In this document: positions 1-64,000 of the stretch, piece after piece | Layout of the letters: each line of letters starts with the position of its first letter | Position numbering within the stretch: the first letter of the stretch is position 1 | Assembly (NCBI RefSeq): GCF_056712565.1 | Contig: NZ_CM160072.1 | Reading direction: 5' to 3' (one strand) | DNA: 64,000 bases | Notes under the pieces: generated by a model | Told to the model about the DNA's origin: nothing | What the model saw: only the letters and a program-made list of their open reading frames with translations | Databases searched by the model: none | Translations under genes and position numbers: made by a program

Positions 1-1480
1 ACTCTTTCATCTCTTTAGGGAATTTCCACAGGCGGATGATATCCGGCTTCCACGCCAATGTTTTCTCTTTGATATTGAGGAAGATTTCCGACATCGACTG
101 CCCGGATAAACTGCTACGGCCAAGTCCGAGATAGTTATCGCCACCGAGAATGTCCAGCACCGTCGCGCCGTTATCCATCGTATTACGCTTCACTGCCAGC
201 GTCTCTTGCTGCGGCTTGTCGCCACGGATGACAAAAAACAGGTTATTGCGATCCTGCTTATTAAGGTATTTCCACGCCGTATTGTTCATCGCTAAATGGT
301 CAGAAGAGACGACGATGACGGTATCTTTAAACCACGGTGACGCTTTGATTTTGTTGATAAACGTCGCAATATTCTCCTGGCTGCAACTTACCGCGCTGAA
401 TGACTGATTCGGCTTACCGTCAAAATCATATTTTTTGCGGTTACAGGTGCGCGAGATAAAACCATCCGGGTGATGGGTATCGACTGTCAGGGTAAACAGT
501 GAGAATCGCTGACCTGAGCGGGAAAGCTCTTCAAATTTTTTCCACGCTTCATCGAGAACGGTATCGTCGTAGAATCCCCAGTCGTTGCGATAGTGCGGGT
601 CGGCCACCACGCTTTTCAGCTCTTCTGAGCCGTATAAGTGGTCGAAGCCGTGCGATTTCAGGAACACATCTTTACCGGCAAAACGCAGATTCGCGCCCTG
701 CACGAAATAGTTCTGATAACCCGAGTTTTTCATAATATCGCCCAGACAGATGTTCTGCGGGAAGAAGCTGGAAACAGAAGCGGAGGCGTTGCCTTCAAAT
801 GGGGCAAACAGCGGTATGCCGCACTGAGAAGCCACCATGCCCGCAATCGTGTAATCCGTTCCTGGCAGCTGCTGCGTGTGGCTGAAATCCAGGCCTTCAT
901 TTTTCAACGCGCCCAGTTCAGGCGTGAGATCCGGGAAAGCCTCGTTATCAAAATAGGTCCGCTCGAGACTTTCGCCGTAGATATAAACCAGGTTGAGTTT
1001 CGGGTCAGGGATAGTTTTCGACGGCTCTTTATAATAAGCCGCAAAGTCCGGGTCGCCGTCGCGTGACTGGGATTTCACCAGTTCCGTTATCTGACGAAAT
1101 GCCGGGCTGGCATCCACTGAACCCAGCGCCAGTAAGAGTGCCAGCAGGCTGTAACCAAAATGGTGCGGATGATGACGACGACGGCGCAGGATCCAGCCCA
1201 GCGCACCGAACACCGCCGCCAGCCCCAGCACAATGCCGATACCAGGCAGGATGTATTTGCTGACGCCAGCACCGGTCAGGCTGTTGGTTAAGGTATAGAG
1301 AACCGCGTCGTTAATACCATCGCCAGTAAAATAGTCGCTGGCAAACAGGGTGATATTTAAAACGACAAATAGCCCCAGTACCGTTAATGTGGCTGCAAAC
1401 CACCAGGTGTTACGTCCCGCTTTCCATGCGTAAATCAGCACAGAGGCGAGAAAAAGGGCGAAAGAGAGTAGTTCTGACAA
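1..1480 (-). CDS. opgB: Phosphoglycerol transferase I (osmoregulated periplasmic glucan biosynthesis); 3' end runs off the left window edge
   Basis: Minus-strand frame open from position 1 to a TTG start at 1480-1478; translation begins [19 protein letters not shown] and at the window edge reads ...[30 protein letters not shown], matching MdoB/OpgB as I remember it. Absent from the ORF track because it is truncated. Confidence 0.85.
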
Positions 1481-1733
1481 CGGGCGATCCTCACTAAACC
1501 GGGCCGTTTAGCCAACGTTTAAGCTTTTTGAGAAGCACAATGTAATGGCGTCGCCATATTGCTGCAATTCTAGTGTCAAAAAAATGCGATGTTGTTAGGA
1601 ATTAGTTTATAAACAGACTTTTTTGATCGCGGTCGCTTCCCGTGTAACAGGGGTAAAACCGTCCAGGAGCAGGGAAAAGGGCAGGAGAGAGCCGCGTCAG
1701 CCGGGTAACAGCTAAAACGCGGCGTTTCGCGGT

Positions 1734-2231
1734 TCAGGAAATGAAGTTCAGCCCCTGCTTTAACACCAGATCGCAGGCTTTGGTTTTCACCTTTTCTGCC
1801 AGCGGAGTCGTTCCAATATTATCCAGATTGAGTTGCTGACCATCTTTGGTTTTCAGCAAACCCTGAATGCCATCCAGATAGTTGGTGTCTTCTTTTTGCT
1901 CTTCACTGTTCAGGCCCAGTTTTTCCAGTACCTGATTCTTGATGTTTTCGGCATCGGTTACCGAAGCCAGCTTTTGCTTCGCGCAGTATTGCAGAATGCC
2001 TGCGGCGTTGTTCATGTTATCTGCGCTTAAGGCCTGGTTCCCGTTGCTAAGCAAGTTAGTTAATGACGCGAGCGACCAACCGCCTTCCTGTGTCGTGTTG
2101 TTTTGGTTGCCAAGTTCGCTGGCGGCGCTGGAGAGCGCATCTTTCCAGGACGCAGCATGCACCCCGGTGGAAATTAATGCGCTGGCGGCAATGGCACAGC
2201 ACAGAAGATGTTTAATAGTTTTCATCATCAT
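1734..2231 (-). CDS. yjjA: Secreted DUF2501-family protein YjjA
   Basis: 165-aa ORF with signal-peptide-like N-terminus MMMKTIKHLLCCAIAASALISTGVHA; position upstream of dnaC matches K-12 order. Which of three tandem Met codons is the start is uncertain. Confidence 0.8.
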   Translation of the reverse strand: MMMKTIKHLLCCAIAASALISTGVHAASWKDALSSAASELGNQNNTTQEGGWSLASLTNLLSNGNQALSADNMNNAAGILQYCAKQKLASVTDAENIKNQVLEKLGLNSEEQKEDTNYLDGIQGLLKTKDGQQLNLDNIGTTPLAEKVKTKACDLVLKQGLNFIS

Positions 2232-2276
2232 TACTCAAGGTTGAATTGTGTCGCAGTATACCGCCAGAAACGGGGA

Positions 2277-3014
2277 TTAATACTCTTTACCTGTTACACG
2301 GCTACGGTAGCTATCCCAGTTGAAGATCACCCACAAACTGTTACCCAGGCGCATACGGTCCATCACGCGTTCGCCCAGCAACTTGGTCATCTCTTCCATA
2401 TTACTGTTGGTCAGCATCCCGGTTGGGCGTTTGGAAGAAGAGCGGCGATCGACGATCTGGTTGATGATCACTTTTTCGTATTTCGATTCGGTCTGCACGC
2501 CGATCTCATCGATCACCAGCAGATCAACGTTACTCAGATCGTTAAGCAGTTGTTCTTCGCTGGTACCGCTATTCCTGAAGGTATCTTTCATCGCCGACAT
2601 AATATCGGCCACGGTGATGATCAATACGGATTTACCGCGTAGCAGCAGCTCGTTGCAGATTGCCGCCGCCAGATGGTTTTTGCCGGTTCCTGGCTTGCCA
2701 GAAAAGATGAAGCTGGCGATGTTGCCGTCAAACTCTTCGACATACTGGCGCGCTTTGCTTAACGCATTCATTTGCCCTTCACACTCAACGCGATAGTTCT
2801 CAAAGGAGCAGTTCTGATGCAGTGGACGAATACCGGAGCGGTTAAAGGTGCGCTGCATTTTCATCGCCCGATTTTCACGTTCGAGAGCGGCGGAGCGGAT
2901 CGCCCCTTGTTCTTTCTGCCAGGCCAGTAATTCTTCACCCGTTTTGAAAGCAGGTTTGATATGGGCAGGCATCATTTTTTGCAGGCGTTGCATCAGGTCG
3001 CCAACGTTTTTCAT
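2277..3014 (-). CDS. dnaC: Helicase loader DnaC (AAA+ ATPase)
   Basis: 245-aa ORF; Walker A GKPGTGKNHL, Walker B DLLVIDEIG; adjacent to dnaT. Confidence 0.95.
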   Translation of the reverse strand: MKNVGDLMQRLQKMMPAHIKPAFKTGEELLAWQKEQGAIRSAALERENRAMKMQRTFNRSGIRPLHQNCSFENYRVECEGQMNALSKARQYVEEFDGNIASFIFSGKPGTGKNHLAAAICNELLLRGKSVLIITVADIMSAMKDTFRNSGTSEEQLLNDLSNVDLLVIDEIGVQTESKYEKVIINQIVDRRSSSKRPTGMLTNSNMEEMTKLLGERVMDRMRLGNSLWVIFNWDSYRSRVTGKEY

Positions 3015-3016
3015 CG

Positions 3017-3556
3017 TTACCCTCTGAATCCTGGTGGAATTTGGCTGTCAGGTTCACTGACCGTATTCACATCTCGTTTCGGCAGTCCGCCGTTGCTGGC
3101 ACGACCGATTTGCAGGCTGCGCGCCAGTTTTTGTTGCCACTGCACATGGTGAAAGACTTTGCCTTCCGCCTGCCAGTAGGCAATGAATGACGCCAGTTCT
3201 TCGGCGGTCACCGACTCTCTTAGTGCCACGCCCCATAGCGCCGCCAGGCGGATAAAGTCGGCATCGGGTTGCCAGTCTGGGTACATGGCAAATTTCCCCA
3301 TGGGTACGGCAACGGGAGCGGTTTGCGGTTCCTGATAGAGTTGATCGTCCAGAGCGACATCGCTTCCCGGACGCGCCAGCTTTTCTTCCAGCGCCAGCAG
3401 TTCAGCCAGGCGTGCAGGAGTGATGGCATAAAACGCCGGGGCATTGTTAGCAAATACGGCAACCACACCGCCTTCAGCTTTTGCCAGAACGGTTTGGTGA
3501 TCGTGTACCAGGGCGTCAATACCAACGACGTCCGGGGTCAAAACTCTGGAAGACAT
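3017..3556 (-). CDS. dnaT: Primosomal protein DnaT
   Basis: ORF-track frame 3017..3568; internal Met giving [21 protein letters not shown] (179 aa) matches DnaT; 3 bp from dnaC. Confidence 0.9.
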
Positions 3557-3663
3557 ACTGTTTCTCAAATATGGAACGATGAACGAGAAGGGAGATAACT
3601 TTTATAGTAACACACGGAGGAGAGGAGGCTGTCTCTCATCCGCGTGCTTTAAGTGAGGCAATT

Positions 3664-4898
<1,235 letters not shown>

Positions 4899-4961
4899 AA
4901 CTCGCCCTTTGTCATAGACGTGCTGCGTATTGTTCAGATAATGAGAATCCATTTGTATCAT

Positions 4962-5517
4962 GAAGCACGGTTGTTTTGCGGTAGGTTAAGATCAAAATTG
5001 CGCTGATTAATCCTGGTTATCGGGAGATGCTCGGTGATAAAAAGCGAATTATCTCTCGCCGTAAACAAACTATCGCATGAATATTATCACTATAATGAAT
5101 TTGTTATTTGGCCTTTACGAGTCAGGATAATAGATAGCTGGGCGCGTTTTTTTATGTTAACAAGTTAAAACCATCAGATTTTATTGAATAAATATTGATT
5201 GTGTGATTCCCGCACTCTGCGGGAAGAGATATTATTTAATTATAAATTAAATGAATGAGATTTCTGTTTTTCATTAAGTATTTCTAACAACTTAATGTAG
5301 ATATTTTAAATGTCTCCAGGCTATTTCACCAGGTTATCATTTGATGCTAACCTTCTGACACATGCAGTGGAGTTGTTGTGCAGCAGGAGTATGCTGATAT
5401 GAAAGTGAATGCTAAGGATAATTTATTCGCTTAATCTATTAATTTGCTGGAAATATTTAAGGAATGAATGCCTTGAATAAACCATCATGATTTTTAGACA
5501 GTGGATGTGGAGGAAAT
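4962..5517 (+). promoter_or_regulatory. AT-rich leader/promoter region of the yjjQ-bglJ operon (expected H-NS target)
   Basis: Roughly 550 bp of strongly AT-rich non-coding sequence (runs such as ttatttaattataaattaaatgaatgag) immediately upstream of yjjQ. H-NS silencing and LeuO activation are recalled from the literature, not visible in sequence. Confidence 0.6.
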
Positions 5518-6243
5518 ATGTTGCCAGGATGCTGCAAAAATGGAATTGTTATCAGTAAAATACCTGTTATGCAAGCAGGGTTAAAAGAGGTCATGAGGAC
5601 TCACTTCCCTGAATATGAAATAATATCCAGCGCCTCTGCGGAGGACCTTACCTTATTACAATTACGTCGTTCCGGATTAGTCATTGCTGATTTGGCCGGT
5701 GAAAGTGAAGATCCACGTTCCGTTTGTGAGCATTATTACTCTTTAATCTCACAATATCGGGAAATTCACTGGGTTTTCATGGTGTCACGCTCCTGGTATT
5801 CCCAGGCAGTAGAATTGCTCATGTGCCCTACGGCGACGTTATTGTCTGATGTTGAACCCATTGAGAATCTGGTCAAGACCGTACGTTCCGGCAATACGCA
5901 CTCAGAGCGTATCAGCGCCATGCTGACCTCTCCGGCAATGACTGAAACTCATGATTTTAGCTATCGCTCCGTCATTCTCACTCTTTCAGAGCGCAAGGTA
6001 CTGCGGCTATTAGGTAAAGGATGGGGCATCAACCAGATAGCTTCATTGCTTAAGAAAAGTAATAAAACTATTAGCGCCCAAAAAAACAGTGCGATGCGTC
6101 GACTGGCAATTCACAGCAACGCTGAAATGTATGCATGGATAAATAGCGCGCAGGGTGCAAGAGAACTTAACTTGCCTTCTGTTTATGGAGATGCCGCAGA
6201 ATGGAACACAGCCGAATTAAGAAGAGAAATGTCGCACTCATAG
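5518..6243 (+). CDS. yjjQ: LuxR/FixJ-type transcriptional regulator YjjQ
   Basis: 241-aa ORF; C-terminal LuxR-type HTH ([41 protein letters not shown]). Confidence 0.9.
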
Positions 6244-6878
6244 AAAAATGCGTCATGAGTCGTATCGGTATTGAGAGTTTATTCAGAAAGTTTGCAGGTA
6301 ACCCTTATAAGCTCCATACCTATACCAGTCAGGAGTCATTTCAGGATGCCATGTCGCGGATCTCGTTTGCAGCGGTCATTTTTTCTTTTTCTGCCATGAG
6401 AAGTGCGCGCAGAGAGGGATTATCCTGCCTGACTGAACTGGCGATTAAGTTTCCGCGTACCCGGCGTTTAGTTATTGCGGATGATGATATTGAAGCTCGG
6501 CTGATTGGTTCATTGTCGCCATCACCGCTGGACGGTGTATTAAGTAAAGCGTCAACGCTGGAGATTTTTCATCAGGAACTCTTTTTGTCATTAAATGGTG
6601 TACGTCAGGCGACCGATCGACTGAACAATCAGTGGTACATTAACCAAAGCCGGACGTTAAGCCCGACGGAGAGAGAAATATTGCGCTTTATGTCGCGTGG
6701 CTACTCAATGACACAAATTGCCGAGCAGCTTAAACGCAATATTAAAACGATCCGTGCACATAAATTTAATGTGATGTCGAAACTGGGCGTCAGTTCTGAT
6801 GCAGGGTTGTTGGAGGCCGCAGATATTCTGTTATGTATGCGGCATTGCGAAACAAGTAATGTGTTGCATCCTTATTAA
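6201..6878 (+). CDS. bglJ: LuxR-type regulator BglJ (RcsB partner)
   Basis: 225-aa ORF overlapping the yjjQ 3' end by 43 nt; C-terminal [48 protein letters not shown]. Confidence 0.9.
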
Positions 6879-6915
6879 TCCGCATGATGCCGGGTTTACT
6901 TCCCCGGCAGTGCTT

Positions 6916-7704
6916 TCATTTCAGCGTACAATCGCCACATTGCTGCACATCCGGTAAGCGATAACGCTGGCAGCAAGTGCGGCGCACCAGCAGGCCGTCG
7001 CGTAGCACCACGGTACGCCAGAGTGGATTATCTTCACCGGTAGTAAGCGTTTTCTCAAAAAAGAGGGCATAGCGCAGCGATTCAACCGTCGCCTCGCCGA
7101 GCAGCTGTTTCATCTCAGTCAGATACCAGTTGATCAAATAACCGGTATTGCTCCAGATAAGTTTGCCGTTAATCTCTCCCGTTGCTTCTAGTGCCTGCAG
7201 AACCGGAACCAGCGCCTGGCTGATTAACGTTTCCATTCGCTGCTGCGGCGAATGTAGTGTTGCGTTTTTATCTTCACACACATCGACCCAGAAACAGGCG
7301 GCGCGTCCGGTTTCGTGAAACTCAACGTGGACATGTTCCGGCGACACATCTAATGCTTTTTCCTGAGTCAGCAGCGCCAGCATTAATGGTGGTACCATCA
7401 GGCCGATATACCATTGCGCCCACAGTGAGATAAGCGGTTTGTTTTCGCGGATCATCAAAGGTTGGTTGCGGTAGATATGATCGGAATAGACCGCGAGTAG
7501 AGAACTTAGCGCATTCGGTGATGACCATTGCGCCAGCGTCATGGCGTTAAGTGGGGCGGGTTCATCCAGGCGGATAAACTCCAGCAAATGTTCACGATGT
7601 TCGGCGATCGTTGCCCGCACGGCTTGTGCAAGCCCAGCATCCTGCGGCTGGAGATGCGTTCGCCAGATAACATCTTCATAGAGCGGTGCGGAACGATAGG
7701 CCAT
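6916..7704 (-). CDS. fhuF: Ferric-siderophore reductase FhuF (2Fe-2S protein)
   Basis: 262-aa ORF; C-terminal cysteine cluster RRTCCQRYRLPDVQQCGDCTLK. Confidence 0.95.
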   Translation of the reverse strand: MAYRSAPLYEDVIWRTHLQPQDAGLAQAVRATIAEHREHLLEFIRLDEPAPLNAMTLAQWSSPNALSSLLAVYSDHIYRNQPLMIRENKPLISLWAQWYIGLMVPPLMLALLTQEKALDVSPEHVHVEFHETGRAACFWVDVCEDKNATLHSPQQRMETLISQALVPVLQALEATGEINGKLIWSNTGYLINWYLTEMKQLLGEATVESLRYALFFEKTLTTGEDNPLWRTVVLRDGLLVRRTCCQRYRLPDVQQCGDCTLK

Positions 7705-7709
7705 AATCG

Positions 7710-7832
7710 TGATAGTAATCTAAATGATAATTATTGCTAATCCTATCGATAGGTTTACCCGATAGCAAGGAATTTCTCTGGCTTGCAAATGATAAAAATT
7801 ATCATATGATATTAGTTATCATTATCAATGAA
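7710..7832. promoter_or_regulatory. Divergent fhuF/yjjZ promoter region with Fur-box-like repeats
   Basis: Several GATAAT/ATCATT hexamer arrays: aatgataattatt (7723-7735), aatgataaaaattatcat (7788-7805), gttatcattatcaatg (7815-7830), resembling the Fur consensus GATAATGATAATCATTATC. Confidence 0.6.
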
Positions 7833-7844
7833 AGAGATGAAACC

Positions 7845-8081
7845 ATGTTGCAACGTACGCTGGGCAGTGGCTGGGGAGTGTTGCTGCCGGGATTGCTGAT
7901 TGCAGGGCTGATGTATGCGGATTTATCGCCGGATCAATGGCGGATTGTCATTCTGATGGGATTGGTATTGACGCCGGTGATGCTGTATCACAAACAGTTA
8001 CGGCATTACGTTTTGCTACCATCGTGCCTGGCGCTTATTGCTGGCATCATGCTGATGATAATGAATTTGAATCAGGGGTGA
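7845..8081 (+). CDS. yjjZ: Small inner-membrane protein YjjZ
   Basis: ORF-track frame 7734..8081; start placed at internal ATG 7845 (MLQRTLGSGWGVLLPGLLIAG, 78 aa) from memory of K-12 YjjZ; two predicted TM helices. Confidence 0.75.
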   Translation: MLQRTLGSGWGVLLPGLLIAGLMYADLSPDQWRIVILMGLVLTPVMLYHKQLRHYVLLPSCLALIAGIMLMIMNLNQG

Positions 8082-8119
8082 TAAAACAGTGACGAGACAA
8101 GAAAAGAAGTAAAGATAAT

Positions 8120-8206
8120 TGGTGCGAGGGGGGGGACTTGAACCCCCACGTCCGTAAGGACACTAACACCTGAAGCTAGCGCGTCTACCAATTCCGCCAC
8201 CTTCGC
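8120..8206 (-). tRNA. leuV: tRNA-Leu (anticodon CAG), 87 nt including CCA
   Basis: Reverse complement reads GCGAAGGTGGCGGAATTGGTAGACGCGCTAGCTTCAGGTGTTAGTGTCCTTACGGACGTGGGGGTTCAAGTCCCCCCCCTCGCACCA; long variable arm typical of tRNA-Leu. Gene name assigned by order. Confidence 0.9.
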
Positions 8207-8240
8207 ACAGTCATCTTACTTTTTTTGATATCGCCTCGTT

Positions 8241-8327
8241 TGGTGCGAGGGGGGGGACTTGAACCCCCACGTCCGTAAGAACACTAACACCTGAAGCTAG
8301 CGCGTCTACCAATTCCGCCACCTTCGC
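8241..8327 (-). tRNA. leuP: tRNA-Leu (anticodon CAG), variant copy
   Basis: Same 87-nt sequence as neighbours except one base (window position 8280, a instead of g; C to U in the tRNA variable arm). Confidence 0.85.
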
Positions 8328-8355
8328 CCAGTGCGAGCAATATCAACGTGGTTTT

Positions 8356-8442
8356 TGGTGCGAGGGGGGGGACTTGAACCCCCACGTCCGTAAGGACACT
8401 AACACCTGAAGCTAGCGCGTCTACCAATTCCGCCACCTTCGC
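8356..8442 (-). tRNA. leuQ: tRNA-Leu (anticodon CAG)
   Basis: Identical to the 8120-8206 copy; promoter-proximal member of the three-gene tRNA operon. Confidence 0.9.
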
Positions 8443-8641
8443 ATACCATCAATTCTTAAAAAGAATTGCTACCACGGAGGCGCATTCTAGTGGTTTTCAG
8501 CTTTTCGTCAATAGTTAATTATCGACAGAGGTGTAATTGCTGGAAAAATATCCATCAGCGGATTGTGGATAATTCGTTTGTCGGTCAGATAAGGCGTGTA
8601 CGCCGCATCCGACACGGTATGCGGCGACATATATCAGATAC

Positions 8642-9673
8642 TCAACCTTTCTTCGCCTGGCGGGTCATAATGGCGCGATACACCTTGAAGCGCCCGGTTT
8701 GCGCGATCACTTCATGGAAGCCAAATGTCTCATCCAGCACGTCCGGGTAAGGCAGGAAGGCGTTCGCTACAATTCGCAACTCGCCGCCGCTGTTCAGATG
8801 ACGCACCGCGCCGCGAATCAGCGTTTGCGCGGCATCCAGGCTGGTTTGCATCCCATCGTGGAACGGCGGGTTGGAGATTATCATATCAAAGCGACCTTTC
8901 ACCTCGGAAAAGACGTTGCTGGCAAAGACTTCACCTTCAACACCGTTGGTCGCAAGTGTTGCGCGGCTGGCTTCTACCGCTGGTGCAGAAACATCACACA
9001 GAGTGAGGCGGATCTTCGGTGAATGGCGCGCAAAAGCAACGGAAAGCACTCCCGCGCCGCAGCCGACATCCAGCACTTTACCTTTCGTGTGTGGAGTTAG
9101 CGTCGAGAGCAGCAACTGACTGCCGACATCCAGACCGTCGCGGCTAAACACGCCCGGCAGTGTTTTGACCGTCAAGCCATCGACGCTGTATTCGCCCCAG
9201 AATTTATTGGCATCAAATACCGGCTGCTTTTCCAGACGACCAAAATAGAGGCCGCAGCGACGGGCGCTGTCTACCTTATTCAACGGCGCATAATCGGCCA
9301 GCATCTGCTCGGCGATGCGCACGCCGCTGCGGTTCTCGCCAACGACAAAAATATCCGTGCCCACCGGAAGCAGAGAAAGTAAATTCATCAACTGGAACTG
9401 GGCTTCCGGTTTGTTCTTCGGCCAGTAGTAGATCAGCGTATCGCAATCTGCGACATCATTCGCCGTGGCGACCAGGCTAAAACGGGCGTTATCCCCCATC
9501 TGGCGGCTTAACACCTGCCAGTGGTGGAATTGCTGGGTATGAGCACGGCTGGCCGCGGTATCTAAACGCGCGGGCAGGTCATCCTGTAAGTCTCCGGCAA
9601 ACAGAATACGGCTTTGTTCGAAATCATCACTGTGACGCAGCAAGACTTCACTTGCCGGGGTAAATGCAGACAT
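8642..9673 (-). CDS. rsmC: 16S rRNA (guanine1207-N2)-methyltransferase
   Basis: 343-aa ORF; SAM motif [13 protein letters not shown] and NPPFH catalytic motif. Confidence 0.95.
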
Positions 9674-9775
9674 GGAATGCTCCTCAATTGATACTGGCGG
9701 CGATTATAGCCATATGTTGGCGCGGTATCGACGAATTTGCTATATTTGCGCCCCTGACAACAGGAGCGATTCGCT

Positions 9776-10189
9776 ATGACATCCCGACGAGACTGGCAGT
9801 TACAGCAACTGGGCATTACCCAGTGGTCGCTGCGTCGCCCTGGCGCGTTGCAGGGGGAGATTGCCATTGCGATCCCGCCACACGTCCGTCTGGTGATGGT
9901 GGCAAACGATCTTCCCGCCCTGACCGATCCTCTGGTGAGCGATGTTCTGCGTGCGTTAACTGTCAGCCCCGATCAAGTGCTGCAACTGACGCCAGAAAAA
10001 ATCGCGATGCTGCCGCAAGGCAGCCGCTGCAACAGCTGGCGGTTGGGTACTGACGAACCGCTATCACTGGAAGGCGCTCAGGTGGCATCACCGGCGCTCA
10101 CCGAATTACGGGCAAACCCAACGGCACGCGCCGCGTTATGGCAACAAATTTGCACATATGAACACGATTTCTTCCCTCGAAACGACTGA
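9776..10189 (+). CDS. holD: DNA polymerase III psi subunit
   Basis: 137-aa ORF (MTSRRDWQLQQLGITQWSLRRPGALQGE...); overlaps rimI start as in K-12. Confidence 0.9.
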   Translation: MTSRRDWQLQQLGITQWSLRRPGALQGEIAIAIPPHVRLVMVANDLPALTDPLVSDVLRALTVSPDQVLQLTPEKIAMLPQGSRCNSWRLGTDEPLSLEGAQVASPALTELRANPTARAALWQQICTYEHDFFPRND

Positions 10190-10604
10190 TTTACCAGCGG
10201 CTTACCACATTGAACAACGCGCCCACGCCTTTCCGTGGAGTGAAAAAACCTTTGCCAGCAACCAGGGCGAGCGTTATCTCAACTTTCAGTTAACGCAAAA
10301 CGGCAAAATGGCGGCGTTTGCGATTACGCAAGTGGTGCTGGATGAAGCTACATTGTTCAATATTGCGGTCGATCCTGACTATCAGCGTCAGGGATTGGGA
10401 AGGGCGCTGCTGGAACATCTGATCGACGAACTGGAAAAACGCGGCGTGGCGACGCTATGGCTGGAAGTCCGTGCCTCAAATGCTGCCGCCATTGCCCTGT
10501 ACGAAAGTTTAGGCTTTAACGAGGCGACGATTCGCCGCAATTACTACCCCACCACGGACGGTCGCGAAGACGCCATCATCATGGCGTTACCAATCAGTAT
10601 GTAA
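10158..10604 (+). CDS. rimI: Ribosomal protein S18 alanine N-acetyltransferase
   Basis: 148-aa ORF; GNAT motif [22 protein letters not shown]. Confidence 0.95.
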
Positions 10605-10618
10605 GACAAGGTGGAATA

Positions 10619-11296
10619 ATGAAGTGGGACTGGATTTTCTTTGATGCCGATGAAACGCTGTTTACCTTTGACTCATTCACCGGCCTGCAGCGGATGTTTC
10701 TTGATTACAGCGTCACCTTTACCGCTGAAGATTTTCAGGACTATCAGGCCGTTAACAAGCCACTGTGGGTGGATTATCAAAACGGCGCGATCACTTCATT
10801 ACAGCTTCAGCACGGGCGGTTTGAGAGCTGGGCCGAACGGCTGAACGTCGAACCGGGTAAACTCAACGAGGCCTTTATTAATGCGATGGCGGAAATCTGT
10901 ACGCCGTTGCCGGGGGCGGTTTCCCTGCTTAACGCCATTCGTGGCAACGCCAAAATCGGCATCATCACCAACGGCTTTAGCGCCTTGCAACAGGTACGTC
11001 TGGAACGCACGGGCCTGCGTGATTACTTCGATTTGCTGGTGATTTCCGAAGAAGTTGGCGTTGCCAAACCGAATAAGAAAATTTTCGATTATGCGCTGGA
11101 ACAAGCGGGCAATCCTGACCGTTCACGCGTGCTGATGGTTGGTGACACTGCCGAGTCCGATATTCTCGGTGGCATCAACGCCGGGCTTGCGACCTGCTGG
11201 CTGAATGCGCACAATCGCGAGCAACCAGAAGGCATCGCGCCCACCTGGACCGTTTCTTCGTTGCACGAACTGGAGCAGCTCCTGTGTAAACACTGA
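10619..11296 (+). CDS. yjjG: HAD-family pyrimidine 5'-nucleotidase YjjG
   Basis: 225-aa ORF; HAD motif I FFDADETL at N-terminus, motif [10 protein letters not shown]. Confidence 0.95.
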
Positions 11297-11386
11297 TTGC
11301 CTCCCCCCCGTTGATGGGTAAAATAGCCGCAATTTTTCGTTTTCAACAAGCGCGGCGCGATGCCGCTTACTCAAGAAGAAAGAATT

Positions 11387-12976
11387 ATGACGTTGTCTCC
11401 TTATTTGCAAGAGGTGGCGAAGCGCCGCACTTTTGCCATTATTTCTCACCCGGACGCCGGTAAGACTACCATCACCGAGAAGGTGCTGCTGTTCGGACAG
11501 GCCATTCAGACCGCCGGTACAGTAAAAGGCCGTGGCTCTAACCAGCACGCTAAGTCGGACTGGATGGAGATGGAAAAGCAGCGTGGGATCTCCATCACTA
11601 CGTCTGTGATGCAGTTTCCGTATCACGACTGCCTGGTTAACTTGCTCGATACCCCGGGGCACGAAGACTTCTCGGAAGATACCTATCGTACCCTGACGGC
11701 GGTGGACTGCTGCCTGATGGTTATCGACGCCGCAAAAGGTGTAGAAGATCGTACCCGTAAGCTGATGGAAGTTACCCGTCTGCGCGATACGCCGATCCTC
11801 ACCTTTATGAACAAACTTGACCGTGATATCCGCGACCCGATGGAACTGCTCGATGAAGTTGAGAACGAGCTGAAAATCGGCTGCGCACCGATCACCTGGC
11901 CGATTGGCTGCGGCAAGCTGTTTAAAGGCGTTTACCACCTTTATAAAGATGAAACCTATCTCTATCAGAGCGGTAAAGGCCACACCATTCAGGAAGTCCG
12001 CATTGTTAAAGGGCTGAATAACCCGGATCTCGACGCTGCGGTTGGTGAAGATCTGGCACAGCAGCTGCGTGACGAACTGGAGCTGGTGAAAGGCGCGTCT
12101 AATGAGTTCGACAAAGAGCTGTTCCTTGCGGGCGAAATCACCCCGGTATTCTTTGGTACTGCGCTGGGTAACTTCGGCGTCGATCATATGCTGGATGGCC
12201 TGGTGGAGTGGGCGCCTGCGCCGATGCCGCGTCAGACCGATACCCGTACCGTAGAAGCGAGCGAAGATAAATTTACCGGCTTCGTATTTAAAATTCAGGC
12301 CAACATGGACCCGAAACACCGCGACCGCGTGGCGTTTATGCGCGTGGTATCCGGTAAATATGAAAAAGGCATGAAGCTGCGCCAGGTGCGCACCGCGAAA
12401 GATGTGGTGATCTCCGACGCGCTGACCTTTATGGCGGGTGACCGTTCGCACGTTGAAGAAGCGTATCCTGGCGATATCCTTGGTCTGCACAACCACGGCA
12501 CCATTCAGATCGGCGACACCTTTACCCAGGGTGAGATGATGAAGTTCACCGGTATTCCGAACTTCGCGCCAGAACTGTTCCGTCGTATCCGCCTGAAAGA
12601 TCCGCTGAAGCAAAAACAGCTGCTCAAAGGGCTGGTACAGCTTTCCGAAGAGGGCGCGGTGCAGGTGTTCCGTCCGATCTCCAACAACGATTTGATCGTT
12701 GGCGCGGTTGGTGTGCTGCAGTTTGATGTGGTGGTAGCGCGCCTGAAGAGCGAATACAACGTTGAAGCAGTGTATGAGTCAGTCAACGTTGCCACTGCCC
12801 GCTGGGTAGAATGTGCGGACGCGAAGAAATTCGAAGAGTTCAAGCGTAAGAACGAAAGCCAACTGGCGCTTGATGGCGGCGATAACCTCGCTTACATCGC
12901 TACCAGCATGGTCAACCTGCGCCTGGCGCAGGAACGTTATCCGGACGTTCAGTTCCACCAGACCCGCGAGCATTAA
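11387..12976 (+). CDS. prfC: Peptide chain release factor 3 (translational GTPase)
   Basis: ORF-track frame 11360..12976; ATG at 11387 gives [28 protein letters not shown] (G1 motif); DTPGH G3 motif present. Confidence 0.95.
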
Positions 12977-12986
12977 TTCTTGCCTC

Positions 12987-13020
12987 CAGGGCGCGGTAGC
13001 CGCTGCGCCCTGTCAATTTC
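12987..13020 (+). terminator. Probable prfC terminator hairpin
   Basis: GC-rich inverted repeat cagggcgc...gcgccctg (12987-13012) just after the prfC stop, followed by tcaatttc. Confidence 0.5.
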
Positions 13021-13368
13021 CCTTCCTTATTAGCCGCTTACGGAATGTTCTTAAAACATTCACTTTTGCTTATGTTTTAGCTGATATCCCGAGCGGTTTC
13101 AAAATTGTGATCTATATTTAACAAAGTAATGACATTTCTGACGGCGTTAAATACCGTTCAATGCGTAGATATCAGTATCTAAAGCCGTAGATTGTCATTC
13201 TACCGATATTAATAACTGATTCAGAGGCTGTAATGGTCGTTATTCATCACCCATCGCTTTTGTGATGGCGACCATTGACTTCTGTAGAGGGTGAAGTCTC
13301 TCCCTATTCAGCAATGCAACCTCGTGTTGCCAGGCTCAAATTACGAGCAAACATACAGGAATAAATCG

Positions 13369-13974
13369 ATGACTATGACAAGACTGAAGATTTCGAAAAC
13401 TCTGCTGGCTGTAATGTTGACCTCTGCCGTCGCGACCGGCTCTGCCTACGCAGAAAACAACGCGCAGACTACCAATGAAAGCGCAGGGCAAAAAGTCGAT
13501 AGCTCTATGAATAAAGTCGGTAATTTCATGGATGACAGCGCCATCACCGCGAAAGTGAAGGCGGCCCTGGTGGATCATGACAACATCAAGAGCACCGATA
13601 TCTCTGTCAAAACCGATCAAAAAGTCGTGACCCTGAGCGGTTTCGTTGAAAGCCAGGCTCAGGCCGAAGAGGCGGTGAAAGTGGCGAAAGGTGTTGAGGG
13701 CGTGACCTCTGTCAGCGACAAACTGCACGTTCGCGACGCTAAAGAAGGCTCTGTGAAAGGCTACGCGGGTGACACCGCCACTACCAGTGAAATCAAAGCC
13801 AAACTGCTGGCAGATGACATTGTCCCTTCCCGTCATGTGAAAGTTGAAACCACCGATGGCGTGGTCCAGCTCTCCGGTACCGTAGATTCTCAGGCACAGA
13901 GCGACCGTGCTGAAAGTATCGCCAAAGCGGTAGATGGTGTGAAAAGCGTTAAAAATGATCTGAAAACTAAGTAA
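13369..13974 (+). CDS. osmY: Periplasmic osmotically inducible protein OsmY (two BON domains)
   Basis: ORF-track frame 13291..13974; ATG at 13369 gives [28 protein letters not shown] signal peptide; 201 aa. Confidence 0.95.
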
Positions 13975-14100
13975 TTCGTCGTAATTCGACCTCCCGAACT
14001 TTGTCGGGAGGCGCGATGTGCACCACACTAAAAATATCGCATTGAGTGATTTTCACGCTCATATCAAGCGGTGACATTAACTATGGTAAAGGAGACGCTT

Positions 14101-14262
14101 ATGTTTCGTTGGGGCATCATATTTCTGGTTATCGCGTTAATCGCCGCCGCACTTGGGTTTGGTGGTCTGGCCGGTACTGCTGCAGGCGCAGCTAAAATTG
14201 TCTTTGTCGTCGGGATTATTCTGTTCCTGGTGAGTTTGTTCATGGGCCGAAAACGACCCTAG
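14101..14262 (+). CDS. ytjA: Small membrane protein YtjA (DUF1328)
   Basis: 53-aa hydrophobic product [35 protein letters not shown]...; AAGGAG Shine-Dalgarno 8 nt upstream of ATG 14101. Confidence 0.85.
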
Positions 14263-14293
14263 ATTTCAGACCATTAAGAAAATTTTATCCAAA

Positions 14294-14318
14294 GCCAGTC
14301 CAGCGGACTGGCTTTTGC
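14294..14318 (+). terminator. Rho-independent terminator after ytjA
   Basis: Inverted repeat gccagtc-cagcg-gactggc followed by ttttg. Confidence 0.6.
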
Positions 14319-14383
14319 GGTTTTAGCGAATAATAAATTGCGTTACTTTGTCATTCTTTCACAACAAAAACAGGAAGGCAGAG

Positions 14384-15457
14384 GTGGGGCAGCGAATACC
14401 TGTAACGCTTGGTAATATTGCGCCGTTGTCGCTAAGGCCGTTCCAGCCTGGACGGATTGCTCTGGTGTGCGAAGGCGGCGGACAACGTGGAATTTTCACG
14501 GCTGGCGTGCTGGATGAGTTTATGCGCGCGCAGTTTAATCCTTTCGATCTTTATCTCGGCACATCTGCCGGGGCGCAGAACCTCTCGGCGTATATCTGCA
14601 ATCAGCCCGGTTACGCGCGCAAAGTCATCATGCGTTACACCACAAAACGCGAATTTTTCGATCCATTGCGCTTTGTCCGTGGAGGAAATCTTATCGATCT
14701 CGACTGGCTGGTGGAGGCCACCGCAAGCCAGATGCCGTTGCAAATGGACACCGCAGCGCGGTTATTTGACAGCGGCAAATCGTTTTATATGTGCGCCTGT
14801 CGTCAGGATGACTATGCGCCGAATTACTTTTTGCCAACTAAACAAAACTGGCTGGATGTGATTCGCGCCTCCAGTGCGATACCTGGCTTTTATCGTAGCG
14901 GAGTGTCGCTGGAAGGTATTAACTACCTGGATGGTGGGATCAGTGATGCGATCCCGGTTAAAGAGGCGGTAAGGCAGGGAGCAAAAACGTTGGTCGTCAT
15001 CCGCACTGTGCCGTCACAAATGTACTACACGCCACAGTGGTTCAAACGCATGGAACGCTGGCTGGGTGACAGTAGCCTGCAGCCGCTGGTCAATCTGGTG
15101 CAGCATCATGAAACCAGCTATCGTGAGATTCAGCAATTTATTGAGAAACCACCGGGCCAGCTGCGGATATTCGAAATTTATCCGCCGAAGCCATTGCATA
15201 GTATTGCGCTCGGCAGTCGGATTCCGGCGCTGCGTGAAGACTATAAACTTGGGCGTTTATGTGGGCGTTATTTTCTGGCAACGGTCGGTAAATTATTGAC
15301 TGAAAAAGCGCCGCTGAGCCGCCATCTGGTGCCGGTGGTGACGCCGGAGTCGATCGTTATTCCGCCTGCGCCAGTCGCCAACGATACGCTGGTTGCTGAA
15401 GTGAGCGACGCTCCGCAGGCGAACGACCCGACATTTAACAATGAGGATCTGGCTTGA
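14384..15457 (+). CDS. yjjU: Patatin-like phospholipase-family protein YjjU
   Basis: ORF-track frame 14348..15457; GTG at 14384 gives MGQRIPVTLGN...; oxyanion-hole motif CEGGGQRG and GTSAG serine nucleophile motif. Confidence 0.9.
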   Translation: MGQRIPVTLGNIAPLSLRPFQPGRIALVCEGGGQRGIFTAGVLDEFMRAQFNPFDLYLGTSAGAQNLSAYICNQPGYARKVIMRYTTKREFFDPLRFVRGGNLIDLDWLVEATASQMPLQMDTAARLFDSGKSFYMCACRQDDYAPNYFLPTKQNWLDVIRASSAIPGFYRSGVSLEGINYLDGGISDAIPVKEAVRQGAKTLVVIRTVPSQMYYTPQWFKRMERWLGDSSLQPLVNLVQHHETSYREIQQFIEKPPGQLRIFEIYPPKPLHSIALGSRIPALREDYKLGRLCGRYFLATVGKLLTEKAPLSRHLVPVVTPESIVIPPAPVANDTLVAEVSDAPQANDPTFNNEDLA

Positions 15458-16233
15458 TTTGCCGTTTTATCGACACCCACTGCCATTTTGATTTCCCGCC
15501 GTTTAGTGGCGATGAAGAGGCCAGCCTGCAACGCGCGGCACAAGCGGGCGTAGGCAAGATCATTGTTCCGGCGACAGAGGCGGAAAATTTTGCCCGCGTG
15601 CAGGCGTTAGCGGAAAAATATCAACCGCTGTATGCCGCATTGGGCTTACATCCTGGTATGTTGGAAAAACATAGCGATGTGTCTCTTGATCAGCTACAGC
15701 AGGCGCTGGAAAGGCATCCGGCGAAGGTGGTGGCGGTGGGGGAGATCGGTCTGGATCTCTTTGGCGACGATCCGCAATTTGAGAGGCAGCAGTGGTTACT
15801 CGACGAACAACTGAAACTGGCGAAACGCTACGATCTGCCGGTGATCCTGCATTCACGACGCACGCACGACAAACTGGCGATGCATCTTAAACGCCACGAT
15901 TTACCGTGCACTGGCGTGGTTCATGGTTTTTCCGGCAGCCTGCAACAGGCCGAACGGTTTGTGCAACTGGGCTACAAAATTGGCGTAGGCGGGACTATCA
16001 CCTATCCACGCGCCAGTAAAACCCGCGATGTCATCGCAAAATTACCGCTGGCATCGTTGTTGCTGGAAACCGACGCACCAGATATGCCGCTCAATGGTTT
16101 TCAGGGGCAGCCTAATCGCCCTGAACAGGCCGCCCGTGTGTTTGCCGTGCTTTGCGAGTTACGACCGGAACCGGCGGATGAGATTGCCGAAGTGTTGCTT
16201 AATAACACCTATACGTTGTTTAACGTGCCGTAG
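15454..16233 (+). CDS. yjjV: TatD-family metal-dependent hydrolase YjjV
   Basis: 259-aa ORF from TTG; N-terminal IDTHCHFDF TatD motif; overlaps yjjU stop by 4 nt. Confidence 0.9.
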   Translation: MICRFIDTHCHFDFPPFSGDEEASLQRAAQAGVGKIIVPATEAENFARVQALAEKYQPLYAALGLHPGMLEKHSDVSLDQLQQALERHPAKVVAVGEIGLDLFGDDPQFERQQWLLDEQLKLAKRYDLPVILHSRRTHDKLAMHLKRHDLPCTGVVHGFSGSLQQAERFVQLGYKIGVGGTITYPRASKTRDVIAKLPLASLLLETDAPDMPLNGFQGQPNRPEQAARVFAVLCELRPEPADEIAEVLLNNTYTLFNVP

Positions 16234-16448
16234 GCCGGACAAGGCGTTTACGCCGCATCCGGCCGTTGGCGCACAATGCCTGATGCGACGCTGACGCGTC
16301 TTATCATGCCTACAAGTCTGTGCCGAACCGTAGGCCGGATAAGGCGTTCACGCCGCATCCGGCAGCTGGCGCACAATGCCTGATGCGACGCTTGACGCGT
16401 CTTATCATGCCTACAGGTCTGTGCCGATCCGTAGGCCACATCCGGCAT
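16231..16448. repeat. BIME/REP cluster: ~100-bp unit tandemly duplicated with a third partial copy
   Basis: taggccggacaaggcgtttacgccgcatccggcc...tgcctgatgcgacgctgacgcgtcttatcatgcctacaagtctgtgccgaaccg (16231-16330) is repeated with a few substitutions at 16331-16431, then a fragment taggccacatccggc; each unit contains REP-type palindromes. Confidence 0.8.
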
Positions 16449-16449
16449 G

Positions 16450-17313
16450 TCACAAATATAGCGCCGGAAATATTAACCGGCTCACCCCGCGCTCCCGTAA
16501 CGCATCAGCCAGTTGTTCCACATCCTCCGGCGTGGCGCTCGGCCAGCTTTGCGCCTCGCCATACACGCCGTGGGCATGAAACGCGTTCAGGCGTACCGGA
16601 ACATCGCCAAGTCCCTTGATTAACGCCGCCAGTTCTTCGATATGTTGCAAATAATCCACCTGGCCAGGGATTACCAGCAAACGCAGTTCCGCCAGCTTAC
16701 CGCGCTCTGCCAGCAAACAGATGCTGCGCTTGATCTGCTGATTATCGCGTCCGGTTAATTGCTGATGACATTCGCTCCCCCACGCTTTGAGATCGAGCAT
16801 TGCGCCGTCACACACCGGGAGCAATTTTTCCCAGCCGGTTTCGCTCAACATGCCGTTACTGTCCACGAGGCAGGTGAGATGGCACAGTTGCGGATCGTTT
16901 TTGATGGCAGTAAACAGCGCCACCACAAACGGCAACTGGGTCGTGGCTTCGCCGCCGCTTACCGTTATCCCTTCAATAAACAGAACCGCTTTGCGGACAT
17001 GGTTAAGCACCTCGTCCACGCTCATGGATTGCGCCATTGGCGTAGCATGTTGCGGACACATCTTCAGGCAGGTATCACATTGCTCGCAGACAGCCGCGCT
17101 CCACGCCACTTTGCCGTCGACAATCTGCAACGCCTGATGCGGACACTGCGGCACGCACTCTCCGCAATCATTACAGCGCCCCATCGTCCACGGATTGTGA
17201 CAGTTTTTGCAGCGCAGATTGCAGCCCTGCAAAAACAGAGCCAGACGACTGCCTGGCCCGTCAACGCAGGAGAAGGGGATAATCTTACTGACTAAAGCGC
17301 ATCTGCTGTTCAT
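16450..17313 (-). CDS. yjjW: Glycyl-radical-enzyme activating enzyme (radical SAM) YjjW
   Basis: 287-aa ORF; radical [11 protein letters not shown] near N-terminus plus two ferredoxin-like clusters [12 protein letters not shown] and [12 protein letters not shown]. Confidence 0.9.
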
Positions 17314-18835
17314 GGCTTATCACGCGCGGCTGGCGTTCCAGAATACGAGTGTTGCGTGCGGCTTCTTCTCCCAGCCAGGTGGTGTTGGTGCGTGAACCTT
17401 CGGCGCGATATTTTTCTAAATCCGACAAACGCACCATATAACCGGTAACGCGAACCAGATCGTTACCGCTGACATTGGCGGTAAATTCACGCATTCCAGC
17501 TTTAAAGGCACCGAGGCAAAGCTGTACCAGCGCCTGCGGATTACGTTTGATGGTTTCGTCGAGCGTCAGAATGTCGCTGATGCCGGAATAATAATAAGCA
17601 TGATGCGGGGCGACAGTTTGCAGATGGGTAATCGGATCTGGCTCATCACCATACGGCAAACGCGCGCCCGGCGTGGTGCCGATATCGGAACTTATCCCCG
17701 ACTGTGCGTGTAACATGGCGCGTTTTTGCCAGCCATATTTCACGGGGGTATTGGCGACAAACTCCGCCAGTTGCGCGCTAATGCGATAACCCACTTCATT
17801 TGCGGCGGCCTCTTTACCGTAGCGTGCGGCAATCCCTTCTTTTTCACACAGCAAGTTAACCGCTTCCGCCAGCCCATACATGCCAAACATCGGCACAAAA
17901 CGTTCAGGGTTAATCAGCCCTTCTTTCACCAGGAAGCTATTCTCAAAGAAGTGTGATTGTTGATAGAGGAATTCACACCGCGCATCGATGATGGCGATCT
18001 GCTGTTGGCAGTAGTGCGGTAGAGTGCGCGTAAAGAAGTCCTCCAGCGATTCACTGCGCTCGGCAATGGCTTTCAGGTTTAGGCGTACCAGCGTGCTGCC
18101 ACCACCCGCCAGCGGCAGTGAGTTGTAACAGCTCACAATCCCGTAGCCCCCTTTTGTGAAAATTTTATCATGCACCGGACCGTTGGCGATGTGCGGTTTG
18201 CTACATTCACAGATGTTTTTCGCCACTTCCAGCAGCAGGTCATCAGGGGTGATATCAGGATCGTAGATAAAGGTCAGGTTCGGTGAAACCTGCTTCAGCT
18301 CTGCGTCTGCACGTAATATCGCACGGGTAATGGGCGAATCAGACGGGCCGATATTGGCATGCATAAAGGCGTCTGGCAGGGTTCTGTCGAGGTAACGCCA
18401 GAAACGTTTTATTCGAATATCGATCTCGTCTTGTGTTAGAATTCTAACATACGGTTGCAACAACGCATCCAGTTGCCCCAGGTAGACCGGCATCGATGTG
18501 ACCGACGGTACATGGTGGTAAAGAATGGTCAGCAGAGAGAGTGCGTCATCAAGGTCTTTCGCGCCTTCCAGCTCCAGCCATTCGGAACCGTTGGCCAAAA
18601 AACGGGCGTAATCGGGTAAGACATAGCGCGGTTTGTACGGCGCATGACCTTCAAACATATCGCAGATTACCCCCTCATCCAGCGCGCGGCGGGCTTCGGC
18701 AGGCAGCTGTGGGTAAGGCAGATTGTTTTCTGCTTCCAGTGCCAGAAAATGGCGCTTCTGCTCCGGGCTAAGTACCGGGCTGGTGACAATTTGCTGGCAA
18801 CGTTGTTGCAGTGCATTTTCATGAGAAGTGGGCAT
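17285..18835 (-). CDS. yjjI: Glycine-radical-enzyme-family protein YjjI (DUF3029), substrate unknown
   Basis: 516-aa ORF; C-terminal region contains RVTGY resembling the glycyl-radical RVSGY motif; 29-nt overlap with downstream yjjW. Confidence 0.85.
18434..18449 (+). promoter_or_regulatory. DeoR operator O1 (deoP1), lying inside the yjjI coding sequence
   Basis: Perfect 16-bp palindrome TGTTAGAATTCTAACA; exactly 599 bp upstream of the second copy at 19033. Confidence 0.8.
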
Positions 18836-18929
18836 CTTCTTTTCCTTTTATGCCGAAGGTGATGCGCCATTGTAAGAAGTTTCGTGATGTTCACTTTGAT
18901 CCTGATGCGTTTGCCACCACTGACGCATT

Positions 18930-19030
18930 CATTTGAAAGTGAATTATTTGAACCAGATCGCATTACAGTGATGCAAACTTGTAAGTAGATTTCCTTAATT
19001 GTGATGTACATCGAAGTGTGTTGCGGAGTA
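18930..19030 (+). promoter_or_regulatory. deoP2 upstream region with CRP/CytR-type half-sites
   Basis: TGTGA-like half sites (agtgaattatttgaacc; aattgtgatgtacatcgaagtgtg) upstream of O2. Assignment to CRP/CytR rests on recalled deoP2 architecture; exact sites not resolved. Confidence 0.4.
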
Positions 19031-19032
19031 GA

Positions 19033-19048
19033 TGTTAGAATACTAACA
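19033..19048 (+). promoter_or_regulatory. DeoR operator O2 (deoP2)
   Basis: Near-perfect palindrome TGTTAGAATACTAACA, 45 bp upstream of the deoC ATG. Confidence 0.8.
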
Positions 19049-19092
19049 AACTCGCAAGGTGAATTTTATTGGCGACAAGCCAGGAGAATGAA

Positions 19093-19872
19093 ATGACTGA
19101 TCTGAAAGCAAGCAGCCTGCGTGCACTGAAATTGATGGACCTGACCACCCTGAATGACGACGACACCGATGAGAAAGTGATCGCCCTGTGTCATCAGGCC
19201 AAAACTCCGGTCGGCAATACCGCCGCTATCTGTATCTATCCTCGCTTTATCCCGATTGCTCGCAAAACGCTGAAAGAGCAGGGCACCCCGGAAATCCGTA
19301 TCGCTACGGTAACTAACTTCCCACACGGTAACGACGACATCGAAATCGCGCTGGCAGAAACCCGTGCGGCAATCGCCTACGGTGCCGATGAAGTTGACGT
19401 GGTGTTCCCGTACCGCGCGCTGATGGCGGGTAACGAGCAGGTTGGTTTTGACCTGGTGAAAGCCTGTAAAGAGGCTTGCGCTGCGGCGAACGTACTGCTG
19501 AAAGTGATTATTGAAACCGGCGAACTGAAAGACGAAGCGCTGATCCGTAAAGCGTCTGAAATCTCCATCAAAGCGGGTGCTGACTTCATCAAAACCTCTA
19601 CCGGTAAAGTGGCTGTGAATGCGACGCCGGAAAGCGCGCGCATCATGATGGAAGTGATCCGCGATATGGGCGTAGAAAAAATCGTTGGTTTCAAACCGGC
19701 GGGCGGCGTGCGTACTGCGGAAGATGCGCAGAAATATCTCGCCATTGCAGATGAACTGTTCGGTGCTGACTGGGCTGATGCGCGTCACTACCGCTTTGGT
19801 GCTTCCAGCTTGCTGGCAAGCCTGCTGAAAGCTCTGGGCCACGGCGACGGTAAGAGCGCCAGCAGCTACTAA
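19093..19872 (+). CDS. deoC: Deoxyribose-phosphate aldolase
   Basis: ORF-track frame 19069..19872; ATG at 19093 gives [25 protein letters not shown] (259 aa); first gene of the deoCABD cluster. Confidence 0.95.
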
Positions 19873-19949
19873 GGCTTGATTTGCCGGATGATGCAGCGAT
19901 GCTCATCCGGTTCCCCGATTACCTCGTCTCTTTTCCACGGGAGGTTACC

Positions 19950-21272
19950 TTGTTTCTCGCACAAGAAATTATTCGTAAAAAACGTGATGGTCATGCGCTG
20001 AGTGATGAAGAAATTCGTTTCTTTATCAACGGCATTCGCGACAACACTATCTCCGAAGGGCAGATTGCCGCCCTCGCGATGACCATTTTCTTCCACGATA
20101 TGACAATGCCTGAGCGTGTCTCGCTGACCATGGCGATGCGAGATTCAGGAACCGTTCTCGACTGGAAAAGCCTGCATCTGAATGGCCCGATTGTTGATAA
20201 ACACTCGACCGGCGGTGTCGGCGATGTGACTTCGCTGATGTTGGGGCCGATGGTCGCTGCCTGTGGCGGCTATATTCCGATGATCTCCGGTCGCGGCCTC
20301 GGTCATACTGGCGGTACGCTCGACAAACTGGAATCCATCCCTGGCTTCGACATTTTCCCGGATGACAACCGTTTCCGCGAAATTATTAAAGACGTCGGCG
20401 TGGCGATTATCGGCCAGACCAGCTCACTGGCTCCGGCGGATAAACGTTTCTACGCGACCCGCGATATTACCGCAACCGTGGATTCAATCCCGCTGATCAC
20501 CGCCTCTATTCTGGCGAAGAAACTGGCGGAAGGTCTGGACGCGCTGGTGATGGACGTGAAAGTGGGTAGCGGCGCGTTTATGCCGACCTACGAACTCTCT
20601 GAAGCCCTTGCCGAAGCGATTGTTGGCGTGGCTAACGGCGCTGGCGTGCGCACCACCGCGCTGCTCACCGATATGAATCAGGTACTGGCCTCCAGTGCAG
20701 GTAACGCGGTTGAAGTTCGTGAAGCGGTGCAGTTCCTGACGGGTGAATATCGTAACCCGCGTCTGTTTGATGTCACGATGGCACTGTGCGTGGAGATGCT
20801 GATCTCCGGCAAACTGGCGAAAAATGACGCCGAAGCGCGCGCGAAATTGCAGGCGGTGCTGGACAACGGTAAAGCGGCAGAAGTCTTTGGTCGTATGGTC
20901 GCGGCACAAAAAGGCCCGACCGACTTCGTTGAGAACTACGCGAAGTATCTGCCGACAGCGATGCTGACGAAAGCAGTCTATGCTGATACCGAAGGGTTTG
21001 TCAGTGAAATGGATACCCGCGCACTGGGGATGACAGTGGTTGCAATGGGCGGCGGACGCCGTCAGGCATCTGACACCATCGATTACAGCGTCGGCTTTAC
21101 TGATATGGCGCGTCTGGGCGACCAGGTAGACGGTCAGCGTCCGCTGGCAGTTATCCACGCGAAAGACGAAAACAGCTGGCAGGAAGCGGCGAAAGCGGTG
21201 AAAGCGGCAATTAAACTTGCCGATAAAGCACCGGAAAGCACACCAACTGTCTATCGCCGTATCAGCGAATAA
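19950..21272 (+). CDS. deoA: Thymidine phosphorylase
   Basis: ORF-track frame 19881..21272; TTG at 19950 gives (M)[25 protein letters not shown] (440 aa). Confidence 0.93.
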
Positions 21273-21302
21273 CGGTATACTGATCTGATCATTTAAATTT
21301 GA

Positions 21303-22547
<1,245 letters not shown>

Positions 22548-22603
22548 TGGATTTGGGCGGAGCAGTGACTCCGCCTTTAATATGTCACAAAAAGGATAAA
22601 ATG

Positions 22604-23323
22604 ATGGCTACTCCACACATTAATGCAGAAATGGGCGATTTTGCTGACGTAGTTTTGATGCCAGGTGACCCGCTGCGTGCGAAGTATATTGCTGAAACTT
22701 TCCTTGAAGATGCCCGTGAAGTGAACAACGTTCGCGGTATGCTGGGCTTCACTGGTACTTACAAAGGCCGCAAAATTTCCGTAATGGGCCACGGTATGGG
22801 TATCCCGTCCTGCTCCATCTACACCAAAGAACTGATCACTGATTTCGGCGTGAAGAAAATTATCCGCGTTGGTTCCTGTGGCGCTGTTCTGCCGCACGTA
22901 AAACTGCGCGACGTCGTTATCGGTATGGGTGCCTGCACCGATTCCAAAGTTAACCGCATCCGTTTTAAAGACCATGACTTTGCCGCTATCGCTGACTTCG
23001 ACATGGTGCGTAACGCGGTAGACGCGGCAAAAGCACTGGGCGTTGATGCTCGTGTTGGTAACCTGTTCTCCGCTGACCTGTTCTACTCTCCGGACGGCGA
23101 AATGTTCGACGTGATGGAAAAATACGGCATCCTCGGCGTGGAAATGGAAGCGGCTGGTATCTACGGCGTCGCTGCAGAATTTGGCGCGAAAGCCCTGACC
23201 ATCTGCACCGTGTCTGACCACATCCGCACTCACGAGCAGACCACTGCCGCTGAGCGTCAGACCACCTTCAACGACATGATCAAAATCGCGCTGGAATCCG
23301 TTCTGCTGGGCGATAAAGAGTAA
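22604..23323 (+). CDS. deoD: Purine nucleoside phosphorylase
   Basis: ORF-track frame 22547..23323; ATG at 22604 gives [34 protein letters not shown] (239 aa). Confidence 0.95.
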
Positions 23324-23355
23324 TTGTGTTTTGCTGAAAGGCGATTGTCGTGTGA

Positions 23356-23386
23356 AGCCGGAGTGGGAGACTGCTCCGGCTTTTTA
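23356..23386 (+). terminator. Rho-independent terminator of the deo operon
   Basis: Hairpin agccggag-tggga-gactgctccggct followed by ttttt, 33 bp after the deoD stop. Confidence 0.75.
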
Positions 23387-23489
23387 TTATCTATTCATTT
23401 CTCTCTCCAGCTTGAATATTTTCGCTATACTTTTCAGTGAAATGTGTTAATAAATCTATTCAAGTATCTATTCACGAATCTATTCATTA

Positions 23490-24821
23490 ATGAGCGAATT
23501 GACCGATCTTTTATTGCAAGGGCCGCGTTCTGCCCCGGAATTGCGCCAGCGTCTGGCAATCAGTCAGGCGACGTTCTCACGCCTTGTTGCCAGAGAAGAT
23601 CGGGTGATTCGCTTTGGTAAAGCACGGGCAACGCGATATGCACTGCTGCGTCCTTATCGCGGAATTGAGCGTATTCCCGTATGGCGAGTGGATGATGCCG
23701 GAAAGGCGCATAAATTCGCCGACATCCGGTTGTGCTGGCCGCAGGGAAGTTGTCTGGTAACAGGCGCAGATGGCGACGAACGGTGGTTTGATGGTTTGCC
23801 CTGGTATTTGACCGATCTGCGACCGCAGGGGTTTTTGGGGCGCGCGTGGGGCAGGAAGTTAGCCGCGCAACTGAATCTTACTGAAGATATCCGTCTCTGG
23901 CAGGAAGAAGATGTGCTCTACGCCCTGACCGTATTTAGCGGTGAATACACCGGCGGCTGGCTGGTCGGGGAGGGGAATTATCAGCGATGGATTACTGCAC
24001 AACGCCCTGCGGCAATTCCTCTGGATCAAAAACTCACCCATTACGAACAACTGGCAAGCGATGCACTGGCAGGAGAAATTGTGGGTTCTTCTGCGGGCGG
24101 TGAGCAGCCAAAATTTACCTGCTATGCACAAACGCCGTCAGGCAATAAACATGTGCTGGTTAAATTCACCGTGCCACAGCAAACCGCGGTCAGCCAACGT
24201 TGGGGCGACTTGCTTATTGCGGAATCTATTGCCGCGCAAATCCTGCGCGACGGCGGGATCCACGCCATCGAGTCAACGGTGCTTGTAACAAGTAACAGGC
24301 AGGTATTCCTTGAAGCGGAACGATTTGACTGCAAAGGTAACGATGGTCGCTTGCCCATTGTGTCGCTGGAGGCGGTGCAGAGTGAGTTTATCTCTTCTCC
24401 GGGATCGTGGCCGGAGGCTATGCGCCGTTTGTGTGAGCAACAACTTGTCACTCACCAGAGCGTGGCGCAAACAGAAGTGATCTGGGCGTTTGGGCGACTT
24501 ATCGCCAACAGCGATATGCACGCAGGCAATTTATCATTTTATTTATCTGAACCACCATTTGCGCTGACGCCCGTCTACGACATGCTGCCGATGGCCTATG
24601 CACCAAACAGCGCCGGAATGTTGCGTGATGCTGCCATTGAGGTGAGGTTTGATCTTAACGTCAGTAAAAGTGCATGGTTAACGGCGATCCCGCTGGCGCA
24701 GCAGTTCTGGCAAACGGTCGCCGGAGATCCGCGTATCAGCGAGGCATTTCGCCACATTGCACAAGAAATGCCGGAAAAAATCCGGCAAATCGAAGGGAAA
24801 GTTGCCCGCATGGGCGGGTAA
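23490..24821 (+). CDS. yjjJ: HipA-like Ser/Thr kinase-family protein YjjJ
   Basis: 443-aa ORF; N-terminal HTH-like segment and C-terminal HipA-like region (IANSDMHAGNLSF). Confidence 0.85.
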   Translation: MSELTDLLLQGPRSAPELRQRLAISQATFSRLVAREDRVIRFGKARATRYALLRPYRGIERIPVWRVDDAGKAHKFADIRLCWPQGSCLVTGADGDERWFDGLPWYLTDLRPQGFLGRAWGRKLAAQLNLTEDIRLWQEEDVLYALTVFSGEYTGGWLVGEGNYQRWITAQRPAAIPLDQKLTHYEQLASDALAGEIVGSSAGGEQPKFTCYAQTPSGNKHVLVKFTVPQQTAVSQRWGDLLIAESIAAQILRDGGIHAIESTVLVTSNRQVFLEAERFDCKGNDGRLPIVSLEAVQSEFISSPGSWPEAMRRLCEQQLVTHQSVAQTEVIWAFGRLIANSDMHAGNLSFYLSEPPFALTPVYDMLPMAYAPNSAGMLRDAAIEVRFDLNVSKSAWLTAIPLAQQFWQTVAGDPRISEAFRHIAQEMPEKIRQIEGKVARMGG

Positions 24822-25838
24822 CTATCGCACCGCCCCCGCTATCCATGCCGACAACTCCCGTAGCTCTTTTTCCTGTTCCGGGAAGTCAACCAGCAGCGCT
24901 TCGCACTCCTGTTGCAGCATATCCGCGCGGTACAGACAGCCTTGCAGTCGCCCGGCGAGGGCTTCCAGCGGCGCGGGGTTGAGACTGTCGGTAAACACCT
25001 GGGCGCGGGTGATATGGCCTTTTTCAACGTCGAAATGCAGTTCCACGCCGCCCCAGGTAAAGCGTTCATCCAGCAGATGCGAGAATGCCGGAGCCTGACC
25101 GAAGTTCCATTCCCAGCTACTCTGGCGGGCAAAGGTTTCGGCGAAGTTTGGCAAGTCTGGCGTTTTGTCCGGGGAGATGATTTCCGCTTCCACGCGCTCG
25201 CCATAATGGGCGAAAAAGGCCTCGGTTATGGCCTCGCAAACCTGCTCATGGGTGATCCCCGGTAGCAATTCGGTCAGATTGGTCACGCGGGAACGCACTG
25301 AGGTAATGCCTTTCGCCGCCAGTTTCTTTTTATCCGGATTGAGATAGTTTGCCAGGCGGCTAAGGTCGGAATTGAGCAGCAAAGTGCCGTGGTGGAAGCC
25401 ACGATCTTTGGTTTCGCGATAGGCCGAGCCTGAGACTTTGCGATCGCCTTCGGCGGTTTTCACCACCAGATCGTTACGCCCGGAAGCTTCGGCGCTGACG
25501 CCGAGCGCGTTCAGCGCATTGAGCACAATCGACGTGGAGATAGTTTTATCGTACTCCGGCTTGCCAGCCATAAAGGTAAAACAGGTATTGCCGAGATCGT
25601 GGAACACTGCGCCGCCACCGCTACTGCGCCGCGCCAGGCGGACGTTATCTTCTTCCATCCGCCGGGTATTACACTCTTTCCACGGGTTCTGCGCGCGACC
25701 AATCACTACCGTGTCGGCATTGCGCCAGAGAAACAGAACGCGCTGCGTAGCCGGCATCTGGCGAAAAATACACTCCTCTACCGCCAGGTTAAACCACGGG
25801 TCGTAAGAGTCAGAGATGAGCAGGCGTAATGTGGACAT
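24822..25838 (-). CDS. lplA: Lipoate-protein ligase A
   Basis: 338-aa [28 protein letters not shown]...; [15 protein letters not shown] lipoyl-AMP binding motif. Confidence 0.95.
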
Positions 25839-25865
25839 AACGATTTCCTTTCTTGTAGTAATGGG

Positions 25866-26510
25866 TCACTCTTTTTTCTCGCTTTCTTCCTCTTCCGGCA
25901 CCGGTTTACTGGCGGTTAACAGGAAGGGCGATTGCTGCCAGCGGGTGCGTTTACCCTGTAGCAGCGTGCGGGTCAGCACTACGCCGATTGCCAGCGAGAG
26001 CAGCAACATCAGGCGTAAAATGTTAGTGGTGTTATCCACCTGTTGGGCTTCGGTGGCGAGCGTATGGGTGTCGAGCGTCAGGCGCAGATAGCCGAGCGGT
26101 CCGTTTTTACCCGCAATGGGTTCGACAATCTGCTGGTTAAAATAGCCGCCCGCTTTTTTGCCGTCGAGCGCCAGTCGGTCGCGCACGTCGACGCTTTCGC
26201 CAGAACGGGCGATAAGATCGCCTTGCTCATCATATACGCCTGCGTCGAGAATGCGGCTTTCATCCGTTAACTGATCGAGGATCGCCTGAATGCGTTTTTC
26301 ATCCGGTGAGTCGGTACGCATCCGCGGTGCAACGTTTAGCGTCACCTGCCGCGCCAGGGTGCGGGCCAGTTCTTCCAGCTGTGGATTACGCTGTCGCTGG
26401 TGGTTTTGACTAAACCATGACGCTCCCTGCATCAGCGCCACTAACAAGGCAAGACAGAACAGGACAATCACTGCCCGATGCAGCCGGAATTTCAGTTTTG
26501 TGCGAGCCAT
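25866..26510 (-). CDS. ytjB: Inner-membrane protein YtjB (Smp)
   Basis: 214-aa ORF with N-terminal TM segment; divergent from serB. Confidence 0.85.
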   Translation of the reverse strand: MARTKLKFRLHRAVIVLFCLALLVALMQGASWFSQNHQRQRNPQLEELARTLARQVTLNVAPRMRTDSPDEKRIQAILDQLTDESRILDAGVYDEQGDLIARSGESVDVRDRLALDGKKAGGYFNQQIVEPIAGKNGPLGYLRLTLDTHTLATEAQQVDNTTNILRLMLLLSLAIGVVLTRTLLQGKRTRWQQSPFLLTASKPVPEEEESEKKE

Positions 26511-26615
26511 CTTCCACCCTTTGAAAATTTGAGACTTAATGTTGCCAGAAGCAATGGATACAAGGTAGCCTCATGCGTTATTTTCCCTGCTTCGAACGAT
26601 TTTACAGGAGCCTTA

Positions 26616-27584
26616 ATGCCTAACATTACCTGGTGCGACCTGCCTGAAGATGTCTCTTTATGGCCGGGTCTGCCTCTTTCATTAAGTGGTGATGAAGTGA
26701 TGCCACTGGATTACCACGCAGGTCGTAGCGGCTGGCTGCTGTATGGTCGTGGACTGGATAAACAACGTCTGACCCAATACCAGAGCAAACTGGGCGCGGC
26801 GATGGTGATTGTTGCCGCCTGGTGCGTGGAAGATTATCAGGTGATTCGTCTGGCAGGTTCACTCACCGCGCGGGCTACGCGCCTGGCCCACGAAGCGCAG
26901 CTGGATGTCGCGCCGCTGGGGAAAATCCCGCACCTGCGCACGCCGGGTTTGCTGGTGATGGACATGGATTCCACCGCCATCCAGATTGAATGTATTGATG
27001 AAATTGCCAAACTGGCCGGAACGGGCGAGAGGGTGGCGGAGGTAACCGAACGGGCGATGCGCGGCGAACTCGATTTTACCGCCAGCCTGCGCAGCCGCGT
27101 GGCGACGCTGAAAGGCGCTGACGCGAACATTCTGCAACAGGTGCGTGAAAATCTGCCGCTGATGCCAGGCTTAACGCAGCTGGTACTCAAGCTGGAAACG
27201 CTGGGCTGGAAAGTGGCGATTGCCTCCGGCGGCTTTACTTTCTTTGCTGAATACCTGCGCGACAAGCTGCGCCTGACAGCCGTGGTAGCCAATGAACTGG
27301 AGATCATGGACGGTAAATTTACCGGCAATGTGATCGGCGACATCGTTGACGCGCAGTACAAAGCGAAAACTCTGACTCGCCTCGCGCAGGAGTATGAAAT
27401 CCCGCTGGCGCAGACCGTGGCGATTGGCGATGGAGCCAATGACCTGCCGATGATCAAAGCGGCAGGGCTGGGGATTGCCTACCATGCCAAGCCAAAAGTG
27501 AATGAAAAAACGGAAGTCACCATCCGTCACGCTGACCTGATGGGTGTATTCTGCATCCTCTCTGGCAGCCTGAATCAGAAGTAA
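26616..27584 (+). CDS. serB: Phosphoserine phosphatase
   Basis: ORF-track frame 26478..27584; ATG at 26616 gives MPNITWCDLPEDVSLWPG (322 aa); HAD motif DMDSTAI. Confidence 0.95.
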   Translation: MPNITWCDLPEDVSLWPGLPLSLSGDEVMPLDYHAGRSGWLLYGRGLDKQRLTQYQSKLGAAMVIVAAWCVEDYQVIRLAGSLTARATRLAHEAQLDVAPLGKIPHLRTPGLLVMDMDSTAIQIECIDEIAKLAGTGERVAEVTERAMRGELDFTASLRSRVATLKGADANILQQVRENLPLMPGLTQLVLKLETLGWKVAIASGGFTFFAEYLRDKLRLTAVVANELEIMDGKFTGNVIGDIVDAQYKAKTLTRLAQEYEIPLAQTVAIGDGANDLPMIKAAGLGIAYHAKPKVNEKTEVTIRHADLMGVFCILSGSLNQK

Positions 27585-27632
27585 TTGCCTGCCCGTCATC
27601 CTGCGGGCGGCACAGCATTAACGAGGTACACC

Positions 27633-29015
27633 GTGGCAAAAGCTCCAAAACGCGCCTTTGTTTGTAATGAATGCGGGGCCGATTATCCGCGCTGGCAGGG
27701 GCAGTGCAGCGCCTGTCATGCCTGGAACACCATCACCGAGGTGCGTCTTGCTGCGTCGCCAACGGTGGCGCGTAACGAGCGTCTCAGTGGCTATGCCGGT
27801 AGCGCCGGAGTGGCAAAAGTCCAGAAACTTTCCGACATCAGCCTTGAAGAGCTGCCGCGTTTTTCCACCGGATTTAAAGAGTTCGACCGCGTACTAGGCG
27901 GCGGCGTGGTGCCGGGAAGTGCCATTCTGATTGGCGGTAACCCAGGTGCCGGGAAATCCACGCTGCTGTTGCAAACGCTGTGCAAACTGGCGCAGCAGAT
28001 GAAAACGCTGTATGTCACCGGCGAAGAGTCGCTGCAACAGGTGGCAATGCGCGCTCATCGCCTTGGCCTGCCGACTGACAATCTTAATATGCTGTCGGAA
28101 ACCAGCATCGAGCAGATCTGCCTGATTGCCGAAGAAGAGCAACCGAAGCTGATGGTAATTGACTCCATCCAGGTGATGCATATGGCGGATGTACAATCAT
28201 CGCCTGGCAGCGTGGCACAGGTGCGTGAAACGGCGGCTTATCTGACGCGCTTCGCCAAAACGCGCGGTGTGGCGATTGTCATGGTCGGGCACGTAACCAA
28301 AGATGGCTCGCTGGCTGGCCCTAAAGTGCTGGAACACTGTATCGACTGTTCGGTGCTTTTGGATGGTGATGCCGACTCACGTTTTCGCACCTTACGCAGC
28401 CATAAAAACCGCTTCGGCGCGGTGAATGAGCTGGGTGTCTTCGCAATGACCGAGCAGGGGCTGCGTGAAGTCAGCAACCCTTCGGCAATTTTCTTAAGTC
28501 GCGGCGATGAAGTGACCTCCGGTAGCTCAGTGATGGTAGTGTGGGAAGGAACGCGTCCGCTGCTGGTGGAGATTCAGGCGCTCGTCGATCACTCGATGAT
28601 GGCGAATCCACGCCGCGTGGCAGTCGGGCTGGAGCAAAACCGTCTGGCAATCCTGCTGGCGGTGCTTCACCGTCACGGTGGTCTACAAATGGCCGATCAG
28701 GATGTGTTTGTTAACGTGGTCGGTGGCGTGAAGGTGACGGAAACCAGTGCCGATTTAGCGTTACTGCTGGCGATGGTTTCCAGCCTGCGTGACAGACCGC
28801 TACCGCAGGATCTGGTGGTGTTTGGTGAAGTCGGGCTGGCAGGGGAGATCCGCCCGGTGCCCAGCGGCCAGGAACGAATCTCAGAAGCGGCGAAACACGG
28901 TTTTCGCCGGGCAATTGTTCCGGCAGCTAACGTGCCGAAAAAAGCGCCGGAAGGGATGCAGATTTTTGGCGTTAAAAAACTCTCCGACGCGCTTAGCGTG
29001 TTCGACGACTTATAA
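27633..29015 (+). CDS. radA: DNA repair protein RadA/Sms
   Basis: ORF-track frame 27585..29015; GTG at 27633 gives (M)AKAPKRAFVCNECGADYPRWQGQCSACHAWNT (zinc finger); Walker A GGNPGAGKST; Lon-like C-terminal domain. Confidence 0.93.
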   Translation: MAKAPKRAFVCNECGADYPRWQGQCSACHAWNTITEVRLAASPTVARNERLSGYAGSAGVAKVQKLSDISLEELPRFSTGFKEFDRVLGGGVVPGSAILIGGNPGAGKSTLLLQTLCKLAQQMKTLYVTGEESLQQVAMRAHRLGLPTDNLNMLSETSIEQICLIAEEEQPKLMVIDSIQVMHMADVQSSPGSVAQVRETAAYLTRFAKTRGVAIVMVGHVTKDGSLAGPKVLEHCIDCSVLLDGDADSRFRTLRSHKNRFGAVNELGVFAMTEQGLREVSNPSAIFLSRGDEVTSGSSVMVVWEGTRPLLVEIQALVDHSMMANPRRVAVGLEQNRLAILLAVLHRHGGLQMADQDVFVNVVGGVKVTETSADLALLLAMVSSLRDRPLPQDLVVFGEVGLAGEIRPVPSGQERISEAAKHGFRRAIVPAANVPKKAPEGMQIFGVKKLSDALSVFDDL

Positions 29016-29035
29016 TAAGAGATACGGAGGGAGAT

Positions 29036-30268
29036 ATGTCGTCATTTGATTACCTGAAAACTGCCATCAAGCAACAGGGCTGCACTCTACAGCAGGTAGC
29101 TGATGCCAGCGGTATGACCAAAGGGTATTTAAGCCAGTTACTGAATGCCAAAATTAAAAGCCCCAGCGCACAAAAGCTGGAGGCATTGCACCGTTATTTG
29201 GGACTTGAATTTCCCCGGCAGAAGAAAACGATCGGTGTCGTATTCGGTAAGTTTTACCCGCTGCATACTGGACATATCTACCTTATCCAGCGCGCCTGTA
29301 GCCAGGTTGACGAGCTGCATATCATTATGGGTTTTGACGATACCCGCGACCGCGCATTGTTCGAAGACAGCGCCATGTCGCAGCAGCCAACCGTGCCGGA
29401 TCGTCTGCGCTGGTTATTGCAGACCTTTAAGTATCAAAAAAATATCCGCATTCATGCTTTTAACGAAGAGGGCATGGAACCGTATCCACACGGCTGGGAT
29501 GTGTGGAGCAACGGCATCAAAAAGTTTATGGCCGAAAAAGGCATTCAGCCGGACCTGATCTACACCTCGGAAGAAGCCGATGCGCCGCAGTATATGGAAC
29601 ATCTGGGGATCGAGACGGTGCTGGTCGATCCGAAGCGTACCTTTATGAGTATCAGCGGTGCGCAGATCCGCGAAAACCCGTTCCGCTACTGGGAATATAT
29701 TCCTACGGAAGTGAAGCCATTCTTTGTGCGTACCGTGGCGATCCTCGGTGGTGAATCGAGCGGTAAATCCACCCTGGTAAACAAACTTGCCAATATCTTC
29801 AACACTACCAGTGCGTGGGAATATGGTCGTGATTATGTCTTTTCGCACCTCGGTGGCGATGAGATCGCGTTGCAGTATTCCGACTACGATAAAATCGCGC
29901 TGGGACATGCGCAATATATTGATTTTGCAGTGAAATATGCCAATAAAGTGGCGTTTATCGACACCGATTTTGTCACTACCCAGGCGTTCTGCAAAAAGTA
30001 CGAAGGGCGTGAGCATCCGTTCGTGCAGGCGTTGATTGATGAGTACCGTTTCGATCTGGTGATCCTGCTGGAGAACAACACGCCGTGGGTGGCGGATGGT
30101 TTACGCAGCCTCGGCAGTTCGGTGGATCGCAAAGAGTTCCAGAACTTGCTGGTGGAGATGCTGGAAGAGAACAATATCGAATTCGTGCGGGTTGAAGAGG
30201 ACGATTACGACAGCCGTTTCCTGCGCTGCGTGGAGCTGGTGCGGGAGATGATGGGGGAGCAAAGATAA
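29036..30268 (+). CDS. nadR: Trifunctional NAD biosynthesis regulator/NMN adenylyltransferase/ribosylnicotinamide kinase
   Basis: 410-aa ORF; N-terminal HTH, (H)xGH nucleotidyltransferase motif GKFYPLHTGH, Walker A GGESSGKST. Confidence 0.95.
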   Translation: MSSFDYLKTAIKQQGCTLQQVADASGMTKGYLSQLLNAKIKSPSAQKLEALHRYLGLEFPRQKKTIGVVFGKFYPLHTGHIYLIQRACSQVDELHIIMGFDDTRDRALFEDSAMSQQPTVPDRLRWLLQTFKYQKNIRIHAFNEEGMEPYPHGWDVWSNGIKKFMAEKGIQPDLIYTSEEADAPQYMEHLGIETVLVDPKRTFMSISGAQIRENPFRYWEYIPTEVKPFFVRTVAILGGESSGKSTLVNKLANIFNTTSAWEYGRDYVFSHLGGDEIALQYSDYDKIALGHAQYIDFAVKYANKVAFIDTDFVTTQAFCKKYEGREHPFVQALIDEYRFDLVILLENNTPWVADGLRSLGSSVDRKEFQNLLVEMLEENNIEFVRVEEDDYDSRFLRCVELVREMMGEQR

Positions 30269-30310
30269 TCATCTTTATAAGATGTTGAGTGGGATTACTG
30301 ATTCAAAAGT

Positions 30311-30343
30311 GTACTTAGTACTCCATTTCGGTGTACAATGTAC
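30311..30343 (+). promoter_or_regulatory. Paired GTAC-N3-GTAC palindromes upstream of the toxin gene (candidate antitoxin operator)
   Basis: gtacttagtac (30311-30321) and gtacaatgtac (30333-30343), 22 bp centre to centre, between a TTGAGT -35-like hexamer (30285-30290) and the GGAGGGGG RBS; the second contains TACAAT. Confidence 0.5.
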
Positions 30344-30359
30344 CTGCCAGGGAGGGGGA

Positions 30360-30692
30360 ATGGGTAAGGCGATAATATTTATAGAGACGCCAATGTTTAC
30401 GCGTCAGATCAAGCAGATTGCAACCGATGATGAATTAAAGGAATTACAAAAAGAACTCATCGGAACTCCCGATAAAGGTGATCTCATTCAGCAGACTGGT
30501 GGATTGCGTAAAGTCCGAATGGCTGCGGGTTCACAGGGAAAAAGTGGCAGTGTCAGAATAATTTACTTTCTGGCGACGGAAGAGATTATTTATTTGATTA
30601 TGGCCTATCCGAAAAATGCCAAAGATAGTCTGACAGATACGGAAAAAGCTCAACTAAAGAAGTTGACGAAACTGCTCAAAGGCGAGATATAA
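30360..30692 (+). CDS. RelE/ParE-superfamily toxin, HigB-2/Gp49-like
   Basis: 110-aa product MGKAIIFIETPMF...; core GDLIQQTGGLRKVRMA...GKSGSVRIIYFL...YLIMAYPKNAKDSLTDTEK resembles HigB-2-type toxins as I recall them; strong RBS ggaggggg; stop 1 nt from antitoxin start. ORF-track frame 30282..30692 is an upstream extension. Confidence 0.75.
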   Translation: MGKAIIFIETPMFTRQIKQIATDDELKELQKELIGTPDKGDLIQQTGGLRKVRMAAGSQGKSGSVRIIYFLATEEIIYLIMAYPKNAKDSLTDTEKAQLKKLTKLLKGEI

Positions 30693-30693
30693 A

Positions 30694-30978
30694 ATGAGTT
30701 TTTTTGATGAGTTGAAAACCTCTCTGGAAGAGGCTGTCGAGATTAAACAAGGTTTAAAAGAACCTGCACGGGTGACCCGCTACGAAATTGCGGATGTTAA
30801 AGCTATTCGTGAGCAACTCAACGTTTCTCAAAGTGAGATGGCAAAAGCTCTGGGAACCAGTGTGGATACCATTAAAAGCTGGGAATCGAAGCGAAGAAAT
30901 CCTACGGGATTGGCTGCAAAAGTACTTGCCACAATTAAAGAAAATCCTGCCTTTTTCCGGGAACTTGCTTCCCATTAA
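30694..30978 (+). CDS. XRE-family HTH antitoxin, HigA-2-like
   Basis: 94-aa product; HTH IREQLNVSQSEMAKALGTSVDTIKSWESKRRNP; toxin-first order typical of HigBA modules. Confidence 0.75.
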   Translation: MSFFDELKTSLEEAVEIKQGLKEPARVTRYEIADVKAIREQLNVSQSEMAKALGTSVDTIKSWESKRRNPTGLAAKVLATIKENPAFFRELASH

Positions 30979-30991
30979 TCATTTAACTAAT

Positions 30992-31022
30992 ACCGGATGC
31001 GATGCTGGTGCGCCGCATCCGG
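30992..31022. repeat. REP-like palindrome between the antitoxin gene and the convergent ettA
   Basis: accggatgcgatgctggtgcgccgcatccggc: GCCGGATGCG/CGCATCCGGC stems; may act as a bidirectional terminator. Confidence 0.55.
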
Positions 31023-31033
31023 CATTTTACGCA

Positions 31034-32701
31034 TTACTTCGCAATACGCTTGTACTTGATACGCTTCGGCTCCAGCGCGTCTGCGCCCAGCGTGCGTTTC
31101 TTGTACTCTTCGTACTCGGTAAAGTTACCTTCGAAGAACTCAACTTTACCTTCATCCTGGTAATCCAGAATGTGGGTGGCGATACGGTCGAGGAACCAAC
31201 GGTCGTGCGAGATAACCATCGCGCAGCCCGGGAACTCCAGCAGGGCGTTTTCCAGTGCGCGCAGGGTTTCGATATCCAGGTCGTTGGTTGGTTCGTCGAG
31301 CAGCAGCATGTTGCCGCCAACCTGCAGCAGCTTCGCCAGATGCAGACGACCGCGCTCACCGCCGGAGAGTTCGCCAACGCGTTTACCCTGATCAACCCCT
31401 TTAAAGTTAAAGCGGCCAACGTAGGCGCGGCTTGGCATCTCGGTGTTGCCGATCTTCATGATATCCAGCCCGCCGGAAACTTCTTCCCAAACGGTTTTGC
31501 TGTTATCCATTGAGTCACGGAACTGATCAACCGACGCCAGTTTCACCGTTTCACCCAAAGTGATGGTGCCGCTGTCCGGCTGTTCCTGACCAGAGATCAT
31601 ACGGAACAGCGTCGATTTACCCGCACCGTTCGGACCGATGATCCCGACGATCGCTCCTTTCGGGATCGAGAAGCTCAGGGAGTCAATCAGCAGACGATCA
31701 CCATAGGATTTACGCAGGTTGCTGACTTCCAGCACTTTATCGCCCAGACGCGGTCCAGGTGGAATAAACAGTTCGTTGGTTTCGTTACGTTTCTGATATT
31801 CGGTGCTGTTGAGTTCTTCAAAGCGCGCCAGACGTGCTTTACCTTTTGACTGACGGCCTTTAGTTCCCTGACGTACCCACTCCAGCTCTTTCTCGATCGA
31901 CTTACGACGCGCCGCTTCTTGTGAAGCTTCCTGCGCCAGACGCTGATCTTTCTGCTCCAGCCAGGAGGAGTAGTTACCTTCCCACGGAATACCTTCACCG
32001 CGGTCAAGTTCGAGGATCCAGCCCGCAACGTTATCGAGGAAGTAACGGTCGTGGGTAATCGCCACCACGGTGCCTTCGAAGTCGTGCAGGAAGCGTTCCA
32101 GCCACGCTACGGATTCCGCATCCAGGTGGTTGGTCGGTTCGTCGAGCAGCAGCATGTCTGGTTTTTCCAGCAGCAGGCGGCACAACGCCACGCGACGACG
32201 CTCACCACCGGAAAGGTTAGCGATTTTCGCGTCCCAGTCCGGCAGACGCAGCGCATCCGCCGCACGCTCCAGCTGAACGTTCAGGTTGTGACCGTCGTGA
32301 GCCTGAATGATCTCTTCCAGACGGCCTTGTTCAGCGGCCAGCTTGTCAAAATCGGCATCCGGATCGGCATACAGCGCATACACTTCATCCAGGCGTTTCA
32401 GGGCGTTAACCACTTCAGAAACCGCTTCTTCAATGGACTCACGAACGGTGTGTTCCGGGTTCAGCTGCGGTTCCTGCGGCAGATAACCAATCTTGATGTC
32501 TGGCTGCGGACGTGCTTCACCTTCGATGTCTTTATCAATGCCCGCCATAATGCGCAGCAGGGTGGACTTACCCGCGCCGTTCAGACCCAGGACACCAATT
32601 TTTGCCCCAGGGAAGAAACTCAGAGAGATGTTTTTCAAAATATGACGTTTCGGCGGAACAACTTTGCCGACACGATGCATGGTATAAACGAATTGAGCCA
32701 C
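31034..32701 (-). CDS. ettA: Energy-dependent translational throttle ABC-F ATPase
   Basis: 555-aa ORF MAQFVYTMHRVGKVVPPKRHILKNISLSF...; two ABC cassettes (Walker A GLNGAGKST and GPNGAGKST, LSGGE signatures). Confidence 0.95.
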   Translation of the reverse strand: MAQFVYTMHRVGKVVPPKRHILKNISLSFFPGAKIGVLGLNGAGKSTLLRIMAGIDKDIEGEARPQPDIKIGYLPQEPQLNPEHTVRESIEEAVSEVVNALKRLDEVYALYADPDADFDKLAAEQGRLEEIIQAHDGHNLNVQLERAADALRLPDWDAKIANLSGGERRRVALCRLLLEKPDMLLLDEPTNHLDAESVAWLERFLHDFEGTVVAITHDRYFLDNVAGWILELDRGEGIPWEGNYSSWLEQKDQRLAQEASQEAARRKSIEKELEWVRQGTKGRQSKGKARLARFEELNSTEYQKRNETNELFIPPGPRLGDKVLEVSNLRKSYGDRLLIDSLSFSIPKGAIVGIIGPNGAGKSTLFRMISGQEQPDSGTITLGETVKLASVDQFRDSMDNSKTVWEEVSGGLDIMKIGNTEMPSRAYVGRFNFKGVDQGKRVGELSGGERGRLHLAKLLQVGGNMLLLDEPTNDLDIETLRALENALLEFPGCAMVISHDRWFLDRIATHILDYQDEGKVEFFEGNFTEYEEYKKRTLGADALEPKRIKYKRIAK

Positions 32702-32907
32702 GTTGGACTTCGCCTCTATGTTTATCGTGATGATGAGTTTTCAAAGGCGAAGTGTAGCCTGTTTCCCTGTCTAATCCCAGCCAGTCGATCACCCCGTAAA
32801 AGTAAAAAAGTGTCCGTAACGTGGCGTAAACGGCAATGACTGGTTAGCATAAATCTATTACGCGGCATGACGCTGCATTGATGTATTGACACTTAGAGGA
32901 TGCGCTT

Positions 32908-34845
32908 GTGGAAAAAGCCAAACACGTTACCTGGCGGCTGTTGGCTGTCGGTGTCTGTCTGCTGACGGTCAGCAGCGTGGCGCGAGCCGACTCACTGGAT
33001 GAGCAGCGTAGTCGTTACGCGCAAATCAAGCAGGCCTGGGATAATCGACAAATGGATGTGGTCGAACAAATGATGCCTGGACTGAAAGATTACCCACTTT
33101 ATCCCTACCTGGAATACCGCCAGATCACTGATGACCTGATGAATCAACCGGCGGTGACGGTCACTAACTTTGTTCGCGCTAACCCCACGCTTCCTCCCGC
33201 TCGCACGCTGCAATCTCGTTTCGTCAATGAACTGGCGCGGCGTGAAGACTGGCGTGGCTTGTTAGCCTTTAGCCCGGAAAAGCCCGGAACTACCGAAGCG
33301 CAATGTAATTACTACTATGCGAAATGGAACACCGGGCAGAGTGAAGAAGCCTGGCAAGGGGCGAAAGAGCTGTGGCTAACCGGCAAGAGCCAGCCTAACG
33401 CCTGTGACAAGTTATTTAGCGTCTGGCGTGCGTCAGGTAAACAAGATCCGCTGGCGTATTTAGAGCGTATCCGTCTGGCGATGAAAGCGGGTAACACCGG
33501 CCTGGTAACAGTGCTGGCAGGGCAGATGCCTGCCGATTACCAGACTATCGCTTCGGCAATCATTTCACTGGCGAACAACCCTAATACGGTACTGACCTTC
33601 GCGCGTACAACCGGCGCGACCGATTTTACCCGTCAAATGGCGGCGGTGGCGTTTGCCAGTGTGGCGCGGCAGGATGCTGAAAATGCACGGCTGATGATCC
33701 CGTCGCTTGCTCAGGCACAGCAGCTTAATGAAGATCAGATTCAGGAGCTGCGCGATATTGTCGCATGGCGTTTGATGGGCAACGATGTCACCGACGAGCA
33801 GGCGAAATGGCGCGATGACGCGATTATGCGTTCGCAATCTACTTCGCTTATTGAACGCCGTGTGCGAATGGCGCTTGGCACCGGCGATCGTCGCGGCCTG
33901 AATACCTGGCTGGCGCGTCTGCCTATGGAAGCGAAAGAGAAAGATGAATGGCGTTACTGGCAGGCGGATTTATTGCTGGAACGCGGACGTGAAGCTGAAG
34001 CAAAAGAGATTTTGCATCAACTCATGCAACAGCGTGGTTTCTACCCGATGGTTGCTGCACAACGCATCGGCGAAGAGTATGAGCTGAAGATTGATAAAGC
34101 GCCGCAGAATGTTGACAGCGCCCTGACTCAGGGGCCGGAGATGGCGCGCGTGCGCGAGTTGATGTACTGGAATCTCGATAACACCGCGCGTAGCGAGTGG
34201 GCCAATCTGGTGAAGAGCAAGTCAAAAACAGAGCAGGCTCAACTGGCTCGGTATGCTTTCAATAACCAATGGTGGGATCTTAGCGTTCAGGCAACGATCG
34301 CCGGGAAGCTGTGGGATCATCTGGAAGAGCGATTCCCGCTGGCTTACAACGATCTTTTCAAACGCTACACCAGTGGTAAGGAGATCCCGCAAAGCTATGC
34401 GATGGCGATTGCCCGTCAGGAGAGTGCCTGGAATCCGAAAGTGAAATCACCGGTAGGGGCCAGCGGCCTGATGCAGATTATGCCTGGTACCGCGACCCAT
34501 ACGGTGAAGATGTTCTCTATTCCCGGTTATAGCAGCCCTGGGCAATTGCTGGATCCGGAAACAAACATCAACATTGGCACCAGTTACCTGCAATATGTTT
34601 ATCAGCAGTTTGGCAATAACCGTATTTTCTCCTCAGCAGCTTATAACGCCGGGCCAGGGCGGGTGCGAACCTGGCTTGGCAACAGCGCAGGGCGTATCGA
34701 CGCAGTGGCATTTGTCGAGAGTATTCCATTCTCCGAGACGCGCGGTTATGTGAAAAACGTGCTGGCTTATGACGCTTACTACCGCTATTTCATGGGGGAT
34801 AAACCGACGTTGATGAGCGCCACGGAATGGGGACGTCGTTACTGA
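32908..34845 (+). CDS. slt: Soluble lytic murein transglycosylase
   Basis: 645-aa ORF from GTG; signal peptide; C-terminal lysozyme-like motif ESAWNPKVKSPVGASGLMQIMP. Confidence 0.95.
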   Translation: MEKAKHVTWRLLAVGVCLLTVSSVARADSLDEQRSRYAQIKQAWDNRQMDVVEQMMPGLKDYPLYPYLEYRQITDDLMNQPAVTVTNFVRANPTLPPARTLQSRFVNELARREDWRGLLAFSPEKPGTTEAQCNYYYAKWNTGQSEEAWQGAKELWLTGKSQPNACDKLFSVWRASGKQDPLAYLERIRLAMKAGNTGLVTVLAGQMPADYQTIASAIISLANNPNTVLTFARTTGATDFTRQMAAVAFASVARQDAENARLMIPSLAQAQQLNEDQIQELRDIVAWRLMGNDVTDEQAKWRDDAIMRSQSTSLIERRVRMALGTGDRRGLNTWLARLPMEAKEKDEWRYWQADLLLERGREAEAKEILHQLMQQRGFYPMVAAQRIGEEYELKIDKAPQNVDSALTQGPEMARVRELMYWNLDNTARSEWANLVKSKSKTEQAQLARYAFNNQWWDLSVQATIAGKLWDHLEERFPLAYNDLFKRYTSGKEIPQSYAMAIARQESAWNPKVKSPVGASGLMQIMPGTATHTVKMFSIPGYSSPGQLLDPETNINIGTSYLQYVYQQFGNNRIFSSAAYNAGPGRVRTWLGNSAGRIDAVAFVESIPFSETRGYVKNVLAYDAYYRYFMGDKPTLMSATEWGRRY

Positions 34846-34919
34846 TCCACACGTTTATGATATGCTATCGTACTCTTTAGCGAGTACAACCGGGGGAGGC
34901 ATTTTGCTTCCCCCGCTAA

Positions 34920-35261
<342 letters not shown>

Positions 35262-35264
35262 TTT

Positions 35265-35873
<609 letters not shown>

Positions 35874-35912
35874 TCAGAAAATTAACGTTACAGCAGTATA
35901 CGGAAAAAAAGC

Positions 35913-36560
35913 ATGTTACAGGTATACCTAGTCCGCCACGGTGAAACGCAGTGGAACGCCGAGCGACGTATTCAGGGCCAGTCTGACAGCCCGCTGACCG
36001 CCAAAGGTGAGCAACAGGCGATGCAGGTGGCAACCCGTGCCAAAGAGCTTGGCATTACGCATATCATCAGTAGCGATTTAGGACGGACCCGGCGCACGGC
36101 GGAAATCATCGCCCAGGCCTGCGGCTGTGACATCATCTTTGATTCTCGCCTGCGTGAATTAAATATGGGTGTACTGGAAACAAGAAATATCGATTCACTC
36201 ACCGAAGAAGAAGAGAACTGGCGTCGGCAGCTGGTCAATGGCACCGTTGACGGGCGTATTCCTGAAGGCGAGTCAATGCAGGAGCTCAGCGATCGCGTTA
36301 ATGCGGCACTGGAATCTTGCCGGGACTTACCGCAGGGAAGCCGACCGCTACTGGTGAGCCATGGTATTGCACTGGGATGCCTGGTGAGTACGATTCTCGG
36401 ATTACCAGCATGGGCAGAGCGCCGCTTACGTCTGCGTAACTGTTCTATTTCGCGCGTGGATTATCAGGAAAGCTTGTGGCTGGCGTCTGGCTGGGTGGTT
36501 GAAACCGCAGGGGACATCTCGCATCTGGACGCCCCTGCATTAGATGAGCTGCAGCGTTAA
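35913..36560 (+). CDS. gpmB: Histidine-phosphatase-family phosphoglycerate mutase homologue
   Basis: 215-aa ORF MLQVYLVRHGETQWN... (RHG catalytic motif). Confidence 0.93.
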   Translation: MLQVYLVRHGETQWNAERRIQGQSDSPLTAKGEQQAMQVATRAKELGITHIISSDLGRTRRTAEIIAQACGCDIIFDSRLRELNMGVLETRNIDSLTEEEENWRRQLVNGTVDGRIPEGESMQELSDRVNAALESCRDLPQGSRPLLVSHGIALGCLVSTILGLPAWAERRLRLRNCSISRVDYQESLWLASGWVVETAGDISHLDAPALDELQR

Positions 36561-37426
36561 CGACGGATCGGAATCAGCAGTTCACAGCGCAGATTAATTG
36601 GGCGATCTCCCGCTTTGGCATCTTCTGCCGGGTAGTATCGCTCAATATCCTGACCTTTACGGCGCGTCAAGTTAAGCATTGGCATGCACGTTCCGTATAC
36701 CGTCAGGATAAACTCCTGCACGCCGGTTCCCAGACCTTCATAGGTAAACATCACATATTCGCCGCCCTGCAACATCACCGGATGCCCAGTCAGTACATAG
36801 CCATCTGCCTGATCCTGAGCTAACGCGGTGGTGTAGAACACCTCTTGTTCGTCGTCTTTATCCTGGCTCGGACGTGTTTCGTTCAAACCGTAAAGCACTG
36901 GTGGAATGGTTGGCGAGTTGCCGAGAAAATCGTGCCAGAACTGGTAGCGCATTTCATGGCGGAAATCAGAGATTTGCTCCAGCGAACAGGAGTAGCTCTG
37001 GGTAACACCAATCAGCGGCGTATCTTCCAGGGTGACAAATTTGTGCTCTGGCATAGTGAATTCACCCAGACGCAGCGGCGGGCGAATACCAAAGGCGCTC
37101 CATTCAGGAGAACGGCGGTAAAGTGCAGGAGTCTGGGCAAACTGCTTCTTGAAAGCGCGGGTAAATGTCTGTTGAGAGTCGAAGCGGTATTGCAGCGCGA
37201 TGTCCAGAATCGGACGCGCAGTCAGGCGTAGTGCGACCGCCGATTTCGACAAACGACGAGCACGAATATACGCGCCAATAGCATGGCCAGTGACATCTTT
37301 AAACATTCTCTGTAAGTGCCACTTGGAATAACCTGCTTTCGCCGCTACATTGTCGAGCGACAGGGGATGATCCAGATGACCTTCCAGCCAGATTAAAAGG
37401 TCGCGAATAATGCCGGCCTGATCCAT
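36557..37426 (-). CDS. rob: AraC/XylS-family right-origin-binding regulator Rob
   Basis: 289-aa ORF MDQAGIIRDLLIWLEGHLDHPLSLDNVAAKAGYSKWHLQRMFKDVTG (AraC-type HTH). Confidence 0.95.
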   Translation of the reverse strand: MDQAGIIRDLLIWLEGHLDHPLSLDNVAAKAGYSKWHLQRMFKDVTGHAIGAYIRARRLSKSAVALRLTARPILDIALQYRFDSQQTFTRAFKKQFAQTPALYRRSPEWSAFGIRPPLRLGEFTMPEHKFVTLEDTPLIGVTQSYSCSLEQISDFRHEMRYQFWHDFLGNSPTIPPVLYGLNETRPSQDKDDEQEVFYTTALAQDQADGYVLTGHPVMLQGGEYVMFTYEGLGTGVQEFILTVYGTCMPMLNLTRRKGQDIERYYPAEDAKAGDRPINLRCELLIPIRR

Positions 37427-37636
37427 AAAATATCCTCATCCTTTCAACAACGAGCACCTGACATCAGGTAATTGGATAATAGCATTTTTTGCTGTTTTAG
37501 CATTCAGTGTTTTTTTCTTAGTCGAGTATGTTTTAGGTCTTGACGGAAATAAAAGTATTGAGATTTTGTTCTTAATCAATATGTTATTTACCGTGACGAA
37601 CTAATTGCTCGTGTAATAGATAAAAATGGTAACGAT

Positions 37637-38110
37637 ATGAAATACAAGCATTTAATCCTGTCTTTAAGCCTGATAATGCTGGGGCCATTGGCTCATGCAG
37701 AAGAGATTGGTTCGGTCGACACCGTATTTAAAATGATCGGCCCGGATCACAAAATTGTTGTTGAAGCCTTTGACGATCCCGATGTGAAAAATGTCACCTG
37801 TTATGTGAGCCGGGCGAAAACCGGTGGTATTAAAGGGGGATTGGGCCTGGCAGAAGATACCTCCGATGCGGCCATTTCTTGTCAACAAGTCGGGCCGATT
37901 GAATTGTCGGATCGTATTAAAAACGGCAAAGCTCAGGGCGAGGTAGTATTCAAAAAACGCACGTCCCTGGTCTTTAAGTCGTTACAGGTCGTGCGCTTTT
38001 ATGACGCTAAACGCAACGCGCTCGCTTATCTGGCTTACTCCGACAAAGTTGTAGAAGGTTCGCCGAAAAACGCGATTAGCGCGGTTCCTGTCATGCCGTG
38101 GCGGCAATAA
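37637..38110 (+). CDS. creA: Periplasmic protein CreA
   Basis: 157-aa ORF with signal peptide [21 protein letters not shown]. Confidence 0.9.
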
Positions 38111-38122
38111 CAGAGGCGATTT

Positions 38123-38812
38123 ATGCAACGGGAAACGGTCTGGTTAGTCGAAGACGAGCAAGGGATAGCCGATACGCTGGTCTACATGTTGCAACAGGAA
38201 GGTTTTGACGTCGAGGTCTTTGAGCGAGGCTTGCCAGTGCTGGATAAAGCTCGCCAGCAGGTTCCCGATGTCATGATTCTCGATGTTGGTTTGCCTGATA
38301 TCAGCGGCTTTGAATTGTGCCGCCAGTTACTGGCGCTCCATCCGGCGTTACCTGTACTGTTCCTGACGGCCCGAAGTGAAGAGGTCGATCGCCTGCTTGG
38401 GCTGGAAATTGGCGCTGACGACTACGTGGCTAAACCGTTTTCACCTCGCGAAGTGTGCGCCAGAGTGCGCACCTTACTGCGTCGGGTGAAGAAGTTCTCG
38501 ACTCCGTCTCCCGTTATCCGTATTGGTCATTTTGAATTGAATGAACCTGCGGCGCAGATCAGCTGGTTTGACACGCCATTAACGCTGACGCGGTATGAGT
38601 TTTTATTGCTGAAGACGTTACTCAAGTCGCCGGGCCGCGTCTGGTCCCGCCAGCAACTGATGGATAGCGTGTGGGAAGATGCGCAGGACACCTACGATCG
38701 CACCGTCGATACCCACATTAAAACGCTGCGTGCCAAGCTGCGCGCCATCAACCCCGATCTTTCACCGATTAATACTCATCGCGGCATGGGATATAGCCTG
38801 AGGGGCCTGTAA
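38123..38812 (+). CDS. creB: Response regulator CreB (OmpR family)
   Basis: 229-aa ORF; receiver domain (MILDVGLPDISG) plus winged-helix output domain. Confidence 0.95.
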   Translation: MQRETVWLVEDEQGIADTLVYMLQQEGFDVEVFERGLPVLDKARQQVPDVMILDVGLPDISGFELCRQLLALHPALPVLFLTARSEEVDRLLGLEIGADDYVAKPFSPREVCARVRTLLRRVKKFSTPSPVIRIGHFELNEPAAQISWFDTPLTLTRYEFLLLKTLLKSPGRVWSRQQLMDSVWEDAQDTYDRTVDTHIKTLRAKLRAINPDLSPINTHRGMGYSLRGL

Positions 38813-40236
38813 TGCGTATCGGCATGCGGTTGTTGCTGGGCTATTTTTTACTGGTGGCGGTGGCGGCCTGGTTCGTACTGGCTATTTTTGTCAAAGAAGT
38901 TAAACCGGGCGTGCGAAGAGCAACCGAGGGGACGTTAATCGACACCGCAACGTTGCTGGCGGAGCTGGCGCGTCCCGATTTGCTCTCTGGGGACCCAACG
39001 CATGGGCAACTGGCGCAGGCGTTTAATCAGCTACAACATCGCCCGTTTCGCGCCAATATCGGTGGCATTAACAAAGTGCGCAACGAATATCATGTCTATA
39101 TGACCGATGCGCAGGGCAAAGTATTGTTCGATTCGGCAAATAAAGCCGTTGGACAGGATTATTCGCGCTGGAATGACGTCTGGCTAACGTTGCGTGGTCA
39201 GTATGGTGCGCGCAGCACGTTGCAAAATCCTGCCGATCCCGAAAGTTCTGTGATGTATGTTGCCGCGCCGATTATGGACGGCTCGCGGCTTATTGGCGTT
39301 TTGAGCGTAGGCAAACCGAACGCGGCGATGGCTCCGGTCATTAAGCGTAGCGAGCGGCGAATTTTATGGGCCAGCGCCATTTTGTTGGGGATTGCACTGG
39401 TGATTGGCGCAGGCATGGTTTGGTGGATCAACCGCTCTATTGCCAGGCTCACTCGCTATGCTGATTCCGTCACTGACAATAAGCCCGTTCCTCTCCCCGA
39501 TCTCGGTAGTAGCGAGTTGCGTAAACTCGCGCAGGCGCTGGAAAGTATGCGCGTGAAGCTGGAAGGGAAAAACTATATTGAGCAGTATGTTTATGCGTTA
39601 ACTCATGAGCTAAAAAGCCCACTGGCGGCGATTCGTGGCGCGGCGGAAATTTTACGCGAAGGTCCGCCGCCGGAAGTGGTGGCTCGTTTTACCGACAACA
39701 TTCTGACGCAAAATGCGCGAATGCAGGCACTGGTGGAAACGTTACTACGCCAGGCAAGACTGGAGAATCGTCAGGAAGTCGTTCTGACTGCTGTTGATGT
39801 GGCGGCATTATTTCGCCGCGTCAGCGAAGCGCGCACCGTGCAGTTGGCAGAAAAAAACATCACTTTGCATGTTATGCCTACTGAGGTTAACGTTGCTTCT
39901 GAACCGGCGTTACTGGAGCAGGCGCTGGGGAATTTACTGGATAACGCCATCGATTTTACTCCCGAGAGCGGTTGCATAACGCTAAGCGCCGAAGTGGATC
40001 AGGAATACGTCACCCTTAAGGTGCTGGATACCGGTAGTGGGATTCCTGACTACGCGCTGTCACGTATTTTTGAACGCTTTTACTCTTTGCCGCGTGCAAA
40101 TGGGCAAAAAAGCAGCGGTCTGGGGTTGGCGTTTGTCAGTGAGGTCGCCCGTTTGTTTAACGGCGAAGTCACGCTGCGCAACGTGCAGGAAGGTGGCGTG
40201 CTGGCCTCGCTTCGACTTCACCGTCACTTCACATAG
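38812..40236 (+). CDS. creC: Sensor histidine kinase CreC
   Basis: 474-aa ORF; H-box LTHELKSPLAAIRG; ATG overlaps creB stop (ATGA-type junction). Confidence 0.95.
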   Translation: MRIGMRLLLGYFLLVAVAAWFVLAIFVKEVKPGVRRATEGTLIDTATLLAELARPDLLSGDPTHGQLAQAFNQLQHRPFRANIGGINKVRNEYHVYMTDAQGKVLFDSANKAVGQDYSRWNDVWLTLRGQYGARSTLQNPADPESSVMYVAAPIMDGSRLIGVLSVGKPNAAMAPVIKRSERRILWASAILLGIALVIGAGMVWWINRSIARLTRYADSVTDNKPVPLPDLGSSELRKLAQALESMRVKLEGKNYIEQYVYALTHELKSPLAAIRGAAEILREGPPPEVVARFTDNILTQNARMQALVETLLRQARLENRQEVVLTAVDVAALFRRVSEARTVQLAEKNITLHVMPTEVNVASEPALLEQALGNLLDNAIDFTPESGCITLSAEVDQEYVTLKVLDTGSGIPDYALSRIFERFYSLPRANGQKSSGLGLAFVSEVARLFNGEVTLRNVQEGGVLASLRLHRHFT

Positions 40237-40293
40237 CTTCAAATTCTTCCCACATAGCCTTCGTATCCTGCTGTCATTGCAAAGGAGAAGACT

Positions 40294-41646
40294 ATGTTGA
40301 AATCCCCCCTGTTCTGGAAAATGACCACCTTGTTTGGTGCAGTATTGCTGTTGTTGATTCCGATAATGCTGATTCGGCAGGTGATTGTCGAACGTGCCGA
40401 TTACCGTAGCGATGTGGAAGATGTGATTCGCCAAAGTACCAGCGGGCCGCAAAAACTCGTTGGGCCGCTCATCGCTATTCCTGTGACCGAGCTTTATACG
40501 GTGCAGGAAGACGATAAAACCGTGGAGCGGAAACGAAGTTTTATTCATTTTTGGTTACCTGAGTCATTGATGGTTGATGGCAATCAGAATGTGGAAGAAC
40601 GCAAGATAGGCATCTATACCGGTCAGGTCTGGCACAGTGATTTAACGCTAAAAGCCGATTTCGATGTTTCGCGTCTTAGCGAACTCGACGCGCCAAATAT
40701 CACCTTAGGCAAGCCATTTATTGTGATTAGCGTCGGGGATGCGCGTGGTATTGGTGTGGTGAAAGCGCCTGAAGTTAACGGTACGGCGCTGACCATTGAA
40801 CCCGGCACCGGGTTAGAGCAAGGCGGGCAGGGCGTGCATATCCCTTTACCCGAAGGGGACTGGCGCAAGCAGAACCTGAAGCTGAATGTGGCGCTGAATT
40901 TAAGCGGTACCGGCGATCTTTCTGTGGTGCCTGGCGGGCGTTATAGCGAAATGACCTTAACCAGCAACTGGCCGCATCCCAGTTTTTTAGGTGATTTTCT
41001 ACCAGCCAAACGGGAAGTTAGCGAGTCAGGTTTTCAGGCGCAATGGCAAAGTAGCTGGTTTGCTAATAATCTCGGTGAGCGTTTTGCTTCAGGCAATGAT
41101 ACCGGCTGGGAAAACTTCCCCGCGTTTAGCGTCGCAGTGACGACGCCAGCCGATCAATACCAATTAACGGACCGGGCGACTAAGTACGCCATTCTGCTGA
41201 TTGCGCTGACTTTTATGGCATTCTTTGTTTTTGAAACGCTCACCGCGCAACGTTTACACCCAATGCAATATTTGCTGGTGGGGCTTTCATTGGTGATGTT
41301 TTATTTGCTCTTGCTGGCGCTTTCTGAACATACCGGTTTTACCGTGGCATGGATAATCGCCAGTCTGATTGGGGCGTTAATGAACGGTATTTATTTGCAG
41401 GCGGTATTGAAAGGCTGGCGTAATAGCATGTTGTTTACCCTCGCGCTGTTGTTGCTGGATGGTGTGATGTGGGGACTGCTCAACTCTGCCGATAGCGCGC
41501 TGTTGTTGGGAACCAGTGTGCTGGTGGTGGCGCTGGCCGGCATGATGTTTGTGACCCGTAATATCGACTGGTATGCGTTTTCACTGCCGAAAATGAAAGC
41601 CAGTAAAGAAGTTACCATGGACGATGAATTACGTATCTGGAAATAA
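40294..41646 (+). CDS. creD: Inner-membrane protein CreD
   Basis: 450-aa ORF with N-terminal TM segment and multi-TM C-terminus. Confidence 0.93.
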   Translation: MLKSPLFWKMTTLFGAVLLLLIPIMLIRQVIVERADYRSDVEDVIRQSTSGPQKLVGPLIAIPVTELYTVQEDDKTVERKRSFIHFWLPESLMVDGNQNVEERKIGIYTGQVWHSDLTLKADFDVSRLSELDAPNITLGKPFIVISVGDARGIGVVKAPEVNGTALTIEPGTGLEQGGQGVHIPLPEGDWRKQNLKLNVALNLSGTGDLSVVPGGRYSEMTLTSNWPHPSFLGDFLPAKREVSESGFQAQWQSSWFANNLGERFASGNDTGWENFPAFSVAVTTPADQYQLTDRATKYAILLIALTFMAFFVFETLTAQRLHPMQYLLVGLSLVMFYLLLLALSEHTGFTVAWIIASLIGALMNGIYLQAVLKGWRNSMLFTLALLLLDGVMWGLLNSADSALLLGTSVLVVALAGMMFVTRNIDWYAFSLPKMKASKEVTMDDELRIWK

Positions 41647-41656
41647 GGTAGAAAAA

Positions 41657-41686
41657 TAAAAACGGCGCTAAAAAGCGCCGTTTTTA
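41657..41686. terminator. Bidirectional rho-independent terminator between convergent creD and arcA
   Basis: aaaaacggcgct-aaaa-agcgccgttttt: perfect hairpin flanked by an A-run and a T-run. Confidence 0.8.
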
Positions 41687-41705
41687 TTGACGGTGGTAAA
41701 GCCGA

Positions 41706-42422
41706 TTAATCTTCCAGATCACCGCAGAAGCGATAACCTTCACCGTGAATGGTGGCGATGATTTCCGGCGTATCCGGCGTAGATTCGAAATGTTTACGAA
41801 TACGGCGGATCGTCACATCTACAGTACGGTCGTGCGGTTTCAGCTCACGGCCGGTCATTTTCTTCAGCAGTTCAGCACGGGACTGAATTTTGCCTGGGTT
41901 TTCACAGAAGTGAAGCATGGCGCGGAACTCGCTGCGCGGCAGCTTGTACTGCTCGCCATCAGGGCCGATCAACGAACGGCTGTTGATGTCCAGTTCCCAA
42001 CCATTGAACTTGTAGCTTTCAACGCTACGACGTTCTTCGCTGACAGTACCCAGATTCATGGTACGGGACAGCAGGTTGCGTGCACGAATAGTCAGTTCAC
42101 GCGGGTTGAACGGTTTGGTGATGTAGTCATCTGCACCGATTTCGAGGCCGAGAATTTTATCGACTTCGTTGTCACGGCCAGTCAGGAACATCAACGCAAC
42201 ATTCGCCTGCTCGCGCAGTTCACGCGCTAACAGAAGACCGTTCTTACCCGGCAGATTGATATCCATGATCACCAGGTTGATGTCATATTCAGAGAGGATC
42301 TGATGCATTTCCGCGCCATCTGTCGCTTCGAAAACATCATAGCCTTCCGCTTCGAAAATACTTTTCAACGTGTTGCGTGTTACCAACTCGTCTTCAACGA
42401 TAAGAATGTGCGGGGTCTGCAT
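41706..42422 (-). CDS. arcA: Aerobic respiration control response regulator ArcA
   Basis: 238-aa [46 protein letters not shown]... Confidence 0.97.
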
Positions 42423-43057
42423 GTTTGCTACCTAAATTGCCAACTAAATCGAAACAGGAAGTACAAAAGTCCCTGACCTGCCTGATGCATGCTGCAAATT
42501 AACATGATCGGCGTAACATGACTAAAGTACGTAATTGCGTTCTTGATGCACTTTCCATCAACGTCAACAACATCATTAGCTTGGTCGTGGGTACTTTCCC
42601 TCAGGACCCGACAGTGTCAAAAACGGCTGTCATCCTAACCATTTTAACAGCAATATAACAGGCTAAGAGGGGCAGGACACCCAATAAAACTACGCTTCGT
42701 TGACATATATCAAGTTCAATTGTAGCACGTTAACAGTTTGATGAAATGATCGTATCTAAATGCTAGCTTTCGTCACATTATTTTAATAATCCAACTAGTT
42801 GCTTCATACAACTAATAAACGTGGTGAATCCAATTATCGAGATTTATTTTTTATAAAATTATCCTAAGTAAACAGAAGGATATGTAGCATTTTTTAACAA
42901 TTCAATCGTTAGTACAGTCAGGAAATAGTTTAGCTTTTTTTAAGCTAAGCAAAGGGCTTTTCCTGCGACTTACGTTAAGAATTTGTAAATTCGCAACGCG
43001 TAATAAGTTGACAATGATCACCCTGTTCGCGGTTATTTGGTCAAGAAGAGTGGCAAT

Positions 43058-43744
43058 ATGCGTATAACGATTATTCTGGTTGCACCCGCCAGAGCAGAAA
43101 ATATTGGGGCAGCGGCGCGGGCAATGAAAACGATGGGTTTTAGCGAACTGCGGATTGTTGATAGTCAGGCACACTTGGAGCCAGTCGCCCGTTGGGTCGC
43201 ACATGGATCTGGTGATATTATTGATAATATTAAAGTTTTCAAGACACTAGCTGAATCGTTACACGATGTCGATTTCACTGTTGCCACCACTGCGCGCAGT
43301 CGGGCGAAATATCATTACTACGCTACGCCAGTAGAACTGGTGCCGCTGTTAGAGGAAAAATCTTCATGGATGAGCCATGCCGCTCTGGTGTTTGGTCGCG
43401 AAGATTCCGGGCTGACTAACGAAGAGTTAGCGTTGGCTGACGTTCTTACTGGTGTGCCGATGGTGGCGGATTATCCTTCGCTCAATCTGGGGCAGGCAGT
43501 GATGGTCTATTGCTATCAATTAGCAACATTAATACAACAACCGGCGAAAAGTGACACAACGGCAGACCAACATCAACTGCAAGCTTTACGCGAACGAGCC
43601 ATGACATTGCTGACGACTCTGGCAGTGGCAGATGACATAAAACTGGTCGACTGGTTACAACAACGCCTGGGGCTTTTAGAGCAACGAGACACGGCAATGT
43701 TGCACCGTTTGCTGCATGATATTGAAAAAAATATCACCAAATAA
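43058..43744 (+). CDS. lasT: SpoU/TrmH-family RNA methyltransferase YjtD/LasT
   Basis: ORF-track frame 43037..43744; ATG at 43058 gives MRITIILVAPARAENIGAAARAMKTMGF (228 aa). Confidence 0.88.
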   Translation: MRITIILVAPARAENIGAAARAMKTMGFSELRIVDSQAHLEPVARWVAHGSGDIIDNIKVFKTLAESLHDVDFTVATTARSRAKYHYYATPVELVPLLEEKSSWMSHAALVFGREDSGLTNEELALADVLTGVPMVADYPSLNLGQAVMVYCYQLATLIQQPAKSDTTADQHQLQALRERAMTLLTTLAVADDIKLVDWLQQRLGLLEQRDTAMLHRLLHDIEKNITK

Positions 43745-43954
43745 AAAACGCCTTAGTAAGTGATTTTCAGCTTTTCATTCTGACTGCAACGGGCAATATG
43801 TCTCTGTGTGGATTAAAAAAAGAGTGTCTGATAGCAGCTTCTGAACTGGTTACCTGCCGTGAGTAAATTAAAATTTTATTGACTTAGGTCACTAAATACT
43901 TTAACCAATATAGGCATAGCGCACAGACAGATAAAAATTACAGAGTACACAACA

Positions 43955-44023
<69 letters not shown>

Positions 44024-44046
44024 CGCGTACAGGAAACACAGAAAAA

Positions 44047-44078
44047 AGCCCGCACCTGACAGTGCGGGCTTTTTTTTC
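44047..44078 (+). terminator. thr attenuator (leader terminator)
   Basis: agcccgcacctgacagtgcgggct hairpin followed by ttttttt, between thrL and thrA. Confidence 0.93.
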
Positions 44079-44103
44079 GACCAAAGGTAACGAGGTAACA
44101 ACC

Positions 44104-46566
44104 ATGCGAGTGTTGAAGTTCGGCGGTACATCAGTGGCAAATGCAGAACGTTTTCTGCGGGTTGCCGATATTCTGGAAAGCAATGCCAGGCAGGGGCAGG
44201 TGGCGACCGTCCTCTCTGCCCCCGCCAAAATTACCAACCATCTGGTAGCGATGATTGAAAAAACCATTAGCGGCCAAGATGCTTTACCCAATATCAGCGA
44301 TGCCGAACGTATTTTTGCCGAACTTCTGACGGGACTCGCCGCCGCCCAGCCGGGATTTCCGCTGGCACAATTGAAAACTTTCGTCGACCAGGAATTTGCC
44401 CAAATAAAACATGTCCTGCATGGCATTAGTTTGTTGGGGCAGTGCCCGGATAGCATCAACGCTGCGCTGATTTGCCGTGGCGAGAAAATGTCGATCGCCA
44501 TTATGGCCGGCGTGTTAGAAGCGCGTGGTCACAACGTTACCGTTATCGATCCGGTCGAAAAACTGCTTGCAGTGGGGCATTACCTCGAATCTACCGTTGA
44601 TATTGCTGAGTCCACCCGCCGTATTGCGGCAAGCCGCATTCCGGCTGACCACATGGTGCTGATGGCTGGTTTCACTGCCGGTAATGAAAAAGGCGAGCTG
44701 GTGGTTCTGGGACGCAACGGTTCCGACTACTCCGCTGCGGTGCTGGCGGCCTGTTTACGCGCCGATTGTTGCGAGATCTGGACGGATGTTGACGGTGTTT
44801 ATACCTGCGATCCGCGTCAGGTGCCCGATGCGAGGTTGTTGAAGTCGATGTCCTATCAGGAAGCGATGGAGCTTTCTTACTTCGGCGCTAAAGTTCTTCA
44901 CCCCCGCACCATCACCCCCATCGCCCAGTTTCAGATCCCTTGCCTGATTAAAAATACCGGAAATCCTCAAGCTCCAGGTACGCTCATTGGTGCCAGCCGT
45001 GATGAAGACGAATTACCGGTCAAGGGCATTTCCAATCTGAATAACATGGCAATGTTCAGCGTTTCCGGCCCGGGGATGAAAGGGATGGTTGGCATGGCGG
45101 CGCGCGTCTTTGCAGCGATGTCACGCGCCCGTATTTCCGTGGTGCTGATTACGCAATCATCTTCCGAATACAGTATCAGTTTCTGCGTTCCGCAAAGCGA
45201 CTGTGTGCGAGCTGAACGGGCAATGCAGGAAGAGTTCTACCTGGAACTGAAAGAAGGCTTACTGGAGCCGTTGGCGGTGACGGAACGGCTGGCCATTATC
45301 TCGGTGGTAGGTGATGGTATGCGCACCTTACGTGGGATCTCGGCGAAATTCTTTGCCGCGCTGGCCCGCGCCAATATCAACATTGTCGCCATTGCTCAGG
45401 GATCTTCTGAACGCTCAATCTCTGTCGTGGTCAATAACGATGATGCGACCACTGGCGTGCGCGTTACTCATCAGATGCTGTTCAATACCGATCAGGTTAT
45501 CGAAGTGTTTGTGATTGGCGTCGGTGGCGTTGGCGGTGCGCTGCTGGAGCAACTGAAGCGTCAGCAAAGCTGGTTGAAGAATAAACATATCGACTTACGT
45601 GTCTGCGGTGTTGCTAACTCGAAGGCACTGCTCACCAATGTACATGGCCTTAATCTGGAAAACTGGCAGGAAGAACTGGCGCAAGCCAAAGAGCCGTTTA
45701 ATCTCGGGCGCTTAATTCGCCTCGTGAAAGAATATCATCTGCTGAACCCGGTCATTGTTGACTGTACTTCCAGCCAGGCAGTGGCGGATCAATATGCCGA
45801 CTTCCTGCGCGAAGGTTTCCACGTTGTTACGCCGAACAAAAAGGCCAACACCTCGTCGATGGATTACTACCATCAGTTGCGTTATGCGGCGGAAAAATCG
45901 CGGCGTAAATTCCTCTATGACACCAACGTTGGGGCTGGATTACCGGTTATCGAGAACCTGCAAAATCTGCTCAATGCTGGTGATGAATTGATGAAGTTCT
46001 CCGGCATTCTTTCAGGTTCGCTTTCTTATATCTTCGGCAAGTTAGACGAAGGCATGAGTTTCTCCGAGGCGACCACACTGGCGCGGGAAATGGGTTATAC
46101 CGAACCGGACCCGCGAGATGATCTTTCTGGTATGGATGTGGCGCGTAAGCTATTGATTCTCGCTCGTGAAACGGGACGTGAACTGGAGCTGGCGGATATT
46201 GAAATTGAACCTGTGCTGCCCGCAGAGTTTAACGCCGAGGGTGATGTCGCCGCTTTTATGGCGAATCTGTCACAGCTCGACGATCTCTTTGCCGCGCGTG
46301 TGGCGAAGGCCCGTGATGAAGGAAAAGTTTTGCGCTATGTTGGCAATATTGATGAAGATGGCGTCTGCCGCGTGAAGATTGCCGAAGTGGATGGTAATGA
46401 TCCGCTGTTCAAAGTGAAAAATGGCGAAAACGCCCTGGCCTTCTATAGCCACTATTATCAGCCGCTGCCGTTGGTACTGCGCGGATATGGTGCGGGCAAT
46501 GACGTTACAGCTGCCGGTGTCTTTGCTGATCTGCTACGTACCCTCTCATGGAAGTTAGGAGTCTGA
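44104..46566 (+). CDS. thrA: Bifunctional aspartokinase I / homoserine dehydrogenase I
   Basis: ORF-track frame 44062..46566; ATG at 44104 gives [48 protein letters not shown] (820 aa). Confidence 0.97.
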
Positions 46567-46567
46567 C

Positions 46568-47500
46568 ATGGTTAAAGTTTATGCCCCGGCTTCCAGTGCC
46601 AATATGAGCGTCGGGTTTGATGTGCTCGGGGCGGCGGTGACACCTGTTGATGGTGCATTGCTCGGAGATGTAGTCACGGTTGAGGCGGCAGAGACATTCA
46701 GTCTCAACAACCTCGGACGCTTTGCCGATAAGCTGCCGTCAGAGCCACGGGAAAATATCGTTTATCAGTGCTGGGAGCGTTTTTGCCAGGAGCTTGGCAA
46801 GCAAATTCCAGTGGCGATGACTCTGGAAAAGAATATGCCGATCGGTTCGGGCTTAGGCTCCAGCGCCTGTTCAGTGGTCGCGGCGCTGATGGCGATGAAT
46901 GAACACTGCGGCAAGCCGCTTAATGACACTCGTTTGCTGGCTTTGATGGGCGAGTTGGAAGGGCGTATCTCCGGCAGCATTCATTACGACAACGTGGCAC
47001 CGTGTTTTCTTGGTGGTATGCAGTTGATGATTGAAGAAAACGACATCATCAGTCAGCAAGTGCCAGGGTTTGATGAGTGGCTGTGGGTGCTGGCGTATCC
47101 GGGGATTAAAGTCTCGACGGCAGAAGCCAGGGCTATTTTACCGGCGCAGTATCGCCGCCAGGATTGCATTGCGCACGGGCGACATCTGGCAGGCTTCATT
47201 CACGCCTGCTATTCCCGTCAGCCTGAGCTTGCCGCGAAGCTGATGAAAGATGTTATCGCTGAACCCTACCGTGAACGGTTACTGCCAGGCTTCCGGCAGG
47301 CGCGGCAGGCGGTTGCGGAAATCGGCGCGGTAGCGAGCGGTATCTCCGGCTCCGGCCCGACTTTGTTCGCTCTGTGTGACAAGCCGGATACCGCCCAGCG
47401 CGTTGCCGACTGGTTGGGTAAAAACTACCTGCAAAATCAGGAAGGTTTTGTTCATATTTGCCGGCTGGATACGGCGGGCGCACGAGTACTGGAAAACTAA
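46568..47500 (+). CDS. thrB: Homoserine kinase
   Basis: 310-aa [27 protein letters not shown]...; GHMP kinase motif [10 protein letters not shown]. Confidence 0.97.
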
Positions 47501-48787
47501 ATGAAACTCTACAATCTGAAAGATCACAATGAGCAGGTCAGCTTTGCGCAAGCCGTAACCCAGGGGTTGGGCAAAAATCAGGGGCTGTTTTTCCCGCACG
47601 ACCTGCCGGAATTCAGCCTGACTGAAATTGATGAGATGCTGAAGCTGGATTTTGTCACCCGCAGTGCGAAGATCCTCTCGGCGTTTATTGGTGATGAAAT
47701 CCCGCAGGAAATCCTGGAAGAGCGCGTACGCGCGGCGTTTGCCTTCCCGGCTCCGGTCGCCAATGTTGAAAGCGATGTCGGTTGTCTGGAATTGTTCCAC
47801 GGGCCAACGCTGGCATTTAAAGATTTCGGCGGTCGCTTTATGGCACAAATACTGACCCATATTGCGGGCGATAAGCCAGTGACCATTCTGACCGCGACAT
47901 CCGGTGATACTGGAGCGGCAGTGGCTCATGCTTTCTACGGTTTACCGAATGTGAAAGTGGTTATCCTCTATCCACGAGGCAAAATCAGTCCACTGCAAGA
48001 AAAACTGTTCTGTACATTGGGCGGCAATATCGAAACTGTTGCCATCGACGGCGATTTCGATGCCTGTCAGGCGCTGGTGAAGCAGGCGTTTGATGATGAA
48101 GAACTGAAAGTGGCGCTGGGGCTAAACTCTGCTAACTCCATTAACATCAGCCGTTTGCTGGCGCAGATTTGCTACTACTTTGAAGCTGTTGCGCAGCTGC
48201 CGCAGGAAGCGCGCAACCAGCTGGTTGTCTCGGTGCCAAGCGGAAACTTCGGCGATTTGACGGCGGGTCTGCTGGCGAAGTCACTCGGTCTGCCGGTGAA
48301 ACGTTTTATTGCTGCGACCAACGTGAACGATACCGTGCCACGTTTCCTGCACGACGGTCAGTGGTCACCCAAAGCGACTCAGGCGACGTTATCCAATGCG
48401 ATGGATGTTAGCCAGCCAAACAACTGGCCGCGTGTGGAAGAGTTGTTCCGCCGCAAAATCTGGCAACTGAAAGAGCTGGGGTATGCAGCCGTGGATGATG
48501 AAACCACGCAACAGACAATGCGTGAGTTAAAAGAACTGGGCTATACCTCGGAGCCGCACGCTGCCGTAGCTTATCGTGCGCTGCGTGACCAGTTGAATCC
48601 AGGCGAATATGGCTTGTTCCTCGGCACCGCGCATCCGGCGAAATTTAAAGAGAGCGTGGAAGCGATTCTCGGTGAAACGTTGGATCTGCCAAAAGAGCTG
48701 GCAGAACGTGCTGATTTACCCTTGCTTTCGCATAACCTGCCCGCCGATTTTGCTGCGTTGCGTAAATTGATGATGAATCATCAGTAA
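47501..48787 (+). CDS. thrC: Threonine synthase
   Basis: 428-aa ORF MKLYNLKDHNEQVSFAQAVTQGLGKNQGLFFPHDLPEF...; PLP lysine motif GPTLAFKD. Confidence 0.97.
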   Translation: MKLYNLKDHNEQVSFAQAVTQGLGKNQGLFFPHDLPEFSLTEIDEMLKLDFVTRSAKILSAFIGDEIPQEILEERVRAAFAFPAPVANVESDVGCLELFHGPTLAFKDFGGRFMAQILTHIAGDKPVTILTATSGDTGAAVAHAFYGLPNVKVVILYPRGKISPLQEKLFCTLGGNIETVAIDGDFDACQALVKQAFDDEELKVALGLNSANSINISRLLAQICYYFEAVAQLPQEARNQLVVSVPSGNFGDLTAGLLAKSLGLPVKRFIAATNVNDTVPRFLHDGQWSPKATQATLSNAMDVSQPNNWPRVEELFRRKIWQLKELGYAAVDDETTQQTMRELKELGYTSEPHAAVAYRALRDQLNPGEYGLFLGTAHPAKFKESVEAILGETLDLPKELAERADLPLLSHNLPADFAALRKLMMNHQ

Positions 48788-48808
48788 CATCTATTCATTA
48801 TCTCAATC

Positions 48809-48846
48809 AGGCCGGGTTTGCTTTTATGCAGCCCGGCTTTTTTATG
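48809..48846 (+). terminator. thr operon rho-independent terminator
   Basis: aggccgggtttgcttttatgcagcccggc hairpin followed by ttttttat. Confidence 0.8.
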
Positions 48847-49000
48847 AAGAAAATATGGAGAAAAACGACAGGGAAAAAGGAGAAATTCTCAATAAATGCG
48901 GTAAATTAGAGATTAGGATTGCGGAGAATAACAACTGCCGTTCTCATCGCGTAATCTCCGGATATCGACCCATAACGGGCAATGATAAAAGGAGTAACCT

Positions 49001-49297
49001 GTGAAAAAGATGCAATCTATCGTACTCGCACTTTCCCTGGTTCTGGTCGCTCCCATGGCAGCGCAGGCTGCGGAAATTACGCTAGTCCCGTCAGTAAAAT
49101 TACAGATAGGCGATCGTGATAATCGTGGCTATTACTGGGATGGCGGTCACTGGCGCGACCACGGCTGGTGGAAACAACATTATGAATGGCGAGGCAATCG
49201 CTGGCACCCATATGGACCGCCGCCATCGCCGCGCCATAACAAGCACAATGATCATCGTGGCGATCATCGTCCGGAGCCGGACAAACATCATCGCTAA
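49001..49297 (+). CDS. yaaX: Secreted His/Trp/Arg-rich protein YaaX (DUF2502)
   Basis: 98-aa ORF with signal peptide [23 protein letters not shown]. Confidence 0.85.
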
Positions 49298-49336
49298 ATA
49301 TCAATGCCGGATTACCATCCGGCATTGACTACAAAC

Positions 49337-50113
49337 TTAACGCTGCTCGTAGCGTTTAAACACCAGTTCGCCATTGCTGGAGGAAGCTTCATCAAAGAAG
49401 TAACCTTCGCTATTAAAACCAGTCAGTTGCTCTGGTTTGGTCAGCCGATTTTCAATAATGAAACGACTCATCAGACCGCGTGCTTTCTTAGCGTAGAAGC
49501 TGATTATCTTAAATTTGCCGTTCTTCTCATCGAGGAACACTGGCTTGATAATCTCGGCATTCAATTTCTTCGGCTTCACCGATTTAAAATACTCATCTGA
49601 CGCCAGATTTATCACCACATTATCGCCTTGTGCTGCGAGCGCCTCGTTCAGCTTGTTGGTGATGATATCTCCCCAGAATTGATACAGATCTTTCCCTCGG
49701 GCATTCTCAAGACGTATCCCCATTTCCAGACGATAAGGCTGCATTAAATCGAGCGGGCGCAGTACGCCATACAAGCCGGAAAGCATTCGCAAATGCTGTT
49801 GGGCAAAATCGAAATCGTCTTCGCTGAAGGTTTCGGCCTGCAAGCCAGTGTAGACATCACCTTTAAACACCAGAATTGCCTGGCGGGCATTCTCCGGTGT
49901 GAAATTTGGCTGCCAGTCATGAAAGCGAGCGGCGTTGATACCCGCCAGTTTGTCGCTGATGCGCATCAGGGAGCTAATCTGCGGGGGCGTCAGTTTCCGC
50001 GCTTCATGGATCAGCTGCTGGGCGTTGTCTAACAGCTCCGGCAGCGTATAGCGCGTGGTGGTCAACGGGCTTTGGTAATCAAGCGTTTTCGCAGGTGAAA
50101 TAAGAATCAGCAT
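49337..50113 (-). CDS. yaaA: Peroxide stress protein YaaA (DUF328)
   Basis: 258-aa [31 protein letters not shown]... Confidence 0.93.
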
Positions 50114-50182
50114 ATCCAGTCCTTGCAGGAAATTTATGCCGACTTTAGCAAAAAAAGAGAATGAGTTGATCGATAGTTGTGA

Positions 50183-51613
50183 TTACTCCTGCGAAACATC
50201 ATCCCACGCGTCTGGAGAAAGCTGGCGACCGATCTCCGGATAACGCAACGGATCAAACACCGGACGCACGCCGAGTTTACGCTGGCGTAGATAATCACTG
50301 GCAATGGTATGAACCACAGGCGAGAGCAGTAATATGGCGGTCAAATTGGTAATAGCCATGCAGGCCATAATGATATCTGCCAGTTGCCACATCAGCGGAA
50401 GACTTAGCAAGGTGCCGCCGATGACCGTTGCGAAGGTGCAGATCCGCAGACACCAGATCGCTTTAGGGTTGTTCAGGCGTAAAAAGAAGAGATTGTTTTC
50501 GGCATAAATGTAGTTGGTAACGATGGAGCTGAAGGCAAACAGAATAACCACGAGGGTAACAAACTCCGCACCCCAGGAACCCATTAGCACCCGCATCGCC
50601 TTCTGGATAAGCTGAATACCTTCCAGCGGCATGTAGGTTGTGCCGTTACCCGCCAGTAATATCAGCATGGCGCTTGCCGTGCAGATGACCAGGGTGTCGA
50701 TAAAAATGCCAATCATCTGGACAATTCCTTGCGCTGCCGGATGCGGAGGCCAGGACGCAGCTGCCGCTGCCGCGTTTGGCGTCGACCCCATTCCCGCCTC
50801 ATTGGAAAACATACTGCGCTGAAAACCGTTAGTAATCGCCTGGCTTAAGGTATATCCCGCCGCGCCGCCTGCAGCTTCCTGCCAGCCAAAAGCACTCTCA
50901 AAAATAGACCAAATGACGTGGGGAAGTTGCCCGATATTCATTACGCAAATCACCAGGCAGGTCAGTACCCAGATTATCGCCATCAACGGGACAAACCCCT
51001 GCATGAGCCGGGCGACGCCATGAAGACCGCGAGTGATCGCCAGCAGAGCAAAGACAGCGAGAATAATACCTGTTACCAGCGGGGGAAAATCAAAAGAAAA
51101 ACTCAGAGCTCGCGCAACGGCGTTCGCCTGAACTCCGCTGAAAATTATGGCGTAGGCGATGAGCAAAAAGACGGCGAACAGAACGCCCATCCAGCGCATC
51201 CCCAGCCCGCGCGCCATATACCATGCCGGTCCGCCACGAAACTGCCCATTGGCATCACGTTCTTTATAAAGCTGTGCGAGGGAACATTCGGCAAACGAGG
51301 TCGCCATGCCGATAAATGCGGCAACCCACATCCAGAAGACGGCTCCAGGTCCACCGGCGGTAATTGCCAGCGCAACGCCGGCCAGGTTGCCGCTACCCAC
51401 GCGCGCTGCAAGACTGGTACACAATGACTGAAATGAGGTTAAACCGCCTGGCTGTGGATGAATGCTATTTTTAAGACTTTTGCCAAACTGGCGGATGTAG
51501 CGAAACTGCACAAATCCGGTGCGAAAAGTGAACCAACAACCTGCGCCGAAGAGCAGGTAAATCATTACCGATCCCCAAAGGACGCTGTTAATAAAGGAGA
51601 AAAAATCTGGCAT
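50183..51613 (-). CDS. yaaJ: Alanine/glycine:cation symporter-family transporter YaaJ
   Basis: 476-aa polytopic membrane ORF MPDFFSFINSVLWGSVMIYLLFGAGCWFTF... Confidence 0.93.
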   Translation of the reverse strand: MPDFFSFINSVLWGSVMIYLLFGAGCWFTFRTGFVQFRYIRQFGKSLKNSIHPQPGGLTSFQSLCTSLAARVGSGNLAGVALAITAGGPGAVFWMWVAAFIGMATSFAECSLAQLYKERDANGQFRGGPAWYMARGLGMRWMGVLFAVFLLIAYAIIFSGVQANAVARALSFSFDFPPLVTGIILAVFALLAITRGLHGVARLMQGFVPLMAIIWVLTCLVICVMNIGQLPHVIWSIFESAFGWQEAAGGAAGYTLSQAITNGFQRSMFSNEAGMGSTPNAAAAAASWPPHPAAQGIVQMIGIFIDTLVICTASAMLILLAGNGTTYMPLEGIQLIQKAMRVLMGSWGAEFVTLVVILFAFSSIVTNYIYAENNLFFLRLNNPKAIWCLRICTFATVIGGTLLSLPLMWQLADIIMACMAITNLTAILLLSPVVHTIASDYLRQRKLGVRPVFDPLRYPEIGRQLSPDAWDDVSQE

Positions 51614-51891
51614 GCATATCCCTCTTATTGCCGGTCGCGATGACTTTCCTGTGTAAACGTTACCAATTGTTTAAGAAGTATATACGCTACGAGGTACTTG
51701 ATAACTTCTGCGTAGCATACATGAGGTTTTGTATAAAAATGGCGGGCGATATCAACGCAGTGTCAGAAATCCGAAACAGTCTCGCCTGGCGATAACCGTC
51801 TTGTCGGCGGTTGCGCTGACGTTGCGTCGTGATATCATCAGGGCAGACCGGTTACATCCCCCTAACAAGCTGTTTAAAGAGAAATACTATC

Positions 51892-52845
51892 ATGACGGAC
51901 AAATTGACCTCCCTTCGTCAGTACACCACCGTAGTGGCCGACACTGGGGACATCGCGGCAATGAAGCTGTATCAACCGCAGGATGCCACAACCAACCCTT
52001 CTCTCATTCTTAACGCAGCGCAGATTCCGGAATACCGTAAGTTGATTGATGATGCTGTCGCCTGGGCGAAACAGCAGAGCAACGATCGCGCGCAGCAGAT
52101 CGTGGACGCGACCGACAAACTGGCCGTAAATATTGGTCTGGAAATCCTGAAACTGGTTCCGGGCCGTATCTCAACTGAAGTTGATGCGCGTCTTTCCTAT
52201 GACACCGAAGCGTCAATTGCGAAAGCAAAACGCCTGATCAAACTCTACAACGATGCAGGTATTAGCAACGATCGTATTCTGATCAAACTGGCTTCTACCT
52301 GGCAGGGTATCCGTGCTGCGGAACAGCTGGAAAAAGAAGGCATCAACTGTAACCTGACCCTGCTGTTCTCCTTCGCTCAGGCTCGTGCTTGTGCGGAAGC
52401 GGGCGTGTTCCTGATCTCGCCGTTTGTTGGCCGTATTCTTGACTGGTACAAAGCGAATACCGATAAGAAAGAGTACGCTCCGGCAGAAGATCCGGGCGTG
52501 GTTTCTGTATCTGAAATCTACCAGTACTACAAAGAGCATGGTTATGAAACCGTGGTTATGGGCGCAAGCTTCCGTAACATCGGCGAAATTCTGGAACTGG
52601 CAGGCTGCGACCGTCTGACCATCGCACCGGCACTGCTGAAAGAGCTGGCGGAGAGCGAAGGGGCTATCGAACGTAAACTGTCTTACACTGGTGAAGTGAA
52701 AGCGCGTCCGGCGCGTATCACTGAGTCCGAGTTCCTGTGGCAGCACAACCAGGATCCAATGGCAGTAGATAAACTGGCGGAAGGTATCCGTAAGTTTGCT
52801 GTTGACCAGGAAAAACTGGAAAAAATGATCGGCGATCTGCTGTAA
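51892..52845 (+). CDS. talB: Transaldolase B
   Basis: ORF-track frame 51829..52845; ATG at 51892 gives [38 protein letters not shown] (317 aa). Confidence 0.97.
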
Positions 52846-52853
52846 TCATACTT

Positions 52854-52890
52854 AGCGTGACCGGGAAGTCGGTCACGCTACCTCTTCTGA
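52854..52890 (+). terminator. Possible talB terminator hairpin
   Basis: agcgtgaccg-ggaagt-cggtcacgct inverted repeat directly after the talB stop; no clear T-run. Confidence 0.4.
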
Positions 52891-52959
52891 AACCTGTCTG
52901 TCACTCCCTTCGCAGTGTATCATTCTGTTTAACGAGACTGTTTAAACGGAAAAATCTTG

Positions 52960-53547
52960 ATGAATACTTTACGTATTGGCTTAGTTTCCATCTCTGATCG
53001 CGCATCCAGCGGCGTTTATCAGGATAAAGGCATCCCTGCGCTGGAAGAATGGCTGACATCGGCGCTAACCACGCCGTTTGAACTGGAAACCCGCTTAATC
53101 CCCGATGAGCAGGCGATCATCGAGCAAACGTTGTGTGAGCTGGTGGATGAAATGAGTTGCCATCTGGTGCTCACCACGGGCGGAACTGGCCCGGCGCGTC
53201 GTGACGTAACGCCCGATGCGACGCTGGCAGTAGCGGACCGCGAGATGCCAGGCTTTGGTGAACAGATGCGCCAGATCAGCCTGCATTTTGTACCAACTGC
53301 GATCCTTTCGCGTCAGGTGGGGGTGATTCGCAAACAGGCGCTGATCCTTAACTTACCCGGTCAACCGAAGTCTATTAAAGAGACGCTGGAAGGTGTGAAG
53401 GACGCTGAGGGTAACGTTGTGGTGCACGGTATTTTTGCCAGCGTACCGTACTGCATTCAGTTGCTGGAAGGGCCATACGTTGAAACGGCACCGGAAGTGG
53501 TTGCAGCATTCAGACCGAAGAGTGCAAGACGCGAAGTTAGCGAATAA
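52960..53547 (+). CDS. mog: Molybdopterin adenylyltransferase
   Basis: ORF-track frame 52957..53547; ATG at 52960 gives MNTLRIGLVSISDRASSGVYQDKGIPALEEWL (195 aa). Confidence 0.95.
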   Translation: MNTLRIGLVSISDRASSGVYQDKGIPALEEWLTSALTTPFELETRLIPDEQAIIEQTLCELVDEMSCHLVLTTGGTGPARRDVTPDATLAVADREMPGFGEQMRQISLHFVPTAILSRQVGVIRKQALILNLPGQPKSIKETLEGVKDAEGNVVVHGIFASVPYCIQLLEGPYVETAPEVVAAFRPKSARREVSE

Positions 53548-53552
53548 AAAAA

Positions 53553-53570
53553 TCCCCCCAAGCGGGGGGA
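53553..53570. terminator. G/C-run hairpin after mog, flanked by an A7 run (bidirectional terminator candidate)
   Basis: aaaaaaa-tcccccc-aagc-gggggga: hairpin preceded by an A-tract on the plus strand, which is a T-tract after the stem when read on the minus strand. Confidence 0.5.
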
Positions 53571-53594
53571 TCAGACTGATGACAAACGCAAAAC

Positions 53595-53694
53595 TGCCTG
53601 ATGCGCTACGCTTATCAGGCCTACGATCTTCTTGCAATATATTGAATTTGCACGATTTTGTAGGCCGGATAAGGCGTTCACGCCGCATCCGGCA
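53595..53694. repeat. REP/BIME element pair between mog and satP
   Basis: ctgcctgatgcgctacgcttatcaggcctac and gtaggccggataaggcgttcacgccgcatccggca, canonical REP palindromes. Confidence 0.7.
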
Positions 53695-53751
53695 TAAACA
53701 AAGCGCACGTTGTTAACAATCTTATCCCTTCGAGCGGGGGGAGCTTAACAA

Positions 53752-54318
53752 TTAGTGAGACTCACCAATCGGCAGAACGGTGCGACCAAACTGCTCGTTC
53801 AGCACTTCACCCATCGCCAGATAGATTGCACTGGCACCGCAGATAAGACCAATCCAGCCGGCAAAGTGGATGATCGCGGCGTTACCGGCAATGTTACCGA
53901 TCGCCAGCAGGGCAAACAGCACGGTCAGGCTAAAGAAAACGAATTGCAGAACGCGTGCGCCTTTCAGCGTGCCGAAGAACATAAACAGCGTAAATATGCC
54001 CCACAGACCCAGGTAGACACCAAGGAACTGTGCATTTGGCGCATCGGTCAGCCCCAGTTTCGGCATCAGCAGAATTGCAACCAGCGTCAGCCAGAAAGAA
54101 CCGTAAGAGGTGAATGCGGTTAAACCGAAAGTGTTGCCTTTTTTGTACTCCAGCAGACCGGCAAAAATTTGCGCGATGCCGCCGTAGAAAATGCCCATGG
54201 CAAGAATAATACCGTCCAGAGCAAAATAACCCACGTTGTGCAGGTTAAGCAGAATGGTGGTCATGCCGAAGCCCATCAGGCCCAGCGGTGCCGGATTAGC
54301 CAACTTAGTGTTGCCCAT
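53752..54318 (-). CDS. satP: Succinate-acetate/proton symporter (GPR1/FUN34/YaaH family)
   Basis: 188-aa hydrophobic ORF MGNTKLANPAPLGLMGFGMTTILLNLHNVGYF... Confidence 0.93.
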   Translation of the reverse strand: MGNTKLANPAPLGLMGFGMTTILLNLHNVGYFALDGIILAMGIFYGGIAQIFAGLLEYKKGNTFGLTAFTSYGSFWLTLVAILLMPKLGLTDAPNAQFLGVYLGLWGIFTLFMFFGTLKGARVLQFVFFSLTVLFALLAIGNIAGNAAIIHFAGWIGLICGASAIYLAMGEVLNEQFGRTVLPIGESH

Positions 54319-54466
54319 AATTCCTCAAAAATCATCATCGAATGAATGGTGAAATAATTTCCCTGAATAACTGTAGTGTTTTCAGGGCGCGGCATAATAA
54401 TCAGCCAGTGGGGCAGTGTCTACGATCTTTTGAGGGGAAAATGAAAATTTTCCCCGGTTTCCGGTA

Positions 54467-55180
54467 TCAGACCTGAGTGGCGCTAACCATCCGGCGCAGG
54501 CAGGCGATTTGCAGTACGGCTGGAATTGTCACGCGATAGGCACTGCCGCTGACCGCTTTAACCCCATTTAATGCTGCGCCCACAGGGCCTCCCAGACCCG
54601 CGCCGCGCAGCAAACCATGCCCAAGCACGCTCATTGCTGCGTGGGTGCGTAAAATGCGGGTCAATTGGCTGGAAAGCAAATGCGACACACCTTTTGCCAA
54701 TAATTTGTCTTTCATCAGCAGCGGCAGCAGCTCTTCCAGCTCATTCACCCTGGCATCGACCGCGTGCAGAAACTCCTGCTTATGTTCCTCGTCCATTTTC
54801 TTCCAGGTATTACGCAGAAATTGTTCCAGTAACTGTTGCTCAATTTCAAACGTAGACATCTCTTTGTCGGCTTTCAGCTTCAATCGCTTTGAAACATCGA
54901 GCAAAATGGCGCGATACAATTTACCGTGTCCGCGCAGTTTGTTGGCGATACTATCGCCACCAAAATGCTGTAATTCTCCGGCAATCAGCTGCCAGTTGCG
55001 GCGGTGTCGCTCGGGATGTCCTTCCATCGATTTAAACAGTTCGTTGCGCATCAGTACGCTGGAGAGGCGAGTTTTGCCTTTTTCATTATGGGTGAGCAGC
55101 CGGGCGAAATTTGCCAACTGTTCCTCACTACAATGCTGGAGAAAATCCAGATCTGAATCATTCAGGTAATTAACATTCAT
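54467..55180 (-). CDS. yaaW: UPF0174-family protein YaaW
   Basis: 237-aa ORF MNVNYLNDSDLDFLQHCSEEQLANFARLLTHNEKGK... Confidence 0.88.
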   Translation of the reverse strand: MNVNYLNDSDLDFLQHCSEEQLANFARLLTHNEKGKTRLSSVLMRNELFKSMEGHPERHRRNWQLIAGELQHFGGDSIANKLRGHGKLYRAILLDVSKRLKLKADKEMSTFEIEQQLLEQFLRNTWKKMDEEHKQEFLHAVDARVNELEELLPLLMKDKLLAKGVSHLLSSQLTRILRTHAAMSVLGHGLLRGAGLGGPVGAALNGVKAVSGSAYRVTIPAVLQIACLRRMVSATQV

Positions 55181-55205
55181 TTTTTGTGGTTTCTATATTC
55201 TGGCG

Positions 55206-55610
55206 TTAGTCGTCGCCGATAATTTTCAGCGTGGCCATATCCGATGAGTTCACTGTATGACCGGAAAAGGTGATTTTTGAGACGCAGCGTTTGTTGTCGT
55301 TATCGCTGTTAATGTTGATCCAGTCAGTGGTTTGCTCTTCTTTTATTTCTGAAGGAATATTCAGGGTCTGACTGGCGCTTCGGGTGGCTTTGAAATAAAT
55401 CGATGCACCGCTTAACTGCAAATCGCCATGGTCGGCTGAGAGTTGTATGCGTTTAACAATGCGACAAACAGGAAGTTTCAGCGCCAGATCGTTGGTTTCG
55501 TTTCGCGGCATTGCAATGACGCCGAGGATTTTATGGTCGTTTGCCTGCGCCGTGCAGCACAGCATCAGGCTAATCGCCAGGCTGGCGGAAATCGTAATAA
55601 CGGATTTCAT
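55206..55610 (-). CDS. yaaI: Periplasmic DUF2541-family protein YaaI
   Basis: 134-aa ORF with signal peptide [23 protein letters not shown]. Confidence 0.88.
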
Positions 55611-55824
55611 AAGGATTCTCTTGGTGGGGAGGGGTAAGGGGATGAAACTAGTTTACTGCTGATAAAGAGAAGTTTCAGGTACGTAATATTTTCTTTTTAT
55701 TACAATTTTTTGATGAATGCCTTGGCTGCGATTCATTCTTTATATGAATAAAATTGTTGTCAGTTTCACGTCTTGTCCTGCCATATCGCGAAATTTCTGC
55801 GCAAAAGCACAAAAAATTTTTGCA

Positions 55825-55863
55825 TCTCCCCCTTGATGACGTGGGTTACGACCCCATTTAGTA
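55825..55863 (+). promoter_or_regulatory. dnaK P1 heat-shock (sigma-32) promoter
   Basis: tctcccccttgatga (-35-like) ... gaccccatttagta (-10-like) matches the sigma-32 consensus TCTCnCCCTTGAA / CCCCATnTA. Confidence 0.75.
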
Positions 55864-55899
55864 GTCAACCGCAGTGAGTGAGTCTGCAAAAAAATGAAA

Positions 55900-55936
55900 T
55901 TGGGCAGTTGAAACCAGACGTTTCGCCCCTATTACA
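55900..55936 (+). promoter_or_regulatory. dnaK P2 heat-shock (sigma-32) promoter
   Basis: ttgaaa (55908-55913) and cgcccctatta (55924-55934), about 50 bp upstream of the dnaK ATG. Confidence 0.65.
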
Positions 55937-55981
55937 GACTCACAACCACATGATGACCGAATATATAGTGGAGACGTTTAG

Positions 55982-57898
55982 ATGGGTAAAATAATTGGTA
56001 TCGACCTGGGTACTACCAACTCTTGTGTAGCGATTATGGATGGCACCACTCCTCGTGTACTGGAGAACGCCGAAGGCGATCGCACCACGCCTTCTATCAT
56101 TGCCTATACCCAGGATGGTGAAACTCTGGTTGGTCAGCCGGCTAAACGTCAGGCAGTGACGAACCCGCAAAACACCCTGTTTGCGATTAAACGCCTGATT
56201 GGCCGCCGCTTCCAGGACGAAGAAGTACAGCGTGATGTTTCCATCATGCCGTTCAAAATTATTGCTGCTGATAACGGCGACGCATGGGTCGAAGTTAAAG
56301 GCCAGAAAATGGCACCGCCGCAGATCTCTGCTGAAGTGCTGAAAAAAATGAAGAAAACCGCTGAAGATTACCTGGGTGAACCGGTAACTGAAGCTGTTAT
56401 TACCGTACCGGCATACTTTAACGATGCTCAGCGTCAGGCAACCAAAGACGCAGGCCGTATCGCTGGTCTGGAAGTAAAACGTATCATCAACGAACCGACC
56501 GCAGCTGCGCTGGCTTACGGTCTGGACAAAGGTACTGGCAACCGTACTATCGCGGTTTATGACCTGGGTGGTGGTACTTTCGATATTTCCATTATCGAAA
56601 TCGACGAAGTTGACGGCGAAAAAACCTTCGAAGTTCTGGCAACCAACGGTGATACCCACCTGGGTGGTGAAGACTTCGACAGTCGTCTGATCAACTATCT
56701 GGTTGAAGAATTCAAGAAAGATCAGGGCATTGACCTGCGCAACGATCCGCTGGCAATGCAGCGCCTGAAAGAAGCGGCAGAAAAAGCGAAAATCGAACTG
56801 TCTTCCGCTCAGCAGACCGACGTTAACCTGCCGTACATCACTGCAGACGCGACCGGTCCGAAACACATGAACATCAAAGTGACTCGTGCGAAACTGGAAA
56901 GCCTGGTTGAAGATCTGGTAAACCGTTCCATTGAGCCGCTGAAAGTTGCACTGCAGGACGCTGGCCTGTCCGTATCTGATATCGACGACGTTATCCTCGT
57001 TGGTGGTCAGACTCGTATGCCAATGGTTCAGAAGAAAGTTGCTGAATTCTTTGGTAAAGAGCCGCGTAAAGATGTTAACCCGGACGAAGCTGTAGCCATC
57101 GGTGCTGCTGTTCAGGGTGGTGTTCTGACTGGTGACGTAAAAGACGTACTGCTGCTGGACGTTACCCCGCTGTCTCTGGGTATCGAAACCATGGGCGGTG
57201 TGATGACCACGCTGATCGCGAAAAACACCACTATCCCGACCAAGCACAGCCAGGTGTTCTCTACCGCTGAAGACAACCAGTCTGCGGTAACCATCCATGT
57301 GCTGCAGGGTGAACGTAAACGTGCGGCTGATAACAAATCTCTGGGTCAGTTCAACCTGGATGGTATCAACCCGGCACCGCGCGGCATGCCGCAGATCGAA
57401 GTTACCTTCGATATCGATGCTGACGGTATCCTGCACGTTTCCGCGAAAGACAAAAACAGCGGTAAAGAGCAGAAGATCACTATCAAGGCTTCTTCTGGTC
57501 TGAACGAAGATGAAATCCAGAAAATGGTACGCGACGCAGAAGCTAACGCCGAAGCTGACCGTAAGTTTGAAGAGCTGGTACAGACTCGCAACCAGGGCGA
57601 CCATCTGCTGCACAGCACCCGTAAGCAGGTTGAAGAAGCAGGCGACAAACTGCCGGCTGACGACAAAACTGCTATCGAGTCTGCGCTGACTGCACTGGAA
57701 ACTGCTCTGAAAGGTGAAGACAAAGCCGCTATCGAAGCGAAAATGCAGGAACTGGCACAGGTTTCCCAGAAACTGATGGAAATCGCCCAGCAGCAACATG
57801 CCCAGCAGCAGACTGCCGGTGCTGATGCTTCTGCAAACAACGCGAAAGATGACGATGTTGTCGACGCTGAATTTGAAGAAGTCAAAGACAAAAAATAA
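55982..57898 (+). CDS. dnaK: Hsp70 chaperone DnaK
   Basis: 638-aa [41 protein letters not shown]... Confidence 0.99.
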
Positions 57899-57986
57899 TC
57901 GCCCTATAAACGGGTAATTATACTGACACGGGCGAAGGGGAATTTCCTCTCCGCCCGTGCATTCATCTAGGGGCAAATCAAAAAAG

Positions 57987-59117
57987 ATGGCTAAGCAAGA
58001 TTATTACGAGATTTTAGGCGTTTCCAAAACAGCGGAAGAGCGTGAAATCAAAAAGGCCTACAAACGCCTGGCCATGAAATACCACCCGGACCGTAACCAG
58101 GGTGACAAAGAGGCCGAGGCGAAATTTAAAGAGATCAAGGAAGCTTATGAAGTTCTGACCGACTCGCAAAAACGTGCGGCATACGATCAGTATGGTCATG
58201 CTGCGTTTGAGCAAGGCGGCATGGGCGGCGGCGGTTTTGGCGGCGGCGCAGACTTCAGCGATATTTTTGGTGACGTTTTCGGCGATATTTTTGGCGGCGG
58301 ACGTGGTCGTCAACGTGCGGCGCGCGGTGCTGATTTACGCTATAACATGGAGCTCACCCTCGAAGAAGCTGTACGTGGCGTGACCAAAGAGATCCGCATT
58401 CCGACTCTGGAAGAGTGTGACGTTTGCCACGGTAGCGGTGCAAAACCAGGTACACAGCCGCAGACCTGTCCGACCTGTCATGGTTCTGGCCAGGTGCAGA
58501 TGCGCCAGGGTTTCTTTGCCGTGCAGCAGACCTGTCCACACTGTCAGGGCCGCGGTACGCTGATCAAAGATCCGTGCAACAAATGTCATGGTCATGGTCG
58601 TGTTGAGCGCAGCAAAACGCTGTCCGTTAAAATCCCGGCAGGGGTGGACACTGGAGACCGCATCCGTCTTGCGGGCGAAGGTGAAGCGGGTGAACACGGC
58701 GCACCGGCAGGCGATCTGTACGTTCAGGTTCAGGTTAAACAGCACCCGATTTTCGAGCGTGAAGGCAACAACCTGTATTGCGAAGTCCCGATCAACTTCG
58801 CTATGGCGGCGCTGGGTGGTGAAATCGAAGTACCGACCCTTGATGGTCGCGTCAAACTGAAAGTGCCTGGCGAAACCCAGACCGGTAAGCTGTTCCGTAT
58901 GCGCGGTAAAGGCGTCAAGTCTGTCCGCGGTGGCGCACAGGGTGATTTGCTATGCCGCGTTGTTGTCGAAACACCGGTAGGTTTGAACGAGAAGCAGAAA
59001 CAGCTGCTGCAAGAGCTGCAAGAAAGCTTTGGTGGCCCAACCGGCGAGCACAACAGCCCGCGTTCAAAGAGCTTCTTTGATGGCGTGAAGAAGTTTTTTG
59101 ACGACCTGACTCGCTAA
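57987..59117 (+). CDS. dnaJ: Hsp40 co-chaperone DnaJ
   Basis: ORF-track frame 57957..59117; ATG at 57987 gives [40 protein letters not shown] (J domain), Gly/Phe-rich linker, four CxxCxGxG zinc-finger repeats; 376 aa. Confidence 0.99.
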
Positions 59118-59194
59118 CCTCCCCAAAAGCCTGCCCGTGGGCAGGCCAGGGTAAAAACCAGGGTGCGTTGAAGATATGCGAGCACCTGTAAAGT

Positions 59195-59214
59195 GGCGGG
59201 GATCACTCCCCGCC
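59195..59214. terminator. Stem-loop between dnaJ and the hokC 3' end
   Basis: ggcggggatcactccccgcc perfect inverted repeat; could terminate dnaJ and/or form the 3' structure of the hok mRNA. Confidence 0.5.
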
Positions 59215-59221
59215 GTTGCTC

Positions 59222-59374
59222 TTACTCGGATTCGTAAGCCGTGAAAACAGCAACCTCCGTCTGGCCAGTTCGGATGTGAACCTCACAGAGGTCTTTTCTC
59301 GTTACCAGCGCCGCCACTACGGCGGTGATACAGATGACGATCAGGGCGACAATCATCGCCTTATGCTGCTTCAT
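59222..59374 (-). CDS. hokC: Type I toxin HokC/Gef (small membrane toxin)
   Basis: Translation MKQHKAMIVALIVICITAVVAALVTRKDLCEVHIRTGQTEVAVFTAYESE (50 aa), Hok/Gef family. Confidence 0.93.
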   Translation of the reverse strand: MKQHKAMIVALIVICITAVVAALVTRKDLCEVHIRTGQTEVAVFTAYESE

Positions 59375-59431
59375 TGCTCTCTTCTCCTTGACCTTACGGT
59401 CAGTAAGAGGCACTCTACATGTGTTCTGCAT
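59222..59431 (-). CDS. mokC: MokC, overlapping reading frame translationally coupled to hokC
   Basis: Same frame, upstream ATG at 59431 giving MQNTCRVPLTDRKVKEKRA-MKQHK... (69 aa). Confidence 0.8.
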   Translation of the reverse strand: MQNTCRVPLTDRKVKEKRAMKQHKAMIVALIVICITAVVAALVTRKDLCEVHIRTGQTEVAVFTAYESE

Positions 59432-59477
59432 ATAGGGGGCCTCGGGTTGATGGTAAAATATCACTCGGGGCTTTTCT
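59423..59477 (+). ncRNA. sokC: SokC antisense RNA (approximate position)
   Basis: Placed only by the expected position relative to the mokC start in hok/sok loci; not verified by promoter or structure. Confidence 0.4.
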
Positions 59478-59985
59478 CTATCTGCCGTTCAGCTAATGCC
59501 TGAGACAGACAGCCTCAAGCACCCGCCGCTATTATATCGCTCTCTTTAACCCATTCTGTTTTATCGATTCTAATCCTGAAGACGCCTCGCATTTTTGCGT
59601 AATCAATCTTTAGTACATTGTTTATTTTAACTCTTATGTGCGTTTTCATTTACAAAAGTTGAGATTATGAACAAGAGGTTTAAGTTATGCCTGAATGGTG
59701 AGTTATTACTGGAGAAAGTAATAGAAGATACAAAATATTCTTGTACAGAATTGAATTTTCTTTTTGTGAGGAAAAATGTTTATAAATCAATGAGTGATAT
59801 TTAAAATCGACACACTTTTTGAAACACGATACCTCCACACCCGGGGGTAAAAGTAATCTGCGATCTCCATCACGCTTTGCCATTCACCTTTAAATATACT
59901 TTCTGAGTCGTTCTTAATCAAAATGAATTATCTGATGTATTGATTTCTATGGAACCATAAAAAAAATGAATGGAGAGCATATTAT

Positions 59986-60747
59986 ATGTCTGCCAAAAGA
60001 CGGCTTCTTATTGCGTGTGCCCTGACAACGATTTTCTATCACCTTCCTGCATATTCTTCATTAGAATATAAAGGTTCCTTTGGCTCAATAAATGCAGGTT
60101 ATGCTGACTGGAATAGTGGCTTCATTAACACTCATCGTGGTGAAGTATGGAAAGTGACTGCAGACTTTGGTGTGAATTTTAAAGAAGCCGAGTTTTACTC
60201 ATTTTATGAAAGCAATGTGCTTAACCATGCCGTAGCGGGGCGTAATCATACCGTTTCTGCTATGACACATGTCAGACTCTTTGACTCCAATATGACTTTC
60301 TTTGGCAAGATCTATGGTCAATGGGATAACTCATGGGGTGACGATCTTGATATGTTTTATGGTTTGGGCTACCTCGGCTGGAATGGTTCATGGGGGTTTT
60401 TTAAACCGTATATTGGATTACATAATCAATCTGGAGACTACGTCTCAGCCAAATATGGACAAACAAATGGCTGGAATGGTTATGTTGTTGGCTGGACAGC
60501 AGTATTACCTTTTACGTTATTTGACGAAAAATTTGTTTTATCTAACTGGAATGAAATAGAACTGGACAGAAATGATGCCTATGCGGAACAACAATTTGGT
60601 CGGAATGGGCTAAATGGCGGTTTAACAGTAGCCTGGAAGTTCTATCCTCGCTGGAAAGCCAGTGTGACGTGGCGTTATTTCGATAATAAGTTGGGCTACG
60701 ATGGTTTTGGCGATCAAATGATTTATATGCTTGGTTATGATTTCTAA
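59986..60747 (+). CDS. Tsx/OmpK-family outer-membrane channel
   Basis: 253-aa ORF; signal peptide MSAKRRLLIACALTTIFYHLPAYS; aromatic/Gly-rich beta-strand pattern (WNGSWGFFKPYIG; WNGYVVGWTAV); C-terminal ...MLGYDF resembling Tsx ...GYNF; RBS tggagag; AT-rich. Confidence 0.7.
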   Translation: MSAKRRLLIACALTTIFYHLPAYSSLEYKGSFGSINAGYADWNSGFINTHRGEVWKVTADFGVNFKEAEFYSFYESNVLNHAVAGRNHTVSAMTHVRLFDSNMTFFGKIYGQWDNSWGDDLDMFYGLGYLGWNGSWGFFKPYIGLHNQSGDYVSAKYGQTNGWNGYVVGWTAVLPFTLFDEKFVLSNWNEIELDRNDAYAEQQFGRNGLNGGLTVAWKFYPRWKASVTWRYFDNKLGYDGFGDQMIYMLGYDF

Positions 60748-60766
60748 TTTTCATCAGGGAATAATT

Positions 60767-62260
60767 ATGCAGAAAACATTAATGGCCAGTTTGATCGGCC
60801 TTGCAGTTTGCACAGGGAATGCTTTTAATCCAGTCGTAGCTGCCGAGACTAAACAACCCAATTTAGTCATCATTATGGCGGATGATTTAGGCTATGGTGA
60901 TTTAGCAACATATGGACATCAGATCGTTAAAACACCCAATATTGACAGGCTTGCCCAGGAGGGCGTCAAATTTACTGACTACTATGCACCAGCTCCCTTA
61001 AGTTCTCCTTCGCGGGCGGGGTTATTAACGGGGCGGATGCCATTTCGTACCGGCATACGTTCATGGATCCCAACGGGAAAAGATGTGGCATTAGGGCGTA
61101 ATGAACTCACGATTGCTAATCTACTCAAAGCGCAAGGGTATGACACGGCCATGATGGGTAAGCTGCATCTGAATGCAGGCGGCGATCGCACCGATCAGCC
61201 GCAGGCAAAAGATATGGGCTTTGATTACTCACTGGTTAATACGGCGGGTTTTGTTACCGACGCCACGCTGGATAACGCTAAAGAACGCCCGCGTTATGGC
61301 ATGGTTTACCCGACAGGCTGGCTACGTAACGGGCAACCCACTCCACGAGCCGATAAAATGAGCGGTGAGTATGTCAGTTCGGAAGTCGTCAACTGGCTGG
61401 ATAACAAAAAGGACAGCAAGCCTTTCTTCCTCTATGTTGCTTTTACCGAAGTGCATAGCCCCCTGGCTTCGCCCAAAAAATACCTCGACATGTACTCACA
61501 ATATATGAGCGCGTATCAGAAGCAGCATCCTGATTTATTTTATGGCGACTGGGCAGACAAACCCTGGCGTGGTGTGGGGGAATATTATGCCAATATCAGC
61601 TATCTGGATGCACAGGTTGGAAAAGTGCTGGATAAAATCAAAGCGATGGGTGAAGAAGATAACACAATCGTTATTTTTACCAGTGATAACGGTCCGGTAA
61701 CGCGTGAAGCGCGCAAAGTGTATGAGCTGAATTTGGCAGGGGAAACGGATGGATTACGCGGTCGCAAGGATAACCTTTGGGAAGGCGGAATTCGTGTTCC
61801 AGCCATTATTAAATATGGTAAACATCTACCACAGGGAATGGTTTCAGATACACCCGTTTATGGTCTGGACTGGATGCCTACTTTAGCGAAAATGATGAAC
61901 TTCAAATTACCTACAGACCGTACTTTCGATGGTGAATCGCTGGTTCCTGTTCTTGAGCAAAAAGCATTGAAACGCGAAAAGCCATTAATTTTCGGGATTG
62001 ATATGCCATTCCAGGATGATCCAACCGATGAATGGGCGATCCGTGATGGTGACTGGAAGATGATTATCGATCGCAATAATAAACCGAAATATCTCTACAA
62101 TCTGAAATCTGATCGTTATGAAACACTTAATCTGATCGGTAAAAAACCAGATATTGAAAAACAGATGTATGGTAAGTTTTTAAAATATAAAACTGATATT
62201 GATAATGATTCTCTAATGAAAGCCAGAGGTGATAAACCAGAAGCGGTGACCTGGGGCTAA
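60767..62260 (+). CDS. Periplasmic sulfatase, Ser-type (S-x-P-S-R)
   Basis: ORF-track frame 60731..62260; ATG at 60767 with RBS aggga; signal peptide MQKTLMASLIGLAVCTGNAFNPVVAAE; N-terminal IIMADDLGYGD and signature APAPLSSPSRAGLLTGR; 19 bp after the channel gene. Confidence 0.85.
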   Translation: MQKTLMASLIGLAVCTGNAFNPVVAAETKQPNLVIIMADDLGYGDLATYGHQIVKTPNIDRLAQEGVKFTDYYAPAPLSSPSRAGLLTGRMPFRTGIRSWIPTGKDVALGRNELTIANLLKAQGYDTAMMGKLHLNAGGDRTDQPQAKDMGFDYSLVNTAGFVTDATLDNAKERPRYGMVYPTGWLRNGQPTPRADKMSGEYVSSEVVNWLDNKKDSKPFFLYVAFTEVHSPLASPKKYLDMYSQYMSAYQKQHPDLFYGDWADKPWRGVGEYYANISYLDAQVGKVLDKIKAMGEEDNTIVIFTSDNGPVTREARKVYELNLAGETDGLRGRKDNLWEGGIRVPAIIKYGKHLPQGMVSDTPVYGLDWMPTLAKMMNFKLPTDRTFDGESLVPVLEQKALKREKPLIFGIDMPFQDDPTDEWAIRDGDWKMIIDRNNKPKYLYNLKSDRYETLNLIGKKPDIEKQMYGKFLKYKTDIDNDSLMKARGDKPEAVTWG

Positions 62261-62308
62261 CCTGATAATCATAATAAATGTAATGTATGCCATTTAGGGC
62301 TATGCCCG

Positions 62309-62346
62309 CCTGATTCAGTGCTACGCATTGAATCAGGTTCTTTTCG
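62309..62346 (+). terminator. Rho-independent terminator after the sulfatase gene
   Basis: cctgattcagtg-ctacgc-attgaatcagg hairpin followed by ttcttttcg. Confidence 0.65.
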
Positions 62347-62388
62347 CGTTGAACAATATCAAGATACGGCTATTCGCAGGGAGTGGAT

Positions 62389-63648
62389 ATGTTTACCAAC
62401 GTAAATGTTGATTGTTGCAAAACACCAGGATGTAAAAACCTGGGGTTGCTGAATAGCCAGGATTATGTCGCACAGGGTAAAAATATTTTATGCCGTGAAT
62501 GTGGTTACTTGTTTCCAGTGATATCTGAACAGTCGCTTAATATTTATCGTAATATTGTGAATCACTCCTGGAGAGGTTTGATTTGCCAATGTTCAACTTG
62601 CGGAGGCACGTCCCTCAAAAAATATGGATATTCTGCACAAGGCCAGAGAAGAATGTATTGCCATCATTGTGAGAAAACATTTATCACTCTGGAACATGTA
62701 ATTACCACACCACGAGGAGCCCTGTTAGCATTGATGATTGAGCAAGGGGAGGCACTTGCGGATATCAGAAAGTCATTACTTCTTAACAGCACTGGACTTA
62801 GCCGTGAACTGTTAAAATTAGCGCGTGAAGCAAACTATAAAGAAAGTCGACAGTGTTTCCCAGCTTCTGATATTACCCTGAGTACCCGCGCTTTTCGCGT
62901 CAAGTATAATGGTAGCAATAACTCTCTTTATGCTCTTGTTACCGCAGAAGAACAAAGCGGCAGGGTGGTTGCCATCTCAACCAATTACTCCCCATCTGCC
63001 GTAGAGCAACATTATCAATACACATCGAACTATGAAGAGCGTATGTCTCCAGGGACGCTGGCACATCATGTCCAGCGCAAAGAGTTACTTACTATGCGGC
63101 GGGATACCTTGTTTGATATTGATTACGGCCCGGCAGTTTTACATCAAAACGATCCGGGAATGTTGGTAAAACCGGTTCTTCCGGCATATCGTCATTTTGA
63201 ACTGGTCAGAATACTGACCGATGAGCATTCCAACAACGTTCAGCATTACCTTGATCACGAATGCTTTATATTGGGCGGCTGCCTGATGGCTAATTTGCAG
63301 CATATTCATCAAGGTCGCTGCCATATTTCCTTTGTCAAAGAGCGCGGTGTGGCACCCGCCACCATTGATTTTCCACCGCGATTATTCCTTAGTGGTGGGG
63401 TACGAAATAATGTCTGGCGTGCATTTTCTAACCGCAATTATTCAATGGCTGTATGCAATCTCACTGGCAGTAAGAAAGTCCGCGAGATGCGGCATGCAAC
63501 ATTGAACAGTGCGACGCGTTTTATCCACTTTGTGGAGAACCATCCTTTCCTTATATCATTGAACCGAATGTCTCCTGCGAATGTCGTTTCTACATTAGAT
63601 ATCCTCAAACATCTGTGGAATAAAAAACTAGAGCATGGAACAATTTAA
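62389..63648 (+). CDS. Hypothetical cysteine-rich protein with two N-terminal transposase-type zinc ribbons
   Basis: ORF-track frame 62383..63648; ATG at 62389 preceded by gcagggag RBS; 419 aa; ribbon 1 CCKTPGC-x19-CREC, ribbon 2 CQCSTCGG-x17-CHHCEKTF (G-x-Q-R-x-x-C-x-x-C-x-K-T-F), followed by about 300 aa with no motif I can assign. Confidence 0.6.
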   Translation: MFTNVNVDCCKTPGCKNLGLLNSQDYVAQGKNILCRECGYLFPVISEQSLNIYRNIVNHSWRGLICQCSTCGGTSLKKYGYSAQGQRRMYCHHCEKTFITLEHVITTPRGALLALMIEQGEALADIRKSLLLNSTGLSRELLKLAREANYKESRQCFPASDITLSTRAFRVKYNGSNNSLYALVTAEEQSGRVVAISTNYSPSAVEQHYQYTSNYEERMSPGTLAHHVQRKELLTMRRDTLFDIDYGPAVLHQNDPGMLVKPVLPAYRHFELVRILTDEHSNNVQHYLDHECFILGGCLMANLQHIHQGRCHISFVKERGVAPATIDFPPRLFLSGGVRNNVWRAFSNRNYSMAVCNLTGSKKVREMRHATLNSATRFIHFVENHPFLISLNRMSPANVVSTLDILKHLWNKKLEHGTI

Positions 63649-63882
63649 TTATTACTTTTCCGAATAATTTCTTCAGAAATCTTGACATTAGACTATGATT
63701 AATGGGGTTTAAGGTCATCAGCCGCCGCTTTCGGGCATCAAAAACTCATCTCTCGCTGATGGCGCAATTCTTTTAATAGATCGTAAAAAGCGAGCTATTC
63801 CTACACTATAATCTGATTTTAACGATGATTCGTGCGGGGTAAAATCGTGAAAACGATCTATTCACCTGAAGAGAAATAAAAA

Positions 63883-64000
63883 GTGAAACATCTGCATCGA
63901 TTCTTTAGCAGTGATGCCTCGGGAGGCATTATTCTCATTATTGCCGCTGTATTAGCGATGATTATGGCCAACAGCGGTGCAACCAGTGGATGGTATCACG
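63883..64000 (+). CDS. nhaA: Na+/H+ antiporter NhaA, N-terminal fragment; runs off the right edge
   Basis: GTG at 63883 gives [39 protein letters not shown], matching the NhaA N-terminus as I remember it. Confidence 0.9.

Follow-up and report, generated by a model that had tools for sequence, protein, structure and literature searches.

A probable HigB-2/HigA-2-type toxin-antitoxin cassette in the nadR-ettA spacer of Escherichia coli and its remnant in K-12

We found that the spacer between nadR and ettA on an Escherichia coli chromosome very probably carries a type II toxin-antitoxin operon of the HigB-2/HigA-2 kind, made up of a PF06296 "RelE" toxin and a NadS/YiaG-like XRE antitoxin. The cassette lies within a 64,000-nucleotide stretch of this chromosome, which we call the window, in the gene order serB-radA-nadR-[two small genes]-ettA(-)-slt. 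Open reading frames and RefSeq annotation place nadR on its left (29036-30268, + strand) and ettA on its right (31034-32701, - strand). The cassette is already known: RefSeq annotates it, a 2020 study lists it at this site, and for its family both the structures and the mechanism have been worked out.

The toxin gene (30360-30692, + strand; 110 amino acids; RefSeq WP_000513550.1) belongs to the PF06296 RelE/HigB-2 family and the antitoxin gene (30694-30978, + strand; 94 amino acids; RefSeq WP_000007436.1) to the NadS family, NF041265. In the raw sequence the toxin stop codon TAA (30690-30692) is followed by a single A (30693) and the antitoxin ATG (30694), giving TAA-A-ATG. A sequence-only reading of this DNA had proposed two tightly coupled small genes, 1 nt apart and with the toxin first, and both the order and the spacing were borne out by the open reading frame list and the raw sequence. 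The span that it gave, 30285-31022, does hold a real cassette, but the start of that span takes in the promoter/operator region and its end takes in most of a REP hairpin. Directly 3' of the nadR stop codon is a short AT-rich inverted repeat, CATCTT-TAT-AAGATG (30270-30284), which is too weak for a convincing terminator, so that transcription of nadR may run on into the cassette.

The + strand open reading frame that contains the toxin spans 30282-30692, and its longest version would encode 136 amino acids from ATG 30282. We rejected this version as the toxin, because the starts of the homologues match 30360 and the extension is unconserved. Thirty homologues align with the toxin from residue 1 onward, M1 is invariant, and there is no conservation at the protein level upstream of ATG 30360. 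The true start is almost certainly ATG 30360, which lies downstream of GGGAGGGGGA; a Shine-Dalgarno-like GGGAGGG can be read directly from the sequence at 30350-30356 (+ strand), and RefSeq annotates the same 333-bp version.

We then compared the toxin with protein families and solved structures. In Pfam it matched PF06296 "RelE" over residues 13-106 (i-Evalue 5.9e-10, 39.8 bits), whereas its match to PF05973 (Gp49) over residues 43-105 was weak (i-Evalue 1.3e-3, 19.2 bits) and well below that to PF06296. PF06296 is also the assignment precomputed for close homologues of the toxin, a minority of which carry both PF06296 and PF05973. By these profile matches PF05973 is a related family and PF06296 the better one, so that of the expected Pfam identity the RelE/HigB-2 part stood, PF06296 being the family that holds HigB-2, and the Gp49/PF05973 part corresponds to the weaker match. 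There was no match to the Pfam profiles PF05016 (ParE) or PF05015 (the Rts1 HigB family). The nearest solved structure is Vibrio cholerae HigB-2 (phmmer E 8e-17 over residues 6-102; 5ja8/8a0x). Alanine substitution has shown that Arg51, Arg64, Tyr82 and Lys84 are needed for the activity of V. cholerae HigB-2 (PMC5416850). In the phmmer alignment these residues correspond to R53, R66, Y83 and K85 of the E. coli toxin, and all four are invariant in 30 toxin family members from many genera. By sequence comparison and modelling, the toxin thus shares with V. cholerae HigB-2 both the RelE fold and the four residues on which the ribosome-dependent mRNA endonuclease activity of HigB-2 depends.

Weak matches of the toxin to CRISPR ring-nuclease/CARF models were also seen (NCBIfam Crn1, E 0.004; PADLOC CARF, E 0.0025-0.005; PDB SSO2081, E 0.14), and these are probably noise. 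The CARF-RelE ribosome-bound effector Cami1 appeared in the Foldseek search with the toxin at E about 0.06-0.15.

The antitoxin matched the NCBIfam model NF041265 "NadS" over residues 1-94 of 94 with 182.6 bits against a cut-off of 60; its second NCBIfam match was the YiaG model NF007481 (1.6e-12). It also matched Pfam HTH_3 (6e-10), and its nearest solved relative was HigA-2 (E 2e-6, residues 33-91). No sequence similarity was detectable between its N terminus and that of HigA-2. To model the pair we used AlphaFold2 on a paired alignment, from 30 loci, of the toxin, a Gly/Ser linker and the antitoxin. The fusion was modelled with a pLDDT of 82 and a pTM of 0.73. The best Foldseek match of its toxin part was antitoxin-bound HigB2 (5jaa_D; TM 0.87, rmsd 1.8 Å), and ParE structures were found only at E > 0.05 with 10-18% identity. 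The antitoxin HTH matched the HigA2 C-terminal domain (5j9i) with TM 0.77-0.84 and rmsd 1.0-1.5 Å. The proposal of a HigB-2-like toxin agrees with both the phmmer and the Foldseek matches, and that of an XRE-HTH, HigA-2-like antitoxin was likewise upheld by the HTH_3 and HigA-2 matches and by Foldseek TM values of 0.81-0.84.

In the fusion model, antitoxin residues 1-32 form a helix (3-18) and then a strand (26-32) with a pLDDT of 90-95. When the antitoxin was modelled alone, the same residues had a pLDDT of 46-63 and the strand was absent; the whole model was less confident, the HTH included. The antitoxin N terminus is thus predicted to form its helix and strand only with the toxin present, which agrees with folding upon binding but is no proof of it, and part of the contrast in pLDDT may be a general effect of the less confident antitoxin-alone model. 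HigA2 folds on HigB2 as a helix and then a β-strand (PMC5416850). Sequence and modelling together point to an antitoxin that consists of an N-terminal segment of ~32 residues and a HigA-2-like, dimerising C-terminal XRE HTH.

Upstream of the toxin gene are two operator-like palindromes on the + strand, GTGTACTTAGTAC (GTAC-N3-GTAC; 30309-30321) and GTGTACAATGTAC (30331-30343). These GTGTAC-N3-GTAC palindromes form a direct repeat, 22 bp start to start. The motif GTGTACNNNGTAC occurs in the 64-kb window only at these two sites, against 0.01 occurrences expected. We surveyed the 100 bp 5' of the toxin start in 41 related cassettes from other genera, DNA that is otherwise unrelated, and found GTAC-N3-GTAC in 37 of them. 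Because the motif recurs in such unrelated genomic contexts, the two palindromes are probably the operator. A candidate -10 hexamer, TACAAT, can be placed at 30334-30339, within the second palindrome. A consensus promoter scan called no promoter at the operator region, and both of its matches were inside the toxin gene and at chance level. In V. cholerae, the higBA2 operator TGTACGC-N5-GCGTACA overlaps the -10 element (PMC11006873). Of the four residues with which HigA-2 contacts bases, R68, E71 and N72 are replaced by D58, K61 and S62 in the E. coli antitoxin and the fourth (R67) is kept. These changes would fit a related but different operator and, because three of the four contacts differ, our operator assignment draws only on the conservation of the palindromes.

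Three of the related loci, from an Enterobacter MAG (L014), Lelliottia (L018) and Pseudenterobacter (L048), are without GTAC-N3-GTAC. They have a different upstream sequence in common and a longer toxin-antitoxin gap, of 17-81 nt, and this subgroup may be under different regulation.

Between the convergent antitoxin and ettA genes lies a palindrome (30989-31026, no strand assigned), as the sequence-only reading had noticed. Its arms, AATACCGGATGCG at 30989-31001 and CGCATCCGGCATT at 31014-31026, are 13 nt each with 92% complementarity, and the hairpin has a folding energy of -21.6 kcal/mol (z = -3.7). Since the core GCCGCATCCGGCA occurs eight times in the window against 0.17 expected, this is a genuine REP-type element. 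The right arm is common to the K-12 REP beside ettA.

We next determined how the cassette is distributed by searching 5,426 complete E. coli genomes with a 765-bp query region. Some part of the region was present in 4,962 genomes, and at least 80% of it in 673. The toxin gene was found in 672 genomes, always chromosomal, in single copy and at least 95% identical, and the HTH half of the antitoxin in 729. Thus the module is strain variable, as had been proposed, and about 1 in 8 E. coli carry the toxin, UTI89, NC101, LF82 and APEC O2:K1:H5 among them. The whole cassette was present in at least 670 of the 672 toxin carriers; toxin without antitoxin is at most rare in E. coli. About 57 genomes, strain 700462 among them, had a full-length orphan antitoxin whose protein sequence is identical and whose local operator has been deleted. 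About 4,200 genomes had a fragment alone, of the K-12 type where examined. Among the matches listed, the toxin open reading frame was intact in 25 of 25 toxin-positive genomes, at 98-100% identity. The sole "plasmid" match to the toxin at 99% or more in PLSDB, NZ_CP134663.1, is a 4.9-Mb E. coli record and evidently a chromosome filed as a plasmid. RelE-domain toxins were reported absent from E. coli phylogroups A, B1 and C in a survey (PMC10790755).

Between diverged toxin-positive lineages, synonymous changes number 5 in the toxin gene and 2 in the antitoxin gene, and nonsynonymous changes 1-3 and 0, respectively, all tiny counts; the operators are unchanged. These counts, small as they are, suggest purifying selection between the diverged cassette alleles. 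The 3' end of nadR (29660-30268) differs by 5-5.6% from that of two toxin-positive lineages (L062 and L063). In the same comparison, the neighbouring 3' end of ettA and the cassette each differ by ~2%. The divergence at the nadR 3' end exceeds what is usual for a core gene of E. coli and may reflect recombination at the junction.

The sequence-only reading had supposed that K-12 has no gene between nadR and ettA. It was right that the toxin is absent, but the site is not empty: in K-12 W3110, RefSeq annotates a 168-bp "nadS" gene (55 amino acids) there. By alignment, nadS combines the final ~27 bp of the toxin gene with the ribosome-binding region and codons 1-38 of the antitoxin gene, after which the sequence is REP derived. 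The K-12 NadS protein (L001:2531-2698, corresponding to 30694-30807 of the window) consists of antitoxin residues 1-38 with five substitutions and a 17-residue tail read from the REP. The predicted toxin-binding helix and strand are kept and the DNA-binding domain is absent. The alignment thus showed a scar of the cassette in K-12 rather than the same genes. We rejected the idea that K-12 has an empty insertion site, since retention of the toxin 3' end together with the antitoxin 5' part is explicable only by deletion. The left deletion junction is identical in K-12, strain 700462 and strain B19429. This points to a single deletion that took almost the whole toxin gene together with the promoter and the operators, with the HTH half of the antitoxin lost later.

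In E. coli B19429 (L061:1500-3145), genes for a DUF1471 protein, an SRPBCC protein and an SDR oxidoreductase follow the antitoxin stub, where K-12 has ettA, and ettA was not seen within the 3.1 kb of sequence at the nadR site. Because these three other genes follow the stub, the nadR-ettA site is a hotspot of variable content.

To find relatives beyond E. coli, we scanned one genome per species and obtained 57 loci, from Serratia, Enterobacter, Pantoea, Xenorhabdus, Photorhabdus, Halomonas/Vreelandella, Thioalkalivibrio and others. The antitoxin lay directly after the toxin in all 56 loci that allowed the check (L058 is cut off by the end of its contig), and in most measurable loci the two genes were separated by a 1-nt gap or overlapped by 1-14 nt. 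The closest relatives share 80-82% amino acid identity and were found on small plasmids (4-7 kb) of Yersinia ruckeri, Citrobacter, Pectobacterium, Hafnia, Shigella boydii and Klebsiella; one such small-plasmid relative is annotated "Toxin HigB-2." Neither nadR nor ettA was beside the cassette in any of the 57 loci, where we found only ABC-ATPase paralogues at 25-30% identity. Thus, the name "NadS" reflects adjacency in E. coli only.

The toxin was frameshifted, split or 5' truncated in 8 of the 57 loci, and the antitoxin was intact in 7 of these 8. No locus of the 57 had an intact toxin beside a broken antitoxin. This asymmetric decay, in which the toxin is lost and the antitoxin kept, is as expected for a really harmful toxin. 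The broken-toxin loci (L047, L049, L051, L052, L053, L055, L056 and L057) are from Xenorhabdus, Halomonas/Vreelandella, Thioalkalivibrio and a Pseudomonadaceae MAG. The toxin is split by an insert of ~1.7 kb in L055 and of ~270 bp in L056, and in L047 the antitoxin also has a stop codon.

We also searched a phage collection and the PADLOC defence models. The phage collection gave only 7 distant matches, below 60% identity, and we rejected the idea that the cassette here is prophage cargo. PADLOC gave only noise-level CARF and HTH matches, and the cassette was not classed as a known defence system.

We considered whether the module might serve mainly to abort phage infection, and not for addiction or to stabilise a DNA segment. 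A link to phage defence has been made for many type II modules with RelE/ParE-superfamily toxins (PMC11980606), and the weak CARF/ring-nuclease matches of the toxin and the appearance of Cami1 in Foldseek would fit such a role. However, the PADLOC models gave no meaningful match, the neighbours are housekeeping genes rather than a defence island, and stabilisation is the simpler role for a family whose closest relatives are on tiny plasmids. We regard an anti-phage main role as unlikely. Less likely still is that the pair survives here, too, only in domesticated or decaying form, with a toxin that is dead or unexpressed and an antitoxin that regulates other genes. Loss of the toxin from most E. 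coli at no evident cost would be consistent with such decay, as would the retention of an identical full-length orphan antitoxin in about 57 genomes despite the deleted local operator. Against this, the toxin has kept all four catalytic residues, which do not vary across the family, none of the 25 toxin-positive genomes among the matches listed has a broken toxin, the changes between lineages are mostly synonymous with the operators conserved, and the operator motif is nowhere else in the 64-kb window.

The label "parE-3" would make the toxin a ParE-type gyrase poison and not an mRNA endonuclease. The pair was filed as parE-3/yiaG-2 in the ParE_toxin superfamily (Bustamante & Vidal 2020, PMC7232551), and RelE and ParE have one fold in common. 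However, it was PF06296 and not PF05016 that the toxin matched, among solved structures the mRNase HigB-2 lies closest, with its RelE-like R/R/Y/K site conserved, and ParE structures were reached by Foldseek only at E > 0.05 and 10-18% identity. Thus, a gyrase poison is barely credible, and we retain a HigB-2/HigA-2-type operon as the best explanation.

If this operon works as its V. cholerae counterpart does, the toxin would enter the ribosomal A site and cut mRNA under translation. The antitoxin N terminus would fold onto the toxin as a helix and a β-strand and inactivate it, and the antitoxin HTH dimer would bind the two GTGTAC-N3-GTAC palindromes overlapping the promoter, so that the operon represses itself. 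The two genes would be translationally coupled through TAA-A-ATG. For toxicity, neutralisation, mRNA cleavage and operator binding we rely on homology, at about 32-36% identity to V. cholerae HigB-2. The cassette would have resided in the nadR-ettA spacer of E. coli for a long time and would descend from a mobile family, of which the nearest members are carried by 4-7 kb Enterobacterales plasmids. A single deletion would have taken away almost the whole toxin along with the promoter and the operators, and the orphan antitoxin of about 57 of the 5,426 genomes would be what it left. REP sequence would then have replaced the HTH half in most lineages, K-12 among them, giving the 55-amino-acid "NadS" stub.

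K-12 NadS is what is left of a HigA-2-like antitoxin, and apart from adjacency nothing evident ties it to nadR. It was reported to be translated in BW25113 by PIRT-Seq and was discussed there alongside nadR and NAD metabolism (PMC12350097). A HigA2 peptide, residues 3-22, suffices to neutralise HigB2 in V. cholerae (PMC5416850). Residues 1-38, with the helix and strand predicted to bind the toxin, persist in the stub along with the ribosome-binding region of the antitoxin, and PIRT-Seq reports translation of the stub. We considered that this 55-amino-acid peptide might still work as an anti-addiction peptide against the 80%-identical HigB-2-like toxins of small Enterobacterales plasmids. We offer this as a speculation that is rather unlikely to be correct. 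If true, it would explain why the fragment has been retained in thousands of genomes and its apparent "co-conservation" with nadR. By family, from sequence and modelling, the toxin should be a HigB-2-type mRNase, which would make the published "ParE" label wrong. GTAC-N3-GTAC is a conserved and directly testable operator candidate for the whole family of NadS-type antitoxins. The gain for the field from the cassette itself is little, and our additions are modest: the family label, NadS as a stump and the operator motif.

A toxin-antitoxin pair at this site was reported as TA30, "parE-3/yiaG-2," in the nadR-ettA spacer of NRG857c and CFT073 and as absent from K-12 and HS (Bustamante & Vidal 2020, PMC7232551). 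By position, with the sequences not compared, TA30 should be the cassette studied here. In that report K-12 is simply without the genes, whereas we found a remnant in K-12; the published ParE label misfits the Pfam and structural evidence. We found no functional study of the E. coli cassette in literature searches on the protein accessions, "nadR-ettA" and "NadS family," and two E. coli toxin-antitoxin surveys (PMC10790755 among them) do not treat the locus individually. More generally, HigB-2 has been placed in PF06296, relE-yiaG modules have been described and the YiaG HTH has been likened to HigA2 (Gerdes 2025, PMC11980606). The cassette resembles these relE-yiaG modules in having a PF06296 toxin 5' of a YiaG-like HTH protein. 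However, the toxins of that subfamily have extended disordered N termini, and the E. coli toxin is a plain 110 amino acids.

The HigB-2-like cassettes of small plasmids have the same gene pair at 80-82% amino acid identity, with GTAC-N3-GTAC upstream in the small-contig loci. Post-segregational killing is their obvious role, whereas the E. coli copy is chromosomal and single copy. HigB/HigA of Proteus vulgaris Rts1 (PF05015) is alike in its toxin-first order and in its RelE-superfamily mRNase, but it belongs to another Pfam family and its antitoxin is fully folded, without a disordered neutralising arm (PMC5416850). The nearest characterised system is V. cholerae HigB-2/HigA-2 (VCA0468/VCA0469; 5JAA, 5JA8, 5J9I and 8A0X). 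It has in common with the E. coli pair the toxin-first order, the PF06296 family, a 110-amino-acid toxin and the R/R/Y/K active site. Both antitoxins have an N-terminal segment, for which a neutralising role is predicted here, and a C-terminal XRE HTH dimer. Like the V. cholerae operator, the candidate operator in E. coli is palindromic, contains TGTAC and would overlap the promoter. The two systems differ in that the E. coli toxin is only about 32-36% and the HTH about 33% identical to the V. cholerae proteins, the antitoxin N terminus is not alignable with that of HigA-2 and is about 10 residues shorter, and three of the four base contacts have changed. The candidate operator in E. coli consists of two GTAC-N3-GTAC sites 22 bp apart, whereas that of V. 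cholerae is a single TGTACGC-N5-GCGTACA. Finally, the E. coli cassette occupies a spacer of the core genome, and the V. cholerae pair is in a superintegron cassette.

Follow-up and report, generated by a model that had tools for sequence, protein, structure and literature searches.

The DNA that we analyzed (the window, by which we mean the whole 64-kb stretch) is a segment of an Escherichia coli chromosome in which radA and nadR are followed by a two-gene insert, and then by ettA (yjjK) and slt. Between the end of nadR, at position 30268, and the ATG of the first inserted gene, at position 30360, there is a 91-bp gap that contains two short palindromes, which we have named P1 (distal) and P2 (proximal). 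These features are compiled in Table 1. A listing of Rfam and tRNA features in the window, whose positions are given jointly, comprises a sok-type antisense RNA of a hok/sok type I toxin-antitoxin (TA) locus, a thr operon leader, two naRNA4 (REP-derived) copies, and three tandem tRNA-Leu(CAG) genes; tpke11 and ES036 are found as well.

Table 1. Features of the nadR-ettA gap and other listed elements, in window coordinates
Feature	Position	Strand	Remarks
P1, distal palindrome GTACTTAGTAC	30311..30321		extended form GTGTAC-TTA-GTACTC, 30309-30323
P2, proximal palindrome GTACAATGTAC	30333..30343		extended form GTGTAC-AAT-GTACCT, 30331-30345
Candidate -35, TGTACT	30310..30315	+	3/6 matches, overlaps P1; best PWM pair; predicted
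Candidate -10, TACAAT	30334..30339	+	5/6 matches, inside P2; predicted
Shine-Dalgarno of toxin gene, GGAGG	30351..30355	+	read from sequence; GGAG-type motifs at the equivalent place in homologues
Toxin gene	30360..30692	+	110 aa, HigB2-like RelE/ParE family; RefSeq CDS bounds identical
Antitoxin gene nadS	30694..30978	+	94 aa; N-terminal toxin-binding region and C-terminal XRE-type HTH
Stable hairpin followed by CAUUUU, terminator-like	30993..31022	+	between nadS and the convergent ettA 3' end; fold -21.6 kcal/mol, z = -3.5
Rfam and tRNA features, listed jointly	59372..59524; 43959..44078; 16233..16411; 8120..8442	-; +; +; -	see text
tpke11	57909..57986		
ES036	53617..53659		

The first inserted gene encodes a toxin with a RelE fold, which matches the Pfam family PF06296 (E = 4.6e-10, 40.2 bits against a cutoff of 27) and whose closest solved relatives are the HigB-2 structures of Vibrio cholerae (E = 8e-17). 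The product of the second gene, nadS, scores 182.6 bits against the NCBIfam NadS equivalog, for which the cutoff is 60, and also matches HTH_3. When compared as a single sequence by phmmer, NadS aligns weakly with the V. cholerae antitoxin HigA2 (VcHigA2) across a 59-residue stretch corresponding to the HTH region (E = 2e-6), and a NadS-family profile of 23 members matches VcHigA2 at positions 2-92 of 94 (E = 1.4e-16), toxin-binding N terminus included. This profile also finds, weakly, the C-terminal HTH domain of MqsA (E = 2e-6) and the P22 c2 repressor. Since both proteins match the corresponding families and the profile homology to HigA2 is full length, the module can be assigned to the HigB2-HigA2 (NadS)-type, toxin-first type II TA pairs. 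The two genes are tightly coupled, and the toxin comes first in all the 80 homologous loci described below, 76 of which are organized as in E. coli while the other four have a 55-bp gap between the genes.

Several alternative annotations were considered and rejected. NadS is not an MqsA-type antitoxin, since its 94 residues contain no cysteine pairs or zinc domain, and the MqsA families score below their cutoffs (38 vs. 61.8 for TIGR03830 and 20.5 vs. 30 for PF15731), in both cases through the HTH part only. Salmonella SehAB is not a characterized relative either, SehB being a K-12 HigA-type protein, modeled on 5YCL, from a different family. A longer ORF starting with the ATG at 30282 (30282-30692, 136 aa), which runs in the toxin frame through both palindromes, is almost certainly spurious because RefSeq and all the homologues start at the position equivalent to 30360, behind a Shine-Dalgarno. 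At the other end of the module, the hairpin that follows nadS is probably a terminator, possibly a bidirectional one, and resembles REP sequences. It was not flagged by a consensus scan of 30100-31200 and is apparently a compound fold, not a simple stem-loop. The same scan revealed no terminator 3' of nadR, and read-through transcription from nadR into the TA operon is therefore possible.

P1 and P2 are each a perfect 11-bp palindrome centered on an odd base, and both are preceded by GT, which extends the first half-site to GTGTAC. Their starts are 22 bp apart, corresponding to approximately 2.1 helical turns. The motif that they share, GTACNNNGTAC, occurs in two places only in the 64-kb window, at P1 and P2, when 0.32 occurrences are expected, and of 100 shuffled versions of the window just one had two. 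Base composition gives a probability of about 8e-7 for two such sites falling in the 91-bp intergenic gap. P2 is located at -27 from the toxin ATG, which is near the position (-29 to -38) of the single conserved site in most Enterobacterales homologues, and it ends 17 nt before the ATG and 7 nt before the Shine-Dalgarno. The preliminary description of this DNA, which had reported twin GTAC-N3-GTAC palindromes two helical turns apart with a TACAAT hexamer overlapping the second, is thus accurate on both counts, TACAAT being entirely contained within P2.

Comparative information was obtained from 80 loci encoding the same TA pair, identified by scanning one genome per species, in which the toxin is 68-82% identical to that of E. 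coli. These loci span Enterobacterales, Halomonadaceae, Aeromonas, Marinomonas, Pseudomonas, Methylococcaceae, and others. In the 130 nt that precede the toxin start, 70 of them contain an exact GTAC-N3-GTAC, as one site in 59 loci and as two sites in 11, embedded in flanks that are unrelated between lineages. This represents an approximately 380-fold enrichment, with 81 sites in 10.4 kb of toxin-upstream DNA against five in the other 244 kb. The ten loci with no exact upstream site fall in two groups. Six of them, in Rosenbergiella and Tatumella, have a site with one or two mismatches. The remaining four, in Lelliottia and Enterobacter (loci L028, L031, L036, and L041), are the source of four of the five sites found elsewhere: GTGTACTATGTAC is located at approximately 1853-1863 of the locus, in the 55-bp gap between the toxin gene and nadS, some 37 nt before the nadS start. 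In these four loci, the toxin is longer at its C terminus by about 10-12 aa, and the region upstream of its gene shows only a terminator-like hairpin, which suggests that the antitoxin may have its own autoregulated promoter. As these rearranged loci have the palindrome in front of nadS, the motif stays with the antitoxin gene.

A second site is found 19-22 bp away from the first in 15 of the 80 loci, which makes 16 twin loci when E. coli is counted. The spacing is 21 bp, i.e., two helical turns, in 10 of the 16. In the near-twin loci L006, L030, L033, and L042, one member of the pair has degenerated and shows one or two mismatches.

How the palindromes are positioned relative to the promoter is a separate question. 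The preliminary description had placed them between a -35-like hexamer and the toxin RBS. This holds on the RBS side, where GGAGG follows P2, but not on the upstream side, since the TTG-type hexamers available there, TTGAGT (30285-90) and TTCAAA (30302-07), are 43 and 26 bp from TACAAT, too far for sigma-70, and had to be rejected as -35. The sigma-70 PWM pair that scores best in the 110 nt preceding the toxin gene, and the only one with a compatible geometry, is TGTACT-18 bp-TACAAT, the hexamers of which overlap the palindromes. Its score (6.1 bits) is no better than chance, since 44% of shuffled versions of these 91 bp score as high, and a sigma-70 consensus scan of 30100-31200 detected no promoter at the palindromes. 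We therefore rely on geometry and family patterns, not on score, in placing P1 on the likely -35 and P2 on the likely -10. A -10 downstream of P2 can be discounted because P2 is so near the ATG and the Shine-Dalgarno.

The family patterns are as follows. In the 59 single-site loci, the center of the site is asymmetric, with a T at position 6 in 54 of them (92%) and an A at position 4 in 29%. This oriented asymmetry, which a symmetric dimer would not demand, fits an embedded -10 of the TAC[A/T]AT type. A weak TTG found 22 nt upstream of the site in these loci corresponds to a 17-bp spacer. Among the 16 twin loci, ten (E. coli included) have the T at position 6 in P2, which pairs with TGTACx in P1; the other six have it in P1, whose partner is a -35-like hexamer located further upstream, with scores of up to 11.7 bits. 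The twin loci of Serratia and Symbiopectobacterium likewise display an embedded pair, TGTACA/TACTxT, and the common 21-bp twin spacing gives a 17-bp spacer between the embedded hexamers. Depending on the lineage, the site is found in the spacer between -35 and -10, over the -10, or just downstream of the -10. Consequently, what appears to be conserved is the overlap with the core promoter and not the register, and the geometry in E. coli cannot simply be copied from relatives.

Three additional observations concern the arrangement of the sites. Within a twin, the asymmetric center of one site usually mirrors that of the other, for example ATA vs. TAT, as seen across twin loci in the range L004-L083. 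The site that is not over the -10 seems free in its orientation, yet the mirrored one is preferred. In some loci of Raoultella and Silvania, the larger region of 34 bp is itself one perfect inverted repeat.

In E. coli Z1323HEC0355 (locus L087), about 5 bp separate P1 from an upstream IS element (annotated as an integrase core domain protein), whose insertion point corresponds to approximately 30305 in the window. It replaces all the upstream DNA, leaving P1, P2, and both genes intact, with identical protein accessions. Such an insertion is compatible with a promoter contained within P1 and P2; an outward-reading promoter in the IS element would be an alternative.

If NadS reads these palindromes, its recognition helix should be conserved along with them, and operators should differ when the helix does. 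The segment T55-S56-x-D58-T59-[IV]60-K61-S62-W63-E64-x-x-R67-R68-N69-P70 is essentially invariant across the 80 loci, with D58 in 78 of them, K61 in 79, and S62, R67, and R68 in all 80. NadS residues 58, 61, 62, and 67 align to R68, E71, N72, and R77 of VcHigA2, which are the four base-contacting residues in its crystal structure (PMC11006873). More distant family members, 17 loci taken from plasmid records, fall in three helix classes. The first, D-x-x-[KR]-S, is found in Pantoea, two Klebsiella, and an E. coli IncF plasmid (43-46% identity to E. coli NadS), and comes with GTAC-N3-GTAC in mirrored twins 29-30 bp apart. The second, S-L-[VL]-[QE]-[SA], is found in Klebsiella, Salmonella p40-95A, K. 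oxytoca, and Y. ruckeri (41-48% identity), and comes with TCnTAC-N3-GTAnGA, which in two loci exactly fills the 17-bp spacer of TTGATA...TATAAT or TTGCAT...TATAAT. The third, [RD]-T-L-x-N, is found in four Acinetobacter plasmids, Francisella, and a Salmonella locus by fdhE (33-40% identity), and comes with TACGC-N5-(G/A)CGTA, the type to which the footprinted and crystallized VcHigA2 operator TGTACGC-N5-GCGTACA belongs (PMC11006873). In this small and correlative sample, operator type thus appears to track the recognition helix of the antitoxin, as expected if the antitoxin reads the palindromes, and supports that view. The one-mismatch sites of Rosenbergiella and Tatumella (GTAC-N3-GTAA or GTCA) showed no covariation with helix residues, the helix being the same as in Xenorhabdus, and a scan of viral contigs found no instance of the second helix class. 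The Salmonella locus by fdhE deserves a mention of its own. In a Salmonella Newport record (locus L096), a paralogous HigB2/NadS-type pair adjoins fdhE and is accompanied by two palindromes of the V. cholerae type, CTATACGCCATTGACGTATAG and CCAATGGCGTAT. This pair is probably the relE-1/yiaG-1 (TA27) locus, which is located between yiiD and fdhE in pathogenic E. coli (PMC7232551).

The reading that we favor, with a probability of roughly 85%, is that P1 and P2 are the operators recognized by NadS, the HigA2-family antitoxin encoded 350 bp further downstream. The preliminary description had proposed, from the arrangement of the sites, that the operon is autorepressed by a dimeric HTH antitoxin, and this prediction is supported by the phylogenetic footprint, the homology to HigA2, the motif following nadS, the tracking of the helix, and the asymmetry of the site centers. 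In the proposed mechanism, a NadS dimer, joined by its C-terminal helices as in V. cholerae HigA2, would bind each 11-bp core as part of a full site of about 15 bp (GTGTAC-N3-GTACnn). The dimer on P2 would cover the -10 (TACAAT) and that on P1 the -35 position (TGTACT). Bound on the same face of the helix, the two dimers would exclude RNA polymerase and thereby repress the TA transcript, which is predicted to start near 30346, the Shine-Dalgarno being part of a leader of about 14 nt. The operon would then be de-repressed whenever NadS is lost or titrated. Two properties described for relatives could bear on this scheme, i.e., HigB2 is a co-repressor in Acinetobacter baumannii (PMC5906591), and the toxin-binding N-terminal tail of V. 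cholerae HigA2 also touches DNA (PMC11006873).

The first point on which this reading can be challenged is the contribution of P1. It could be argued that only P2 works as an operator and that P1 is a redundant or decaying duplicate with little regulatory effect. The single site in 59 of the 80 homologous loci indicates that P1 may be dispensable, one of the two sites is degenerate in the four near-twin loci, and in the five E. coli alleles that we compared P2 is invariant, whereas P1 reads GTACTTAGCAC in the APEC O78:H4 allele (L085) owing to a T-to-C change at 30319. However, P1 is exact in the other four alleles, yet the spacer base between the two palindromes, at 30330, is C, A, or T among E. 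coli alleles (L084-L086 being among those compared). Moreover, twins recur in 16 loci within the tight range of 19-22 bp, as well as at 29-30 bp in distant relatives, and in the HigA system of Proteus vulgaris both operators contribute to full repression (PMC12266136). We therefore consider it unlikely that P2 acts alone.

A second possibility, that the sites are bound by a host regulator from outside the module, such as NadR or a global factor, is suggested by the name of the antitoxin family, NadS, and by nadR being immediately upstream of the E. coli locus. It is nevertheless very improbable. None of the 80 homologous loci adjoins nadR or ettA, yet 70 of them keep the motif, which argues against a link with NadR; small plasmids and a wide variety of host genera have the motif; it moves with nadS; and the operator type appears to track the recognition helix of the antitoxin. 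We give equally little credence to the palindromes acting in RNA, as a hairpin in the 5' UTR that would control the stability of the toxin mRNA or its translation. A 4-bp stem is possible within each palindrome, and in the fold predicted for 30300-30365 the Shine-Dalgarno is paired with part of the region, but this fold is as stable as that of shuffled sequences (z = 0.09, with 103 of 200 shuffles at least as stable), the region has no match to an Rfam family, and it is the GTAC letters themselves that are conserved, with no compensatory changes. The sites would, moreover, be untranscribed if transcription starts after TACAAT. Finally, a chance occurrence in AT-rich intergenic DNA, for which one could invoke that only eight bases are specified and that one in 100 window shuffles held two matches somewhere, is refuted by the low probability of two sites in a single 91-bp gap and by the enrichment of the motif ahead of the toxin gene across the homologous loci of 80 species.

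In E. coli, the nadR-ettA gap (30269-31033 in the window; loci L001, L002, and L003) is polymorphic. Of 5,426 complete genomes, only 673 have an intact module, CFT073 and APEC strains among them. Most E. coli have a remnant, which combines the final ~30 bp of the toxin gene with a 55-aa NadS fragment (MSFFDELKTSLEEAVEIKQGLKKPARVTRHEIEDAKAVVDRKRCSRRIRHSVLNA) and a REP sequence, and in some genomes the gap is empty. The remnant has neither the promoter palindromes nor the HTH and keeps the presumed toxin-binding N terminus. Beyond the chromosome, many close homologues (80-84% antitoxin identity) are found on 4-6 kb contigs or complete plasmids of about 5 kb, in Klebsiella, E. coli, Pectobacterium, and others (loci L008, L012, L019, L023-L027, L032, and L040, and plasmid records H29-H32), and a NadS-family gene is present in 589 plasmid records. 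Judging from this distribution, the copy in the E. coli chromosome resembles a plasmid stability module that has been captured.

Published information on this module is scant. The 55-aa fragment of K-12 NadS has been reported as expressed in a screen (PMC12350097), and a survey of adherent-invasive E. coli (AIEC) genomes lists the pair as parE-3/yiaG-2 (TA30) in the nadR-ettA gap, absent from K-12 and HS (PMC7232551). These were the two entries that we found in the literature on NadS, or on nadR and TA, and we found no description of the promoter or operator of the pair. Likewise, a full-text search using the exact palindrome strings returned no TA paper.

The recognition helix and the core motif are essentially identical in E. 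coli, in some 70 other species, and on many 4-6 kb Enterobacterales plasmids, which makes cross-talk between modules possible. One could go further and imagine that all the modules sharing this helix and the GTAC-N3-GTAC core form a single cross-talking group, in which a resident NadS serves as an anti-addiction or exclusion device and not just as a regulator of its own operon. We regard this as a rather doubtful idea. If it were true, the resident NadS would repress the HigB2-NadS promoter of an incoming plasmid, or be titrated by it, and could neutralize the plasmid toxin, and the 55-aa NadS remnant could be a toxin decoy left from such a conflict.

That antitoxins autorepress their operons via promoter palindromes is a textbook principle. 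What our analysis provides is a candidate operator consensus, (GT)GTAC-N3-GTAC(AC), for a widespread and unstudied HigB2-HigA2/NadS branch, members of which are encoded by extraintestinal and adherent-invasive E. coli as well as by many small plasmids. This consensus appears to be undescribed in the searchable literature, and it adds detail, not a new concept. Within one antitoxin family, operator sequence and spacing have changed along with a few residues in the recognition helix, beside a relative for which a DNA complex has been solved. The family therefore offers a natural series that is convenient for work on the evolution of HTH specificity.

The relative in question is V. cholerae HigB2-HigA2 (PDB 5JAA, 8A0W/8A0X; PMC11006873). 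Both of its proteins are homologous to those encoded in the E. coli module, its operon is also toxin-first, and its half-sites also contain GTAC. The HigA2 dimer binds an inverted repeat that extends from after the -35 across the -10 of its own operon (PMC11006873). However, V. cholerae has one 19-bp operator, TGTACGC-N5-GCGTACA, whereas E. coli has two 11-bp sites (about 15 bp when extended), with a center of 3 bp instead of 5 bp and GTAC blocks that are 7 bp apart instead of 13. The residues expected to contact bases differ as well, since R68, E71, and N72 in VcHigA2 correspond to D58, K61, and S62 in NadS, i.e., three of the four. Because contact residues and half-site spacing both differ, the V. 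cholerae structure is not a direct model for the contacts of NadS.

A second HigB2-HigA2 system is found on A. baumannii plasmid pAB120. There, HigA2 represses its own promoter in reporter assays and the toxin co-represses, with no operator having been defined (PMC5906591). Its antitoxin is annotated by PGAP as a member of the NadS family, and the system resides on a plasmid, as do many close homologues of the E. coli module. In contrast, this antitoxin shares only about 37-40% identity with E. coli NadS, and the palindrome found upstream on Acinetobacter plasmids is of the V. cholerae type (TACGC-N5-ACGTA), unlike the sites at the E. coli locus.

Beyond the HigB2-HigA2 type, E. coli MqsR-MqsA (PMC4894380) has a toxin-first organization, a weakly related HTH, and palindromes with short arms around a 3-bp center. 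The sequence of these palindromes, 5'-AACCT-N3-AGGTT-3' (PMC4894380), differs from that of the sites at the NadS locus, MqsA has an N-terminal zinc-binding domain that NadS does not have, and MqsR belongs to a different toxin family. The P. vulgaris (Rts1) HigB-HigA system, in turn, differs in that its toxin and antitoxin are from unrelated sequence families and its operator sequences are different, but it resembles the locus with P1 and P2 in having two separate inverted-repeat sites over the promoter of a toxin-first operon (PMC12266136). These sites, O1 and O2, are each bound by one HTH antitoxin dimer in a noncooperative manner, and both are needed for full repression (PMC12266136).

Follow-up and report, generated by a model that had tools for sequence, protein, structure and literature searches.

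A hairpin with a one-sided U tract between the convergent genes mog and satP of Escherichia coli

Results

Genes and sequence elements at the mog-satP junction

The window analyzed here, a 64,000-nt stretch of contig NZ_CM160072.1 (NCBI RefSeq assembly GCF_056712565.1), is 100% identical to E. coli ATCC 11775/DSM 30083 in the region considered and represents an ATCC 11775-like E. coli of phylogroup B2. The gene order is tal(+), mog(+), satP(−), yaaW(−), yaaI(−), and dnaK(+), and the spacer between the convergent genes mog and satP measures 204 bp versus 34 bp in K-12. The spacer contains a hairpin with a C6/G6 stem, a BIME-1/RIP element, and a degenerate second copy of the hairpin; we refer to the two hairpin copies as L and R (Table 1). 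A consensus scan returned a candidate σ70 promoter for satP in the yaaW-satP spacer; it is weak, and σ70-like sites are no more numerous in the region than expected by chance. During these analyses, we also noted that RefSeq/PGAP names the 237-aa yaaW product (54467-55180, minus strand) "msyB, acidic protein MsyB" in ATCC 11775, UTI89, and CFT073. Because E. coli MsyB is a different protein of 124 aa, this label looks like a naming error.

Table 1. Features of the mog-satP region, in window coordinates
Feature	Position	Strand	Sequence or description	Basis
mog CDS	52960-53547	+	molybdopterin adenylyltransferase	ORF list; RefSeq annotation of ATCC 11775 record
mog stop codon	53545-53547	+	TAA
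A7 tract	53546-53552	+	U7 on minus-strand RNA, directly 3' of the hairpin	sequence; tail score
Hairpin copy L	53551-53572	−	GAUCCCCCC-GCUU-GGGGGGAUU, then U-run
C6 of L	53554-53559
Loop of L	53560-53563		AAGC
G6 of L	53564-53569
BIME-1/RIP element	53573-53722		150 bp	K-12 alignment; inverted repeats; likeness to dppA-dppB
REP of BIME-1	53595-53624
Inverted REP of BIME-1	53660-53699
Hairpin copy R, degenerate	53724-53742	+	AUCCCUUC-GAGC-GGGGGGA; sequence ATCCCTTCGAGCGGGGGGA
satP CDS	53752-54318	−	acetate/succinate uptake transporter	ORF list; RefSeq annotation
Candidate satP σ70 promoter	54394-54422	−	TAGACA-17-TATTAT, 10/12	consensus scan; lies in yaaW-satP spacer

Positions 53545 to 53572 read TAAAAAAA TCCCCCC AAGC GGGGGGA TC or, in full, TAA AAAAA TCCCCCC AAGC GGGGGGA TC. 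The first-pass annotation, which had reported a G6/C6 hairpin with an A7 tract after mog, was thus correct in both its description and its coordinates. The A7 run and the TAA stop codon of mog overlap by two A, and the C6/G6 stem, with its six G-C pairs and 4-nt loop, is lengthened by U-A and A-U pairs. In plus-strand RNA, AUCCCCCC pairs with GGGGGGAU around AAGC (8 bp, −16.1 kcal/mol), and in minus-strand RNA, GAUCCCCCC pairs with GGGGGGAUU (9 bp, −16.7 to −17.2 kcal/mol); in K-12, the minus-strand pairing reaches 11 bp (−19.1). Compared with dinucleotide shuffles, the hairpin has a z score of about −3 to −3.5. A single match to CCCCCC-N3-8-GGGGGG is present in the 64-kb window, while 100 shuffles yielded no match, and R is the only further copy of the hairpin in the window. 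A scan of positions 52800 to 54600 against Rfam returned nothing credible on the hairpin; whalefall-1 (17 bits) and RAGATH-25 (14.6 bits) fell far short of their gathering scores. The Rfam families ES036/CssrF and naRNA4 were rejected as identities of the hairpin because both matches fall in the BIME. In a literature search with the hairpin sequence, the sole match was a mogA knockout primer; standard mog deletion primers contain the hairpin.

Terminator polarity of the two strands

E. coli Rho-independent terminators consist of a GC-rich stem-loop and a U tract of 7 to 8 nt. In agreement with the proposal in the first-pass annotation that the minus strand reads as a hairpin followed by a U-run, the RNA transcribed leftward from satP carries a 9-bp stem with six G-C pairs and a loop of 4 nt (criterion, a GC-rich stem of at least 5 bp with a short loop), followed directly by the U7 tract (UUUUUUUAUUCG). 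This hairpin lies past the end of satP, and the sequence in between consists only of the BIME and the R copy, with no gene. On the plus strand, the stem begins 4 nt past the mog stop codon and is followed by UCAGACUGAUGAC, in which there is no U tract.

To compare the strands quantitatively, we used a TransTermHP-style tail score, which is calculated on the 15 nt after the stem and was ranked among all 15-mers of the window. The minus-strand tail (UUUUUAUUCGCUAAC) scored −5.1 and was in the top 0.06%, while the plus-strand tail (AGACUGAUGACAAAC), with 3 U in 15 nt, scored −1.63 and was ordinary (71st percentile). The orthologous hairpin of K-12, in which the plus-strand tail is CUCAAAACAAUUAGU, displayed the same asymmetry (−5.48 on the minus strand versus −1.96 on the plus strand). 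In a consensus terminator scan, the hairpin was the best site of the region and was recovered on the minus strand only (9 pairs, 6 GC, tail TTTTTATTCG), the plus strand remaining unflagged; the scan is a loose one and was not enriched overall, with 6 sites versus 4.4 expected by chance. Because the minus-strand hairpin is followed by U7, these sequence features identify it as a predicted canonical Rho-independent terminator for transcription in the satP direction. By the same features, it does not qualify as a canonical terminator in the mog direction. Among the elements of the spacer, only hairpin L has terminator polarity.

Transcript 3' ends at the hairpin in K-12

All transcript 3' ends considered here are from K-12, in which the junction is BIME-free. 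Term-seq identified a plus-strand 3' end at 9920(+), which is classified as "primary" for mog and as antisense to satP (Adams et al. 2021, eLife, PMC7815308, supplementary file 1). This end, with 1,107 reads, was listed for growth in LB at an OD of 0.4 only (Adams et al. 2021, PMC7815308). Based on the printed flank, it corresponds to GGGGGGAUCUC^, i.e., it is located 4 nt beyond the stem of the K-12 ortholog. The curated K-12 Term-seq lists (LB at OD 0.4, LB at OD 2.0, and M63) contain no minus-strand end at 9893-9897, and the SMRT-Cappable-seq supplements make no mention of mog/satP. The mapping of 3' ends on both strands, suggested as a check in the first-pass annotation, therefore places a transcript end at the hairpin in the mog direction and lists none in the satP direction; the outcome named there as a refutation, a lack of transcript ends on both strands, did not occur. 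Since no minus-strand end is listed, leftward termination, which that annotation had proposed for satP/yaaW, is predicted from the sequence.

The sole satP-strand end listed is internal to the ORF, at 10394(−), with 23,469 reads in LB at OD 0.4 and 40,654 reads in LB at OD 2.0. It is located ∼100 nt into satP and corresponds to a hairpin and U-run at 54247-54227 of the window. The satP-internal hairpin itself (54227-54247, minus strand) reads UAACCUGCACAACGUGGGUUAUUUUG followed by UUUU and has a folding energy of −10 kcal/mol and a z score of −1.3. The end at 10394(−) may represent an attenuator, a stable 5' fragment, or a small RNA. If most satP transcripts end at 10394(−), few would reach the terminator, which could explain the absence of a minus-strand signal at the hairpin.

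With respect to Rho, the bicyclomycin data set (Adams et al. 2021, supplementary file 2) contains no Rho-termination region antisense to satP, so a route to the mog 3' end by Rho termination and subsequent trimming has no direct support. The C-over-G bias downstream of the hairpin is mild, with a GC skew of −0.1 to −0.15. A strong Rho-dependent region is located just inside mog in K-12, at 9369(+), with a Rho score of 13.2 (Adams et al. 2021). Upstream of mog, the 3' hairpin of talB (52853-52880, plus strand; AGCGUGACCGGGAAGUCGGUCACGCU; 12 bp, −21 kcal/mol, z score −4.4) has no clean U tract (ACCUCUUCUG) and nonetheless bears a strong K-12 Term-seq end at 9230(+) with 16,186 reads. Given the Rho region inside mog, much of the talB-derived transcription that enters mog may be stopped there by Rho.

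A BIME-1 element and a second hairpin copy lengthen the spacer

BIME-1/RIP elements consist of two inverted REPs around a linker with an IHF site, and REPs can act as 3'-UTR stabilizers or attenuators. The element in the window aligns end to end, with 92% identity, with the BIME-1 between dppA and dppB of K-12, and its REP and inverted REP are separated by a linker (Table 1). The homology to the dppA-dppB BIME-1 spans 53573 to 53722 only, leaving hairpin L outside the repeat unit. Compared to K-12, the spacer of the window has an extra 172 bp, which are accounted for by the 150-bp BIME-1 unit and the R copy, and the distance from the satP stop codon to hairpin L is 179 nt in the window and 7 to 10 nt in K-12. 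R is a direct repeat of L with 16 of 19 identical positions (L repeat, 53552-53570). It folds as plus-strand RNA (−9.3 kcal/mol, with two G·U pairs) and barely as minus-strand RNA (−4.4 kcal/mol).

The Rfam match to ES036/CssrF (53617-53659, minus strand; 50.6 bits versus a gathering score of 37.6) lies exactly on the linker between the REPs. Because this above-gathering match coincides with the linker, the ES036 (CssrF) family appears to model the BIME-1 linker repeat. The naRNA4 match is on a REP of the BIME and is subthreshold. The linker also contains an IHF-like site at 53635-53647 with one mismatch to the consensus; matches with one mismatch occur at chance frequency in the window, and we did not accept this site as evidence by itself.

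Long and short alleles of the junction

Of 5,426 complete E. coli genomes, 466 carry the long allele; almost all of these are at least 99% identical to the window, and they include UTI89, CFT073, and ATCC 11775. The short allele, with one hairpin and no BIME, is present in ∼90% of E. coli genomes, including K-12, O157, and OV24, the last of which does not differ from the window in its Mog and SatP proteins. In K-12, the spacer reads AAAAA-TCCCCCC-GAGC-GGGGGGA-TCTCAAAACAA, and the stem-loop and A run make up ∼27 of its 34 bp. The hairpin-BIME-hairpin arrangement was also found in E. albertii and in the divergent "E. coli" SCPM-O-B-8794; the R copy of E. albertii pairs perfectly over 10 bp (GAGCUCCCCC-UGAGC-GGGGGAGCUC), and its L copy forms a weaker stem.

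In the K-12 junction, the left part of L runs directly into the right flank of R (GGGGGGATCT joined to CAAAACAATTAG). This form of the junction fits a short allele generated by deletion between L and R and equally an empty site that existed before an insertion that duplicated ∼20 bp; the distribution in the outgroups tends to favor an ancestral long allele and a later deletion. As a control, we analyzed the BIME-1 between dppA and dppB, which is also polymorphic (present in 3,249 of the 5,426 genomes). Its flanks repeat ATAC only, and a ∼20-bp flanking duplication was consequently rejected as a general signature of BIME-1. For mobilization of the IS200/IS605 type (RAYT), a long flanking duplication is not expected (PMC2817692). 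In the window, the end of satP contains two synonymous changes in the last codons (53755-53760; GTGAGACTC versus GTGGGATTC in K-12, OV24, and E. albertii), and the stretch from R to the satP stop codon (53743-53751) is altered in the lineage of the window. These changes hint at a recombination tract or locally faster change beside the BIME.

Conservation of the hairpin

Among the E. coli genomes sampled, the hairpin and the A7 tract are nearly invariant in all identity bands. The variants seen are a loop of GAGC versus AAGC and lengths of C5 or G5, which may be sequencing artifacts. We also searched for Mog in 100,044 species genomes, with one genome per species, and 80 loci were returned. Among these loci, only those of Escherichia (E. 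albertii and "E. coli" SCPM-O-B-8794) combine adjacent mog and satP with this hairpin, and in most Enterobacterales a gene for an MFS transporter is located between mog and satP. In Enterobacter, Kluyvera, Yersinia, Serratia, Pantoea, Pectobacterium, and others, we observed a conserved motif, TTTACGGTATAGTAATTTTT...TTTACA, ∼70 to 95 nt past the mog stop codon and upstream of this transporter gene, which is absent in Escherichia; the motif is probably a promoter or operator of the transporter gene.

In Providencia and Moellerella, mog and satP are convergent, and an unrelated strong hairpin (−17 to −20 kcal/mol) is present at the same position. In Providencia vermicola (locus positions 2094-2121) and Moellerella wisconsensis (locus positions 2090-2121), it reads AAUCAGGUGA...UCACCUGAUU, and in Moellerella, U5 follows on the satP strand. 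This looks like a functional analogy, i.e., an independent solution at the same junction, and not like homology.

Discussion

A proposed shared 3'-end element with different roles in the two directions

Based on the structure of the hairpin, the asymmetric position of the U/A tract, the conservation in E. coli, and the plus-strand 3' end in K-12, we propose, with a probability of roughly 0.7, that the hairpin is a single 3'-end element shared by the convergent genes mog and satP that acts differently in the two directions. Both termination on the minus strand and the route to the plus-strand end are steps that we infer. In the leftward direction, RNA polymerase that has transcribed satP, and possibly yaaW, would continue through the G/C stem and then U7; the hairpin would form behind a weak rU:dA hybrid, and the transcript would be released inside the U run that overlaps the mog stop codon, thereby keeping antisense transcription out of mog. 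In the rightward direction, the stem would form 4 nt past the mog stop codon with no U tract to follow and would be a poor intrinsic terminator. Here, the stem most likely defines and stabilizes the 3' end of the mog mRNA: polymerases would run on and be halted by Rho on the untranslated RNA antisense to satP, by the REP/BIME, or by head-on collision, and the RNA would next be shortened by 3'-5' exonucleases until only a few nucleotides are left beyond the stem. Because the U tract is missing and the stem begins so close to the stop codon (4 nt), the plus-strand end is more likely to be processed and protected, or dependent on collision, than to result from classical termination. Along the same lines, Li et al. 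(PMC4824070) found that the ribosome represses an intrinsic terminator almost completely when it is located a few base pairs past the stop codon of a gene. The suggestion in the first-pass annotation that the hairpin could also terminate mog transcription thus holds in that a K-12 transcript ends 4 nt past the stem, and fails in that this side lacks the hallmark of a canonical terminator.

The two strands resemble different known systems. On the minus strand, the hairpin is like E. coli intrinsic terminators, with a 9-bp stem with six G-C pairs, a 4-nt loop, and an immediate U7-A-UU past a stop codon; it is unlike them in having a plus strand with no U tract and, in the window, in being located 179 nt from the satP stop codon behind a BIME. 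The plus strand resembles the protective stem-loops described by Dar and Sorek (2018) in having a stable stem with no U tract, a 3' end a few nucleotides beyond it, and a mild excess of C over G downstream. Such stem-loops are the exonuclease-trimmed, resistant ends of transcripts that are terminated by Rho downstream (Dar and Sorek 2018, PMC6061677). Unlike at those ends, no bicyclomycin-sensitive region is listed downstream of mog, and the stem is preceded by an A tract, which here belongs to the terminator on the opposite strand; A tracts are typical of intrinsic terminators and not of Rho-dependent ends (Dar and Sorek 2018, PMC6061677). The window is like BIME-1/RIP loci in that the 150 bp adjoining the hairpin are such an element, and it is unlike them in that L is not part of the repeat unit and in that the 19-nt flanking hairpin duplication is absent at dppA-dppB.

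Alternative explanations

Ju, Li, and Liu reportedly described in 2019 overlapping bidirectional terminators between convergent E. coli genes at 306 sites. The hairpin could be a true terminator of this kind, in which the U-less mog side is stopped by head-on or trailing polymerase collisions positioned by the stem. It does resemble them in being a stem-loop between convergent genes, filling most of the 34-bp spacer of K-12, with an A tract on one side and a K-12 3' end directly past the stem on the U-less strand (Ju 2019; Wang et al. 2022 preprint). Bidirectional terminators are reported to "not resemble intrinsic terminators," to be Rho-independent, and to need the stem-loop for the positioning of collisions (Wang et al. 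2022 preprint), and the lack of a listed Rho region downstream of mog is consistent with this. Several observations argue against such a terminator. The hairpin is asymmetric, with A7 upstream and no U run downstream, and, of the two opposing 3' ends expected at such a site, a single one is on record, the K-12 lists having no minus-strand end with which the mog end could overlap. Moreover, collisions are reported to be more efficient in highly expressed gene pairs, whereas the 3'-end signal of mog is low and full-length satP transcription is seemingly scarce, and in the strain of the window the BIME puts 179 nt between the hairpin and satP. We therefore consider this explanation unlikely.

The polymorphism of the junction raises two further possibilities. 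The hairpin might have no function at the transcript level and be a by-product of a mobile BIME-1, as a duplicated target or flank, or a chance palindrome. In the window, the hairpin is indeed one of two direct repeats that bracket BIME-1, with copy R decaying. Against this, the hairpin and its A7/U7 tract are intact in the BIME-free genomes, including K-12, that make up ∼90% of E. coli; the hairpin is outside the 150-bp repeat unit; a transcript 3' end maps to it; the control BIME-1 at dppA-dppB has no such flanking hairpins; and C6...G6 is far beyond chance. This explanation is already largely refuted, and we regard it as extremely improbable. Alternatively, the main role could be at the level of DNA, with the G6/C6 palindrome being a cruciform- or slippage-prone hot spot for insertion or recombination at which a BIME is gained or lost. 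The BIME and one hairpin copy are exactly what distinguishes the long allele from the short one, with the K-12 junction composed of parts of L and R, and variants in homopolymer length (C5 and G5) occur. Such a role leaves the conserved one-sided A7/U7 tract and the mapped RNA 3' end unexplained, and it is compatible with terminator function rather than an alternative to it; as the main role, we consider it very unlikely.

A related idea, which we put forward as a tentative possibility with the odds against it, is that the hairpin is a preferred site for the landing or rearrangement of BIME-1 that was copied when the element arrived, giving a flanking repeat of 19 to 22 bp, and that the element can be deleted precisely by recombination between L and R. 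If true, natural lineages would switch back and forth between mog-satP spacers of 34 and 204 bp, with differing 3' UTRs of satP and mog. The BIME-1 bracketed by duplicated terminator hairpins, together with the two-allele polymorphism, is the only mildly unusual point of the locus.

Implications

Returning to the hairpin as a shared 3'-end element, its consequences should differ between the two alleles. Because BIME-1 places the terminator 179 nt from satP in the strain of the window, satP mRNA that reaches the terminator should bear a REP-containing 3' UTR of ∼200 nt, and the terminator should be beyond the reach of ribosomes at the satP stop codon, compared with a distance of 7 to 10 nt in K-12. 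Transcripts reading through from mog would in turn encounter both REPs and the R stem, and the steady-state 3' end may come to lie at any of these. REPs are common between convergent genes, being found in ∼30% of convergent pairs, and an association of REPs in this position with higher expression of the two genes has been reported (Harris et al. 2026 preprint).

The hairpin is a real feature of a known kind, it is in line with known biology throughout, and a published table already contains the plus-strand end of its K-12 ortholog. As a shared element, it would fix where the satP transcription unit stops and where the mog mRNA has its 3' end and would shield mog from antisense transcription, with little import beyond correct annotation. 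It provides a clean natural case of one hairpin that reads as a canonical terminator on one strand and as an end-capping stem on the other, and the alleles with and without BIME-1 could be a ready-made test of the effects of REPs on convergent 3' UTRs.

Follow-up and report, generated by a model that had tools for sequence, protein, structure and literature searches.

Upstream of dnaK in the DNA analysed here lie two motifs that resemble the -35 and -10 elements of sigma-32 promoters. Are they the P1 and P2 heat-shock promoters known from E. coli K-12, how far can each be recognised from its letters, and what else does the region hold? A sequence-only reading had taken the two motifs as tandem sigma-32 promoters of dnaK and had classed them as known biology. 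The K-12 promoters dnaKp1 and dnaKp2 were reportedly described by Cowing et al. in 1985 as sigma-32 promoters of dnaK-dnaJ. In what follows, the window is the whole analysed stretch of 64,000 nucleotides from contig NZ_CM160072.1 (assembly GCF_056712565.1), and all coordinates refer to it unless they are given as K-12 positions.

The dnaK promoter region and its K-12 counterpart

Many E. coli chromosomes, among them those of Nissle 1917 and ATCC 11775, carry the segment 55611-56100 with 100% identity, and it was found in 5,424 of the 5,426 complete E. coli genomes, where the open reading frame is annotated dnaK. Judged by sequence identity, the window is E. coli chromosome. The intergenic gap between yaaI and dnaK measures 371 bp and holds both P1 and P2 (Table 1).

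From 55825 to the dnaK ATG (55982), alignment with K-12 MG1655 gives a single difference, G55845, at which K-12 has T. The T of K-12 is probably the derived state, because G at this position (P1 -22) is common to E. albertii, Salmonella and Citrobacter. Position -22 is not among the -35 and extended -10 contacts that a cryo-EM study of the sigma-32 open complex describes (PMC10216364), and G there is presumably neutral. Upstream of the promoters, at 55611-55770, the window differs from K-12 by a 5-bp deletion and about ten SNPs; the TACCC of K-12 is missing after 55646, and the SNPs cluster in the yaaI-proximal part of the gap. On the 3' side of the deletion, window coordinates equal K-12 coordinates plus 43819. 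Apart from these differences at -22 and further upstream, the region agrees with K-12 dnaKp1 and dnaKp2 in its start sites, its -35 and -10 elements and its gene context (yaaI, dnaK, tpke11, dnaJ). To call the region known biology was therefore apt: one spacer base aside, P1 and P2 are those of the already known, well-characterised K-12 dnaK promoter region.

Table 1. Coordinates of promoter, leader and gene features around the yaaI-dnaK intergenic gap, in order of position.
Feature	Position	Strand	Remarks
yaaI (K-12 name), 134-aa ORF	55206-55610	-	flanks the gap opposite dnaK
A6T5 tract	55811-55821	+	-56 to -46 of P1, UP-element position
P1 -35 region TCTCCCCCTTGAT	55825-55837	+	10/11 specified consensus positions
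P1 core -35 hexamer CTTGAT	55832-55837	+	at -35 to -30
Sole K-12 difference between 55825 and the ATG, G55845	55845	+	P1 spacer, -22; from alignment to MG1655
P1 -10 element CCCCATTTA	55852-55860	+	-15 to -7; 9/9 consensus positions; A-11 = 55856
P1 start (A)	55867	+	K-12 12048; leader 115 nt
Predicted conserved stem-loop	55870-55955	+	~85 nt; in the P1 leader; encloses P2
5' arm GTGAGTCTG	55878-55886	+	P1 +12 to +20; from inverted repeat, MFE fold, RNAalifold and covariation count
A7 tract	55888-55894	+	-54 to -48 of P2; 90-100% conserved
P2 -35 region TTGGGCAGTTGAA	55900-55912	+	TTGAAA 100% conserved
Predicted inner hairpin GGGC+GAAAC / GTTTC+GCCC	55902-55928	+	overlaps P2 -35 and start of P2 -10
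P2 core -35 hexamer GTTGAA	55907-55912	+	at -35 to -30
P2 -10 element CCCCTATTA	55926-55934	+	by consensus scoring
3' arm CAGACTCAC	55935-55943	+	P1 +69 to +77; P2 -7 to +2
P2 start (A)	55942	+	K-12 12123; leader 40 nt; strongest start in the region
Shine-Dalgarno GGAG	55970-55973	+	8 nt before ATG; nearly invariant in the alignment
dnaK CDS	55982-57898	+	638 aa; annotated molecular chaperone DnaK in 100%-identical genomes; K-12 b0014

P1 stands out from chance by its consensus match, P2 does not

The strings assigned to the two promoters by the sequence-only reading occur exactly where it had placed them, upstream of the dnaK ORF: 55825-55863 reads TCTCCCCCTTGATGACGTGGGTTACGACCCCATTTAGTA and 55900-55936 reads TTGGGCAGTTGAAACCAGACGTTTCGCCCCTATTACA. 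They were scored against the consensus TNtCNCcCTTGAA / CCCCATtTa given in PMC12077118, with equal weight for its 20 specified positions, and we scanned both strands of the window (128 kb) with 200 dinucleotide-preserving shuffles as the null. P1 scores 19/20 and is the only site above 15 in the 128 kb, the next best reaching 15; the highest score in the shuffles was 17, obtained once in 200. P2 scores 14/20. Scores of 14 or higher occur at 22 positions in the window and at 20.2 ± 4.6 in the shuffles, and by plain consensus counting P2 is not above chance window-wide. The expected number of sites of at least 14/20 within the 200 nt upstream of a gene is about 0.03.

P2 does reach significance on this local expectation and on its core pattern. 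The core patterns of P1 and P2 are each unique in the window, at 0.08-0.09 expected occurrences; the P2 pattern is TTGAA-N12-15-CCCCNNTNA, with an expectation of 0.09. A strict search for CTTGAA-N11-16-CCCCATNT across the window returned no match because P1 reads CTTGAT and P2 reads CCCCTA.

Sigma-32 promoters are characterised by a -35 element resembling CTTGAA after a C-rich stretch and by a -10 element resembling CCCCATNT with an A at -11. P1 shows both (scores in Table 1) and is a near-perfect member of the general class that includes the groES, htpG, lon and hslVU promoters, as well as being a reference template for structural work. P2 shares with this class the core TTGAA, the C-rich -10 element and A-11. 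Its hexamer GTTGAA fully matches the TTGAA core, giving 7/11 overall for the -35 element, and its -10 element, when positions are counted back from the start site, spans -15 to -8 as CCCTATTA and has its A-11 at 55931. It differs from the class in having T at -12 and in carrying GGGCAG in place of the C-rich stretch before the -35; this upstream half is off the sigma-32 consensus and pairs with GCCC in the leader fold described below.

The earlier claim that the consensus matches are directly readable thus holds for P1 (19/20, unique) and fails for P2, whose 14/20 is at chance level window-wide. P2 is recognised mainly from its position and from prior knowledge, and other evidence is needed. 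For scans of this kind the lesson is that the letters suffice to recognise P1, but P2 is indistinguishable from chance unless its context is considered.

Start sites coincide with both elements

Such evidence comes from start-site mapping in K-12. A Cappable-seq data set of MG1655 (PMC4782308, supplementary file 1) records + strand starts with scores of 60.6 and 112.2 at positions 12048 and 12123, respectively, which map to A55867 and A55942 in the window at the offset of +43819. Each start lies 7-8 nt 3' of its -10 element, and 35 nt separate it from the base that opens its -35 hexamer. Numbered by the K-12 starts, both promoters thus show the spacing of sigma-32 promoters, in which the start falls about 6-8 nt beyond the -10 element. 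The two share one geometry, with the hexamer at -35 to -30 and an A at -11 (55856 in P1 and 55931 in P2). Comparison with mapped start sites had been named in advance as the check on the promoter assignment, and the published mapping, transferred from K-12 by sequence, places starts 3' of both elements.

The same result bears on the reading of P1, P2 or both as chance resemblances devoid of promoter activity. The one observation that speaks for it is the window-wide count at the level of P2 (14/20), and it is refuted by the K-12 starts, which were mapped exactly where both motifs predict them. The P1 score is moreover beyond that of any shuffle, and both motifs keep a fixed distance to the ATG in Enterobacteriaceae and Edwardsiella. 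We accord this reading next to no probability.

Weaker starts lie further downstream. The sequence-only reading listed two dnaK promoters, and both are borne out; it omitted a third, minor one that has been reported in the literature (PMC3082872). Minor Cappable-seq starts were recorded at 12140 (score 5.6) and 12155 (score 2.2) (PMC4782308). In the start-site table of Kim 2012 the sole dnaK entry is 12157, with 4 reads, which is neither P1 nor P2; we judged that table to be uninformative on P1 and P2 rather than contradictory. In window coordinates these minor starts are 55959 (K-12 12140) and 55974-55976 (12155 from Cappable-seq and 12157 from Kim 2012), and they are candidates for the third dnaK promoter. 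We found no convincing sigma-32 match for either; the only promoter-like sequence near them is a sigma-70-like TATAGT (55964-69), whose -35 is poor. If transcription began at 55974-76, it would do so 3' of the Shine-Dalgarno sequence.

P1 and P2 as sigma-32 promoters

Direct evidence on sigma-32 comes from K-12 material. The sigma-32 open complex has been solved by cryo-EM on a scaffold of dnaKp1 spanning -39 to +15 with the same +1 (PMC10216364). This scaffold corresponds to window 55828-55881 except at two positions: in the -35 hexamer a T was changed to A by design, and at -22 it carries the T of K-12. Its numbering of +1, A-11, C-12 and CTTGAA agrees with the P1 numbering used here. The structure shows a flipped-out A-11 and a paired C-12, and sigma-32 transcription assays on dnaKp1 were reported alongside it (PMC10216364). 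In a reconstituted system, expression from a dnaKp1 fragment (-150 to +20) was higher with sigma-32 than with sigma-70 (PMC2910072). By ChIP-exo, multiple RpoH sites were confirmed at dnaK, unlike at htpG and mutL; tandem sigma-32 promoters are uncommon, and among the three reported multi-site loci dnaK was the only one confirmed (PMC9104697). Both RpoH sites upstream of Salmonella dnaK have been reported as 100% conserved (PMC12077118). The start sites, the binding and transcription of P1 by sigma-32 and the RpoH occupancy at more than one site are carried over to this strain from K-12 by sequence identity and would be expected to hold here. We conclude that 55825-55936 is, almost certainly, dnaK P1 and P2, the tandem sigma-32 (RpoH) promoters of the dnaK-dnaJ heat-shock operon; no observation speaks against this identification.

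Both promoters present RNA polymerase carrying sigma-32 with a -35 hexamer and a C-rich -10 element, from which transcription begins at A55867 for P1, with a leader of 115 nt, and at A55942 for P2, with a leader of 40 nt. With 75 bp between the starts, two polymerases could probably bind without overlapping. Output from P1 and P2 tracks the level of active sigma-32 in the cell, which rises on heat shock or protein misfolding and is brought down again by DnaK. P1 and P2 are the reference sigma-32 promoters; they are intact here, so that the strain should have standard heat-shock control of dnaK.

Sigma-32 and sigma-70 promoters are said to overlap widely, as described by Wade et al. in 2006, and we counted this in favour of a different reading of P2, namely that sigma-70 serves it alongside sigma-32 or predominantly, so that the housekeeping polymerase provides basal dnaK expression. 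The sequence TTGAAA-16-TATTAC (55908-55935, +) matches the sigma-70 consensus at 9/12 positions, more than any other place in the intergenic region, the upstream half of the P2 -35 region departs from the sigma-32 consensus, and in the one Cappable-seq data set the P2 start signal is stronger than that of P1 (112 against 61; PMC4782308). Against it, P2 has the exact sigma-32 geometry, with its hexamer at -35 to -30, CCC at -15 to -13 and an invariant A-11, and an automated sigma-70 scan reported no site at P2. The finding of more than one RpoH site at dnaK by ChIP-exo (PMC9104697) counts against it as well. We regard the sigma-70 reading as a whole as unlikely: exclusive use of P2 by sigma-70 is very unlikely, dual use by sigma-32 and sigma-70 is possible, and part of the P2 activity at 37 C could be driven by sigma-70.

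Both promoters are preceded by A/T tracts in positions that suggest putative UP elements, A6T5 at -56 to -46 of P1 and A7 at -54 to -48 of P2. The A6T5 tract is 60-100% conserved across 84 enterobacterial upstream regions, against 30-50% in its flanks. Within the P1 RNA, the A7 tract would lie within the 5' side of the internal loop. An inverted repeat, TTTTTGCA (55817-24) and TGCAAAAA (55885-92), connects the two tracts in E. coli.

The tandem arrangement is conserved in Enterobacteriaceae and Edwardsiella

We retrieved dnaK loci from a one-genome-per-species collection with the 32 nt at the start of the dnaK CDS as anchor, which yielded 99 loci. A P1-type site is present in 83 of them, belonging to Enterobacteriaceae and Edwardsiella, at about -155 to -159 from the ATG. 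For footprinting we aligned 84 upstream regions from these groups. In the P1 footprint, CCCCCTTGATG and CGACCCCAT (CCCCAT) are about 100% conserved and the full -10 element 80-100%, with the spacer at 40-70%. In that of P2, TTGAAA and A-11 (A55931) are invariant in the 84 sequences and the elements as a whole are 90-100% conserved, with the spacer at 60-80%; most other genera carry CCCTTATTA as the P2 -10 element. Both promoters are thus kept in Enterobacteriaceae and Edwardsiella while their spacers vary. The pattern expected of a sigma-32 promoter, in which the elements are conserved and the spacer is not, is clear for P1 and weaker for P2. The P2 footprint is the less specific of the two because the whole leader 3' of P1 is conserved.

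Four loci of marine gammaproteobacterial, Oceanospirillales-type origin (L011, L043, L057 and L075) have a single sigma-32-like site about -107 from the dnaK ATG, CCCTTGAAAC-N-CACCAATATA, in place of the tandem pair. From this distribution, the tandem layout of P1 and P2 may be an innovation specific to Enterobacterales.

Two further observations concern the retrieved loci themselves. One labelled Chryseobacterium sp. (L081, CACSKA010000010.1) has an enterobacterial-type dnaK upstream region with TCTCCCCCTTGATG...CCCCATCTT at -156, which suggests that the assembly is contaminated or mislabelled. Several MAGs labelled Clostridia, Oscillospiraceae or Saccharibacteria (L010, L020, L026, L028 and L030) match the 32-nt dnaK start and have no P1/P2 arrangement.

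A predicted conserved stem-loop in the P1 leader

The conservation of the leader 3' of P1 coincides with a predicted RNA structure that encloses P2. The P1 leader at 55867-55957 folds with -23.5 kcal/mol (z-score -2.96), and 0 of 200 shuffled sequences fold as well. At the centre of the predicted structure is a 9-bp stem between two distant arms (Table 1), which further conserved pairs lengthen as far as 55870 on one side and 55955 on the other. It encloses an inner hairpin built from the flanks of the P2 -35 and -10 elements. Both arms would be present only in P1 transcripts, because transcription from P2 begins within the 3' arm, at 55942.

Comparison across genera points to the same stem. 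RNAalifold, run on 45 diverse sequences, predicted the 9-bp stem unprompted, and the long-range stem appears in the own minimum-energy fold of all 70 distinct leaders (70/70), at a mean z-score of -2.4. We counted covariation on a 12-pair structure made up of the 9-bp stem (helix 2) and three outer pairs of helix 1. In this structure 92.4% of alignment cells are paired, and sliding the partners out of the real register lowers the paired fraction to 18-51%. Cells changed on both sides number 26, against 8.8 ± 2.2 in shuffles (0/500), a statistic that is inflated by the shared ancestry of the sequences. The changes are compensatory: E. coli pairs GAGTCTG with CAGACTC, most genera pair GAACCTG with CAGGTTC (GT/AC becoming AC/GT), and one locus (L017) pairs GGATCTG with CAGATCC (GGAT/ATCC). 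In Edwardsiella, an unrelated 9-bp stem, GTTGTTACC/GGTAACAAC, occupies the same place.

The other helices are less informative. Helices 1, 4 and 5 are nearly invariant, and the covariation test says little about them; pairing in the inner hairpin is 87-90% conserved in columns so nearly invariant that the test has low power there. Helix 3 of the fold of the single sequence (55895-97 with 55932-34) was rejected, being paired in 56% across genera. Taken together, the compensatory pairs and a folding energy better than that of shuffled sequences are the general hallmarks of a conserved structured RNA element, and the P1 leader shows both.

Might the inverted repeat instead act in DNA, as protein half-sites or a cruciform, or reflect independent constraints on the two promoters? 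The arms do fall in constrained sequence, the 3' arm overlapping P2 at -7 to +2 and the 5' arm lying in the initial transcribed region of P1, and the shared ancestry that inflates shuffle-based covariation statistics also works in favour of such a reading. Several features of the alignment oppose it. About 24 cells are G.U on the + strand (13 at pair 28:94 and 5 at pair 27:95); because these many G.U cells would be A.C mismatches on the opposite strand, they argue for plus-strand RNA over an element of DNA. The compensatory changes, the wholly different stem of Edwardsiella in the same place and the loss of pairing in the slid-partner controls point the same way, and the 48-bp gap between the 9-bp arms would be unusual for a dimeric binding site. 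We consider this reading of the repeat improbable.

A reading of the stem-loop as an RNA thermometer was rejected, since the structure extends no further than 55955 and leaves both the Shine-Dalgarno sequence (55970-73) and the ATG without pairs or weakly paired. The leader has in common with known thermometers, such as the thermosensor in the rpoH coding region and the ROSE and fourU elements of small heat-shock genes, that it is structured RNA in a heat-shock transcript, but it differs from them in leaving the translation start free and so is without the trait that defines the class. An intrinsic terminator or attenuator was likewise rejected, as the 3' arm is followed by AACCACAUGAUGACC with no U tract; a terminator scan of 55800-55981 gave no site. 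A permissive Rfam search (E up to 1) of 53000-64000 produced no match inside 55611-55981. We did not find the P1-leader stem-loop described in the searchable literature; older papers may mention the dyad.

The closest parallel is the stem-loop in the 5' UTR of hslVU (clpQY), a sigma-32-dependent operon, where deletion and mutation data showed that it is needed for message stability (PMC2681174). Like the structure predicted here, it is conserved, sits in the leader of a heat-shock mRNA close to the 5' end and leaves the ribosome-binding site free (PMC2681174). The two share no sequence similarity, and the dnaK structure differs in enclosing a second promoter, in belonging to the P1 isoform only and in being known from prediction.

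Our best guess is that the stem-loop would stabilise the P1 mRNA or otherwise set it apart from the P2 mRNA. A more specific proposal, which we advance tentatively and to which we give somewhat less than an even chance, is that the two dnaK mRNA isoforms are handled differently after transcription, with the P1 stem-loop serving as a 5' stabiliser or as an RNase III or RNase E site, such that the ratio of P1 to P2 transcripts would set the half-life of dnaK mRNA or the dnaK/dnaJ output. If the isoforms do differ in this way, two constraints would act on the bases of the P2 -35 and -10 elements, one on promoter DNA and the other on paired RNA. The hairpin would also account for the strong conservation of the 5' UTR and, within it, of the non-consensus GGGCAG that precedes P2. 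It would be a modest addition to a very well-studied locus and is the only new element here.

As to the nuclease, dnaK mRNA in an rnc mutant was raised 2.0-fold on arrays and 1.3-fold on northern blots (PMC3082872), and in a second study the induction was reduced, an effect attributable to lower RpoH. On these weak and indirect data we assign no nuclease to the P1 leader.

Neighbouring RNA elements

Other structured RNAs were matched by Rfam in the vicinity. The tpke11 sRNA family matches 57909-57986 (+) in the dnaK-dnaJ spacer (68.8 bits, E 8e-14), and the hairpin at this match lies on the boundary at which dnaK and dnaJ mRNA levels reportedly diverge. On the 3' side of dnaJ, a sok antitoxin match at 59372-59524 (-; 116.9 bits) marks the hokC/sokC toxin-antitoxin locus. 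At 53617-53699, two adjoining matches, ES036 (50.6 bits, -) and naRNA4 (38.3 bits, sub-threshold, +), probably represent a REP-type repeat element.

Follow-up and report, generated by a model that had tools for sequence, protein, structure and literature searches.

The region next to dnaJ in the 64,000-nucleotide stretch of DNA analyzed here (the window) very probably represents a wild-type, IS186-free chromosomal hokC/mokC/sokC type I toxin-antitoxin locus of a B2/ST95-like Escherichia coli, in a known and common configuration; it is probably phenotypically quiet. An IS186-free hokC has already been described (in 1999) and is the majority state of the species; because it occurs in about 70% of sequenced E. 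coli genomes and was described so long ago, the locus is real but ordinary. Its coding frames are open, all of its hok-type regulatory elements are present in the predicted structures, and the site that is occupied by IS186 in K-12 is empty.

The dnaJ gene (57987 to 59117, plus strand, 376 amino acids), placed from the list of open reading frames and from the UTI89 annotation mapped to the window, ends with the stop codon TAA at 59115-59117 and is convergent with hokC (59374 to 59222, minus strand), whose stop codon lies at 59222-59224. The spacer between them, 59118-59221, measures 104 nt, so that the first-pass annotation was right about a short spacer and slightly off in its figure of 105 bp from stop to stop. 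hokC encodes a 50-amino-acid membrane toxin of the Hok/Gef family, is identical in DNA sequence to K-12 hokC, and matches the full Pfam model HOK_GEF (PF01848, model positions 1 to 42) with 85.5 bits, the cutoff being 22. The mokC frame (59431 to 59222, minus strand, ATG at 59431) encodes 69 amino acids as an in-frame N-terminal extension of hokC, ends at the hokC stop codon, corresponds to K-12 mokC (b0018), and matches the same model with 84.2 bits against the same cutoff. Both frames are thus intact and score far above the Pfam threshold, in agreement with the first reading of the sequence. The HokC protein is the same in 8 of 10 compared genomes, an O157:H7 strain and strain 1403KP being the two that deviate. 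The interval 59118-59480, to which the locus had at first been assigned, covers the spacer, hokC, mokC, and nearly the whole of sokC; it leaves out the last 44 nt of the hokC leader (to 59524) and the hokC promoter (-10 at 59531-59536), and the locus reaches to about 59536. The RefSeq label of the 153-nt hokC coding sequence is "mokC."

The Tyr47 codon of hokC (UAC, 59234-59236, minus strand) lies within UUACGAA, a predicted motif for TadA-type A-to-I editing (Tyr to Cys), and the surrounding sequence resembles the tRNA-Arg anticodon loop recognized by TadA. Editing of hok-family mRNAs, including that of hokC, at this cysteine position (Tyr to Cys) is mentioned in a recent preprint (bioRxiv 10.1101/2025.08.07.668861).

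Alignment with K-12 MG1655 confirmed the claim that IS186 separates dnaJ from hokC in that strain and is missing here. In K-12 this place is taken by IS186A, an element of 1,339 bp bounded by 23-bp inverted repeats; a copy of the 10-bp duplication GGATCACTCC adjoins it at either end and corresponds to window positions 59200-59209, the loop and the 3' arm of a hairpin at 59195-59214. Removal of IS186 and of one copy of the 10-mer from the K-12 sequence yields the window sequence at the site, and no IS186 end sequence was found between dnaJ and hokC in the window. The empty site, GGGGATCACTCCCC at 59198-59211, is the sole GGGG(N6/N7)CCCC target within the 64-kb window; this is the target consensus of IS186 (SaiSree et al. 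2001, as given in PMC6925257), and because the hairpin reads GGGG-N6-CCCC it is also a preferred landing site of the element. In K-12, IS186 separates the body of the hokC mRNA from two downstream elements, the fold-back inhibition element fbi (59161-59173) and the terminator (59129-59146). PMC3562002, after Pedersen and Gerdes 1999, gives the same account, a presumed disruption of fbi and of mRNA processing by the K-12 insertion.

The site has been struck more than once. Junction probes detected the element in about 816 genomes oriented as in K-12 and in about 940 oriented the other way; together with the 3,814 intact junctions described below, these counts exceed the 5,426 genomes by about 144. 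Strain 4/2-1 carries a full 1,339-bp IS186 in inverted orientation with the same duplication, GGATCACTCC, on both sides. Since both orientations occur with identical duplications, the site was hit at least twice independently. The assignment of IS orientation excludes BL21(RP), whose left flank is rearranged and carries a partial restriction-subunit gene. In K-12 hokE and in a hok locus on an IncY plasmid, too, IS186 was found where the corresponding hairpin lies, and other plasmids contain the same IS186 junction signature. The occurrence of the element at hokC in both orientations, at hokE, and at the IncY hok locus therefore marks the hok 3' untranslated region (UTR) hairpin as a recurrent IS186 landing site. 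Strain 4/2-1 also has an IS150 in the sokC terminator and hokC leader (about 3540-3920 of its locus), so the hokC locus can carry two different IS elements at once. The lon promoter, an IS186 hot spot (SaiSree et al. 2001, as cited in PMC6925257), shares the GGGG(N6/N7)CCCC target; the hokC target differs from it in that it is no promoter but a conserved structural element in the mRNA of a toxin, and in being unoccupied in the window. In ATCC 11775, a type strain whose sequence in this region equals that of the window, no other match to the left end of IS186 was found. The lineage of the window may simply be without IS186.

Over the 1,051 nt that surround the locus, the window shows 100% identity to UTI89, S88, APEC O1, IHE3034, and ATCC 11775. 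Many B2 extraintestinal pathogenic strains share these 1,051 nt, in which dnaJ and, next to it, a type I toxin gene (mokC) are annotated. An uninterrupted dnaJ-hokC junction was found in 3,814 of 5,426 complete E. coli genomes (about 70%), with agreement between a 581-nt and a 120-nt probe, and the remaining genomes (roughly 30%) break at the 59195-59214 hairpin. Six differences from K-12 were found in the locus (at 59148, 59158, 59159, 59427, 59437, and 59556), none of them in the hokC coding sequence, and 59201-59597 is 99.2% identical to K-12. The differences at 59148 and 59158-59159 cluster between fbi and the terminator, where the window has CCCUGGUUUUUACCCUGG and K-12 has CCCUAUUUUUACCCAGG; B2-type genomes have the window form at these positions, and 3' processing would remove the segment.

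On the far side of the locus, a low-GC islet of about 4 kb (59598-63638, 32 to 44% GC versus about 52 to 55% for dnaK-dnaJ and for the hokC locus) stands in place of 116 bp of K-12 sequence between sokC and nhaA. It contains genes for a Tsx-like porin (59986-60747), a sulfatase (60767-62260), and a Cys-rich protein of 421 amino acids (62383-63648), which gave no match in Pfam. The left boundary of the islet is common to only 328 of the 5,426 genomes.

The spacer RNA of 104 nt is predicted to fold more stably than 200 of 200 shuffled sequences (z = -3.06), and it contains two perfect 8-bp hairpins. The one nearer to hokC (59195-59214, minus strand, mRNA nt 311-330), which the first-pass annotation had noticed as a perfect stem-loop between dnaJ and hokC, is formed by the inverted repeat GGCGGGGA/TCCCCGCC (59195-59202 and 59207-59214), with 8 bp that are 100% complementary and a 4-nt loop. 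It is a conserved GC hairpin in the hokC 3' UTR that holds the IS186 target GGGG-N6-CCCC, and homologous GC hairpins occur in plasmid hok loci and in hokE. The other (59129-59146, minus strand) is a perfect repeat, GCCUGCCC-AC-GGGCAGGC, followed by UUUU and contained in the minimum free energy (MFE) structure; it is a putative terminator. It is predicted to form the 3' end of the full-length hokC mRNA, at about 59122-59125, and probably serves dnaJ as well, terminating transcription from both directions. The order of elements along the hokC RNA is thus stop codon, GC hairpin, spacer, fbi, and terminator hairpin with UUUU. A match to the Rfam family rpsL_pseudo at 59128-59254 reached 19.5 bits (E = 0.45), where the gathering score is 70, and was rejected as a chance match that picks up the two GC hairpins.

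Upstream of the toxin gene, the hokC mRNA leader (59372-59524, minus strand, up to the hokC AUG) was recognized by Rfam RF01794 over the full model length with 116.9 bits, the gathering score being 59. The family bears the name "sok antitoxin," although its match lies on the hokC-sense strand. Because the match has this strand and ends at the hokC AUG, RF01794 models the hok mRNA leader and not the antisense RNA; the match also spans the region complementary to sokC. From the first position of RF01794 and from a perfect TATAAT at 59531-59536 (minus strand), we infer that the mRNA begins at about 59524. This candidate -10 element, recognized by eye, lies 7 nt upstream of the deduced 5' end and has no good -35 partner. 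A consensus scan for promoters and terminators called no hokC promoter, no sokC promoter, and neither of the two spacer hairpins on either strand; for the hokC promoter we attribute this to the poor -35.

Pairing between the two ends of the transcript, tac at the 5' end and fbi near the 3' end, is a defining trait of hok-family mRNAs. Here the candidate tac element is GGGUGCUUGAGG (59513-59524, minus strand), at the deduced 5' end, and fbi is CUUCAACGCACCC (59161-59173, minus strand), which is predicted to pair with it. When the 403-nt RNA from 59524 to 59122 was folded, both in its MFE structure and by the partition function, nt 1-12 paired with nt 352-364, each pair with a probability between 0.94 and 1.0, and the mokC start region paired with the stretch of the 3' UTR that directly precedes fbi. 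The same 5'-3' closure recurred in three plasmid homologues that were folded independently, in the case of pHCM1 through different sequences (GGUGCUG with UGGCACC). RNAs ending before or within fbi are predicted to refold: AAGCCCC becomes the local partner of the 5' end, and nt 90-110 fold into a hairpin across the mokC AUG. On the evidence of these models, the hok-type elements are all present: leader, sokC region, tac-fbi pairing, 3' UTR hairpin, and terminator.

The putative antisense RNA sokC (59 nt, 59423 to 59481, plus strand) was mapped from K-12 b4413 and is complementary to nt 44-102 of the hokC mRNA; its region contains two single-nucleotide differences from K-12. SokC is predicted to consist of an unpaired 5' tail and a hairpin that acts as its terminator. 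A candidate promoter for it was recognized by eye (-35 TTGACC at 59388-59393, -10 CACTCT at 59411-59416), of which the -10 is a poor match to the consensus. The predicted Sok-target hairpin (59415-59435, minus strand, mRNA nt 90-110) overlaps the mokC AUG and is suggested by the folds of truncated and isolated RNA and by the Rfam alignment. Its loop (59422-59428) bears, at one position, a change in a regulatory element of the kind that the first-pass annotation had named as speaking against its reading: the loop is CAGAACA here, whereas K-12 has CUGAACA, pHCM1 has CUAGUCA, and the Rfam consensus is cCUaaACAA. The YUNR U-turn motif is thereby deprived of its U (position 59427, mRNA nt 98), and the same base sets codon 2 of mokC, which is Gln here and Leu in K-12.

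In plasmid R1 the YUNR motif is reported to be decisive for rapid Sok binding (PMC6562991). With the target loop lacking the U of this motif, the kinetics of SokC pairing may deviate from that paradigm. However, YUNR is also missing in two of four other hok-family target loops examined, those of K-12 hokE and of one plasmid homologue, and it is therefore no universal requirement. The window allele around 59427 was found in 1,898 of 5,374 genomes (about 35%), a count made with a 40-nt probe so as to avoid confounding by a second polymorphism at 59396, and in 5 of 10 aligned genomes. A at mRNA nt 98 (A98) is a common polymorphism and not a private lesion.

By homology with R1 hok/sok, the likely mechanism of the locus is as follows, with the transcript ends, both promoters, mRNA processing, and SokC control being putative. 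A weak promoter (-10 TATAAT) would yield an mRNA of about 400 nt, running from 59524 to about 59122. In the full-length mRNA, tac would pair with fbi while the 3' UTR covers the mokC start, and this end-paired form would be neither translated nor bound by the antisense RNA. Slow trimming from the 3' end would remove the terminator and fbi, whereupon the 5' end of the trimmed mRNA would refold and expose the target hairpin at the mokC start. SokC would then pair at the target and block mokC and, through coupling, the translation of hokC. Loss of SokC would permit synthesis of HokC, and the inner membrane would be damaged. IS186 in the hairpin, as in K-12 and roughly 30% of E. coli, would strip fbi and the terminator from the mRNA.

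Three other readings of the region were weighed against a wild-type but quiet locus. If the stem-loop at 59195-59214 were a mere terminator of dnaJ or hokC with no regulatory role in hokC, its intactness would be uninformative about the toxin. The perfect, GC-rich stem between convergent genes and the moderately T-rich plus strand that follows it are what such a terminator might look like. However, the terminator scan was silent at this hairpin on both strands, the hokC strand past it reads ACUUUACAGG with no run of U, and hairpins stand at the same position in the plasmid hok homologues and in hokE. Moreover, fbi lies 22-53 nt past the hairpin, so that a functional mRNA must read through it, and K-12 dnaJ functions despite the destruction of the hairpin. 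We regard a role as terminator only as highly improbable. Because the mRNA must read through to reach fbi, the structure is not a simple intergenic terminator; a hairpin within the 3' UTR that is also an IS186 target is a more fitting description of it than a separate stem-loop between genes.

The remaining two readings concern activity, on which the first-pass annotation had proposed that the locus may be functional because IS186 is absent. The regulatory elements are indeed present, but the step from the absence of the IS to function is not supported: the IS-free hokC of strain ECOR24 showed neither post-segregational killing nor activation by rifampicin (Pedersen and Gerdes 1999, as related in bioRxiv 10.1101/2025.08.07.668861). 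That the window holds a full killer of the hok/sok type, with an mRNA activated by 3' processing and with HokC killing upon SokC decay, accords with the complete set of hok-family elements, the intact toxin gene, and the toxicity of the HokC coding sequence on overexpression, which the same preprint reports. Set against the negative ECOR24 results and a target loop without the YUNR U, this reading seems to us quite improbable. Alternatively, the locus could be an IS-free but decaying remnant in which point changes have already uncoupled regulation and the open frames reflect only slow decay. The loop sequence, which departs from both K-12 and the Rfam consensus, the weak -10 of SokC, the reported importance of YUNR in R1 (PMC6562991), and the suggestion that chromosomal hok loci are inactive all point in this direction. 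Arguing the other way are the identity of the hokC DNA between a B2 strain and K-12, the constancy of the HokC protein in 8 of 10 genomes, the perfection of the tac-fbi pairing and of both hairpins, the high frequency of the A98 allele, and the absence of YUNR from half of the other loops examined; we consider decay unlikely. For the wild-type, quiet locus that we prefer, the published tests on ECOR24, another IS-free allele, suggest that killing after transcription arrest or plasmid loss is probably absent here too. Given the inactivity of that allele in the killing and rifampicin tests, the absence of IS186 is necessary but evidently insufficient for activity.

The closest described relative of the locus is that of ECOR24, the strain from which hokC was characterized (Pedersen and Gerdes 1999, Mol Microbiol 32:1090, as cited in PMC3562002 and bioRxiv 10.1101/2025.08.07.668861). 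The ECOR24 hokC/sokC locus lies at the same chromosomal place beside dnaJ, is free of IS186, and possesses mok, sok, fbi, and the 3' processing elements, although the background of ECOR24 differs from the B2/ST95-like strain of the window. The K-12 gef/sof locus is hokC/sokC with IS186A and has the same hokC coding sequence and the same sokC annotation; in K-12 the 3' UTR hairpin is split by IS186 and mRNA nt 98 is U, which gives a YUNR loop, whereas the window has no IS186 and A at nt 98. With the hok/sok locus of R1 and the loci of pHCM1, an IncY plasmid, and an IncHI1B phage-plasmid-like element, hokC shares a Hok/Gef toxin and an overlapping upstream mok. Like R1 and the plasmid hok/sok loci, it also has a predicted antisense RNA directed at the start of mok, predicted pairing of the two mRNA ends, a GC hairpin past the stop codon, and a putative terminator at the very end. 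The closest plasmid loci are about 74% identical in DNA sequence over mRNA nt 1-365. In contrast to R1 hok/sok, hokC is chromosomal, has mokC in frame with hokC, and in this allele has a target loop without YUNR; also unlike R1 hok/sok, the native hokC locus has no reported killing phenotype.

The value of the locus as a discovery is small, as an IS-free hokC is the published wild type and the majority state in E. coli. Two points could be of interest to specialists: the repeated insertion of IS186, facing either way, into one conserved hairpin that several hok-family mRNAs have in common, and the frequent U-turn polymorphism, found in about 35% of genomes, in the SokC target loop. Taken together, these would allow a bolder proposal, which we think very unlikely: the GGGG-N6-CCCC hairpin of the hok 3' UTR would act as a serial IS186 trap that disarms toxins, and, in IS186-free B2/ExPEC lineages, the intact allele without the U-turn U would be more weakly repressed and conditionally active. 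The first part of this proposal draws on the insertions in hokC in both orientations, in hokE, and in the hok loci of phage-plasmids. If conditional activity were true, the B2/ExPEC allele might act, for example, in stress, persistence, or phage defense, unlike the ECOR24 allele tested in 1999. For the interpretation of hokC in E. coli at large, the locus carries a caution: K-12 is the exception at hokC, and the absence of an IS element is not equivalent to an active toxin system.

Follow-up and report, generated by a model that had tools for sequence, protein, structure and literature searches.

Among the closest described systems are the sulfatase/maturase pairs AtsA/AtsB of Klebsiella and AslA/AslB and YdeN/YdeM of E. 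coli, each combining a formylglycine-dependent S1 sulfatase with a maturase of the radical-SAM/SPASM class (anSME). These maturases convert serine as well as cysteine (PMC5682303), and AslB and YdeM are the putative anSMEs of E. coli, possibly next to a third system (PMC8379841). The locus described here, a small islet upstream of nhaA, encodes a sulfatase that by its sequence appears to belong to the same class. Unlike the sulfatases of those pairs, however, it has no adjacent maturase gene, although its orthologues usually do.

The gene preceding it codes for an outer-membrane channel that resembles the nucleoside channel Tsx and OmpK in its Pfam match (Channel_Tsx, PF03502, E 6.7e-14), its size, its signal peptide and the C-terminal Phe of a small beta-barrel, but differs from them in that the Pfam model is matched by the C-terminal 150 residues alone (105-253). 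RefSeq names it ‘outer membrane protein OmpK’; with 120 bits it stays under the cut-off of 282 for NCBIfam PRK11528 and is therefore not equated with that named family, and no sequence match was found among solved structures. The third gene, ORF3, recalls InsA and the IS1 transposase, but its product carries an additional Zn ribbon at the N-terminus, does not match InsB in sequence and lacks the DDE triad, and the gene is single-copy and syntenic rather than mobile. We consider it very probable that an old enterobacterial cluster of four genes upstream of nhaA was passed on vertically and that the islet is what remains of it in reduced form.

A GC-poor islet between hokC and nhaA

Within the window (the whole 64-kb stretch that was analysed), the islet covers about 4.0 kb, from ~59600/59640 to 63638, and holds three intact genes, for the Tsx/OmpK-like channel, the periplasmic S1 sulfatase and a 419-aa Cys-rich protein, ORF3 (Table 1). 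An earlier note on this DNA had called all three correctly, and its remark that GC is lower here than in the flanking core genes is borne out by sliding 4-kb GC and GC3 alike. GC is 42.6% at positions 59637-63638, while all 4-kb windows average 51.4% (sd 2.6); only 0.6% of these are as low, every one overlapping the islet, which is thus essentially the lowest stretch. GC3 is 0.36-0.43 in the three genes versus 0.53-0.56 in nhaA and dnaJ.

K-12 indeed lacks the islet, as the earlier note had stated. Its alignment stops at ~59596 (decaying by ~59636), with similarity gone by ~59640-59670, and resumes at 63639, within the last codons of ORF3. The span first proposed, 59480-63700, therefore contains a real islet but overshoots it a little at both ends: K-12 shares the conserved sequence on the hok/sok side (59480-59596) as well as the nhaA upstream sequence at 63639-63700. 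In the B2 haplotype carried here, identity to K-12 over the shared flank (63639-64000) reaches only ~86%. In place of the islet, K-12 has ~80-118 bp of unalignable AT-rich DNA; the best local alignment of this filler (~80 bp) to the islet scores 13, which is not significant against shuffled sequences (mean 11.7, maximum 19).

Table 1. Features of the islet and its flanks (window positions).
Feature	Position	Strand	Details
hokC/mokC	59222-59374	-	
sok RNA	59372-59524	.	sole Rfam match
Left edge and AT-rich region 5’ of channel gene	59597..59985	.	31.5% GC for 59637-59985
Tsx/OmpK family outer-membrane channel	59986-60747	+	253 aa; N-terminal signal peptide; ends ...GYDF
Periplasmic S1-family sulfatase	60767-62260	+	497 aa; signal peptide; Pfam Sulfatase (PF00884) E 2.6e-59, residues 31-378
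Recombination breakpoint zone inside sulfatase gene	60840..61290	.	150-bp sliding identity
Ser79 codon	61001..61003	+	AGT; formylglycine-precursor position of S-S-P-S-R motif
Conserved sequence TATGCCATTTAGGGC	62286..62300	+	3’ of sulfatase stop codon; strongly conserved across genera
Intrinsic-terminator-like hairpin and T-tract after sulfatase gene	62308..62345	+	14 pairs, then TCTTTT
Site of missing anSME (radical SAM/SPASM maturase) gene	62346..62388	.	
Cys-rich protein ORF3	62389-63648	+	419 aa; two Zn ribbons, InsA-like HTH, RNase-H-like transposase-type core
K-12-shared nhaA upstream region	63639..63882	.	begins at right breakpoint 63638/63639
nhaA start	63883		

Beyond its three genes the islet holds neither integrase nor tRNA. 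The search for direct repeats at the breakpoints that the earlier note had proposed was run and gave no convincing repeat; flanking direct and inverted matches were short, AT-rich and at chance level. As att-like sites, the 8-mer TTATTACT and a 19-nt pair with 79% complementarity were considered and rejected, both being at chance level. None of the three proteins matched a PADLOC defence model, and their matches in PHROGs were confined to the Zn-ribbon and a generic sulfatase. Literature searches on nhaA/dnaJ/sulfatase, on the CFT073 tags and on STM0034-37 returned no description of the locus. We take STM0034-STM0037 to be the Salmonella LT2 tags of the cluster, the fourth product being annotated as ‘cytoplasmic protein’. 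CFT073 c0020 is dnaJ.

Synteny, distribution and deep haplotypes

In E. albertii the interval from dnaJ/hok to nhaA contains the islet genes; in E. whittamii and Escherichia sp. MOD1 they adjoin nhaA. Klebsiella quasipneumoniae, Kosakonia, Phytobacter and UBA3516 have a four-gene form, which includes an anSME gene, directly between dnaJ and nhaA, and in Salmonella and Citrobacter this form adjoins nhaA; in one more distant relative the four-gene module is also found at a different chromosomal site. Gene order and chromosomal position in Klebsiella, Kosakonia, Phytobacter, Citrobacter and Salmonella are the same as in the window, with amino-acid identities to it of 86-89% for the sulfatase, 64-66% for ORF3 and 55-77% for the channel, except that the Salmonella and Citrobacter clusters carry extra aryl-sulfotransferase and 5’-nucleotidase-like genes and have the channel gene inverted.

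The earlier note had offered horizontal acquisition and differential retention side by side as origins for the islet. The synteny next to nhaA across genera speaks for the latter and, together with the lack of mobility genes, against the former. A horizontally acquired genomic island, having entered B2/F E. coli from outside, would account for the atypical base composition (the lowest 4-kb stretch in the window) and for the patchy presence in a quarter of genomes, and allele import through homologous recombination would fit the nearness of the B2/F haplotypes to E. whittamii and Escherichia sp. MOD1. We nevertheless regard such an island as highly improbable: the same genes occupy the same position in sister species and other genera, which largely refutes it, and mobility genes, tRNA and att-like repeats are all absent. 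Moreover, the cluster is GC-poor relative to its own flanks in every genus checked, Klebsiella and Salmonella included, so that low GC here is no evidence for recent transfer.

Among complete E. coli genomes, about 1,277-1,280 of 5,426 (24%) carry the islet, always as one chromosomal copy. Carriers include B2 and F strains, among them CFT073, ST131, ST95-type strains and IAI39, while it is absent from K-12, O157 (O157:H7), O111 and 042 (phylogroup D). In three islet-less junctions that were compared (K-12, PigCaeca_2 and 042), the mokC-nhaA spacer is 585 bp and gap-free, a uniformity that a single deletion predicts and that argues further against an incoming island. The K-12 state is a deletion. 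SL124 resembles K-12 in its IS421 family element, located between dnaJ and mokC, and in its near-K-12 nhaA, yet it has kept ORF3, while IS1 has destroyed its channel gene and most of its sulfatase gene; the pattern of presence and absence is therefore not strictly one clean split.

For the vertically inherited remnant that we favour, the following course of events can be proposed. The ancestral cluster would have comprised a Tsx/OmpK-like channel, a periplasmic sulfatase, an anSME and a Zn-ribbon/HTH transposase-derived protein. The ancestor of Escherichia would have lost the maturase gene cleanly and exchanged the catalytic Cys79 of the sulfatase for Ser, in either order. Later, most E. coli lineages would have deleted the remaining three genes, which at least B2 and F strains kept; the deletion junction is common to the three compared.

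Judging from the allele sequences, the E. coli haplotypes at this locus are very deep and mosaic. To the left of the breakpoint zone in the sulfatase gene the window carries a phylogroup-F haplotype (IAI39, ~99%), and to the right a B2 haplotype (CFT073/ST131, ~100%); in the upstream spacer it is likewise ~99% identical to IAI39 but only 60-80% to CFT073/ST131. Between B2 and F types, ORF3 shares 81% identity; for the channel gene the figure is 90% between ST95 and ST131. Sulfatase and ORF3 of the B2 haplotype are 95-97% identical to those of E. whittamii, and of the F haplotype 94-96% identical to those of Escherichia sp. MOD1. Within E. coli, alleles diverge here far more than the genome does as a rule, which indicates that homologous imports of divergent alleles have happened at the locus, and as such a ‘purely vertical’ history is too simple. 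All three genes are under strong purifying selection, with dN/dS of 0.02-0.17 between diverged alleles (0.03-0.08 for the channel) at dS from 0.09 to about 1.2.

The sulfatase, residue 79 and the missing maturase gene

The sulfatase keeps all of the motifs DDLG, GKLHL, VHSP, SDNGP and GRKDNLWEGG, and S79-S-P-S-R-AGLLTG conforms to the (C/S)-x-P-x-R signature. Residue 79 is Ser (AGT) in 10/10 Escherichia alleles examined, and Cys (TGT/TGC) in all 18 non-Escherichia orthologues with a detectable motif. The PDB relatives of the enzyme include 3ED4, steryl-sulfatase and GALNS. The first of these, an unpublished NYSGXRC entry (‘putative arylsulfatase from E. coli’), is ~98% identical over 492 residues, SSPSR included, and represents the ST131/CFT073-type allele of this very gene, as a structure only. 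For 3ED4 we found no published substrate or activity; it has served as the molecular-replacement model for choline sulfatase (PMC9063841).

The clusters of Escherichia and of the other genera thus differ in two respects, Ser without an anSME in the former, Cys and usually an anSME in the latter. The anSME gene is present at 15/19 non-Escherichia orthologous loci examined and absent from all Escherichia copies. In Klebsiella, Salmonella and Citrobacter, ~1.2 kb separates the terminator from the conserved RBS of ORF3 (CGCAGGGAGTG); the Escherichia gap retains both, the terminator on one side and the downstream RBS on the other. With tblastn, no credible anSME remnant was found in the 128-bp gap between sulfatase gene and ORF3 or elsewhere in the window. 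Of the predicted terminator pairs, 7/16 are preserved by two-sided changes among 15 taxa. The conserved TATGCCATTTAGGGC is unique within the islet, its sole other match in the window needing 3 mismatches, which is chance level; the conserved motif TATGCCAYTTAGGGC likewise occurs only once in the islet. Neither the conserved motif 3’ of the sulfatase gene nor the terminator matches an Rfam family.

So how could the enzyme work with a serine at this position? Ser-type sulfatases are thought to require an anSME, and with the cognate one gone, the islet sulfatase could be inactive or repurposed. If it were catalytically dead, the islet would be a decaying remnant whose genes are heading for loss, in line with the fixation of C79S in Escherichia along with the maturase loss, the deletion of the whole islet in ~76% of genomes and the IS1 disruption in SL124. 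We think this unlikely. All ten Escherichia alleles examined are intact, with dN/dS of 0.02-0.05 over dS values reaching 0.87; the remaining active-site motifs are retained, and fixed differences between Escherichia and the other genera amount to just 8 amino acids. None of this resembles a pseudogene. Furthermore, AslB and YdeM are other putative anSMEs of E. coli (PMC8379841), and anSMEs accept Ser too (PMC5682303).

For a functional remnant, we infer that a sulfated small molecule would pass the outer membrane via the channel and be hydrolysed in the periplasm by the Sec-exported sulfatase. A maturase from another locus (AslB or YdeM) may turn Ser79 into formylglycine; alternatively, the enzyme may use unmodified serine. 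Dependence on AslB or YdeM would probably tie its activity to anaerobiosis.

ORF3 and the meaning of the locus

ORF3 is a transposase-derived protein. Its start (MFTNVNVD) is common to all orthologues, and in each of 1,280 genomes it occupies a single place; it is syntenic across genera, with dN/dS of 0.08-0.17 between diverged alleles. Its Zn-ribbon/HTH module aligns with InsA (hhalign probability 96%, E 1.6e-9), and it scores 28 bits for the NCBIfam IS1_IS1595_Zn domain, exactly the cut-off. This match and the transposase-type fold, together with the names that RefSeq and UniProt give to some members (‘IS1 family transposase’, ‘IS1/IS1595 N-terminal zinc-binding domain protein’), could suggest an active IS1-family insertion sequence, which would make the islet partly a mobile element. 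It is hardly conceivable, however, that this is the case. Against the whole-protein NCBIfam IS1 model ORF3 scores 19.5 bits where the cut-off is 100, it has no terminal inverted repeats, and across genera it remains a single syntenic copy with dN/dS of ~0.1. Across 63 family members, strand 1 carries no conserved acidic residue (T166 in 86%), and neither does the stretch after strand 4, where K261-P262 is found; E291 alone is conserved. A conserved cluster of R238, H269, H286, H290 and E291 sits where the old active site was.

The ORF3 family is widespread in Enterobacterales and Vibrionaceae, with close members within sulfatase clusters. The distant members with readable context (6/6) adjoin genes for a 5’-nucleotidase, a nucleoside transporter or a purine-nucleoside phosphorylase; a metagenome scan for distant relatives gave one locus. 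From its architecture and gene linkage only, ORF3 is probably a regulator, which would bind DNA via the InsA-like module and regulate the cluster.

More tentatively, and at less than even confidence, ORF3 and the sulfatase may be read as a linked pair, the former belonging to an exapted IS1-like family, and the latter having switched from Cys to Ser in Escherichia and lost its own maturase, relying on an outside maturase or on bare Ser. ORF3 would then be the founding example of a catalytically dead family, whose members may serve periplasmic scavenging genes as transcription factors or sensors, and a bare serine nucleophile would possibly come with an altered substrate.

As an islet, this locus is nothing unusual: B2/F strains differ from K-12-like E. 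coli by many such presence/absence regions. It does show that low GC between core genes need not imply recent transfer, and its sulfatase-ORF3-nhaA-nhaR haplotypes have diverged within E. coli as much as between Escherichia species. ORF3 is a candidate domesticated bacterial DDE transposase, immobile and with a transposase fold that lacks the catalytic triad, from a family tied to sulfatase and nucleotide-scavenging genes. The sulfatase presents a natural Cys-to-Ser switch at the formylglycine position, accompanied by loss of the cognate maturase in an enzyme still strongly selected, and is relevant to how E. coli matures its sulfatases. Finally, since the cluster is found in the major extraintestinal lineages ST131, ST95 and ST73, a possible role with sulfated substrates of the gut or host merits attention.

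Extent, distribution and origin of the islet

Alignment to E. coli K-12 bears out the view of the earlier note that the islet, an AT-rich stretch of ~4.0 kb between hokC and nhaA with three genes, is real and absent from K-12. K-12 and PigCaeca_2 are alignable with the window up to ~59596, with weak collinear similarity to ~59636-59668, and alignment resumes at 63639, inside the final codons of ORF3, the Cys-rich third gene. The ~4.0 kb of the window thereby faces ~80-118 bp of unalignable AT-rich DNA in these two genomes. The low GC relative to flanking core genes, which had also been noted, holds up: 59637-63638, at 42.6% GC, is the lowest-GC 4-kb stretch of the 64-kb window (mean of 4-kb windows 51.4%, sd 2.6), and GC3 is 0.36-0.43 in the three islet genes vs 0.53-0.56 in nhaA and dnaJ. 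The islet stretch is 100% identical to that of E. coli ZJ3920 and O2:K1:H7/ST95-type strains.

Table. Gene layout of the islet and its flanks (window positions)
Feature	Position	Strand
dnaK	55982-57898	
dnaJ	57987-59117	
hokC/mokC	59222-59374	-
sok RNA match	59372-59524	-
Tsx/OmpK-like channel	59986-60747	+
sulfatase	60767-62260	+
Cys-rich ORF (ORF3), 419 aa	62389-63648	+
nhaA	from 63883	

Among 5,426 complete E. coli genomes, the islet was matched in 1,277 and ORF3 in 1,280, with one chromosomal place per carrier and no plasmid copies. Carriers include CFT073, ST131 and ST95-type strains, the type strain DSM 30083 and IAI39 (phylogroup F); K-12, O157:H7, O111:NM and 042 are without it. There is nothing unusual about the islet as an accessory region, and public genomes already carry its annotation; a literature search found no published description of the locus.

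So was it horizontally acquired or differentially retained, as the earlier note had put it? Comparison of loci encoding ORF3 homologues favors retention and speaks against acquisition, as the same cluster occupies the same place in sister species and other genera. The order is dnaJ-hok-channel-sulfatase-ORF3-nhaA in E. albertii, and (channel)-sulfatase-ORF3-nhaA in E. whittamii and Escherichia sp. MOD1-EC7003, whose loci begin inside the channel gene and stop short of dnaJ. Klebsiella quasipneumoniae, Kosakonia, Phytobacter diazotrophicus, P. ursingii and UBA3516 carry dnaJ-channel-sulfatase-anSME-ORF3-nhaA, anSME being a radical-SAM sulfatase maturase, and a Citrobacter MAG shows channel-sulfatase-anSME-ORF3-nhaA on a locus that stops short of dnaJ. 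In Salmonella and other Citrobacter, sulfatase-anSME-ORF3 adjoins nhaA, with extra aryl-sulfotransferase and 5'-nucleotidase-like genes and an inverted channel gene. Buttiauxella, Franconibacter and a more distant contig have the four-gene module, and nhaA was not found in the fetched flank. Moreover, the Klebsiella and Salmonella clusters are likewise GC-poorer than their own flanks, and thus the low GC seen here is no sign of recent acquisition. Together, these comparisons argue that the islet is a reduced ancestral sulfatase cluster, not a foreign island, and that the K-12 state is a deletion.

The mokC-nhaA spacer of K-12, PigCaeca_2 and 042 (phylogroup D) measures 585 bp and is 97.6-98.3% identical without gaps, and islet-less genomes give a constant 977-bp match span unless an IS element intervenes. 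Such uniform junctions fit a single deletion event, later inherited or spread. The direct repeats that the earlier note had proposed to look for did not materialize, no convincing flanking repeats being found at the islet breakpoints. In SL124 (locus 5289-7642), an IS1 takes the place of the channel gene and of all the sulfatase gene but a 276-bp 3' fragment, with ORF3 intact; this partial loss is an independent route of islet decay. SL124 also resembles K-12 in having an IS421 family element in the dnaJ-mokC interval and in its nhaA.

A terminator-like hairpin, ACGCC-N12-GGCGT, with AATTTTTT after it, lies at the left breakpoint in K-12 (~3340-3370 of its locus); its counterpart at window 59580-59600 is a shorter ACGC-N11-GCGT that lacks a T-run. 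The breakpoint may have altered the transcript end on the hok/sok side. The dnaJ-channel interval of Klebsiella (locus 5791-6392) contains no hok/sok, which is present in E. albertii and E. coli (window interval 59118-59985), a distribution that points to an Escherichia-lineage insertion of hok/sok beside the older sulfatase cluster.

Maturase loss and the formylglycine position of the sulfatase

The islet is unlikely to be a dead remnant, because all alleles of its genes are intact, dN/dS is low, and the metal-binding and catalytic motifs of the sulfatase, read from its translation, are kept; catalysis itself may be dead. Pairs of diverged alleles give dN/dS values of 0.03-0.08 (channel), 0.02-0.05 (sulfatase) and 0.08-0.17 (ORF3), close to those of nhaA (mostly 0.01-0.05), over dS values from 0.09 to about 1.2; near-identical allele pairs give higher yet uninformative ratios. 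The sulfatase shares ~98% identity with PDB 3ED4, a structural-genomics entry that is unpublished and for which the literature search found no reported substrate.

The anSME gene is gone from Escherichia clusters. In every genus, the sulfatase stop is followed by a conserved motif beginning TATGCCAYTTAGGGC, a terminator hairpin, and an RBS, CGCAGGGAGTG, directly before ORF3. The hairpin, at 62308-62338 of the window with a T-tract, shows compensatory changes in 7 of 16 predicted pairs across 15 taxa, and the gap between terminator and RBS is 30-55 bp in Escherichia vs ~1.2 kb, holding anSME, in other genera. Just past the sulfatase stop, TATGCCAYTTAGGGC-nnTGCCCGCC (62286-62300) outdoes the surrounding coding sequence in cross-genus conservation when compared with 15 other taxa. 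It also bears a loose, weak resemblance to the IS1 left end ATGCTGCCAACTTA (SL124 locus ~5238-5251), a likeness that would fit a candidate binding site for the InsA-like ORF3 protein.

At residue 79, the formylglycine-precursor position (x-S-P-S-R), the 10 Escherichia alleles examined all have Ser (AGT), and the 18 orthologues from outside Escherichia in which this motif could be located, anSME-less ones included, all have Cys (TGT/TGC). A comparison of Escherichia with nine genomes from other genera shows only 8 fixed amino-acid differences, this residue being one of them. The anSME gene has also been lost, independently, in K. spallanzanii, K. oxytoca, Phytobacter massiliensis and Kluyvera intermedia, all of which kept Cys79, and within the loci examined, maturase loss and the Cys-to-Ser change occur together in Escherichia only. 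Ser-type sulfatases are considered to depend on an anSME, which makes one that lacks a maturase of its own unexpected. Maturases of the anSME type act on Cys or Ser (PMC5682303), and the putative anSMEs of E. coli are AslB and YdeM, with a third, not yet identified system suspected (PMC8379841). The combined switch and loss specific to Escherichia was not found in the literature searched.

A transposase-like third protein and its neighborhoods

ORF3 has no significant Pfam match, and its one NCBIfam match, an IS1/IS1595-type Zn ribbon, scores at the domain cut-off. Full-length homologues (54-85% identity) occur throughout Enterobacteriaceae, and a profile search gathered 324 relatives, many full-length at ~20-40% identity, some of the distant ones matching the 199-position IS1 transposase model over about 130 positions, with scores under the cut-off. 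Relatives in AFDB come from Enterobacterales and Vibrionaceae and are labeled 'cytoplasmic protein' or 'IS1 family transposase'. With hhalign, residues 4-88 of IS1 InsA (Zn ribbon and HTH) correspond to ORF3 residues 64-145 at 96% probability, whereas InsB gives no match.

Acidic residues are not conserved in the family on strand 1, where 86% of members have T166, nor after strand 4 (K261-P262), and E291 is its sole always-acidic position. Every member has R238, P262 and H269, and 81-87% share H286 and H290. Within residues 238-298, the expected place of the active site in a DDE transposase, the conserved R238, H269, H286, H290 and E291, often joined by C292/C298, could form a metal or ligand site, and the pattern suggests that the old catalytic pocket took on a new function. 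ORF3 is single-copy and syntenic, with no inverted repeats. We infer that the protein descends from a transposase, is non-catalytic and binds DNA, and that it most likely regulates the cluster. No transposase-derived third gene was found in the literature searched.

All six distant relatives (about 20-25% identity) with readable context adjoin nucleoside/nucleotide genes, purine-nucleoside-phosphorylase genes among them. One is divergent from deoB-deoD-nucleoside permease, another from a NupC-type transporter and a nucleoside phosphorylase, and three each lie beside a UshA-like 5'-nucleotidase; on a metagenome contig, sulfatase, 5'-nucleotidase, DeoD and anSME surround a split family gene (ORFs 3851-4387 and 4656-5255). 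Taken with the porin, of the Tsx-type nucleoside-channel family, and the 5'-nucleotidase-like gene of the Salmonella and Citrobacter clusters, these six contexts, a small sample, suggest that the cluster may serve to scavenge small molecules that are nucleotide-like or sulfated.

Divergent haplotypes within E. coli

Nucleotide identity at the locus within E. coli is far under the genome norm, and that of ORF3 is bimodal across genomes (1,044 at 99% or more, 229 at 80-90%).

Table. Nucleotide identity of window genes to other E. coli genomes
Gene	Compared with	Identity	dS
channel	ST131/CFT073	90%	0.55
channel	IAI39/M172	99.3-99.7%	
sulfatase	ST131	96.7%	
sulfatase	IAI39	91.5%	
ORF3	ST131	99.8%	
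ORF3	IAI39/M172	80.6%	~1.0 (depth equal to E. albertii)
nhaA	K-12	93%	0.30
dnaJ	K-12	98%	0.085

In a sliding comparison, a recombination breakpoint falls within the sulfatase gene of the window, at about 60840-61290: from 59487 to ~60830 the window is ~99% identical to IAI39 (F-like haplotype), and from ~61290 on ~100% identical to CFT073/ST131 (B2 haplotype). The ST95-type sequence of the window is thus a recombinant. The very deep divergence of B2 from non-B2 extends through nhaR (window/CFT073 vs IAI39: nhaA 92-93%, 3' part of nhaR 76-87%, dnaJ 98-100%), and old, divergent haplotypes seem to make up one block running from the islet through nhaR. Over sulfatase and ORF3, the B2 haplotype is nearest E. 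whittamii (95-97%) and the F haplotype nearest Escherichia sp. MOD1-EC7003 (94-96%); this depth may reflect ancient polymorphism or introgression. Deep haplotypes at the islet were likewise not found in the literature searched. Three features make the islet moderately interesting: the Cys-to-Ser switch with maturase loss, the putatively transposase-derived third gene, and the deep haplotypes.
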